Shown here piece by piece: positions 1-24,339 of a DNA stretch of 24,339 bases. The stretch comes from Candidatus Moranbacteria bacterium CG_4_8_14_3_um_filter_34_16. GTDB taxonomy: Bacteria; Patescibacteriota; Minisyncoccia; Moranbacterales; UBA2206. The notes under the pieces are model-generated. The model was not told the origin of the DNA. It ran no database searches and saw only the letters and a program-made list of their open reading frames with translations. Positions within the stretch are counted from its first letter, which is position 1, and every line of letters starts with the position of its first letter. The position numbers and the translations under genes are program-made. Location of the stretch: contig PFHO01000019.1 in NCBI GenBank assembly GCA_002782345.1, positions 1-24,339 of the forward strand. The letters are read 5' to 3'.

Positions 1-26
1 TTTATGTTTCAGGTTTTTCCTTTTGT

Positions 27-446
27 ATGGCTAAGATAAAAAAGATAATTAAACTTCAAATTCAGGCCGGAAAAGCTACTCCTGCTCCTCCGGTAGGACC
101 GGTTTTGGGTCAACATGGTTTGAATATTCAAGATTTTTGCATAAAATTTAACGATGCGACAAAAGATAAGGGCGATGATATAATTCCGGCAGAGATCACG
201 GTTTTTGAAGATAGAACTTTTATTTTTATCTTAAAAACTCCTCCGGTTTCCGATTTATTAAGAAAAGCGTTAGGTATTAAAAAAGGAGCGGGCAATCCTT
301 TGAAGGATAAAGTGGGGAAAATAACTCAAGAACAATTGACTGAAATTGCTCAAAAAAAAATGCCCGATCTTAATGCTAATGATTTGGAAGGTGCTAAAAA
401 AATAGTGGCGGGAACAGCTAGAAGTATGGGAGTCAAAATTGAATAG
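27..446 (+). CDS. rplK: 50S ribosomal protein L11 (uL11)
   Basis: 139-aa ORF with canonical L11 motifs [38 protein letters not shown]; followed by L1. Confidence 0.98.
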
Positions 447-482
447 TTTAGAAATGTTTTAATTTTTTGTAATTATTATCAA

Positions 483-511
483 GTGGGAGATCAAAAGATC
501 GTTTGCACCAC
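483..511 (+). promoter_or_regulatory. Probable ribosomal protein L1 autoregulatory mRNA binding site
   Basis: GTGG-GA-GATC-AAAA-GATC-GTTTGCA-CCAC: two short stems separated by an asymmetric internal loop, 10 nt before the rplA ATG. Resembles the GUGGGAG...ACCAC L1-binding motif found between rplK and rplA in several phyla. Confidence 0.65.
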
Positions 512-521
512 AAGAAACAAT

Positions 522-1220
522 ATGAAACGGGGAAAAAAATATGTTGCGATTGCTCAAAAAATAGATCACAAAAAAAAGTATAGCTTAGCTGAAGCGATAA
601 AAATCATAAAAGAAAATAGATTTGCCAGTTTTGATGAGACTGTGGAAATTCATATCAAAACCAATGTTGATTTCAAAAAAGGCGATCAGCAAATAAGATC
701 TACCGTTAATTTGCCTTTTGGAACGGGAAAAACAAAAAAAATAGCGGTGATCACTTCTACAAAAGTCGAAGAAGCTAAAAAAGCAGGAGCGGATTTGGTG
801 GGTGGAGAAGAAATTCTGGAAAAAATAAAAAGCGGAAAATTTTTTGATAGTCAAAACGGAATAAATGTTTTAGTGGCGACACCTGAGATGATGCCGAAAT
901 TGGCTTCGGTAGCTAAAATTTTAGGACCGAAAGGTTTGATGCCTAATCCTAAAACTGAAACAGTTACGCTTAAGATAAAAGAAACAGTGGAAGCTTTGAA
1001 AAAAGGAAAGGCCGCTTTTAAAAATGATAATTCTGGAAACATTCATCAAGCGGTAGGAAAGATTTCTTTTGAAGATGAAAAGTTGGCAAAAAATATTGAA
1101 GTTTTCTTGGCGGAAATTGAAAAGTCAAAACCGACGAGTTTGAAAGGAAAATTGATTTTCGGAATAAGTCTTTGTTCCACTATGGGAGCGGGGATTAAAA
1201 TTGATTGGGAGAAAAAATAA
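522..1220 (+). CDS. rplA: 50S ribosomal protein L1 (uL1)
   Basis: Motifs FDETVEIH, LPFGTGK, VATPEMMP, LGPKGLMPNPK, STMGAGI. Start moved from GTG 483 in the ORF track to ATG 522 (MKRGKKY) because 483-511 is the L1-site hairpin. Confidence 0.97.
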   Translation: MKRGKKYVAIAQKIDHKKKYSLAEAIKIIKENRFASFDETVEIHIKTNVDFKKGDQQIRSTVNLPFGTGKTKKIAVITSTKVEEAKKAGADLVGGEEILEKIKSGKFFDSQNGINVLVATPEMMPKLASVAKILGPKGLMPNPKTETVTLKIKETVEALKKGKAAFKNDNSGNIHQAVGKISFEDEKLAKNIEVFLAEIEKSKPTSLKGKLIFGISLCSTMGAGIKIDWEKK

Positions 1221-1245
1221 TTTAGAATGTTTTTTTCTTTATTCT

Positions 1246-1272
1246 CAAAACGCTCTTGATTGAGCGTTTTTG
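1246..1272 (+). terminator. Intrinsic terminator after rplA
   Basis: AAAACGCTC-TTGATT-GAGCGTTTT hairpin followed by T-rich sequence. Confidence 0.75.
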
Positions 1273-1287
1273 AATTTTTTTGAAGAA

Positions 1288-1316
1288 TTGCTTTTTAGGA
1301 ATAAAAAATTTATAAT
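1288..1316 (+). promoter_or_regulatory. Putative sigma70 promoter of the ABC operon
   Basis: TTGCTT(1288-1293)-17 bp-TATAAT(1311-1316), 43 bp upstream of ATG 1360. Confidence 0.6.
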
Positions 1317-1359
1317 TAGACTAAGATAAAAATATATAAAAAATGGAAATGATTTTTTA

Positions 1360-2676
1360 ATGGATAATCCTATAATTCAAACTGAAAATCTTAAAGTTAT
1401 TTATAATCGTGGAAAAGAAAATGAAGTTCGTTCTCTTTTTGATGTGAGCGTAAAAATATATCCCAAAGAATATGTGATCATATACGGTCCTTCTGGTTGC
1501 GGAAAATCCACCTTGCTTTATTCAATGTCGGGTCTTCAACCTCCAACTGAAGGAGATGTGATCATCAAAACTAAATCAATTTCCAAAATGACCAAAAAAG
1601 AAATTGTAGAATTGCATCAAGTGGGAATTGGTATGGTTTTTCAAGCTTTTTATCTTATTCCTTCTTTGGATATTTTAGAGAATGTTTGTTTGCCAAAAGT
1701 TTTCAGAGGAGAATCCAAAAACAAAAGGAAGGAAGAAGGGATAAAGTTGTTGCATCGTTTCGGAGTTGTAGAACAATCTAAAAAGTTCCCCAGTCAGCTT
1801 TCCGGTGGACAAAAACAGAGAGTTTCTATTGCGCGTTCTCTCATTAATAATCCAGAAGTCATTTTTGCCGATGAACCGGTGGGAAATTTAGACAGCGAAT
1901 CGTCAGAAAATGTGATGAGAATTCTCAAAGAGTTAAATGAAATTGACGAAAAAACCATTGTGCTAGTAACTCACAATGCTGAACATTTGCATTTTGCTGA
2001 TAGAATAATTTATATGAAAGACGGGAAAGTGTTTAAGGAAGAAGTTAATAAGGAAAAAAGACCTCCGGAAGCGATTAAAAACATTTCCAATGTGAAATAT
2101 GAAGAATTAAGCAATGAGCTGAAACTTCTTATGCGAACATTTAAAAATTTGTCGTTGAAACAAGTCAATTCTCTTTTGATCCCTTTTAAATCGGAACAAT
2201 TGATGCACCATGTATTGTCAGAATTAAATCAAGAACAAATTCAAACCGCTAGTTCTTATCTCAAGGAATTTTTATTCAAAGATATTAACATTGATGTTTT
2301 GTCAAAAAGTTTGGATTTGGATTATGAAAAAGGCGGAGCCGGATGGAATAGACAAAGGGTGAGTGCGTTTATCGGAAGAGTCCAGCATATAATTAGATTG
2401 GCGGAGATTATTTCTGTCGGACCAGATTCATCTTCGGCTCAAGCGTTGTCCGACTATTTAACGGAATTATTTGGTCTGAAATTTGATCAAAAAAGACAAA
2501 ATCGTTTTATTTCTTTTTTGAGATCAAGAATAAAAAACAAAATTGATCGTTTTGAATTGCAAAAAAGTTTGGATATTTCGGAATTATTGGGTGGATTGGG
2601 ACTGTATAAAAATAAAGCAGAAAAAATTTCTCGAGAAGTGGAAATAATAATGCTAATGAAATATTCCCAATATTGA
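1360..2676 (+). CDS. ABC transporter ATP-binding protein (LolD/MacB type) with ~200-aa C-terminal extension
   Basis: Walker A GPSGCGKS, Q-loop MVFQAFYL, signature LSGGQKQRV, Walker B IFADEPVGNLD, H-loop LVTHN. Nucleotide-binding domain ends near aa 230; the remainder is an unrecognised helical domain. Confidence 0.93.
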   Translation: MDNPIIQTENLKVIYNRGKENEVRSLFDVSVKIYPKEYVIIYGPSGCGKSTLLYSMSGLQPPTEGDVIIKTKSISKMTKKEIVELHQVGIGMVFQAFYLIPSLDILENVCLPKVFRGESKNKRKEEGIKLLHRFGVVEQSKKFPSQLSGGQKQRVSIARSLINNPEVIFADEPVGNLDSESSENVMRILKELNEIDEKTIVLVTHNAEHLHFADRIIYMKDGKVFKEEVNKEKRPPEAIKNISNVKYEELSNELKLLMRTFKNLSLKQVNSLLIPFKSEQLMHHVLSELNQEQIQTASSYLKEFLFKDINIDVLSKSLDLDYEKGGAGWNRQRVSAFIGRVQHIIRLAEIISVGPDSSSAQALSDYLTELFGLKFDQKRQNRFISFLRSRIKNKIDRFELQKSLDISELLGGLGLYKNKAEKISREVEIIMLMKYSQY

Positions 2677-3929
2677 TTTTCTCTCTCTTAACTAAATTTA
2701 AAAAAATGAAATTTAGAGATTTATTTTTGCTTTCAACTAGAATGTTTAAGGCGCGAACCTCGCGAACCTTTTTGACTATTTTGGGAATGAGTGTCGGAAT
2801 AGGTGCGATAATTTTTTTGGTTTCTCTAGGTTATGGTTTGCAAAACACCCTTTTGGAAAAAATCACCACTTCTGATTCCTTGCTTACTTTGGATGTTTCT
2901 TCTCAACGAGGAGGAGAAGCTAAGCTGAATTTGGAGACAATTCAAGAGATAAAAAAAATTGAAAATGTGGATATTATTAGTCCTTCATTTCAACTTGAAT
3001 CTCAAGGAAAAATGAATGATTTGACTACTGATTTGCCAGTTACAGTGGTGGATTCAGACTACTTGAAATTGGGAGGAATAAAATTGGTGGAAGGCAGGCT
3101 TATCAATAATGATGAGATAAGCGGGATTATTATTTCTTCTTCAGTGGCACAAATTTTTAACAAAACTCCCGCAGAAATTATTGGTAAAGAAATGAATTTT
3201 ATTTTTTTTATTCCATTTGAGGAAGAAGGTAATGGAAAAACAGAAAGTGAAAAAAAACAAAAAGATCGGCAAGAAAAATACGAACCGAAAGAAAAGTTCA
3301 AAATTATCGGAGTTTTGGAAAGCGATGACAGCACGGTTTATGTTAATTCAAGAGTTGTCGGAGATATCAATCCAAAGGAATTTGCGCAAGCAAAAGTGAA
3401 ATGTATGAAAAGTGAAAAAATGGCTGAAATATCCGAAAAAATAGCTAAAATAGGGTTTGTGGTTTCGTCTTTGTCGGAAACAGTGGATCAAGCTAATAAG
3501 ATATTCAGAGTGGTAAAAGTAGTGTTGATGCTTTTTGGTGTAATTGCTTTGGTAGTAAGTGCGATTGGGATGTTTAACACGATGACTATAACGCTTTTGG
3601 AAAGAACAGAAGAAATTGGAATTATGAAAGCGATTGGAGCTTCTGACTCTATGATCTCGCTTATGTTTGTTATGGAGGCTTCTATTATGGGTTTTTTGGG
3701 AGGATTATTAGGGGTTATAATTGGGTGGATGGAAGGAGAAATTTTTAATTTTGCCGTTAATATGGTGGCGGTTCACTTTGGCGGACAAAAAGTGGATTTA
3801 TTTTTCAGTCCTATTTGGTTTATTATGTCAGTGATAATTTTTTCAACCATAGTCGGATTTTTAACCGGAGTGATTCCCGCTCGTCGCGCCAGTAAAATTG
3901 ATACTTTGGATGCCCTAAGATATAAATAA
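2673..3929 (+). CDS. ABC transporter permease, MacB/FtsX family
   Basis: N-terminal TM (RTFLTILGMSVGIGAIIFLVSLGYG), large extracytoplasmic domain, C-terminal FtsX domain (MFNTMTITLLERTEEIGIMKAIGA ... PARRASKIDTLDALRY). Start is either TTG 2673, overlapping the upstream TGA, or ATG 2706. Confidence 0.93.
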   Translation: MIFSLLTKFKKMKFRDLFLLSTRMFKARTSRTFLTILGMSVGIGAIIFLVSLGYGLQNTLLEKITTSDSLLTLDVSSQRGGEAKLNLETIQEIKKIENVDIISPSFQLESQGKMNDLTTDLPVTVVDSDYLKLGGIKLVEGRLINNDEISGIIISSSVAQIFNKTPAEIIGKEMNFIFFIPFEEEGNGKTESEKKQKDRQEKYEPKEKFKIIGVLESDDSTVYVNSRVVGDINPKEFAQAKVKCMKSEKMAEISEKIAKIGFVVSSLSETVDQANKIFRVVKVVLMLFGVIALVVSAIGMFNTMTITLLERTEEIGIMKAIGASDSMISLMFVMEASIMGFLGGLLGVIIGWMEGEIFNFAVNMVAVHFGGQKVDLFFSPIWFIMSVIIFSTIVGFLTGVIPARRASKIDTLDALRYK

Positions 3930-4087
3930 TTTTTTTTATTCATCTTAGAAATTGCGTGTTTGCTTTAAAATTATTCCAATGCGTGCAAATGGCTGAATTA
4001 AATAAATGAGTGGTTATAAAAAAAGTTGAAATTTTTTAAATGTTTTTGTTGGTGGCGATTTTTTGAAGTGAATTAAAATTGATATGG

Positions 4088-4837
4088 TTAAGAAATTTCT
4101 TGTCTGGCGATGACTGCTCCAAAAACTTTTTTAGCGCCGAAAAATTTCAAAATTTTAGCACATTCTAGAAGGGTGGAGCCAGTAGTGGAAACGTCATCAA
4201 TTAGGAGAATATTTTGGTTTTTTATTTTTTTGATTTCTTCTTTTTTCAGACAAAAAGCTCCTTGCATATTGGAAACTCTTTCTTTGTAACTTTTTATTTT
4301 CATTTGTGGTGGGGTATATTTTTTGCGTTGAAGAACATTTTTTTCAATGGGTATTTCCAAGCCGATTGTTAAGTTGAGACTGATAAAATCAGCTAAAAGT
4401 TCGGCTTGATTGAATCCTCTCCAGCGGAGACGACGGGGGTGAAGGGGAATGGGGATAATTAAATCCGGGATGGGGATATTGTTTTTGACAAGCGCCTTTA
4501 AAATTATTTTTCCCAAAGGAATGCTTAAATCTGAAATAAAATTATATTTATATACATGAATAACTTTTGAAAGTCTTCCTCTTTTATATTTGGCGGAAAC
4601 TAACAAATTATCCAAAAAAATTTCTTTGTTTTTTTTGGAAAAATAAAGTTTGCATTTGGGGCAAATAGCTCCTTTAGTGGAAGATATTTTTTCGCAATAA
4701 GGGCAAACTTGTTCTGAGACAATTTCTATTTTTTCAAAACAATTTTGACAAAACCAAGCATTCTCTTTTTTGCAAATAACGCAAGAGATCGGAAAAAGAG
4801 TGTCTAAGATAAATTTTTTTATCCTTTCAAAAGACAA
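4088..4837 (-). CDS. comF: ComF family protein (double zinc ribbon + phosphoribosyltransferase domain)
   Basis: LFPISCVICKK..WFCQNC, CPYC..CPKC zinc ribbons; PIPLHPRRLRWRGFNQAELL; ILLIDDVSTTGSTL PRTase motif. Confidence 0.92.
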   Translation of the reverse strand: MSFERIKKFILDTLFPISCVICKKENAWFCQNCFEKIEIVSEQVCPYCEKISSTKGAICPKCKLYFSKKNKEIFLDNLLVSAKYKRGRLSKVIHVYKYNFISDLSIPLGKIILKALVKNNIPIPDLIIPIPLHPRRLRWRGFNQAELLADFISLNLTIGLEIPIEKNVLQRKKYTPPQMKIKSYKERVSNMQGAFCLKKEEIKKIKNQNILLIDDVSTTGSTLLECAKILKFFGAKKVFGAVIARQEIS

Positions 4838-4849
4838 AATAGAGGAAAT

Positions 4850-7414
4850 TTAAAAAATTTTCAAATGATTCTTTTGAGTATCGGCGATTATTTTATTTTT
4901 CTTGATCTTTTTTTTGATAATCATTTCCGCAATCGGGTTTTTCAATTTTTCGCAAATAGTTTTTGCCACTAAACGCGCTCCCTGGTCTTGAGAAAAACTT
5001 ATTTTAGCGAGAATTTTCAAAGCAGTTGGGCTTACAAGCAGATCAAGATTTTGTTTTTTGAGTTTCTCTTTGAATTTTTCAATTTCTATTTCAGTTATTT
5101 TCAAAATATCTTTTTGGGTAAGAGGATGAAAAACTAAAATATGATCCAAACGATTGAGAAGTTCTGTTTTAAGCTTATTTTTCAGTTCGGAAAGCGTTTT
5201 TTGTCTGATTGTTTCAAAATTTTTGTTTGACGCGGTGGAATTTTTTTGTTGAAAACCGATCTTGGAAAGATTAGTGAAATATTCTGTTCCGATATTGGTC
5301 GTGAGAATAATCAAAGTGTTTTTAAAATTAACTTCCAAGCCTTCCGCGTCAGTCAAAATTCCATCCTCCAAAATTTGAAGCAGAATGTTCAAAACATCCG
5401 GATGAGCTTTTTCTATTTCATCAAAAAGGACCACACAATAGGGGTTGCGTCTAACTTTTTCAGTCAGTTTTCCTCCCTCCCCATATCCGATATATCCGGC
5501 GGGCGATCCAATCAAAGAAGAAAGACTGTGTTTTTCCATTAGCTCGCTCATATCAATTCTGATGAAGGATTCTTTTTTTGAAAAGAAATCCTGCGCTAAA
5601 ACTTTAGCGGTAAAAGTTTTTCCGGTTCCGGTAGGTCCCAGGAAAAGAAAAGATCCGATGGGACGATCGGTGTTTTCAACACCAGCTTGAAAGCGAAGCA
5701 AGGAAAAAACTATTTTTTCCAAGATATCTTTTTGCCCGATTATCTTTTTTTCCAGCATTGGCAAAAGATTTTTTATCTTTTCATTTTCACTTTGAGAAAT
5801 TTTTTCTTTGGGAATGCCTGAAATTTGAGAAACAGTCTTAAAAATATCGCGAGGAATGAGATGAATGGGTTTTTTATCATTTTCCAATTGTTGTTTTTTT
5901 TGCCAAAATTCAATTTCTTTGTTTTTCTTTCCTTCTTGATTTTTCAATTGAATTGCCCTTTCAAAGTTTTCTTTTTTTACCAAAATTTCTTTTTCTAAAA
6001 TGATTTTTTGTTTTTCATTTTTCAATTGGCGAATTTTGAGATCAGTGGAAGAAAAAAATTTTTCGGAGCGTATTCTAGCGGCAGTTTCATCAATAATATC
6101 AATAGCTTTATCCGGCAAAAAACGATTTTTTATATAGCGTTCGGCCATTTCCACAGTTAAATCAAGAGCTTTTTTATCAATAGAAACATTGTGAAAATTT
6201 TCATAACTTTTTTTTATCCCAAAAAGTATTTTTTTAGTTTCTTCTTTGCTAGGTTCTCTCAAGATAACTGTTTGAAAACGTCTTTCCAGTGCGGCATCTT
6301 TCTCAATATTTTTTTTGAATTCAGGAAAAGTGGTCGCGCCAATAAGACGAATTTCTCCTTGAGCCAAAGCCGGTTTGATTATATTGGCTAAATCCATATT
6401 ACCTTGAACATTTCCCGCTCCGACGATGTTGTGAATTTCGTCAATAAACAAAATTAAATTTTTGTTTTTTTCGATTTCTTGAATGATTTTTTTTAGTCGT
6501 GATTCAAATTCTCCTCTAAAATTGGTTCCGGCGACTAAGGAAGTTACATCTAAACTCATTATTTTTTTATCCAACAAAAATTCCGGAACCTTATTTTGGT
6601 TTATTTTTCTGGCAAGTCCCATAACAAGAGCGGTTTTTCCCACTCCGGGATTGCCAATTAAAAGAGGATTATTTTTGTTTTTTCTTCCTAAAATTTGAAT
6701 TATTCTTTCCAATTCTTCTTCTCTCCCGATCAAAATTTCTTTTTTTTCAATTACTCTTTGGTTTATATTTTCACAAAATTTTTCCACAAAGGGGTAGGGA
6801 GAATTTATTCTAGATTTTTTGTTTGGATAAAAAAGATTTAAAAAATTATCTTTTTCAATCTCAATGCCGGTTGAGAAAAAATCATTTGAGTCAGATGAGG
6901 AAAGATTCTGTCCAAATTCGGGAAGATTTTTTAAAGATTGAGAAGAATCTTTTTCTATTGGAGGATTTTTTTTCAAGTTTATTGGTTGTTTTTTTAGAAG
7001 TGTTATCATTTTATCAATTTCGTTGTTATGAGATTCCAGTAAAGAATAAGTGAGATGTTCTGTTCCAACATAGCCATAGCCAAGATTTTTTGAAATGGAA
7101 TAAGCCTTAAGAATGGCATCTTTGGAGTTTTGTGAAAATTCTACGGTAAAAACGGGTTTTTCCTCTTTCAAATCTGAAACGAGATTTTTTGAAAAATAAT
7201 CTTCAAAATTTTTTTTCTTAAATCCCATATCTTGCATTATGCTAGAACCCATACTGCCTTTTTCCAAAAAAATTCCATAAAAAAGATAAAGGTTGTTGAC
7301 TTGACGGGTAAAATTTTTTCTGGCTAAAAGGAAAGAATTTTCTATTGAATTTTTGGCATGTTGAGTCAATTTTTCTTGGGCGATTGGCGGGAGAAAGGAA
7401 TAATAGTTTTTCAT
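4850..7414 (-). CDS. clpC: ATP-dependent Clp protease ATP-binding subunit, ClpC type
   Basis: Clp N-domain (YVGTEHL), AAA1 (GNPGVGKT, LFIDEIH), UVR-like M-domain (ENFERAIQLKNQE), AAA2 (GPTGTGKT, LFDEIEKAHPDV) and ClpP-docking IGF loop (KIGFQ). Confidence 0.9.
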   Translation of the reverse strand: MKNYYSFLPPIAQEKLTQHAKNSIENSFLLARKNFTRQVNNLYLFYGIFLEKGSMGSSIMQDMGFKKKNFEDYFSKNLVSDLKEEKPVFTVEFSQNSKDAILKAYSISKNLGYGYVGTEHLTYSLLESHNNEIDKMITLLKKQPINLKKNPPIEKDSSQSLKNLPEFGQNLSSSDSNDFFSTGIEIEKDNFLNLFYPNKKSRINSPYPFVEKFCENINQRVIEKKEILIGREEELERIIQILGRKNKNNPLLIGNPGVGKTALVMGLARKINQNKVPEFLLDKKIMSLDVTSLVAGTNFRGEFESRLKKIIQEIEKNKNLILFIDEIHNIVGAGNVQGNMDLANIIKPALAQGEIRLIGATTFPEFKKNIEKDAALERRFQTVILREPSKEETKKILFGIKKSYENFHNVSIDKKALDLTVEMAERYIKNRFLPDKAIDIIDETAARIRSEKFFSSTDLKIRQLKNEKQKIILEKEILVKKENFERAIQLKNQEGKKNKEIEFWQKKQQLENDKKPIHLIPRDIFKTVSQISGIPKEKISQSENEKIKNLLPMLEKKIIGQKDILEKIVFSLLRFQAGVENTDRPIGSFLFLGPTGTGKTFTAKVLAQDFFSKKESFIRIDMSELMEKHSLSSLIGSPAGYIGYGEGGKLTEKVRRNPYCVVLFDEIEKAHPDVLNILLQILEDGILTDAEGLEVNFKNTLIILTTNIGTEYFTNLSKIGFQQKNSTASNKNFETIRQKTLSELKNKLKTELLNRLDHILVFHPLTQKDILKITEIEIEKFKEKLKKQNLDLLVSPTALKILAKISFSQDQGARLVAKTICEKLKNPIAEMIIKKKIKKNKIIADTQKNHLKIF

Positions 7415-7517
7415 AGTATGGCAATATAATAAAATCGCGATTTAATTTTTTGTCAGTTTTAAGAGGGAACAGCCAAAACAATGAAGACAGCAACTTTAAA
7501 AATAAAATTATAAATAC

Positions 7518-7546
7518 AGTCTATTTTTAAAAAAAAGAAAAGTCAA
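7518..7546 (-). promoter_or_regulatory. Possible sigma70 promoter for clpC-comF
   Basis: Minus strand TTGACT(7546-7541)-17 bp-TAGACT(7523-7518). Confidence 0.4.
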
Positions 7547-7664
7547 ATAAAATTTAAAAAAATGTTTCTATTGATGAGCGTATAAAACAATATTTTTCTT
7601 CAGTCAAGCTTTATTTGCATTGGAAGAGAGGGTATTATTTAGGGCTTATGTTTTTCTAAAAAAG

Positions 7665-7712
7665 ACTTACTATGTAACTTACTATGTAACTTACTATGTA
7701 ACTTACTATGTA
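7665..7712. repeat. Four perfect tandem copies of the 12-mer ACTTACTATGTA
   Basis: Copies at 7665, 7677, 7689 and 7701; the array contains the palindrome TTAC-TAT-GTAA once per repeat. Confidence 0.97.
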
Positions 7713-7739
7713 AATATGACATTTTTATTTAATTTTGAC

Positions 7740-7751
7740 ACTTACTATGTA
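7740..7751. repeat. Fifth, isolated copy of ACTTACTATGTA
   Basis: Exact match, ending 4 bp upstream of the TTGACA at 7756. Confidence 0.95.
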
Positions 7752-7755
7752 ACTA

Positions 7756-7783
7756 TTGACAGAATTTTTTAGAGTGCTATTAT
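7756..7783 (+). promoter_or_regulatory. Strong sigma70 promoter pointing toward the 23S-5S locus
   Basis: TTGACA(7756-7761)-16 bp-TATTAT(7778-7783) with extended -10 TG at 7775-7776. Confidence 0.7.
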
Positions 7784-7940
7784 GGACAAGTGATTTAGAG
7801 AGCTATCAAGAACTGGTTTAAGAGGTTATTGAAAAAAAGGAATAAAACGAGTTAAAAAAAGTATATTTTGGAAATAGTCGTGAATTATTTTTTTATCCTT
7901 GTCAAGCTTTGCCTGAGGTAAAGTTTGAAAAGGGCAACTA

Positions 7941-7985
7941 ATGAAAATTTTTTCTCAAAAAAATAACAGAAAAAAAAGCGGGTGA
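7941..7985 (+). CDS. Possible 14-aa leader peptide MKIFSQKNNRKKSG
   Basis: ATG 7941 to TGA 7983-7985, preceded by AAAGGG about 6 nt upstream. Its 3' end overlaps a strand able to pair with the downstream terminator stem. Too short to support statistically. Confidence 0.25.
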   Translation: MKIFSQKNNRKKSG

Positions 7986-8013
7986 TTTTTTGGCTTTTGT
8001 TTTATTAAGAAGC

Positions 8014-8036
8014 CCGCTTTAAAAAGCGGTTTTTTT
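8014..8036 (+). terminator. Intrinsic-terminator-like hairpin in the rRNA upstream region
   Basis: CCGCTT-TAAA-AAGCGG followed by T7. Confidence 0.6.
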
Positions 8037-8359
8037 GTTTTCAAATAAAGTTTAAAATTTTGGAGAATAAAGTGGGAAGAAAATAATAGCAATTGGCGAA
8101 GAGATAAAAACGTTTGACAATTTTTTTGAAAAAATGTCCAGCGTGTAAATTTCCGCGTCAAGTCTTTTTATAAGAAAAATAAAAGGCTCGCGAACTTTGA
8201 CAATTGAATAGTTCGGATGATTTTGTTTCCTGTGAAAGTAGATATCGATCAAGAAAAGATTTTTGTAGCGAAGAATTGAAACAAAGTTAACGGACAAGGT
8301 CTATTGCTGTATTTTTTTTGTTATTTCTAGCGGAAAAAAAAGAATATTAGCGATTAGTC

Positions 8360-8394
8360 AACTTGATATTTGTTTGCAATACAAGTGTCAAGTT
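8360..8394 (+). other. Pre-rRNA leader hairpin
   Basis: AACTTGATATTTGT / ACAAGTGTCAAGTT, 14 bp with G-U pairs, 7-nt loop. Confidence 0.6.
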
Positions 8395-8419
8395 CGTAGG
8401 TAAATTTGCAAAATTGCAG

Positions 8420-8447
8420 TTGGCGATTGCTAACTGCTAACCGAACT
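8420..8447 (+). other. 5' arm of the 23S processing stem
   Basis: TTGGCGATTGCTAACTGCTAACCGAACT pairs with 12486-12512 (AGTCGGTTAGTGGTTAGCAGTAGCTAA) over ~26 bp with G-U pairs, one mismatch and one bulge. Confidence 0.85.
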
Positions 8448-8481
8448 GCTTAATTTTTTGTTTTTGCAAAAAATTAAGCAG
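8446..8481 (+). other. Perfect 15-bp hairpin just 5' of 23S
   Basis: CTGCTTAATTTTTTG / CAAAAAATTAAGCAG, 6-nt loop. Confidence 0.8.
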
Positions 8482-8621
8482 AAAAAAATAAGAGCGGTAA
8501 TACTAATGCATATGGCGGATGCCTAGACATCAAAAAGCGATGAAGGACGTAGCTAGTTGCGAAAAGCTTCGGGGAGGTGCTGAGCAACCTTTGATCCGAA
8601 GATATCCAAATGGGGCAACCC

Positions 8622-8809
8622 AACCCATTCTTCACTTCGTTCAGAATGTAATTTCTAATTTTCAATTTACAATTTTCAAATAAATTCTAATCTCAAATTT
8701 TTAGAAATTGAAACATTGAGAATTATTTATAAAATTAAAAATTTTAAATTAAAAAATTTGTAAAGTTTATTTTAATGGCAAAATTTCTGGATAAAGTGAA
8801 GAATGGGTT
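8622..8809 (+). other. Insert/expansion in 23S helix 9 (188 nt versus ~18 nt in E. coli)
   Basis: Perfect 16-bp basal stem AACCCATTCTTCACTT / AAGTGAAGAATGGGTT, lying between GGGGCAACCC and ATATTAACTGAATTCATAGG; AT-rich heptamer core. Confidence 0.93.
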
Positions 8810-8933
8810 AATATTAACTGAATTCATAGGTTAATATAGCGTACCCGGCGAATTGAAACATCTTAGTAGCCGGAGAAAAAGAAAACTAATGTGATTCCCT
8901 AAGTAGTGGCGAGCGAAAGGGGAAAAGTCTAAA

Positions 8934-9113
8934 CCAGCTTCACCTCACTGCGTTCGGTGAAGAATTCTAGATTTTAAATTCTAAATTTTAAATCAAATCT
9001 AAATTTTCAAATGATTGAATTTTAAAAATTTGTTCATTTGGTCATTGAAAATTCGTTTAAAATTGAAAATTTAAAATTGAAAATTCTGTCCGAGCATAGC
9101 GAGGTGCAGCTGG
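8934..9113 (+). other. Insert/expansion at ~E. coli nt 270 (H15/H16 region), 180 nt
   Basis: CCAGCTTCACCTCACTGCGTTCGG / CCGAGCATAGCGAGGTGCAGCTGG stem between AAACC and GGGGTTGCGAGG; AT-rich heptamer core. Confidence 0.9.
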
Positions 9114-9413
9114 GGTTGCGAGGTAATTTTACTCGTTTAATCGGGGCGATGAATTGTTTGTTAGCAGAACGTTTTGGAAAAAACGACCAAAGAAAGTGAA
9201 AGTCTTGTAAGCGAAAACAAACAACATTCGTGAAATTATTCTCAAGTAGGGCGGGACCGGAGAAATCCCGTTTGAATCTGGGGTCACTATAACTCCAAGA
9301 CTAAATATTTTTGATGATCGATAGCGAACAAGTACCGTGAGGGAAAGGTGAAAAGTATCCCGATGAGGGAGATGAAATAGTATCTGAAACCATATGCTAA
9401 CGAAGAGTAGGAG

Positions 9414-9576
9414 CCGTATTTTTCACTAACGTCCAGAATAAATTTTTAATTTCCAATTTTTAATTTTATAAATAATTTTTAATGTTTTGATTTTATAAAC
9501 ATTAGAAATTAGAAAATTATTTAAAAATTGTAAAAATTAAAAATTATAAAATTCGGAGCGTAAGTGAAGAATACGG
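9414..9576 (+). other. Insert/expansion in 23S helix 25, 163 nt
   Basis: CCGTATTTTTCACT / AGTGAAGAATACGG stem between GTAGGAG and TGACTGCGTGCTTTTTGTA. Confidence 0.93.
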
Positions 9577-10191
9577 TGACTGCGTGCTTTTTGTAGAACG
9601 ATCCAGCGAGTTAGTTTTATACGGCTTGCTTAATCCGTTAATAGCGGAGGAGGCGTAGTGAAAGCGAGCCTTAACCGGCGATTTGTCGTATGGACTAGAC
9701 CCGAAGCCAGGCGAGCTATTTATGAGCAGGGTGAATCTTGAGTAACATCAAGAGGAGGCCCGAACCCACCGGCCGTGCAACACCGGGGGATGACTTGTGA
9801 ATAGAGGAGAAATTCCAATCGAGCTTGGCGATAGCTGGTTCTTCCCGAAATAGCTTGAGGGCTAGCGTTAGGTAACTATCTGTCGGAGGTAGAGCGACTG
9901 AATGAGAATTCGCGGTTCGCCGTAGGTTTCTCAACCAAACTCCGAATTCCGTCAGAACTATCCTAGCAGTCAGAAATCCGGGGCTAAGCTCGGATCTCAA
10001 AAGGGGAAAAGCCCATGATCGCAATCTAAGGTCCCTAATTTATGTTAAGTGGAAAAGGAAGTAAGATTTCTTATACAGCTAGGAGGTTGGCTCAGAGGCA
10101 GCCATCCTTTAAAGAGTGCGTAATAGCTCACTAGTCTAGAGATTTCGCGCCGAAAATGTAACGGGGCTAAAACATAATACCGAAGATGCGG

Positions 10192-10362
10192 GCTACTATT
10201 CTTCACTAACGTTCAGAATGAAATTTTAAAGACTAAATTTAAAATTTTAAATCAAGTCTAAATGAATAAATTTTTAAAATTTAAACATTGGGAAATTTAA
10301 AATTCAATTAAAATTTATAATTTAAAATTGAAAATTTCCGAGCGATAGCGAAGGATGGTAGC
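10192..10362 (+). other. Insert/expansion in 23S helix 45, 171 nt
   Basis: GCTACTATTCTTCACT / AGCGAAGGATGGTAGC stem between CCGAAGATGCGG and GGTAGGGAAGCGTTC. Confidence 0.93.
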
Positions 10363-10881
10363 GGTAGGGAAGCGTTCCATATGCGCTGAAGCGGAATGCG
10401 TGAGCAACCGTGGAGTTTATGGAAGTGAGAATGCTGGAATTAGTAACCGCAATTGGGGTGAGAACCCCCGACACCGAAAGTCTAAGGTTTCCTGGGCAAT
10501 GGCAATCATCTCAGGGTTAGTCGGGCCTAAGGCGAGGCCGAAAGGCGTAGTCGATGGACACACGGTTAATACTCCGTGGCTTTCACGTTATTCGATGGAG
10601 TGACGCATCCTAGTAGTTCTTGCCAATTATTGGATTTTGGTAGGGATATTTAGATGGCGAGACAGGTAAATCCGTTTCGCAATACATCAAGATATTTCTC
10701 TAATTTGTCTTCGGACAGAAAAGAAGAATGAGCAGGGTGCCGGGAAAAGCTTCTAAGATTAGTAGCGTGAGAACCGTACTAAAACCGACACAGGTAGACT
10801 GGGCGAGTAGCCTAAGGTGAACGAGTGAACCTTCGTTAAGGAACTCGGCAAAATAGCGTCCGTAACTTAGGAATAAGGACT

Positions 10882-10967
10882 GCCCGCCGTGTATAGCACA
10901 GAGATTCTAAATTTCAGAAAAATAATTAAAATATAAATTTGGAATTCCCGTGCTATGCGTGGTGGGC
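10882..10967 (+). other. Extended 23S helix 63 with a short AT-rich tip (86 nt)
   Basis: GCCCGCCGTGTATAGCAC / GTGCTATGCGTGGTGGGC stem capped by GATTCTAAATTT...AAATTTGGAATT (about 10903-10947). Confidence 0.8.
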
Positions 10968-11416
10968 CGCAGCTAAAGATATCAAGCGACTGTTTACCAA
11001 AAACACAGGTCTCTGCAAACCCGCAAGGGGATGTATAGGGGCTGACGCCTGACCAGTGCTGGAACGTTAACGGGAGCGGTGCAAGCCAATCCCCGAAGCG
11101 CCAGTGAACGTCAGCGATAACTATAATCGTTCTAAGGTAGCGAAATTCCTTGACAGGTAAGTTCTGTCCCGCATCAAAGGCGTAACGACTTGATAACTGT
11201 CTTAACGAAGAGCTCGGTGAAATTGCAATGACGGTAAAGATGCCGTCGACCTGCAGCAAGACGAAAAGACCCCGTGGAGCTTTACTACAACTTGGTATTG
11301 AGTTTGAGATTATACTGCCTAGAATAGGTGGGAGGCTTTGAAGTTCGTCTTTTGGGATGAACTGAGCCAATAGTGTAATACCACTCTGGATAGTTTTAAA
11401 TTCTAACCCTGGACCG

Positions 11417-11558
11417 TTAAAAGGCAAAAAATTTTCAATTTTCAATTCACGATTTTAAAACAATTTCTAATGATTAAATTTTTTAATTTTAAAATCATTT
11501 AGAAATTGAAAATTGTTTAGAAATTGAAAATTAAAAATTAGAAATTTTTGTTTTTTAC
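11417..11558 (+). other. Insert/expansion in 23S helix 79, ~142 nt
   Basis: Lies within the CCCTGGACCG / CGGTTCGGGG stem preceding GACAGTGCCTGGTGGGTAGTTTGACTGGGG; clearest heptamer array (AATTTTC repeats ... TTAGAAA/TTGAAAA repeats). Confidence 0.93.
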
Positions 11559-11580
11559 CGGTTCGGGGACAGTGCCTGGT

Positions 11581-11626
<46 letters not shown>

Positions 11627-11774
11627 TTTACAAAGGTAGGCTAGGTCCGGATGGAAATCGGGCTGGTAGTGCAAACGCGCAAGCCTGCTTTACTGCGAGA
11701 CTCATAAGTCAATCAGTCACGAAAGTGGAAGTTAGTGAACCGACCATCGCTTATAGGAGCGTGGAAGATCATCA

Positions 11775-11807
<33 letters not shown>

Positions 11808-11832
11808 CCTCCCAAGAGTTCACATCGACGGA

Positions 11833-11893
<61 letters not shown>

Positions 11894-12134
11894 TGGCTGT
11901 TCGCCAATTAAAGTGGTACGCGAGCTGGGTTCAAACCGTCGTGAGACAGGTTGGTCTCCTATCTGCTGTAGGCGTTTATTGCTTGAGAGGATTCTTTCCT
12001 AGTACGAGAGGACCGGAAAGAACAAACCTCTGGTGTACCAGCTGTGGCGCCAGCCGCATTGCTGGGTAGCTAAGTTTGGAAGGGATAACCGCTGAAAGCA
12101 TATAAGCGGGAAGCCCACCTCAAGATTAGGCAAT

Positions 12135-12307
12135 GTCGTGCGAAGCGCGAAAATCCCAATAACCAAAAAACAATAACCAAACAAATTACAATAACTGAAA
12201 TTCAAAATTTCAAACATAATTAAAAAAGTTTGAGATTTGAAAATTGGAATTTGAAATTTATTTGGAATTTGTATCTTGTAATTTGGAATTTACGTGCTTT
12301 GTGCGGC
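12135..12307 (+). other. Insert/expansion in 23S helix 98, 173 nt
   Basis: GTCGTGCGAAGCGCG / CGTGCTTTGTGCGGC stem between CTCAAGATTAGG and CTGGAAGATTACCAGGTTGATAGG; TTGGAAT-type heptamer array at 12230-12289. Confidence 0.92.
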
Positions 12308-12420
12308 TGATTTCCTGGAAGATTACCAGGTTGATAGGTCTCAGGTATAAGCGAAGTGATTCGTTGAGCCAAGAGATACTAATAAATCAAACTTTATCTC
12401 TCTTATTTTTCTCGTTTAGT

Positions 12421-12476
12421 ATGGAGCATAGAAACGTAAAATGAAGGATATCTTTGTTTTGCGTTTCGTGCTTCAT
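12421..12476 (+). other. Pre-rRNA trailer hairpin
   Basis: ATGGAGCA..GAAACGTAAAA / TTTTGCGTTTC..TGCTTCAT. Confidence 0.7.
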
Positions 12477-12485
12477 AAATTTGCG

Positions 12486-12512
12486 AGTCGGTTAGTGGTT
12501 AGCAGTAGCTAA
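12486..12512 (+). other. 3' arm of the 23S processing stem
   Basis: Complementary to 8420-8447. Confidence 0.85.
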
Positions 12513-12691
12513 TATACGCTTAAGGCAGGAAAGAATTCTTTCCTCCCCAAAGGCGTTTATAATTTATGAAAAATTATAAGGAAAGTTTTCAATTTATTTT
12601 TACGATTTTTTCCGTTATATCAGTTGCTATCGTTTTTTTTATGTTTTTTTCTCCTGTTATGAAAGTGTTTTAAGTTATTTTTGAACGCATT

Positions 12692-12857
12692 GTTTCCGGT
12701 GCTTCTAGCGGTGAGGAAACACGCGATCCCATTCCGAACTCGTTCGTTAAGCTTGCCAGCCCCGATGGTAGCCCGCTCAAATTTTTTAAAATGTTTAGAG
12801 AGATTTCCAAGATTTTGAAGAATTTGAGCGGGTAAGAGTAGGACAGTGCCGGGAACA
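12692..12857 (+). rRNA. rrf: 5S rRNA gene with enlarged helix IV (~165 nt)
   Basis: CCGGT..TAGCGGTGAGGAAACACGCGATCCCATTCCGAACTCG..GTTAAG..CCGATGGTAG ... AAGAGTAGGACAGTGCCGG. Helix I pairing between 12687-12699 and 12849-12861. Ends approximate. Confidence 0.95.
12771..12833 (+). other. Expanded 5S helix IV/loop D (63 nt versus ~19 nt in E. coli)
   Basis: GCCCGCTCAAATTTTTTAAAAT / ATTTTGAAGAATTTGAGCGGGT stem, sitting between GATGGTA and AAGAGTAGG. Confidence 0.92.
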
Positions 12858-13210
12858 ATGCATTCAATTTTTTCTTAAAAAGAGTTGAAAAGTCAAAAAC
12901 TTTTTTGTCTTTTTATTTTTTCAAAATCTGATATCATTTTTTTGTTTTACGAAAACATTTTTCGGGATGTGAAAACATTTTTCATTTTGCTTTTCGCGTT
13001 AAGCATATAAAATCAAGGAGTTATTTGTTTGGTGAAAAATTATTGGAGGATGATTGAGGAAGTTGAAATTAAATTTTCATAATTTTTTGAAAAATTTTTA
13101 AGTATTATAATCTTGAGTGTTGTTTTAATTTATTTTTCTTACAATTTTTATATACAGAATATGTTTGTATTTATTGAATCATTTTTTTTAAAAAAGATTT
13201 AAAACTTTTT

Positions 13211-15001
13211 ATGGAAATAAGAAATATCGCTATTATTGCTCATGTTGATCATGGAAAAACCACAATCACGGATGCGATTATGCGTCAAACTGGAGCGGTT
13301 TTGGAAGAAGATGCTGGCAGTATGGATAACAATGATTTGGAAAAAGAAAGAGGAATAACCATCTACTCCAAAAATACCAGTGTTTTTTACAAAAACACCA
13401 AAATAAACATCGTGGACACACCAGGGCACGCTGATTTTGGATCGGAAGTGGAAAGAGTTTTACGTTCTATTGATAGCGTTATTTTAGTTGTGGACGCACA
13501 AGAAGGACCGATGTCTCAAACTCGTTTTGTGCTCAAAAAATCTTTGGAATTAGGTCTTAAACCGATTGTGGTTCTTAATAAAATTGATAAACCGGCGGCT
13601 GATCCGGATATGGCACAAGAGAAAGTATTTGAACTTTTTTTAGATTTGGGTGCGACAGACGAGCAACTTGATTTTACAACTATTTACGCGATTGGAAAAC
13701 AAGGAATCGCGAAAAAAAGTCTGCAAAACGAATCTGCGGATTTATCTCCGCTTTTGGATACAATTTTGGAAAAAGTTGAGCCGGCTTGCGGAAACAAAAA
13801 TTCTCCTCTCACAGCACAACCTTTTAATTTAGGATATGATAATTTTTTAGGGCGATTGGCGGTGGCGAGAATTTATGATGGAACGGTAAAAGTGGGACAA
13901 AGTTTGTGGGTGAAAAAAACAAATGGAGAGGTGTTGCCGGCAAAAGTTACCAAACTTTTCACTTTTCGCGGGACTGTTAGGCAAGAAACGCAAGAGGCTT
14001 TAGCGGGAGATATTGTAATGATTGCCGGATTGGGCGCGATTGAAATTGGAGAAACTATTTGCGAAGATAAAGAGCAAAAAACACTTCCGACAATTTCCAT
14101 TGATGAACCAACTATTACTCTTCGCTTTTTAATCAACGATTCTCCTTTTGCCGGGCGAGAAGGAAAATTTGTTACTGGAAAACAATTGCGAGAACGTTTG
14201 GAAAAAGAATTGGAAATAAATATAGGGCTTAAAATTGATTTTAGTTCTTCTGAATTTTTCAGTGTTTCCGGTCGCGGAGAACTTCATATTGCCATACTTT
14301 TGGAAAATATGCGCAGGGAAGGATATGAAATTCAGGTTTCCCAACCCCAAGTGATTATCAAAAAAACAGGAGAAGAAAAAATGGAACCTTTTGAAGAAGT
14401 AACTGTGGATGTTCCGATGGAAATGGCCGGAGGGATAATTGAAACTTTAGGGAAAAGGAAAGGAATTATGATTGATATGCAATCGCATGGTTCTCAAACC
14501 AGAATGATTTTTGAAATTCCAACACGCGGACTTTTGGGATATAGAGGACAATTTATGGTGGATACCAAAGGAGAAGGGATTTTATGTTCTCGCGTTATCG
14601 GTTTTCGTTCTTTTGTTGGAGAGATAAAAAAACGTCAAACCGGATCTATGGTTTCTATGGCTTCTGGGAAAGCGTTGGGATTTTCTTTAGCCAATCTTCA
14701 AGAAAGAGGCGCTTTATATATTGGACCAGGAGCGGAAGTTTATGAAGGTATGGTTATTGGTAATACTGCCAAAGGAATGGATATGTCAGTTAATCCGATA
14801 AAAGGAAAACAACTTTCCAATATGCGTTCTTCAGGAGCAGATGAAGCTATCCAACTTACTCCTCCAATGAAACTTTCCATTGAAAGAGGATTGGAAATTA
14901 TGGCGGGAGATGAATATATGGAAATCACTCCCAACTCAATGCGATTAAGAAAAAAATATCTTAACGAAGTGGAAAGAAATAGAATGTCGCGGAAAAAATA
15001 A
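13211..15001 (+). CDS. typA: Translational GTPase TypA/BipA
   Basis: [65 protein letters not shown]-terminal [15 protein letters not shown]. Confidence 0.97.
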
Positions 15002-15034
15002 TTTTTCTTTTTTAACTTGAAAAAGTTTAGAAGT

Positions 15035-15043
15035 TGTGGATAA
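15035..15043 (-). promoter_or_regulatory. Consensus DnaA box
   Basis: TGTGGATAA, the reverse complement of TTATCCACA, ~60 bp upstream of the mraZ promoter. Confidence 0.5.
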
Positions 15044-15103
15044 CTTTTTTTAAAATGGCTTATAAAAGCTATTTTTTTTTGTAAAAATTTTTTTAAATGT
15101 GAT

Positions 15104-15132
15104 TTGACTAATGGTAAATAGTGGATTAGAAT
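15104..15132 (+). promoter_or_regulatory. sigma70 promoter of the mraZ/dcw operon
   Basis: TTGACT(15104-15109)-17 bp-TAGAAT(15127-15132). Confidence 0.75.
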
Positions 15133-15140
15133 ATAGTTAA

Positions 15141-15170
15141 AGTAGAGTTAAGTGGAGTAAAGTGGTAAAT
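15141..15170 (+). promoter_or_regulatory. MraZ autoregulatory binding repeats
   Basis: 10-bp-periodic AGTAGAGTTA / AGTGGAGTAA / AGTGGTAAAT, plus AGTGG at 15120; matches the GTGG-N6 repeats known upstream of mraZ. Confidence 0.8.
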
Positions 15171-15181
15171 TTTCTTGTGTT

Positions 15182-15616
15182 ATGTTTATTGGAGAGTTTC
15201 AACATTCAATTGATCCTAAAAAAAGATTGGCTGTGCCGAGTAAGTTTCGCGGAGAACTGAAAAGTGGGGTGGTGATTACTCGCGGAATGGATAAATGTTT
15301 GTTTCTTTATCCAGTGAAAGTTTGGAAAAATTTGGCGGAAAAATTAGGAACATTGCCGATGGGGGAAGCCAACACTAGAAGTTTTGTGAGAATTATGTTG
15401 GCGGGAGCGGTAGATTGTGAAATTGACAAACAAGGAAGAATTTTAATTCCAGATTATTTGAAAGAATATGCGTCTCTTTCCAAGAATGTGGTGATTGCGG
15501 GTTTGTATAATCGTTTGGAAATTTGGGACGAAAATAAATGGGAAGAATATAAAAAGAAAGCGGAAAAAAATACCGATGAAATTGCCGAACAGTTGGGGAA
15601 GCTTGGAGTATATTAA
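15182..15616 (+). CDS. mraZ: Division/cell wall cluster transcriptional repressor MraZ
   Basis: MFIGEFQHSIDPKKRLAVP and IDKQGRILIP duplicated AbrB-like motifs; LEIWD. Confidence 0.97.
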   Translation: MFIGEFQHSIDPKKRLAVPSKFRGELKSGVVITRGMDKCLFLYPVKVWKNLAEKLGTLPMGEANTRSFVRIMLAGAVDCEIDKQGRILIPDYLKEYASLSKNVVIAGLYNRLEIWDENKWEEYKKKAEKNTDEIAEQLGKLGVY

Positions 15617-15618
15617 TA

Positions 15619-15704
15619 AATTTTCAATTTTTAAATAATTTTAAATTTTTTTAAATTAAAATTTGAATCATTGGAAATTGTTTGAAAATTAAAAATTGAA
15701 AATT
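15619..15704. repeat. Palindromic heptamer-repeat element, same family as the rRNA insert cores
   Basis: Perfect 16-bp inverted repeat AATTTTCAATTTTTAA / TTAAAAATTGAAAATT. Right arm TTGGAAA-TTGT-TTGAAAA-TTAAAAA-TTGAAAA parallels the H79 insert. Confidence 0.85.
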
Positions 15705-16658
15705 ATGAATTCCAAAGAAATGTCTATTCATAAATCAGTTTTGTTAAAAGAAGTCATTGAAGTTTTGGATATAGAAAAAAATGATATTGTTGTTGACGCA
15801 ACTTTAGGAGGAGGAGGACATAGCTTGGAGATATTGAAAAAGATAGAAAAGGGCGGTCAGCTGATAGCATTTGACGCGGATAGAGAAGCGGTAGAAAGAT
15901 TTGATTTAAAATTAAAAAATGAAAATTTGAAAATTGGAAAGAAAATTTTTTTGGTTAATGAAAACTTTGCGAAGTTGAAGGATGTTTTGTCAAATTTGAA
16001 AATTGATAAGGTGAGCGCGATTTTGGCCGATTTGGGCTGGTCGTCAGATCAATTGATTGGGAAAGGGATTAGTTTTCAAAAAGACGAAAGATTGGATATG
16101 CGACTGAATAAAAATCAAAAATTAACAGCCTATGCGGTGGTTAATCAATATCCAAGAGAAAAATTAAAAAGAGTAATTGAAAAATATGGTGAGGAACGAT
16201 TTGCCGGACGGATCGCCTTTTCAATAATAAAAAGAAGAACAGAGAAAAAAATTGAAACAACCAAGGATTTGGCGGAAATAATTGAGAAAGTGATTGGGAA
16301 AAGATATCGAAATCAAAAAATAAATTCTGCCACTAGAACATTTCAAGCGTTAAGAATTGAAGTTAATGAAGAATTGGATAATTTGGAAATTTTCTTGCGA
16401 TCGTCTATTGAAAAATTGGAAAAAGAAGGTCGATTGGCAGTCATTTCATTTCACTCATTGGAGGATAGGATAGTCAAAAATATTTTTAGGGAAAATGCAA
16501 GGGGATGCATTTGCCCGAAAAGTTTTCCTGTATGTATTTGTGGAAAAGAACCGATTGTTAAGGTGGTAACTTCAAAACCGATAATCCCGAAAATTTTTGA
16601 AATTGAAAAAAATCCGAGAGCCAGAAGTGCCAAGTTAAGAGTGTGTGAAAAAATATAG
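15705..16658 (+). CDS. rsmH: 16S rRNA (cytosine1402-N4)-methyltransferase
   Basis: HKSVLLKEV, VDATLGGGGHS, ADLGWSS, LDMRL, ATRTFQALRIEVNEEL, ISFHSLEDRIVK, NPRARSAKLR. ATG 15705 or 15720 preferred over TTG 15696, which lies inside the repeat. Confidence 0.97.
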   Translation: MNSKEMSIHKSVLLKEVIEVLDIEKNDIVVDATLGGGGHSLEILKKIEKGGQLIAFDADREAVERFDLKLKNENLKIGKKIFLVNENFAKLKDVLSNLKIDKVSAILADLGWSSDQLIGKGISFQKDERLDMRLNKNQKLTAYAVVNQYPREKLKRVIEKYGEERFAGRIAFSIIKRRTEKKIETTKDLAEIIEKVIGKRYRNQKINSATRTFQALRIEVNEELDNLEIFLRSSIEKLEKEGRLAVISFHSLEDRIVKNIFRENARGCICPKSFPVCICGKEPIVKVVTSKPIIPKIFEIEKNPRARSAKLRVCEKI

Positions 16659-16726
16659 CGACAAAACAAAAATAAAATTTATAAAATTTAATTGCCATAA
16701 GGACTAAACTTAGGGGGCTAAGTTTA

Positions 16727-17155
16727 ATGTTAAATATTTTAACTGCTAAAAGAAATATTTTTTGGAAAAAAAAATTCCCAAATAGAGAAAGTTTTTGCGT
16801 TTTGCAAAAATCGGATTTTATTTTTAGTAAAAAAACAATTAAAGAACGAGTGTCCGAAGGAAAAGGAAGCGTTAAAATCAATTTTATGGGGATATTTTTC
16901 AGTTTTGTTTTTATGGTGTCTCTTTTGGGAGGAATTTATCTTTATCAAGTGAATGATTTAGTTGGTAAAGGATATCAAATCAAAGAGATTGAGAATAAGT
17001 TGGAACAGCTCAAGAAAGAAAATGAACAAGAAAAAATAAAAGAAGTTGAGCTTAGATCTATGCGAAATATTGAAAAATCAATAGAAAATCTTAATTTAGT
17101 AAGCTCCAATGAAGTTTCATTTTTAGAGATTAATGGTCCGGTGGCGATGAAATAA
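16727..17155 (+). CDS. FtsL-like bitopic cell division protein
   Basis: Position between rsmH and the PBP; basic N-terminus, one TM helix (IFFSFVFMVSLLGGIYLYQV), then a coiled coil. Confidence 0.7.
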   Translation: MLNILTAKRNIFWKKKFPNRESFCVLQKSDFIFSKKTIKERVSEGKGSVKINFMGIFFSFVFMVSLLGGIYLYQVNDLVGKGYQIKEIENKLEQLKKENEQEKIKEVELRSMRNIEKSIENLNLVSSNEVSFLEINGPVAMK

Positions 17156-17212
17156 AGAAAGGGAAAAAATTAATAAAAAATAGAAAACGCCGGATTTTTT
17201 TAAAAAATATAT

Positions 17213-19135
17213 ATGAAACCGGCAATTTTTTTGCGAAGAGAAAAAGAACAAAATAAGAAAAAAAATTTTTGCGGACGAAAAAAATGTTCTGGCGAAGAAA
17301 GCGGTTTTAACATGCGTCTTTTTGCGTTAATTTTTTTTGTTTTTGCGATAGCGGGAATTATATTTTTTCGTCTTTATGATTTGCAAGTTTTTGCTAGAGA
17401 TTATTATATCGGTTTGGCGGACAATCAACATTACATATTGAAAAATATTTTTCCCAAAAGAGGGGAAATTTTTTTCAAAGATAAAAATAGAAACCAGTCA
17501 TCTTTTCCCGCAGCGATTAACAAAAAATCGCAATTGGTTTATGCGGTTCCTTACGAAGTGGAAAATCTTGTTGGGTCAATAAAAGAAATTGCGCAAAATT
17601 TGTCAATGGAAGAAAATGAGATAAGGGAGAAAATGAAAAATAAAAAGAGTATGTATAGCGTGATAAAAAAAAGAATTTCGCAAGAAGAAGCGGAAAAAAT
17701 AGAAAATATGAAAATGAAAGGAATTTATCTGGCGGAAGATATTTTCCGTTATTATCCAGCAGAAGATTTGGCTTCCAATGTATTGGGATTTGTCGGTTGG
17801 AAAGAAAATTCACTGGAGGGAAGATACGGGATTGAATCTTATTTTGAAGATAAATTAAGAGGAACACAGGGAAAAATTTCTCACAAAAAAGACAATTCCG
17901 GCAGTTGGATTCCTTTTGAAGATAAAGAAATAACCTTAGCTCAAGATGGCGATGATTTGTTTTTAACGATAGATCATATTATCCAGTATGAAACGGAAAA
18001 AATTTTGGCGGGAGCGGTTGAAAAATTTGGAGCGGAAAGAGGTTTGGTTATAGTTATGAATCCCAAAAACGGTCAAATTATTTCTTTAGCCAATTATCCT
18101 TCTTTCAATCCCAACGAATACGGCAAAGTTGAAAATATGGAAAATTTCAAAAATTTGGTGGGAGAAGCTTATGAATGCGGAAGTGTTTTTAAAGGTATAA
18201 CTTTAGCGTCGGCTATTGACAACGGAAAGATAAATCCGGAAACTACTTATGTTGATACTGGAACAGTCAATATCTCCGGATATAATATCAAAAATTCCGA
18301 TTTGAAAGCTTATGGATTGCAGACAATGACGCAAGTTTTAGAAAAATCTCTCAATACCGGTTCCATCTATGCGGAAAAAGTTTTAGGCAACAAGAATTTT
18401 TCCGATTATATAAAAAGATTTGGTTTTGGAGAAAAAACCGGGCTGGAACTTCCGGGAGAAAATTCCGGCAACTTGTCAAATTTGGAGAATCTCAAAAAAG
18501 ATATTCAGTTTTTTACCGCTTCTTTTGGGCAAGGGACAACAGTTACTCCCATTCAACTTATTTCGGCTTACAGTGCTATTGCTAATGGAGGAATGCTTTT
18601 TAAACCTCAAATAGTAGAAAAAATTTCTCATAAGAACGGAACGGAGGAACCGTTGCAACCGCAAGAAATAAGAAAAGTTATTTCACAAAATACCGCCAAT
18701 CAAATTTCTCAAATGTTGCAAAGCGTAGTTGAAAAGGGGCATGGAAAAAGAGCCGGAGTGCCGGGATATAAAGTGGCGGGAAAAACCGGGACAGCTCAGG
18801 TGGCGAGCGGAACTCAAAAAGGTTATGAAGAAGGAGCAAGTATTGGAAGTTTTGTCGGATTTGCTCCGGTTGACAATCCGCAATTTTCAATTTTGGTGCG
18901 TTTAGATAATCCGAAAAATGTTGAATGGGCGGAATCTAGCGCGGCTCCGGTTTTTGGCGAATTGATGAAATTTCTGTTAAGCTATGAAAACATTGAACCA
19001 ACGGAAAAATATGTTCAAAACGATTTGGACAATTTTGAAAAATTGCATGATTTGAAAAAATATTTTGCCGAATTTGAAAAAGAAAAGAAAAAAGAAGAAA
19101 AGAAAAAAGAAGATAATCAAAATAAGGAAAATTAA
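17213..19135 (+). CDS. ftsI: Class B penicillin-binding protein (FtsI/PBP2-like transpeptidase)
   Basis: TM anchor, PKRGEIF, RYYP, LEGRYGIESYF, LTID; active-site motifs GSVFK (SxxK), SLN (SxN) and KTG; dcw context. Confidence 0.92.
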   Translation: MKPAIFLRREKEQNKKKNFCGRKKCSGEESGFNMRLFALIFFVFAIAGIIFFRLYDLQVFARDYYIGLADNQHYILKNIFPKRGEIFFKDKNRNQSSFPAAINKKSQLVYAVPYEVENLVGSIKEIAQNLSMEENEIREKMKNKKSMYSVIKKRISQEEAEKIENMKMKGIYLAEDIFRYYPAEDLASNVLGFVGWKENSLEGRYGIESYFEDKLRGTQGKISHKKDNSGSWIPFEDKEITLAQDGDDLFLTIDHIIQYETEKILAGAVEKFGAERGLVIVMNPKNGQIISLANYPSFNPNEYGKVENMENFKNLVGEAYECGSVFKGITLASAIDNGKINPETTYVDTGTVNISGYNIKNSDLKAYGLQTMTQVLEKSLNTGSIYAEKVLGNKNFSDYIKRFGFGEKTGLELPGENSGNLSNLENLKKDIQFFTASFGQGTTVTPIQLISAYSAIANGGMLFKPQIVEKISHKNGTEEPLQPQEIRKVISQNTANQISQMLQSVVEKGHGKRAGVPGYKVAGKTGTAQVASGTQKGYEEGASIGSFVGFAPVDNPQFSILVRLDNPKNVEWAESSAAPVFGELMKFLLSYENIEPTEKYVQNDLDNFEKLHDLKKYFAEFEKEKKKEEKKKEDNQNKEN

Positions 19136-19136
19136 A

Positions 19137-20471
19137 ATGGAAAAAAAAGAAAATCAAAAATCGTTAAAAATAATTTTTTTGGAAAAAACTTTGCGTTTTA
19201 TGGCGCGAGCGGTTTTAAAAAAATATAAACCGAAAATAGTCGGCATTACTGGATCGGTAGGGAAAAGTTCTTCTAAAGAAGCGATTTTTTCCGTTTTGAC
19301 GGAACATTTCAATGTGAGAAAAAATGAAAAAAATTACAATAATGAAATAGGTTTGCCTCTTTCCATAATCGGATCTTTGGCAGGCGGACGATCGGTCGGA
19401 AAATGGTTAAAAGTTTTGACGCGTTGGATTGGAATTATTGTTTTTCCCGTAAAATATCCAGAAATTTTGATTTTGGAAATGGGAGCGGACCGACCGGGAG
19501 ATATCAAATATCTGACGGAGTTTATAAAATGTCAAATAGCTGTCGTTACGGATATTTCGGGAAGCCATTTGGAATATTTCAAAACTTTAAACGGAATCGC
19601 CAAAGAAAAGCTTTCTTTGGTTGAAAACATTTCTTCTGATGGTTCAGTTGCTGTTAATATTGACAATCCTTACATATTCAAATTTTGCAATCATCCGAAA
19701 AATAAAGAAAAGAAATTTGTTACTTTTGGTTTTAGTCCTGAAGCGGAAGCACGGGCGACGGATATTTTTTATAATTATAACGGACAAGGGACGGAAGGAA
19801 TAAAAGGTTTAAGTTTTAAACTTAATCACAAAGGAACAACAATCCCGGTGAGACTCAATGGAGTTTTAGCTAGACATAGCATCTATGCGGCTTTGAGTGC
19901 GATTTCAGTCGGAATTGTTTTGGGAATAAACTTAGTAGAGATTGCGAAATCATTGGAAAATTTTTCTTTGCCTCCTGGAAGAATGACTTTGATTTCGGGG
20001 ATAAAAAACAGTTTTATTATTGATGACACTTACAATGCCTCTCCCGTTTCAACTTTGGCGGCTTTTCAAGCTTTTAAAGAAATTAAAGCAACAAGAAAAA
20101 TAGCGGTTTTGGGAGATATGCTGGAATTGGGATTAGATACGGAAGAAGGGCATAAAAAAGTGGCACAGGAGTTTCTTGATATAAAAGGAGATATATTTTT
20201 TGCAGTAGGTCAAAGAATGAAAATGGGAGCTTTCGGCGTTTTTTCTCAAGAGGAAAATCAGGAAAAGATATTTTTCTTTTCTGATGTTTTTTCCGCCGGA
20301 AAAAAATTACAAGAAATAATCCGTCCTGGAGATTTGATTTTAGTGAAAGGTTCGCAAGGGATGAGAATGGAAAAAGTGGTGGAGGAAGTTATGGCGGAAC
20401 CGATGAAAGCTTCAAAACTTTTATGTCGTCAAGAAATTGCTTGGAAAAAAATTCTGGTAAAAAAAGTTTGA
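19137..20471 (+). CDS. murF: UDP-N-acetylmuramoyl-tripeptide--D-Ala-D-Ala ligase
   Basis: GITGSVGKSSSKE, NYNNEIGLP, ILEMGAD, IIDDTYNASP, AVLGDMLELG, ILVKGSQG. Start moved to ATG 19137, just after the ftsI stop. Confidence 0.94.
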   Translation: MEKKENQKSLKIIFLEKTLRFMARAVLKKYKPKIVGITGSVGKSSSKEAIFSVLTEHFNVRKNEKNYNNEIGLPLSIIGSLAGGRSVGKWLKVLTRWIGIIVFPVKYPEILILEMGADRPGDIKYLTEFIKCQIAVVTDISGSHLEYFKTLNGIAKEKLSLVENISSDGSVAVNIDNPYIFKFCNHPKNKEKKFVTFGFSPEAEARATDIFYNYNGQGTEGIKGLSFKLNHKGTTIPVRLNGVLARHSIYAALSAISVGIVLGINLVEIAKSLENFSLPPGRMTLISGIKNSFIIDDTYNASPVSTLAAFQAFKEIKATRKIAVLGDMLELGLDTEEGHKKVAQEFLDIKGDIFFAVGQRMKMGAFGVFSQEENQEKIFFFSDVFSAGKKLQEIIRPGDLILVKGSQGMRMEKVVEEVMAEPMKASKLLCRQEIAWKKILVKKV

Positions 20472-20780
20472 AAGTAAAATAAAACATTAAGATTTTTTAG
20501 AATTTTTTTAAAAAACTGTATTAAAAAGGGGATTTTTTTGCAAGAAATATAGAAAATTATTTTTTTGCGTTAGCGAAAATAACAGAGAGGGCAGGAAAGA
20601 CAAGGAAAATAGAAAATTTTCTATCGTTAGAACTTACGCACTTGCTTTAAAATTACTAAAGCGTAAAGTGTAAAATTAAATTATCTCCCGCCAGTTTAAT
20701 TGAGATTGAAGCACTTGAGAGAGATTATCATTATTAATTTTTCGTCAAACGCATAAGTCCTAAAAAATAAAGAAAAGATT

Positions 20781-21638
20781 ATGAAAATTTTTTTGAGCCA
20801 ATATGCCGGTTTTTGTTCGGGAGTGGAAAGAGCCTTTGATATGGTGATGAATTTGGATATGGAAAAAGTCAAAAAACCAGTTTTTATTTTGGGAGCTTTG
20901 GTGCACAATGATGATGTTAATAGGCGGATAAAAGAAAAAGGAATTGCCGAGATCGGCTTAAAAGAATTAAGAAACAGTCTTTTTGGAGAAATTGGAACTT
21001 TGATTATAACTGCGCATGGAGATGGACCGGAAATTTTTGCGTTGGCTAAAGAAAAAGGAATGAATGTTATTGATACAACTTGTCCCAAAGTGATCAAGGT
21101 TCAAAGATTAGCAAAAGCTTTTTCGGAAAGGGGAATGCGGGTGGTGCTTGCGGGAGATAAAAATCATAAAGAAACGCTTGGAATTGACAGCTGGGGAGGA
21201 AAAAAATCGCTGATTGTTTCTTCCCCAGAAGATTTTTCGCGATTGGTTTTTTCGCCTCAAGAAAAAATAGCGGTTTTGTCTCAGACTACTCAAGACAAGA
21301 TTTTTTTTGAAAAAATCTGCCGTAAAATTAAAAAAAATAATCCGTCGGCGATTATTGAAAATACGATTTGTCTTACTAGTCGTAACCGTCAAAAGGAAGT
21401 CAAAAAATTGGCGAAAAAAAATGACGCGGTCGTGGTGATCGGTTCGCCTCATTCTGCCAATTCCAAACGACTTTTTGAAATCGCGCGTCGGATAAATAAA
21501 AAAACATTTTTTGTGGAAAATGTCAATCAAATTGAAAAAAAATGGTTTGAAGGAATTGATGCAGTTGGCGTGATCGCCGGAGCATCCACCCCGGAATGGA
21601 TTATTAAAGAAATATTAGAGAAAATAAAAAAAATGTAA
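20781..21638 (+). CDS. ispH: 4-hydroxy-3-methylbut-2-enyl diphosphate reductase (LytB)
   Basis: All three Fe-S cysteines (AGFCSGV, DTTCPKV, TICLTS) plus VHN, AHG, HKE, QTT, SANSKRL and GASTPEW motifs. Confidence 0.92.
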   Translation: MKIFLSQYAGFCSGVERAFDMVMNLDMEKVKKPVFILGALVHNDDVNRRIKEKGIAEIGLKELRNSLFGEIGTLIITAHGDGPEIFALAKEKGMNVIDTTCPKVIKVQRLAKAFSERGMRVVLAGDKNHKETLGIDSWGGKKSLIVSSPEDFSRLVFSPQEKIAVLSQTTQDKIFFEKICRKIKKNNPSAIIENTICLTSRNRQKEVKKLAKKNDAVVVIGSPHSANSKRLFEIARRINKKTFFVENVNQIEKKWFEGIDAVGVIAGASTPEWIIKEILEKIKKM

Positions 21639-22099
21639 CAATTCTATCGTTTAATAACTCGCGACCGCAATTTTTTTATTTTAGTCAAATACCTCCAAAA
21701 TTTTATTGGCTTGGTCAAAATTAAACCGCGAAAATTGTTTGAAAATTAAGTCTCAAAATCTGAAGAATTTTGTTTTTGACAAAAAAATAATAAGAACATT
21801 TTTCTTAAATGTTTCAGTCTTAAATTGACAGGAAATTAATTTCAAACCCCGTGCTTTATTTTAATGTAAGCACACAATCCTAAATTTATTAAACAATTAG
21901 TTTTAATGATGAGTCTGTGAGTGTTGAATTGGTTTGTCTTGTCTATAAGGGGAAAATAAGGTATAAAAGAGAAAAGACATAACAAGTGAAAGACATTTTT
22001 TTATTCATATTTTCACTTTTGCAAAGATAAACTTTTGCGAGAATCCATTAAAAAAGCTAAATGAAAATTTTGCATACTAAAAAAAATTAAAAAAAACAA

Positions 22100-22786
22100 A
22101 TGAACAAAAAAAAGTTTTTATTTTTAGGCGCGACAGGATTTCTTTTAGTAGTGATGGCTTTGGTTTATATTTTAGTTTTAAAGATGAATGATAAAGACAA
22201 TAGAATTGGAGAGAAATTGTCCAATATGATTTCTTCAAACAATTCTTCTCCAAAAAACATATCAAAAGAAAAGGCTAAAATTTTGCGTTTCAAATCGGAA
22301 GAAGAATTTGTCAAATATTTGAAAAAATCTTCACAAACAACAAATGGTTATAGCAATTTTTCATTATCCGCGTCGGATCAGGGGAGAGAAACTTGGCAAG
22401 AGTCTCCGAAAAGTTTTTCTAACCCGATACCAGAGGGTCTTTCAGCAAATGTTGCAAACACTTCTATTGAACCAGATAGATTTTCTCAAACCAATGTTCA
22501 AGTGAGCGGAATTGATGAACCGGATATTTTAAAAACCGACGGAAAGCAAGCCTTTTATTCACCCAAAATTACTTATTTTCCTGATATATATTATTCTGAA
22601 GGATCAACAGGAAATTCCCCAAATCTTAAAAATCCTCCCAATGGCGAACATAGGAATATGCCCAATCCAAATTATTATAAAAACAAAGAAGCGATTTTAA
22701 ATTTGAATGTTTTTCCTTTGGAAAATTTGGGAATTGTCGGAGAGATTGAAAATAAAGGGAAAATGCTTTTGAAAAAAATATCCTGA
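22100..22786 (+). CDS. Secreted/membrane-anchored beta-propeller domain protein (COG4880-like), 5' part
   Basis: N-terminal TM/signal segment; family motif FSQTNVQVSGIDEPDILKTDG. The frame ends after an A7 tract, while homology continues in the -1 frame. Confidence 0.8.
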   Translation: MNKKKFLFLGATGFLLVVMALVYILVLKMNDKDNRIGEKLSNMISSNNSSPKNISKEKAKILRFKSEEEFVKYLKKSSQTTNGYSNFSLSASDQGRETWQESPKSFSNPIPEGLSANVANTSIEPDRFSQTNVQVSGIDEPDILKTDGKQAFYSPKITYFPDIYYSEGSTGNSPNLKNPPNGEHRNMPNPNYYKNKEAILNLNVFPLENLGIVGEIENKGKMLLKKIS

Positions 22787-22788
22787 CT

Positions 22789-24192
22789 GTGCTGACAAAT
22801 GACGGAAAAATTTATGGTTATGATGTTTCTAACGCCAATTCTTCGGAAAAAAAATGGACTGTAGAATTGGGCAAAAGATCCAATTTAATTTCTTCCAGAG
22901 ATATGGCTGGCAAAATGTATTTGGTGGTTTTTTCTTATATTCAAAATCGTCAAAAACCTTGTCCAATTCAACCTTTAAAAATAAATAATCAGGATATTTC
23001 TTTCAATTGCGAGGATATTTCGTATATTGATAAAGAAGTAGATGTGAATGGAATTTTTCAAATAATGCAATTTGATCCTCAGACTGGAACGATAGAAAAA
23101 AAGATTGCTTTGACGGGAAGTTATCAATATGAAGAAAATCTTTATATGTCGCCAAACGCGATATATTTGAGCTACGGAGAAAATATGAGTCAATTTGATT
23201 TAATATCGGGTTTTGCCAAAGAAAATGGCGATCTTTTTTCTGTTGAAGCCAAAGAAAGATTGGAAAAACTGGCGAATTATGATATCAGTCAAGAAGCTAA
23301 AACGATTGAGGTGGAAAAAATAATGGAAGAAAATTTCAACCCATTGTCTTTTGACGATGACGCGAGAAAAAGACAAAAAAACGAGATTGAAAACAGAATG
23401 AAAGATTATCTATCCAAGCATAAAAGAGATTCTGTAAAAACAGGAATAGTAAAAATTTCCACAAAAAATTTGACTATTGAGTCAAATGGAGTGATTCCAG
23501 GGAGAATCTTAAACCAATTTTCTCTTGATGAATATAAAGGTTATTTGCGAGTGGCGACGACTGTTGGAGAAAATGTTTGGTCTTCGGCGGAAAATGAAAA
23601 TGATATCTATATTTTGGATAAAAAAATGGATATTTCCGGAAAAATTCAAGGGTTGGGAATGGATGAGAAAATTTATTCGGCTCGTTTTGTCGGAGATAAA
23701 GGTTATCTAGTAACTTTCAAACAAACTGATCCGTTTTTTGTGTTTGATCTTTCCAATTCCCAAAGCCCGCGCATGGCAGGAGAATTGAAAATTCCCGGTT
23801 ATTCTTCTTACCTTCATCCGATAAGTTCAAATTTAGTGTTGGGAATTGGGGAGGAAAATAATCAAGTGAAAATTTCTCTTTTTGATGTAAGCGATTCATC
23901 CAAACCGTTTGAAAAGGATAAATATATTTTGAAAGAATACTGGTCGGAAATTGCCAGCACCCATCATGCTTTTTTAATTGATGAAAAAAATAAAGTGTTT
24001 TTTTTGCCGGGTGGAACCGGAGGATATGTTTTTGGGTATGAAAATGACAAATTAACGCTAAAAAAAGCCTTAGATGAAAGAAATATTGAAAGAGCTCTTT
24101 ATATCAACGACTATCTATATATTTTTGGCAGTGAAGGGGTGGTGGTTTTAGATGAAAAAAATTGGGAAAAAGTCAAAGAATTGGATTTTTAA
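22789..24192 (+). CDS. Beta-propeller domain protein, 3' part of the same gene
   Basis: ILNQFSLDEYKGYLRVATT, IYSARFVGDKGYLVTFKQTDPFFVFDLS, GELKIPGYSSYLHP. No convincing independent start or signal peptide. Confidence 0.85.
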   Translation: MLTNDGKIYGYDVSNANSSEKKWTVELGKRSNLISSRDMAGKMYLVVFSYIQNRQKPCPIQPLKINNQDISFNCEDISYIDKEVDVNGIFQIMQFDPQTGTIEKKIALTGSYQYEENLYMSPNAIYLSYGENMSQFDLISGFAKENGDLFSVEAKERLEKLANYDISQEAKTIEVEKIMEENFNPLSFDDDARKRQKNEIENRMKDYLSKHKRDSVKTGIVKISTKNLTIESNGVIPGRILNQFSLDEYKGYLRVATTVGENVWSSAENENDIYILDKKMDISGKIQGLGMDEKIYSARFVGDKGYLVTFKQTDPFFVFDLSNSQSPRMAGELKIPGYSSYLHPISSNLVLGIGEENNQVKISLFDVSDSSKPFEKDKYILKEYWSEIASTHHAFLIDEKNKVFFLPGGTGGYVFGYENDKLTLKKALDERNIERALYINDYLYIFGSEGVVVLDEKNWEKVKELDF

Positions 24193-24320
24193 AAATTGGG
24201 AAATGATTTTGTTTTTGAATTTTAACTCAAAAATTCAAGAAGAGTTGCTTTTTTTGAGTTATTTTGGTAATCTTGAAGTGAACTAAAATTGAAAAAAATA
24301 AGTAACTAAAAATAAAAAAA

Positions 24321-24339
24321 ATGGAAAAGATTATCATTG
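24321..24339 (+). CDS. Possible start of a gene truncated by the window edge (MEKIII...)
   Basis: ATG after an A-rich leader like other starts here; only six codons visible. Confidence 0.25.

Follow-up and report, generated by a model that had tools for sequence, protein, structure and literature searches.

Why is the 23S rRNA gene in this Candidatus Moranbacteria genome about 1 kb too long, and where could the additional DNA have come from? The gene lies on the plus strand at positions 8493–12403 of the window, by which we mean the whole stretch of 24,339 nucleotides that was analysed, and its match to Rfam RF02541 is full length (2363 bits), with 3911 nt set against a model of 2925 positions. 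The excess length is due to seven AT-rich hairpin inserts, which were placed by alignment to the 23S rRNA of E. coli and 19 relatives. Four of them, in H9, H15/16, H25, and H45 (E. coli equivalents ~140, ~279–300, ~544, and ~1180), sit on variable helix tips, H9, H25, and H45 being classical sites of intervening sequences (IVSs), and they share arms of 21–22 nt with one another and with a fifth family member, an insert in the unlinked 16S rRNA gene of the source genome G000 (G000:C70, ~17985–18125). The other 23S inserts, in H63, H79, and H98, and one 5S insert have arms of another type or none, and the inserts in the rRNA genes of the source genome, 16S and 5S included, number ten. No covariance model for group I or group II introns matched in the window, where only LSU and 5S rRNA exceeded the Rfam gathering thresholds, and promoter-like sites were not enriched in the inserts (10 observed vs. 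9.5 expected). We assign the four inserts and the 16S insert to a single family of hairpin elements within rRNA genes, none of which contains an ORF. The best overall explanation, and in our judgment a probable one, is that this family is a mobile composite of arms and core residing in rRNA genes, the rods of which would be removed from the transcript by RNase III.

The four inserts, all read on the plus strand, are built alike, with two inverted palindromic arms of 21–22 nt around an AT-rich palindrome of 110–140 nt. In H9, the left arm (8627–8647) is the pyrimidine version of the palindromic unit, ATTCT-TC-AC-TTC-GT-TC-AGAAT, the palindromic core (8648–8783) is 87% A+T, and the right arm (8784–8804) is a degenerate purine version, 19 of whose 21 positions are paired with the left arm. 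The H15/16 insert consists of a left arm (8940–8960) whose outer stem has covaried to TCACC/GGTGA, an AT-rich core (8961–9086) with 78% identity to the H45 core, and a right arm (9087–9107), and its arms are the most divergent among the four inserts. In H25, the left arm (9418–9439), a variant with a 4-nt loop, and the right arm (9551–9572) enclose a core of 93% A+T (9440–9550). In H45, the left arm (10198–10219), the same 22-mer of which occurs in two helices of the relative G011, is followed by an AT-rich core (10222–10336) that is a copy of a dispersed palindromic repeat of ~115 nt, and by the right arm (10335–10356), TTTCC-GA-GC-GATA-GC-GA-AGGAT. Outside these four, the H63 insert (10888–10960, plus strand) forms a similar rod with arms of a second family (CGTGTATAGCACAG... 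type), which are also found in the H98 insert (12136–12306, plus strand); these second-family arms are apparently confined to rRNA rather than dispersed as a repeat. The H79 insert (11420–11562, plus strand) has the same type of AT-rich core folded as a rod but no palindromic arms; hence arms are not an absolute requirement for an rRNA insert.

The arm sequences quoted for the four inserts in the initial annotation were found in the window as written, and the arms are indeed shared, although the measured unit is 21–22 nt and not ~18 nt as estimated there. Arm and core relations were derived from pattern searches, BLAST, and scripted pair counts. In each arm, an outer stem of 5 bp is followed by TC or GA, 2 more bp, a loop of 3–4 nt, and then the mirror image, and the outer stems covary (ATTCT/AGAAT, TCACC/GGTGA, GTGCT/AGCAC, GTGTC/GACAC). 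The pattern ATTCTTCACTN{1,2}CGTTCAGAAT with up to 3 mismatches had 4 matches in the 23S gene, namely three left arms on the plus strand and one right arm on the minus strand, the arms of H15/16 being too divergent for it. Any match at all occurred in only 1 of 1000 dinucleotide shuffles of the gene, which places the arm similarity beyond chance, and the reversed pattern, used as a control, had 0 matches in the source genome.

The arms had also been likened to the two halves of a widespread palindromic repeat. Such a repeat exists: the GTCATTCTGAGCG...GAATC sequence is present in 129 of the 319 genomes of the order, and an exact 25-mer of it occurs across many phyla. The likeness holds in a different form from the one suggested, because each arm is not half of the repeat but a complete small palindrome, identical or nearly identical to the GTCATTCTGAGCGNAGCGAAGAATC repeat core. 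In relatives, the GTCATTCTGAGCGNAGCGAAGAATC repeat is dispersed as singles or doublets with GTCAT facing outward, and these copies keep an oriented flank, the palindrome being preceded by GTC and followed by C. The rRNA arms are without GTC and the trailing C, and the flank is absent or degenerate in all four inserts. The supposed inside-out order of the arms was borne out as well, since it is opposite to that of the usual free-standing doublet (34 usual pairs to 2 inside-out pairs). In the source genome, the arm unit is confined to rRNA genes, and identical copies of the H9 left-arm 21-mer occur in non-rRNA doublets of relatives. A full-text literature search with the unit sequence as a string returned no papers.

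The core has a separate distribution. The AT-rich element of ~115 nt is itself a palindromic repeat that is found, intergenic and without arms, in 168 of the 319 genomes of the order, and one free-standing copy of this type without arms lies in the window at 15619–15704 (no strand assigned), in the intergenic spacer 15617–15695. All 25 core-only copies that were checked lie outside rRNA genes and have no arms, and all 12 arm-plus-core copies that were checked lie inside 23S genes. The proposal of a MITE/REP-like family stands as far as a common family is concerned, but the arms are not the ends of a free-living MITE, because the cores outside rRNA are armless; on the REP side, no link between a RAYT and the unit was seen.

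The common origin of the inserts extends over their whole length and not over the arms alone, and further copies were found when they were sought in the source genome and its relatives. In another genus, with a 23S rRNA that is itself only 83% identical, the H15/16 and H9 inserts are 92–94% identical to the H45 insert described here, the H25 insert with its arms matches the H9 insert of the relative G018 at 85% over 133 nt, and one relative carries a 192-nt copy that is 100% identical in two different helices. Thus, the composite of arms and core behaves as a unit that has been copied to non-homologous helix tips and between genera, and the near-identical copies, which are of recent date and span several helices and genera, show that it still moves. 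Five sets of near-identical copies were compared at their junctions, and none of these had a target-site duplication.

Selection also acts on the inserts to preserve base pairing in the strand that is transcribed, in line with the pairing at the RNA level that had been proposed from their sequences. In 8 of the 10 rRNA inserts of the source genome, and in 47 of 55 in relatives, the predicted fold is more stable for the sense than for the antisense strand (−459 vs. −383 kcal/mol for the inserts of the source genome). Arm-to-arm pairing reaches 90%, with G-U pairs and compensatory changes, and 99% in the basal 5 bp; in the four inserts, left and right arms pair at 16–19 of 21–22 positions. The predicted minimum-free-energy folds of these four are long rods that prolong the host helix (z-scores −5.1 to −9.0). 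Since the source genome encodes an RNase III (PF14622, 132.7 bits, 234-aa open frame, G000:C28:3243-3635), excision of the inserts as intervening sequences is likely. Each insert in the pre-rRNA would fold into a rod of ~70 bp, with the arms forming a duplex of ~22 bp at its base; RNase III may cut at this arm duplex and remove the rod, and the 23S rRNA would then be fragmented yet functional, the outcome familiar from classical intervening sequences. A role in clamping the weak A-U rod, in directing its removal, or in both may explain why the arms persist in rRNA copies. No RNA sequencing run contained the organism's sequence: at most 0.24 of the sampled words were present, and these were conserved rRNA words from other organisms.

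Two other readings of the same observations deserve attention, one concerning the fate of the rods and the other the origin of the likeness. The rods could be retained and protrude from the ribosome surface like the expansion segments of eukaryotes. Every insert occupies a helix tip on the ribosome surface where eukaryotes have expansion segments, and selection for pairing in the sense strand suits a kept structure as much as a processing substrate. Moreover, excision at all ten sites would heavily fragment the rRNAs, leaving them in about a dozen pieces, which to our knowledge is more than in any bacterium described. Nevertheless, long and nearly perfect double-stranded RNA is the standard substrate of RNase III, which this genome encodes, the known bacterial inserts in H9, H25, and H45 are excised, and rods with 87–93% A+T are unlike stable structural rRNA, so that we consider retention to be somewhat improbable. 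As for the origin, similar arms could be explained by convergent processing signals or by gene conversion within the rRNA gene without any mobile element, and this would agree with the confinement of the source genome's arms to rRNA genes and with a higher conservation of the left arm (0.76) than of the core (0.62). However, relatives have the identical 21-mers in repeats outside rRNA, where they flank nuclease genes, and whole inserts are 92–100% identical at non-homologous helices and across genera in which the 23S rRNA is 83% identical; gene conversion is further disfavoured because the homologous flanks that it needs are absent between different helices. This reading is largely refuted, barring assembly artefacts in the near-identical copies, and we regard it as extremely unlikely. 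The preferred account, a mobile composite with RNase III removal of its rods, has its own difficulties, among them the heavy fragmentation that it implies, the armless H79 insert, and the lack of the cognate nuclease clade in genomes with the composites. The occurrence of arm-plus-core composites only in rRNA could reflect the selection of survivors rather than a function of the arms, and the genomes are metagenome-assembled, so repeat misjoins are possible in principle, yet the architecture recurs in many independent assemblies.

What could move such a composite is a separate matter. Mobiliser genes of three kinds had been suggested as neighbours of the copies: GIY-YIG nucleases do occur next to the dispersed repeat unit, in relatives only, the gene being absent from the source genome, HUH/RAYT transposases were not seen beside it, and the indications for four-helix-bundle genes are weak. 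For the last, outside rRNA genes there were only two weak matches to 23S_rRNA_IVP, one of them truncated, with heptamer repeats on its flanks and without arms. The source genome has no Y1_Tnp gene, and the unit flanks none of the 5 Y1 genes examined in relatives. The GTCATTCTGAGCGNAGCGAAGAATC unit brackets one clade of small GIY-YIG (Ssn-like) genes in relatives: it lies within 90 nt of 7 of 12 close homologs of the protein G304:C70 (Pfam PF01541, with no NCBIfam match), on both sides in 4 of them, and adjoins none of 18 distant homologs. This nuclease clade was not found in the composite-carrying genomes G000, G011, and G284. Around 120 public copies of the unit, no gene family was present at more than 3 loci, and a tblastn search with one query found an Ssn-like neighbour at only 1.

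We tentatively suggest, as a possibility that we still hold to be unlikely, that the composite is a structure-targeting mobile element, which would specifically enter the tips of hairpin-coding DNA, for example that of rRNA helices, without target-site duplication and be driven by small GIY-YIG ssDNA nucleases or another partner. If this is true, many bacterial rRNA intervening sequences would stem from hairpin repeats of the Ssn/SRM class. The narrower version, in which an Ssn-type nuclease makes the breaks that admit the composite into hairpin tips of heavily transcribed rRNA genes, seems to us quite unlikely. In its favour, one Ssn-like clade has the arms as its cognate hairpin, the cut made in ssDNA by the published enzyme falls a few nucleotides before the hairpin, on its upstream side (PMC11893778), and the inside-out order would turn both cut sites toward the AT-rich core; however, the rRNA arms no longer carry the GTC and the trailing C required by the Neisseria enzyme, the genomes that bear the composite have no cognate clade, and transposition activity has never been shown for Ssn. 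A cut-and-paste MITE mobilised by a DDE transposase, with the arms as terminal inverted repeats, would fit the small size, the absence of ORFs, and the multiple copies, but it is rejected because target-site duplications are missing at the compared junctions; the armless cores outside rRNA and the lack of a recurrent neighbour gene around the 120 public unit copies also speak against it, leaving it very doubtful. A REP/REPIN-type element moved by a RAYT/IS200-like Y1 (HUH) transposase would account for palindromic units in inverted doublets and, as in REPINs, for the missing target-site duplication, and Y1_Tnp genes are present in 162 of the order's 319 genomes, as well as in 4 of 5 genomes that are rich in the unit. 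Nevertheless, a presence of 51% in the order gives no clear association, and the demonstrable gene partner of the unit is a GIY-YIG protein, so we judge this origin to be highly improbable.

The origin of intervening sequences in bacterial rRNA has been a question since 1990, and 'remnants of transposition' is one guess that has been made (quoted in PMC4990558). Here, both components can be identified: the arms correspond to the palindrome core of a repeat family whose protein partner is known (Ssn-like GIY-YIG), and the AT-rich core is a separate repeat scattered through the order. The composite supplies a defined substrate together with candidate enzymes, and it explains part of the insert-laden rRNA genes in small-genome, CPR-like bacteria. 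Because the inserts are mobile, they can mislead rRNA-based phylogeny and assembly.

Several known systems resemble this composite in part. The Rickettsia palindromic elements, like similar repeats that have entered functional genes and structured RNAs, are selfish palindromes that are tolerated in essential genes because of their permissive surface position; the present element differs in its rRNA host, its composite build, and its several copies in one gene. REP and REPIN sequences consist of short palindromic units, which frequently pair up as inverted doublets and then fold into long hairpins, and they leave no target-site duplication, but here no RAYT accompanies the unit, the order of the rRNA doublet is inverted, and a foreign core of 115 nt lies between the units. 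The NTS/SRM repeats with the GIY-YIG ssDNA nuclease SsnA (Nat Commun 2025, PMC11893778) are similar in having a GTCAT-prefixed hairpin palindrome that ends in GAATC-Y-G and brackets small GIY-YIG genes with GTCAT outward, in the covariation of hairpin type with nuclease clade, and in a spread over many phyla. Our unit (5 bp + GA + 2 bp + loop) agrees with the definition of an SRM as a repeated hairpin palindrome of 20–50 nt, although the published degenerate SRM pattern, which matches the Neisseria NTS, misses the canonical unit as well as the left arms of H9 and H45 and the right arms of H45 and H25, the four that were compared with it. Unlike in NTS/SRM, the rRNA arms are the palindrome core only, their order is reversed, and the genome that carries them has no such nuclease; SsnA is inactive on RNA (PMC11893778).

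The 'insertion sequences' in CPR rRNA genes (Tsurumaki et al. 2024, PMC11270868) belong to the same class of objects, being ORF-less, non-intron, and shorter than 200 bp. In that survey, the short ORF-less inserts at these sites were presumed to be IVSs, and the 23S inserts coincided with IVS positions and were presumed to be cut by RNase III. With its threshold of at least 100 bp it found no 5S inserts, and it makes no mention of arms in common, palindromes, or dispersed relatives, the terms 'palindrom' and 'inverted repeat' being absent from its text. Closest in position are the classical 23S IVSs, which are excised by RNase III in Salmonella, Leptospira, and Coxiella (H45/H25) and in alphaproteobacteria (H9) and have the H9, H25, and H45 sites in common with our inserts. 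In both, complementary termini form a stem of at least 20 bp at the base of a stem-loop, which in the Coxiella IVS is 28 bp long, built from terminal repeats, and cleaved by RNase III (PMC4990558), and both show a sporadic distribution, signs of horizontal transfer, and occurrence in reduced genomes with a single rRNA copy. The inserts described here differ in that there are ten per rRNA set, 16S and 5S included, all of them ORF-less and with excision predicted, and in their modular build, in which borrowed palindromic arms are joined to a dispersed AT-rich repeat and identical copies stand at different helices.

The source genome (G000; 819 kb, 76 contigs, 33.6% G+C), of which the window is contig C24 and whose relatives measure 0.6-1.5 Mb, carries a full-length bacterial 23S rRNA gene at window positions 8493-12403 with a 5S rRNA gene downstream, as identified with Rfam. 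The size of the genome, its single and unlinked rRNA genes, and the richness of its rRNAs in inserts suggest a CPR/Patescibacteria-like bacterium. The 23S gene is 3911 nt long against a 2925-position model, and its alignment to E. coli and the 23S sequences of 19 relatives placed seven inserts in it. Four of them have an AT-rich core flanked by arms, namely those in H9 (E. coli ~140; left arm 8627-8647, right arm 8784-8804), H15/16 (~279-300; 8940-8960 and 9087-9107), H25 (~544; 9418-9439 and 9551-9572), and H45 (~1180; 10198-10219 and 10335-10356); further inserts lie in H63 (~1738), H79 (~2213, core type without arms), and H98 (~2794-2802). The 16S gene, which is unlinked from the 23S gene (G000:C70:17487-19354, 1868 nt), contains two AT-rich hairpins, one with family-A-like arms (~17985-18125) and one with second-family arms (~18805-18985). 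The 5S gene (12695-12860), whose 5' part alone (12695-12778) was aligned by Rfam to the full model, has a mid-gene hairpin extension of ~50 nt at about 12778-12830; a survey of CPR bacteria with a threshold of at least 100 bp reported no 5S inserts (PMC11270868). Every insert folds into a long rod that prolongs its host helix. Some relatives other than G008 have inserts of ~260-330 nt at E. coli 2593, which start with TAGCTTT-type heptamer repeats.

The arms quoted in the initial annotation were found verbatim. When up to 3 mismatches were allowed, the arm pattern matched the 23S gene four times, at three left arms (plus strand) and one right arm (minus strand), the H15/16 arms being too divergent. 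Of 1000 dinucleotide shuffles, just one gave any match, so the proposed arm similarity withstood the shuffled control. The reversed pattern had no match in G000, where the arms are confined to rRNA genes, with four copies in the 23S gene and one in the 16S gene. An arm by itself is a complete palindrome of small size, in which a 5-bp outer stem is followed by a dinucleotide (TC in the left arm, GA in the right), 2 bp, and a loop of 3-4 nt, after which these elements recur in mirror image. Among 29 rRNA composites from G000 and relatives, a number that counts a few inserts twice, once per strand, the outer stem covaries (ATTCT/AGAAT, TCACC/GGTGA, GTGCT/AGCAC, GTGTC/GACAC) and the inner TC-AC...GT-TC is unchanged throughout. 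Because the arms are palindromic, they can pair with each other to give the rod (90% of positions, 99% in the basal 5 bp), and each can also pair with itself (outer stem, 93% in the left arm and 80% in the right). Conservation is highest in the left arm, whose mean identity is 0.76 versus 0.62 for the core and right arm. Relative G008 (L017) has arms of a third family (TCGCCACACCAATCATC..., with a perfect inverted repeat of 17 bp) in H15/16, H25, and H45 of its 23S gene.

The common origin claimed for the inserts was confirmed and extended, as relatedness covers entire inserts rather than the arms only. Within single relatives, the inserts of H25 and H58 are 100% identical over 192 nt (G018), those of H15/16 and H9 98% identical over 143 nt (G011), and those of H15/16 and H25, with the third arm type, 95% identical (G008). 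The G000 H45 insert is 92% identical to the H15/16 insert and 94% to the H9 insert of G011, whereas the two 23S genes share just 83% identity in E. coli-homologous columns; an H45 insert in another relative (G284) is 92% identical to that of G000. The four-insert family is missing from the nearest 23S relatives, so its presence is patchy.

In a BLAST search with the H45 insert, the core alone (10222-10336) matched 168 of the 319 genomes of the order at 75-86% identity, in several copies per genome whose ends, AATTTTAAAG...AAAATTGAAAATT, are constant. Of the core-only loci, 25 were examined, and every one is arm-less and situated outside rRNA genes; the 12 arm+core loci are without exception within 23S genes, one of them combining the same core with second-family arms. 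Arm-less core-type copies also occur in intergenic DNA of G000, at window 15619-15704 (short spacer 15617-15695) and at C13:7453-7553, C41:7521-7594, C44:8464-8561, and C74:4758-4812. This distribution indicates that the mobile element inside rRNA is the arm+core composite and that outside rRNA the core moves alone.

Further arm copies, expected in relatives if the family is mobile, were present in 129 of the 319 genomes, far exceeding the reversed control, with up to 20 matches per genome; the majority of exact matches lie outside rRNA genes. There the unit reads GTCATTCTGAGCGNAGCGAAGAATC-YCG and occurs solo or as a doublet of a purine version, a short spacer, and a pyrimidine version, with GTCAT outward. 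The exact 25-mer GTCATTCTGAGCGNAGCGAAGAATC was found in at least 120 public stretches (L090-L209) from Nitrospirota, Chloroflexota, Acidobacteriota, Bacteroidota isolates, Planctomycetota, Verrucomicrobiota, Firmicutes, Proteobacteria, and CPR lineages, and such conservation across very distant phyla is remarkable for an intergenic repeat. Cultured Mucilaginibacter and Pedobacter are among its carriers. Unit pairs at most 80 nt apart show the usual order 34 times and the inverse order twice, whereas rRNA inserts show the inverse order in all cases, pyrimidine version first and purine version last. The suggestion of two repeat halves in inside-out order was thus right about the order, but each arm is the whole palindrome core and not a half.

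The search for GIY-YIG genes near the repeat was productive, since relatives have several small ones bracketed by GTCAT hairpins. One of these, on G304:C70, is bracketed by the arm-type unit and has homologs in 134 of the 319 genomes, with none in G000. The unit lies within 90 nt at 7 of 12 loci at least 61% identical to this protein (on both sides at 4) and at 0 of 18 more distant homolog loci, about half of which have other GTCAT hairpin types. This contrast identifies the arm as the hairpin cognate to one Ssn-like clade; in a Gracilibacteria genome, the unit likewise brackets an Ssn-like gene. The hairpins CGTCATTCCCGCG...GGGAATCYRG (NTS/SRM) flank ssnA on both sides, and its product, a 94-aa GIY-YIG enzyme, binds the hairpin solely as ssDNA, cleaves a few nucleotides upstream, requires GTC 5' and C 3' of the palindrome, and is inactive on RNA (PMC11893778). 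The published degenerate SRM pattern did not match the arm-type unit. Small GIY-YIG genes of two CPR-like genomes, G211 (C2, L231) and G011 (C25, L229/L308), are bracketed by hairpins fitting the Neisseria NTS consensus GTCATTCCCGCGCAGGCGGGAATCCA.

None of the mobilisers considered fits without difficulty. The copied unit extends to the outer arm boundaries and no further, and the target-site duplications that the initial annotation had proposed looking for are absent from the junctions, which counts against a DDE transposase. An HUH/RAYT transposase found no backing, as Y1/RAYT genes are absent from G000 and not unit-flanked at the five loci checked in relatives. Ssn, as a GIY-YIG mobiliser, has in its favour that the repeat family is the right one; against it, the GTC before and the trailing C after the palindrome are missing from the rRNA arms, and composite-bearing genomes lack the cognate clade. 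The only GIY-YIG matches in G000 are a 459-aa ORF, presumably uvrC judging by its size, and a 69-aa ORF (C61:331-459) that matches only the N-terminal half of the domain and may be a decayed Ssn-like gene. For four-helix-bundle genes, two matches were found outside rRNA genes, but both are weak and one is truncated. On both sides of the truncated ORF (23S rRNA IVS protein, TIGR02436; G000:C23:2033-2483, minus strand, L084) lie inverted AATTTTC-heptamer repeats of the type seen in the insert cores, and the locus has the appearance of an IVS-like cassette that stands on its own outside rRNA.

Folding of the sense strand is more stable than that of the antisense for 8 of the 10 G000 inserts (total -459 versus -383 kcal/mol) and for 47 of the 55 inserts from relatives, and the arm duplex is rich in G-U pairs. 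This agrees with the earlier view that pairing is conserved at the RNA level and indicates that selection acts on the transcript, a pattern that suits a processing substrate and a retained rod alike. We consider it somewhat probable that RNase III excises the inserts from the rRNA transcript, because G000 encodes RNase III, this enzyme excises the classical IVSs of H9, H25, and H45 within their terminal-repeat stem (PMC4990558, PMC11270868), 28 bp long in the Coxiella IVS (PMC4990558), and short ORF-less inserts at such sites are regarded as probable IVSs in the CPR survey (PMC11270868). Retention of the inserts as rods in rRNA, equally suited to the folding bias, seems rather unlikely given these precedents.

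Hairpin IVSs at variable helices are a known class, and short ORF-less rRNA inserts of CPR bacteria have been catalogued but left uncharacterised, with no mention of palindromes or inverted repeats in that survey (PMC11270868). A literature search with the unit sequence as a text string matched no paper. Compared with this known class, the features that appear to be new are the modular arm+core build, arms derived from an Ssn-class repeat and placed in inverted order, the occurrence of arm+core composites in rRNA genes alone, and the recent copying from helix to helix.

Follow-up and report, generated by a model that had tools for sequence, protein, structure and literature searches.

The AT-rich insert at the tip of helix 79 (H79) of the 23S rRNA gene analysed here belongs with the rRNA intervening sequences (IVSs), a known class; its heptamer grammar and the link of this grammar to cassettes encoding four-helix-bundle (4HB) proteins are a new aspect. 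We consider it probable that the H79 insert and its sisters in H9, H15/16, H25, H45 and H98, in the 16S gene and in some intergenic spacers are arms-only members of a family of heptamer-armed 4HB cassettes. Bacterial rRNA IVSs have been known for about three decades, and we know of no explanation of their origin.

The whole stretch of DNA that was analysed (the window, 24,339 nt) is contig C24 of a 95%-complete genome, here called G000, with 819 kb in 76 contigs and a GC content of 33.6%. The 23S rRNA gene within it exceeds the length of the bacterial model by about 1 kb due to hairpin inserts at helix tips, and mapping onto the E. coli 23S rRNA placed the AT-rich inserts in H9, H15/16, H25, H45, H63, H79 and H98. 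The features, with their coordinates in the window, are:

8493..12403, + strand: 23S rRNA gene, 3911 nt (Rfam RF02541, 2363 bits, model positions 1-2925)
8622..8809, + strand: H9 insert, same heptamer grammar as H79 (lag-7 autocorrelation, arm matches)
8937..9113, + strand: H15/16 insert, same heptamer grammar as H79 (lag-7 autocorrelation, arm matches)
9416..9574, + strand: H25 insert, colinear with the arms of ORF-bearing cassettes after removal of the ORF
10192..10362, + strand: H45 insert, same heptamer grammar as H79 (lag-7 autocorrelation, arm match)
10889..10961, + strand: small insert in the H63 region, net ~67 nt, weaker periodicity with top lag 8
11417..11558, + strand: H79 insert, ORF-less AT-rich hairpin of inverted heptamer arrays (lag-7 autocorrelation, fold, mapping)
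11427..11484, + strand: arm on the 5' (left) side of the H79 hairpin, made of AATTTTC-type units (inverted repeat I3, 58 nt)
11492..11549, + strand: arm on the 3' (right) side of the H79 hairpin, made of TTAGAAA, TTGAAAA and TTAAAAA units and including a phase break, TTGT (sequence, inverted repeat)
12135..12307, + strand: H98 insert, built on a TTGGAAT/TTGAAAT variant of the grammar and giving the strongest lag-7 signal (z 5.3)
15619..15704, + strand: free-standing ORF-less heptamer hairpin filling the mraZ-rsmH spacer (blast and pattern scans)

Group I and group II introns were ruled out, as only the large-subunit and 5S rRNAs reach the Rfam gathering thresholds in the window; neither a 16S gene nor a tRNA was found within it. 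The 5S rRNA gene lies downstream of the 23S rRNA gene. After the end of its match at 12778 comes an inverted repeat of 24 nt with 88% complementarity (window 12772-12832), which is consistent with the extended 5S helix described in the sequence-only reading of this DNA.

The two arms of the H79 insert are 58 nt long each and 74% complementary, with about 7 nt and no ORF between them. The insert folds into a single long hairpin of -53.4 kcal/mol (z -8.1), a stability that none of 200 shuffled sequences reached. According to the Rfam alignment and the mapping onto E. coli, it sits between conserved rRNA blocks in place of the helix-tip loop. The junction reads GTTA on the 5' side and TACC on the 3' side, and inspection of the sequence there revealed no evident target-site duplication. 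H79 is a surface site at which eukaryotes carry the expansion segment ES31L. The insert has three of the properties by which IVSs are recognised: it takes the place of the loop of a variable 23S helix tip while the flanking rRNA is conserved, the ends pair into an extended double-stranded stem, and presence among relatives is sporadic with turnover.

The sequence-only reading had parsed the H79, H98 and H15/16 inserts into heptamers, had regarded this ordered periodicity as different from generic low complexity and had proposed autocorrelation as a check. The parses are found in the sequence exactly as written, and the autocorrelation peak at lag 7 is real: no other lag scores higher in any of the six large cores, with z-values of 2.8, 3.5, 3.2, 3.1, 3.4 and 5.3 against dinucleotide-preserving shuffles, accompanied by lag-14 harmonics and a depletion of lags 3-4. 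The lag-7 excess of the cores amounts to 0.18-0.25, compared with a mean of -0.01 and a maximum of 0.127 in 436 AT-matched native windows of the same genome (GC ≤ 0.22, taken outside the elements); for H79 alone the values are z 3.4 and an excess of 0.207. Lag-7 periodicity is not general in the AT-rich DNA of this genome. Arrays matching (TTGAAAA)4 at 23 or more of 28 positions occur 19 times, with 0.1-0.7 expected from simulated genomes of Markov order 3 and 5. Genome-wide, 19 regions reached a lag-7 excess of at least 0.20; the 23S gene contains six of them, and its 5' flank and the 16S gene have one each.

The genome is a metagenome assembly of 76 contigs, and low-complexity AT-rich sequence might have been mis-assembled or mis-binned into its rRNA gene. 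We give this explanation hardly any weight, because 65-95% of the sampled words of the 601-nt H79 region are present in 14 separate groundwater/aquifer DNA runs, and because comparable inserts occupy the same H79 junction in 18 of 20 independently assembled relatives. Types and lengths of the latter inserts vary (96-559 nt), and the 23S sites other than H79 are filled in some genomes only.

One heptamer grammar is common to all copies in G000, which are located in six to seven 23S helices, in the 16S gene and in intergenic spacers. The 16S gene on contig C70 is 1868 nt long, compared with a model of 1533 positions, and carries an insert of ~190 nt with the same grammar. Between the heptamer arms of this insert (L083, G000:C70:18800-18990) lies a tip formed by a GC-rich palindrome, CCTGCC...GGCAGG, and the H45 insert of the relative G011 (L064) is a heptamer hairpin capped by a very similar GC-rich palindrome. 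Among protein genes, blast and pattern scans detected the grammar in the mraZ-rsmH spacer, upstream of the RNase III gene on contig C28 (noted at L084:2188-2335, G000:C28:3699-3846) and at a few other junctions. In 30 genomes, the mraZ-rsmH spacer was empty (0-10 nt) in six, contained ORF-less heptamer hairpins in most others and a 4HB ORF in none. The filled spacers measure 34-139 nt (window 15616-15705 and L196-L224) and mostly hold a heptamer hairpin or a one-sided array such as the six ACCTAAT units in L205; the right arm of the filler is flush against the rsmH start codon.

On contig C23 of the same genome, AATTTTC-type and TTGAAAA-type arrays bracket an 83-codon 4HB ORF of the TIGR02436/PF05635 family. 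Its match to TIGR02436 (32.2 bits, cut-off 24) covers the N-terminal half only, and since the C-terminal half runs on in another frame (frameshift) with two in-frame stops, we regard the gene as a pseudogene. The search for a PF05635/TIGR02436 gene between the same arms, suggested in the sequence-only reading, was thereby answered positively: the sole cassette-type gene of G000 is located in this way. An intact cassette-type 4HB gene was not found in the 95%-complete genome, and the idea that the inserts are mobilised or bound in trans is left without support. The sole intact member of the PF05635-like family in G000 is the DGR Avd beside a reverse transcriptase on contig C45, and was rejected as a cassette for this reason. 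This DGR lies at the contig end (L001:96-1818) and gave scores of 65.9 bits for RVT_1, 62.6 bits for bAvd and 70.8 bits for NF033474, the last being under its cut-off of 80. The C23 pseudogene lies between the pilC stop codon and the pilin gene, a junction occupied by a 4HB cassette in four genomes (G000, G023, G018 and G029; loci L002:1279-1723, L013, L014 and L022), and the heptamer units of these cassettes differ (AATTTTC, GAAGAAT, GAAGAAA-like and GTAGAAA).

Cassettes of this kind are abundant in the order. PF05635 genes above the cut-off were present in 28 of 41 genomes, with up to 13 copies per ~1-Mb genome, and are flanked by inverted arrays of short tandem units of 7-9 nt. Of 60 flanks, 31 had their highest peak at lag 7, and in 19 of 30 pairs the two flanks were significantly inverted-complementary. 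The statement of the sequence-only reading that 4HB genes elsewhere are often bracketed by inverted heptamer arrays describes the relatives in general, if units of 7-9 nt are allowed for. A full cassette consists of a gene for a PF05635/TIGR02436 protein of ~120 amino acids between two mutually complementary arrays of 7-nt units. The H79 insert has the two mutually inverted arrays of ~7-nt units and lacks the 4HB gene; because no ORF lies between its arms, we call it an arms-only derivative or relative and not a full member of the family.

The repeat unit is conserved within a 4HB protein subfamily and differs between subfamilies. The 'GRFRG' subfamily, sampled at 78 loci from many CPR phyla, carries TAGCTTN(N)(N) units before the gene and AAGCTA units behind it; the top lag of its flanks was 7, 8 or 9 in 55, 39 and 24 cases, respectively (lag 7, 55 of 156), and AGCT occurs at least six times per 100 nt in 25 of the 78 loci. 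The C23 pseudogene belongs to another subfamily, characterized by the motif 'NYxEAN', as do the genes of cassettes L029 and L031. Genes of this subfamily were detected in 112 of 201 genomes of the order. At 29 sampled loci their arms are AT-rich and follow the grammar of the G000 rRNA inserts, with AATTTYN units before the gene and NRAAATT units behind it; the top lag was 7 in 44 of 58 flanks and 22 of 29 pairs were inverted-complementary. Cassettes whose proteins are at least 50% identical share repeat cores or recurring k-mers to a much greater extent than other pairs (permutation p = 0.0002), and as such pairs are partly orthologous loci, this demonstrates co-inheritance and not necessarily function. 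The signal is confined to recurring k-mers and to pairs of at least 50% identity; a global Mantel test of protein identity against the Jaccard index of arm 6-mers was not significant (r = -0.04). Cassettes of two protein subfamilies were also found at one orthologous junction, between a glycosyltransferase stop and a UDP-glucose dehydrogenase start (L023, L024, L025), where the arms consist of 9-nt AAAGTYNNT units for one subfamily and of 7-nt AACATNN units for the other. Such a pattern points to re-use of the site or replacement of the cassette.

The arms of the inserts and of the cassettes are linked by sequence and by polarity. In a plus-strand-only blast search of the G000 inserts against ORF-oriented cassettes, C23 and L165-L194 among them, 5' halves of inserts matched upstream arms and 3' halves matched downstream arms with nearly no exceptions. 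Positions 26-43 of the left-arm query of H79 show 100% identity with the C23 upstream arm, and the right arm matches the downstream arm of this cassette with 93% identity over 29 nt, including the TTGT break. The 16S insert is 94% identical to the C23 upstream arm over 31 nt; for this insert and for the right arm of H79, the C23 arms were the best matches. The H9 insert follows the same rule, its 5' half matching cassette upstream arms and its 3' half downstream arms. The H45 insert matches the downstream arm of L186 (92% over 38 nt) and the right arm of H98 the downstream arm of L029 (93% over 27 nt). The H25 insert resembles the arms of L165-L171 and L031 on both sides (90-100% over 22-40 nt) and, if the ORF is removed, is colinear with joined upstream and downstream arms at 70-77% identity over ~95-100 nt, including a common TAAATAA/TTATTTA phase-break motif; given the high AT content and low complexity of the arms, this 70-77% carries less weight than the same identity between ordinary sequences. 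The homology of the H79 arms to those of ORF-bearing members in the same polarity is likewise a homology of AT-rich sequence. In the relative G018, both arms of the H25 insert are close to those of cassette L189. A match between cassette arms and insert arms of the same genome was clear only in G000 and G018, where it ranked first, among 15 genomes, with G029 at rank 2-4; as a general rule it was not significant (permutation p 0.05-0.5), in a test weakened by the sampling of one cassette per genome.

The search for an orthologous rRNA insert that still contains an ORF, also proposed in the sequence-only reading, was successful for the 23S gene of one relative out of 20, G040. The insert that this gene has at the same H79 junction is 559 nt long and contains an intact 4HB ORF of 141 amino acids on the rRNA sense strand (PF05635 82.6 bits, TIGR02436 82.5 bits); its arms are of a different unit type from those of the G000 H79 insert. 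An ORF-bearing form, though with arms of another unit type, therefore exists at the very site of the ORF-less insert. Among the hairpin-type inserts of relatives, 21 of 57 had lag 7 as the top lag together with an excess above 0.08, and about half of the H79 inserts of relatives are of a conserved non-periodic hairpin type. ORF-bearing cassettes within rRNA genes were absent from 40 sampled loci. Further large inserts of 240-1530 nt were observed in the 23S genes of relatives (L067, L068, L069, L070, L072, L079, L080, L081) near E. coli positions ~1900-1930, ~2245 and ~2572, in the numbering of a truncated E. coli reference copy, and are probably introns or homing-endonuclease inserts; the 23S gene of G008 spans ~5.9 kb.

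Eukaryotic expansion segments sit at tolerant, surface-exposed helices. The inserts described here occupy sites of the same kind and could be expansion segments themselves, grown in place by replication slippage of AT-rich heptamers and retained in the mature ribosome, with their likeness to cassette arms due to convergence. Heptamer simple repeats are indeed over-represented in bacteria (PMC4692102), and the copy number of the Coxiella heptamer varies among strains (PMC4990558). Nevertheless, we disfavour this explanation as very improbable: none of the 436 AT-matched native windows has a comparable lag-7 signal, inserts and cassette arms have motifs and phase breaks (TTGT, TAAATAA) in common and in the right polarity, the same elements are found in the 16S gene and between protein genes, and the insert of G040 bears an ORF at the same junction.

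A more substantial alternative concerns the order of events. The heptamer hairpin could be the basic element, dispersed like REP or MITE-like repeats and spreading gene-free, with the 4HB ORF as optional cargo of its loop, so that the rRNA inserts never had a gene. At some sites, hairpins without an ORF are by far the more frequent form; G000 has at least eight ORF-less copies in rRNA genes and several intergenic ones against one pseudogene cassette, and at the mraZ-rsmH junction most of the 30 genomes have the hairpin and none has the ORF, which fits this explanation as well as a loss of the ORF. Near-identical inserts also occur in different helices of different genera: the H9 insert of G011 (L064) and the H45 insert of G000 (window 10192-10362) are nearly the same, including the TTCTTCACTAACGTTCAGAAT basal module, and therefore represent the same element. 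On the other hand, the co-variation of unit cores with the 4HB subfamily across phyla is hard to explain with a random passenger gene and implies that gene and arms belong together. Moreover, the C23 gene is decaying between intact arms, as reported for the reductive evolution of the Coxiella element (PMC4990558), which favours ORF loss. A non-systematic look revealed no transposase, target-site duplication or other engine by which a gene-free hairpin would spread. On balance, we regard a hairpin that came first as rather unlikely.

We therefore return to inserts that are arms-only members of the cassette family. They would have kept both cassette arms with their orientation to transcription unchanged and a short loop in the place of the gene, and the arms, once transcribed, would pair into an AU-rich stem of ~60 bp that extends the tip of H79. 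Whether the inserts lost an ORF or never had one we judge to be about even. The proposal that they are empty derivatives of a 4HB cassette hence stands in part: periodicity, arm homology and the ORF of G040 speak for the relationship and would fit either direction of descent, ORF loss or hairpin first.

The AU-rich stem would be a likely substrate of RNase III by analogy with the IVSs of Coxiella, Salmonella and Leptospira, and cleavage would remove the insert and leave the 23S rRNA in pieces. We estimate the chances of excision by RNase III to be about even. The RNase III gene is present in G000 (contig C28, 3012-3674; 238 bits). In E. coli, rnc is autoregulated via cleavage of a hairpin in its own leader, and a similar loop at the heptamer hairpin upstream of the G000 gene would, by analogy, mark heptamer hairpins as RNase III substrates. 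A search for RNA runs containing the H79 insert found none; the RNA runs found with the 601-nt H79 stretch had only about a quarter of its words, probably from conserved rRNA of relatives.

We know of no function of 4HB proteins outside the DGR Avd. It is conceivable, if doubtful, that each 4HB subfamily recognises its own repeat core, so that gene and arms may form a self-recognising module and the gene-less rRNA hairpins may be orphan sites. In such a module, AATTT-type units may be paired with 'NYxEAN' proteins and TAGCT-type units with 'GRFRG' proteins, and the protein would handle its own hairpin in processing, protection or movement. As an idea only, the period of 7 nt (or 8 nt) may have been selected since it provides stop codons in all three frames to ribosomes entering the cassette from either side. 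Three-frame stops reading inward were found at frequencies of 0.66 vs 0.20 (upstream, sense) and 0.52 vs 0.20 (downstream, antisense) for 'GRFRG' and 0.62 vs 0.40 for 'NYxEAN'; the other orientations showed no enrichment, and the 9-nt arrays do not fit.

CPR bacteria have hundreds of short unclassified rRNA inserts (PMC11270868). One class of them is now tied by sequence to a definable cassette, a 4HB gene with inverted heptamer arms. In the same lineage this cassette abounds between ordinary genes, and the tie offers a lead on the source of rRNA intervening sequences. AT-rich hairpins that might pass for 'junk' become an element family with testable RNase III processing, 4HB-protein binding and gain and loss at fixed junctions. 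For annotators, it is a caution that CPR rRNA genes can carry ~1 kb of heptamer-hairpin inserts. New in our study are arms-only copies inside rRNA that match a specific protein subfamily, a single grammar for every copy in a genome, and a counterpart with an ORF at the same helix junction. In a literature search, we found no paper that generalises the inverted-heptamer architecture or ties ORF-less rRNA inserts to it.

IVSs similar to that of Coxiella are known from Leptospira, Brucella and Xanthomonas, and short ORF-less IVSs in H25 or H45 from Salmonella, Campylobacter and Helicobacter. In the helix-45 IVS of Coxiella burnetii, three tandem GACAGAT heptamers, variable in number among strains, precede the S23p ORF, and RNase III cuts at the first heptamer repeat (PMC4990558). 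Like the Coxiella IVS, the H79 insert forms a stem and sits at the tip of a variable 23S helix. The Coxiella IVS combines heptamers 5' of a 4HB ORF, variable copy number, a decaying ORF and RNase III cuts within the repeats; the H79 insert, in contrast, lacks an ORF, lies in H79 instead of H45 or H25, and has long AT-rich arrays on both sides. Moreover, one family is spread here over the 16S gene, spacers and six to seven 23S helices of a single genome, and excision, demonstrated for Coxiella, is only predicted. A survey of CPR rRNA genes described 22 PF05635-encoding inserts and many short ORF-less, uncharacterised ones, which were suggested to be probably ordinary IVSs (PMC11270868). With these short inserts, common and unclassified in CPR, and with the short ORF-less IVSs, the H79 insert shares a length of 100-200 nt, the lack of an ORF, a hairpin at a helix tip and sporadic occurrence among relatives; it differs from the reported ones by its 7-nt grammar and by arms that match those of a specific 4HB subfamily.

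In being short, dispersed, hairpin-forming, non-coding and situated at gene junctions, the elements also resemble REP/BIME and MITE-like repeats, from which they are set apart by their tandem periodicity of 7 nt inside the element and by being linked to a 4HB gene; a RAYT or transposase partner was not noticed in a non-systematic look. Heptamer simple-repeat arrays between ORFs have been described without a gene family being named (PMC4692102), and 4HB genes have been found wedged inside cas operons (PMC3936711). The intergenic heptamer-armed 4HB cassettes (C23, L165-L194, L085-L164) have the same inverted 7-nt arrays as the H79 insert and obey the same orientation rule, and the difference is that the H79 insert has the arms without the gene and carries them inside an rRNA.

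What the first reader, a model, noticed from the sequence alone, without database searches (positions are those of the whole stretch)
12771..12833. 5S rRNA with a ~44-nt extension at the tip of helix IV/loop D
Seen: the E. coli-equivalent 8-bp helix plus 3-nt loop is replaced by a ~22-bp stem (GCCCGCTCAAATTTTTTAAAAT / ATTTTGAAGAATTTGAGCGGGT) with a 19-nt loop, while the rest of the 5S is canonical. Established: loop D (E. coli U89 region) docks against 23S domains II/V near uL16, so it is not a free surface position, and expanded 5S rRNAs are rare. Inference: either the extension is cut out, giving a two-piece 5S, or the central protuberance is remodelled. The AT-rich stem suggests the same insertion process as in the 23S.
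Basis: partly seen in the sequence, partly recalled or inferred. Interest (0 to 1): 0.78.

Follow-up and report, generated by a model that had tools for sequence, protein, structure and literature searches.

The report
Hairpin insert in sole 5S rRNA
The only 5S ribosomal RNA gene of this ultra-small groundwater bacterium (Moranbacteria, CPR) carries a 44-nt hairpin at the tip of helix IV, a site thought too crowded for extra RNA; relatives gained similar hairpins as discrete inserts, so the 5S is either cut into two pieces or the ribosome makes room.

Summary
The 5S gene (12695-12854, 160 nt) has a canonical core. On an intact 8-bp helix IV, loop D is replaced by 14 more base pairs and a 19-nt loop.

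It is the only 5S found in the genome. A closed relative genome (CP064994) also has a single 5S, and that one is expanded too.

At least 13 species carry 41-112-nt helix-IV arms, against 11-21 nt normally. They are nearly all labelled Moranbacteria or Parcubacteria.

The arms look like discrete inserts:
- G046 has one, while two congeners whose 5S cores are 98-99% identical lack it.
- The G046 arm ends match the insert of another family.
- In G152 the 5S insert has a 75-83% identical copy at the tip of 16S helix h40.

G·U pairs outnumber A·C mismatches 27 to 5, which points to selection on the RNA helix.

Whether the hairpin is cut out or kept could not be tested, because read mapping failed. 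I favour RNase III excision, giving a two-piece 5S (about 0.45). A retained expansion segment is about 0.35. The 23S region that receives loop D shows no length change, and RNase III is encoded.

I class it as a new variant of known kinds (expanded 5S rRNAs, rRNA intervening sequences). This scan earlier noted a similar case in a Yanofskybacteria genome.

The parts
12695..12854 (+). 5S rRNA gene, 160 nt, the only one found in the genome. It lies 291 nt downstream of the 23S gene.
   Evidence: Clade model R1: 97.4 bits, full length 1-110, all pairs standard. Rfam RF00001: 45.2 bits but truncated. Single hit in the genome.
12771..12778 (+). 5' strand of the native 8-bp helix IV (GCCCGCTC).
   Evidence: Relatives without an insert have the same stem type, CCCCGCC/GGCGGGG (G014, G008, G005, G015).
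12779..12792 (+). 5' strand of the 14-bp extension (AAATTTTTTAAAAT).
   Evidence: The proximal part is shared with the G004 and G152 inserts.
12793..12811 (+). 19-nt apical loop of the extension. It may form a weak 3-5-bp hairpin.
12812..12825 (+). 3' strand of the 14-bp extension (ATTTTGAAGAATTT). It contains the two internal G·U partners.
12826..12833 (+). 3' strand of the native helix IV (GAGCGGGT).
12687..12694 (+). 5' half of an 8-bp flank stem (GCATTGTT) that prolongs helix I. Probably a precursor-processing stem.
   Evidence: Pairs perfectly with 12854-12861. G004 has the same layout.
12854..12861 (+). 3' half of the flank stem (AACAATGC).
8493..12403 (+). 23S rRNA gene of the same operon, 3911 nt, about 1 kb of AT-rich hairpin inserts. 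The region H35-H44 that receives 5S loop D (window 9760-10200) has canonical length.
   Evidence: 441 nt aligned to model positions 774-1214 without large indels.

Best explanation
This is the functional, single-copy 5S rRNA gene of a Moranbacteria (CPR/Parcubacteria) bacterium. A discrete hairpin module of about 44-49 nt has been inserted exactly into loop D, on top of an intact 8-bp helix IV.

Shown:
- It is one case of a recurrent class, enriched in this order, of ORF-less hairpin inserts at this site.
- These inserts are gained as units.
- They can have copies at other rRNA helix tips (16S h40 in G152).
- They are kept as helices at the RNA level.

Inferred:
- The insert behaves like a classical bacterial rRNA intervening sequence.
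- The long, uninterrupted duplex (22 bp here, the 14 bp of the extension purely A-U or G·U) is cut by the encoded RNase III during 50S maturation and is not re-ligated.
- The mature 5S then consists of a 5' piece of about 85-95 nt and a 3' piece of about 30-40 nt, held together by helices I, V and the base of helix IV.
- The shortened helix IV can then sit in the normal H42/H39/H89 pocket.
For: Real gene with a canonical core:
-.
- It is the sole copy in G000.
- The closed genome CP064994 has one 5S, 143 nt, and it is expanded.

Recurrence:
- 8 of 124 5S-bearing genomes in the order sample are expanded, and 3 of 56 in the family.
- In all, 13 species have arms of 41-112 nt against 11-21 nt normally, with nothing in between.
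- No 5S longer than 132 nt appeared among the roughly 120 genomes of other orders that gave a 5S match.

Modular gain:
- G046 carries a 53-nt insert in the loop of helix IV.
- Its congeners G014 and G045 have 5S cores 99% and 98% identical and lack the insert.
- The ends of the G046 insert (TTTTGGCTTAA ... TTGAACCAA) match the insert of G035, a different family whose core is only 79% identical.

Mobility between rRNA sites:
- The G152 5S insert has a copy in its own 16S h40. It is 75% identical over 95 nt by BLAST and 83% by column in the alignment, with compensatory changes in the inner hairpin.

RNA-level helix:
- In the extensions, 27 G·U pairs against 5 A·C mismatches (binomial p about 1e-4).
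- The sense strand folds better than the antisense strand in 12 of 14 arms.
- There are compensatory pairs within insert types.

For excision:
- RNase III is encoded in G000 and is generally kept in CPR (PMC12641178).
- Loop D normally enters a pocket at H42 and touches H39 and H89 (PMC3614586).
- Positions 89.1-93 are rated sterically disfavoured (PMC7812874).
- G000's 23S H35-H44 is collinear with the consensus, so no room has visibly been made.
- The helix is a rigid, uninterrupted 22-bp rod.
- CPR rRNA insertions are reported as removed from transcripts, and the short ORF-less ones as probable RNase III intervening sequences (PMC11270868).
Against: - No RNA data were obtained, because read laying failed. 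Excision is therefore pure inference.
- No naturally split bacterial 5S is known to me.
- The two 5S insertions known to me from RNA-level work (Halococcus morrhuae and, from my own recollection, Thermoanaerobacterium) are retained, although at exposed sites (PMC7812874).
- Helix IV in this order also shrinks to 3-4 bp (G097, G108). The loop-D contact is therefore dispensable here, and the steric argument taken from E. coli may not transfer.
- The shortest expanded arms (17-19 bp in total) are marginal RNase III substrates.
- The G000 insert has no detectable paralogue in its own genome or order, so mobility is shown for sister cases, not for this copy.
Confidence: 0.45

Rival explanations
1. 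Retained expansion segment. The hairpin stays in the mature 5S as a 160-nt molecule, and the rod leaves the central protuberance. This would be possible because CPR ribosomes differ there: uL30 is missing and helix IV is otherwise often truncated. The result would be a lineage-specific remodelled surface.
For: - It is the sole 5S gene, so it must be compatible with function.
- The precedents known to me from RNA-level work, Halococcus morrhuae (PMC7812874; PMC7530397, listed) and, from my own recollection, Thermoanaerobacterium, are retained.
- Helix IV length is very plastic in this order, from 3 to 8 bp. In Parcubacteria generally it is often shortened ('5Gap1', near bL25; PMC9297842).
- uL30, which binds 5S near loop E, was not found in G000 and is absent in all CPR.
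- RNA-level selection on the helix fits a structural element.
Against: - Positions 89.1-93 are rated sterically disfavoured, and a 69-nt helix-IV insert is judged likely incompatible with docking.
- Loop D lies in a pocket of H42.
- 23S H35-H44 shows no length change.
- The 22-bp helix has no hinge.
- Presence or absence within one genus, and fast-diverging distal parts, suggest a neutral or selfish insert rather than a functional arm.
Confidence: 0.35
2. Helix IV grew in place, by slippage or duplication of AT-rich sequence, and was inherited vertically. On this reading it is not an inserted module.
For: - The stem is low-complexity and AT-rich.
- G000 and G004, of the same family, share the proximal 17 bp.
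- The three f6 genomes share one arm type.
- The G000 insert has no paralogue.
Against: - Arm lengths are bimodal, 11-21 nt against 41-112 nt, with no intermediates in more than 200 5S genes.
- G046 differs from G014 and G045 only by the insert.
- Related insert ends occur in different families: G046 with G035, and G000/G004 with G152.
- The G152 insert is duplicated in 16S h40.
Confidence: 0.1
3. The gene is a decaying or non-functional 5S copy, or the hairpin is an assembly artefact, and the working 5S is missing from the 95%-complete assembly.
For: G000 is a 76-contig assembly, 94.8% complete. Its 5S core is the most divergent of the set, at 67-82% identity.
Against: - All modelled base pairs are standard and the conserved loop C and loop E motifs are intact.
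- The gene sits in the normal place after the 23S and has a precursor stem.
- CPR genomes usually hold one rRNA copy (PMC9297842).
- A closed relative genome has only an expanded 5S.
- The G004 expanded 5S is identical in two further independent metagenome contigs.
Confidence: 0.04

Closest known systems
Expanded prokaryotic 5S rRNAs (Stepanov & Fox 2021, RNA 27:133, PMC7812874), in particular the 69-nt helix-IV insertion of Desulfitobacterium dichloroeliminans (site 89.1-93)
   Same: A self-paired helical module is inserted into an otherwise canonical 5S core at or next to loop D. The 16S and 23S genes of the same genome carry inserts too. Ordinary 5S annotation overlooks or mis-truncates the gene.
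   Different: There the expanded copy coexists with normal 5S genes and pseudogene remnants, and the authors suspect it is non-functional. Here, and in a closed relative genome, it is the only 5S. The taxa differ: CPR Moranbacteria here, against Clostridia, Halanaerobiales, Thermoanaerobacterales, Alteromonadales and Halobacteriales there. The module here sits exactly on the helix apex and recurs in at least 13 species.
Bacterial rRNA intervening sequences cut by RNase III without re-ligation (23S H25/H45 of Salmonella, Leptospira and Coxiella; short ORF-less inserts in CPR 23S, PMC11270868; PMC4990558)
   Same: An ORF-less stem-loop at a helix tip, with sporadic and patchy distribution and signs of lateral gain. 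It occurs in a reduced genome with one rRNA copy, RNase III is encoded, and its size is within the known range for intervening sequences.
   Different: To my knowledge this has never been described for a 5S rRNA. Cleavage is not shown here. A split 5S would be a new outcome.
Halococcus morrhuae 108-nt 5S insertion (PMC7530397)
   Same: The sole 5S type of the organism carries a large structured insertion.
   Different: That case is archaeal. Its site, 104.1-105, lies between loop E and the three-way junction and is solvent-exposed. Retention is proven there by RNA sequencing and cryo-EM.
Shortened helix IV/loop D of Parcubacteria 5S ('5Gap1', Tsurumaki et al. 2022, PMC9297842)
   Same: The same clade and the same structural element. 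Both show that the tip of helix IV is evolutionarily plastic in CPR.
   Different: The direction is opposite: loss of the tip there, against a gain of 20-95 nt here.

Membership tests
5S rRNA (Rfam RF00001) | Three-way junction with helices I-V and the conserved loop C and loop E sequence motifs, scoring above the curated cut-off. | tested here: met
   45.2 bits against a gathering score of 38, though the alignment is truncated by the insert. The clade-specific model gives 97.4 bits over its full length with all pairs standard.
5S rRNA (Rfam RF00001) | Genomic place and copy number expected of the working gene. | tested here: met
   It lies 291 nt after the 23S on the same strand. There is a single hit in G000 and a single, expanded 5S in the closed genome CP064994.
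Expanded 5S rRNA / expansion segment (Stepanov & Fox) | An insertion of 13 nt or more into the conserved core that folds on itself without disturbing the core. | tested here: met
   +44 nt; a 22-bp helix; z = -5.56.
Expanded 5S rRNA / expansion segment (Stepanov & Fox) | The insertion is retained in the mature rRNA. | not testable with these tools
   Read laying failed on a filter and its cap is one call. The RNA runs hold only 14-20% of the sampled words.
RNase III-processed rRNA intervening sequence | An extra stem-loop at a helix tip, absent from close relatives, patchily distributed, ORF-less. | tested here: met
   G046 against G014 and G045. 8 of 124 genomes in the order sample. No ORF fits in 49 nt.
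RNase III-processed rRNA intervening sequence | RNase III is present in the genome. | tested here: met
   PF14622 at 132.7 bits, in a 234-aa open frame on contig C28.
RNase III-processed rRNA intervening sequence | Cleavage in the stem without re-ligation, giving a fragmented rRNA. | not testable with these tools
   No RNA reads could be laid.
Heptamer-periodic palindromic inserts of this genome's 23S and 16S (earlier notes e1-5289032 and e1-5289033) | Sequence similarity to the shared arms and repeats of those inserts. | tested here: not met
   The 5S insert belongs to none of the repeat families listed for 7500-16000 (the 20 largest direct families and 25 longest inverted pairs). Its best other match in the genome is 15 nt. 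The 16S h40 insert of G000 is of the heptamer type and unlike it.
Group I / group II intron | A catalytic intron core. | tested here: not met
   No intron family matched in the window at gathering thresholds. The insert is only 49 nt.

The most novel reading that the evidence does not exclude
Moranbacteria, and some other Parcubacteria, make a naturally two-piece 5S rRNA. On this reading a mobile hairpin element lands in rRNA hairpin loops (5S loop D, 16S h40, 23S helix tips) and is tolerated because RNase III trims it out of the precursor. That would leave a nicked 5S in a working ribosome, which to my knowledge would be the first fragmented bacterial 5S.
Probability: 0.4. Interest if true: 0.75.

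Novelty: new variant of a known kind. Interest (0 to 1): 0.6.

Why it matters
5S rRNA is the most size-constrained rRNA. Loop D is its deepest contact with the 23S, linking the peptidyl-transferase region and the GTPase centre. The one earlier bacterial insert at this spot was dismissed as probably non-functional.

Here a whole lineage carries such inserts in its only 5S gene. One of two things must therefore be true:
- 5S can work as two non-covalent pieces. That bears on the open question of why 5S stays an autonomous, intact molecule.
- CPR ribosomes have a differently built central protuberance.

The presence/absence pair within one genus (G046 against G014 and G045), and the 5S/16S paralogue in G152, also give concrete material for asking how ORF-less rRNA intervening sequences arise and move.

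There is a practical point too. Rfam-based annotation truncates these genes, so surveys of CPR rRNA have missed them.

Tried and rejected
- **Read mapping.** There is therefore no read evidence for or against the insert or its excision. The run list shows 18 groundwater or aquifer DNA runs holding 45-84% of the sampled words and RNA runs holding 14-20%. None was laid, so none counts as evidence.
- **Metagenome scan.** The scan for the G000-type arm found only two contigs, both identical to G004.
- **BLAST of the G000 insert.** Over all 319 genomes of the order it gave only 20-30-nt chance hits in coding regions and at tRNA ends. Within G000 nothing exceeded 15 nt.
- **Paralogue searches.** The inserts of G034, G046, G192 and G004 found nothing in their own genomes.
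- **Genomes without a 5S hit.** G002, G003, G019 and G020 gave nothing to BLAST with the 5' 83 nt either. The G006 hit lies in a coding region.
- **185k-species pattern scan.** It returned 82 stretches, mostly artefacts: normal 5S genes with a chance ARAGTAGG downstream, mainly Enterobacteriaceae.
- **Pattern syntax.** A pattern with two adjacent variable gaps is not accepted.
- **Terminator.** No terminator-like site was found after the 5S by the simple scan.
- **Literature.** Brown et al. 2015 (Nature) is not held, so I cite its result only through PMC11270868.
- **3D modelling.** Modelling the rod on a 50S structure was not possible with these tools.

Full report
**Observation.** The window holds a 23S gene (8493-12403) and, 291 nt downstream, a 5S gene. 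The Rfam 5S model passes its cut-off (45.2 against 38 bits) but stops at 12778 with a forced, wrong helix I. I built a covariance model from 29 normal-length 5S genes of relatives. It aligns the complete gene at 12695-12854 (160 nt) at 97.4 bits, with every modelled pair standard and 54 nt where the model has a 4-nt helix-IV loop. Read directly, GCCCGCTC (12771-12778) pairs with GAGCGGGT (12826-12833). This is an ordinary 8-bp helix IV of the type seen in relatives (CCCCGCC/GGCGGGG). On top of it sit 14 further pairs (12779-12792 with 12812-12825, all A-U or G·U) and a 19-nt loop (12793-12811). RNAfold recovers the 22-bp rod in both the MFE and the centroid structure (z = -5.56, 0 of 200 shuffles).

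**Organism and copy number.** The window is contig C24 of an 819-kb, 76-contig assembly that is 94.8% complete. Relatives identified by public titles are 'Candidatus Moranbacteria/Moraniibacteriota' and 'Parcubacteria group'. Only one 5S exists in the assembly, by covariance model and by BLAST of both halves. Because assemblies can miss rRNA copies, I checked a closed 1.05-Mb relative genome, CP064994. It has exactly one 5S, 143 nt long, and that gene is also expanded in helix IV. The 16S gene is unlinked (C70, 1868 nt, with its own inserts).

**Distribution.**
- In the family (71 genomes, 56 with a 5S hit), three are expanded: G000, G004 and G046.
- In an even sample of the order (151 genomes, 124 with a hit), eight are expanded: G000, G004, G034, G035, G120, G152, G186 and G192.
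- A strict pattern scan of one genome per species (185,579 species) for a 34-94-nt arm between GATGRTA and ARAGTAGG gave 82 stretches. Most were artefacts.
- The true single-hairpin arms were ten genomes titled Moranbacteria or Parcubacteria (two of them mislabelled 'Bdellovibrionales'; one of those is G046, the other is assigned only by resemblance), plus one Spirochaetales MAG. A Sporosarcina genome has an insert beside helix IV.
- Together this makes 13 species with arms of 41-112 nt.
- Normal arms in the order are 11-21 nt, that is stems of 3-8 bp. I saw nothing in between.
- In a class-wide sample, none of the roughly 120 genomes of other orders that gave a 5S match has a 5S above 132 nt.
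- Earlier notes of this scan record similar helix-IV rods in a Yanofskybacteria genome and in two other genomes. I did not re-test these.

**Origin: discrete inserts, not gradual growth.**
1. G046 carries 53 nt in the loop of helix IV. Its congeners G014 and G045 have 5S cores 99% and 98% identical and an ordinary arm (G014: GCCCCGCCTCGGCGGGGTT).
2. The ends of the G046 insert (TTTTGGCTTAA ... TTGAACCAA, 11 + 9 identical bases at fixed distance from the stem) recur in G035. G035 belongs to another family and its core is only 79% identical.
3. In G152 the 5S insert has a second copy in the same genome, at the tip of 16S helix h40. It is 75% identical over 95 nt by BLAST (E = 1.6e-10) and 83% by column in the alignment, including the stem ends CCCGCCCAA[A/G]TTTTTCGATT ... 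AATCGAAAAA[C/T]TTGGGCGGG. The inner hairpin shows compensatory changes.
4. G000, G004 and G152 share the proximal arm CCCGC[C/T]CAA[A/G]TTTTT / AAA[A/T]TTTG[A/G]GCGGG and diverge completely distally.

The G000 insert itself has no paralogue in its genome or order. It also does not belong to the heptamer-periodic repeat family of its own 23S and 16S inserts. Its membership of a mobile class is therefore inferred from sister cases.

**Selection acts on the RNA.** Beyond the eight native pairs, the 13 CPR arms hold 190 Watson-Crick pairs, 27 G·U pairs and only 5 single A·C mismatches (binomial p about 1e-4). For a DNA palindrome the two should be equal. Over the 13 CPR arms plus one Spirochaetales arm, the sense strand folds more stably than the antisense strand in 12 of 14. 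Within insert types there are double-sided changes that keep pairing, for example C-G to T-A and CC/GG to TT/AA among G120, G186 and G192. The sequences are related, so these counts overstate independence.

**Fate in the mature ribosome (inferred).**

Arguments for excision:
- Loop D normally enters a pocket at H42 and touches H39 and H89 (PMC3614586).
- Stepanov & Fox rate positions 89.1-93 as sterically disfavoured. They regard the one known helix-IV insert (69 nt, Desulfitobacterium dichloroeliminans, which also has normal 5S copies) as probably incompatible with docking.
- In G000 the 23S stretch H35-H44 aligns base for base with the bacterial consensus (441 nt to model positions 774-1214). 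No space has visibly been made at the rRNA level.
- The 22-bp helix has no hinge.
- RNase III is encoded and is generally kept in CPR (PMC12641178).
- CPR rRNA insertions are reported as removed from transcripts. Short ORF-less ones at classical sites are read as RNase III intervening sequences (PMC11270868).
- The 5S is also flanked by an 8-bp stem that prolongs helix I to about 17 bp (12687-12694 with 12854-12861). Double-strand processing of this precursor is therefore expected anyway.

Arguments for retention:
- The 5S insertions known to me from RNA-level work are retained, although at exposed sites.
- Helix IV in this order can shrink to 3 bp, so the loop-D contact is dispensable here.
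- uL30, which binds near loop E, is absent. bL25 is present.

I put excision, giving a two-piece 5S, at about 0.45. I put retention at about 0.35. Artefact or dead gene gets about 0.04.

**Comparison with what is known.** The feature works like two known things: an expanded 5S rRNA (PMC7812874) and a bacterial rRNA intervening sequence. It meets the testable criteria of both. The deciding criterion, kept or cut, could not be tested. It differs from the published 5S cases in four ways:
- the taxon (no CPR case is listed, and PMC11270868 states that no insertion of 100 bp or more was found in 645 CPR 5S genes);
- its position on the apex of helix IV;
- being the sole 5S gene, also in a closed genome;
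- recurrence with evidence of modular gain.

Rfam-based extraction truncates these genes, which probably explains why they were missed.

**Limits.** There is no RNA evidence. There is no 3D modelling. The genomes are MAGs. Family and genus labels are anonymous GTDB groups. The strict pattern scan misses 5S genes with variant motifs or with arms outside 34-94 nt, so the distribution figures are lower bounds.

Noticed in passing
window 12687-12694 and 12854-12861: A perfect 8-bp inverted repeat (GCATTGTT/AACAATGC) prolongs 5S helix I to about 17 contiguous pairs. It is probably a precursor-processing stem. G004 has the same layout.
   Followed up: partly
G152:C10:33320-33414 (L133:1805-1930): The tip of 16S helix h40 in relative G152 carries a copy of that genome's own 5S helix-IV insert, 75-83% identical. 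Both target stems read CCCGCC/GGCGGG.
   Followed up: yes
G000:C70:17487-19354 (L134): The 16S gene of this genome is unlinked to the 23S-5S operon. It is 1868 nt long, with about 335 nt of inserts, including a heptamer-type insert of about 190 nt at h40.
   Followed up: partly
L133:2396-2773: A group I intron (RF00028, 52.8 bits) lies just 3' of the 16S match in G152.
   Followed up: no
L051:2746-2823 and L114 (Spirochaetales MAG JAIPGG01): A non-CPR bacterium has a 77-78-nt, GC-rich, branched helix-IV arm in 5S genes on two contigs.
   Followed up: no
L083 (Sporosarcina sp. 179-K): A 5S gene with a 74-nt arm, in which two extra hairpins precede a normal-looking helix IV.
   Followed up: no
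L049, L053, L078 and about 40 other Enterobacteriaceae loci: Normal 5S genes are followed about 60 nt downstream by an inverted partial copy of the 5S 3' end (GGCAGTTC[A/G]CTACTCG), and about 10 nt further on by an ARAGTAGG (about 90 nt after loop E). These were false positives of my pattern scan.
   Followed up: no
L002 (G031:C167:575-693): One of the two 5S genes of G031 has a core unlike the rest of the clade. The contig is probably a contaminant.
   Followed up: no
G004 against G152 and G000: The 5S core of G004 is 91% identical to that of G152, a different family, but only 75% identical to G000, the same family. Both G004 and G152 carry the same insert type, so an insert-bearing 5S may have been transferred laterally.
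   Followed up: no
G402:C27:1240-1371 and G433:C4:7905-8036: Two genomes of other orders in the class have 132-nt 5S matches, about 15-20 nt longer than usual. I did not inspect them.
   Followed up: no
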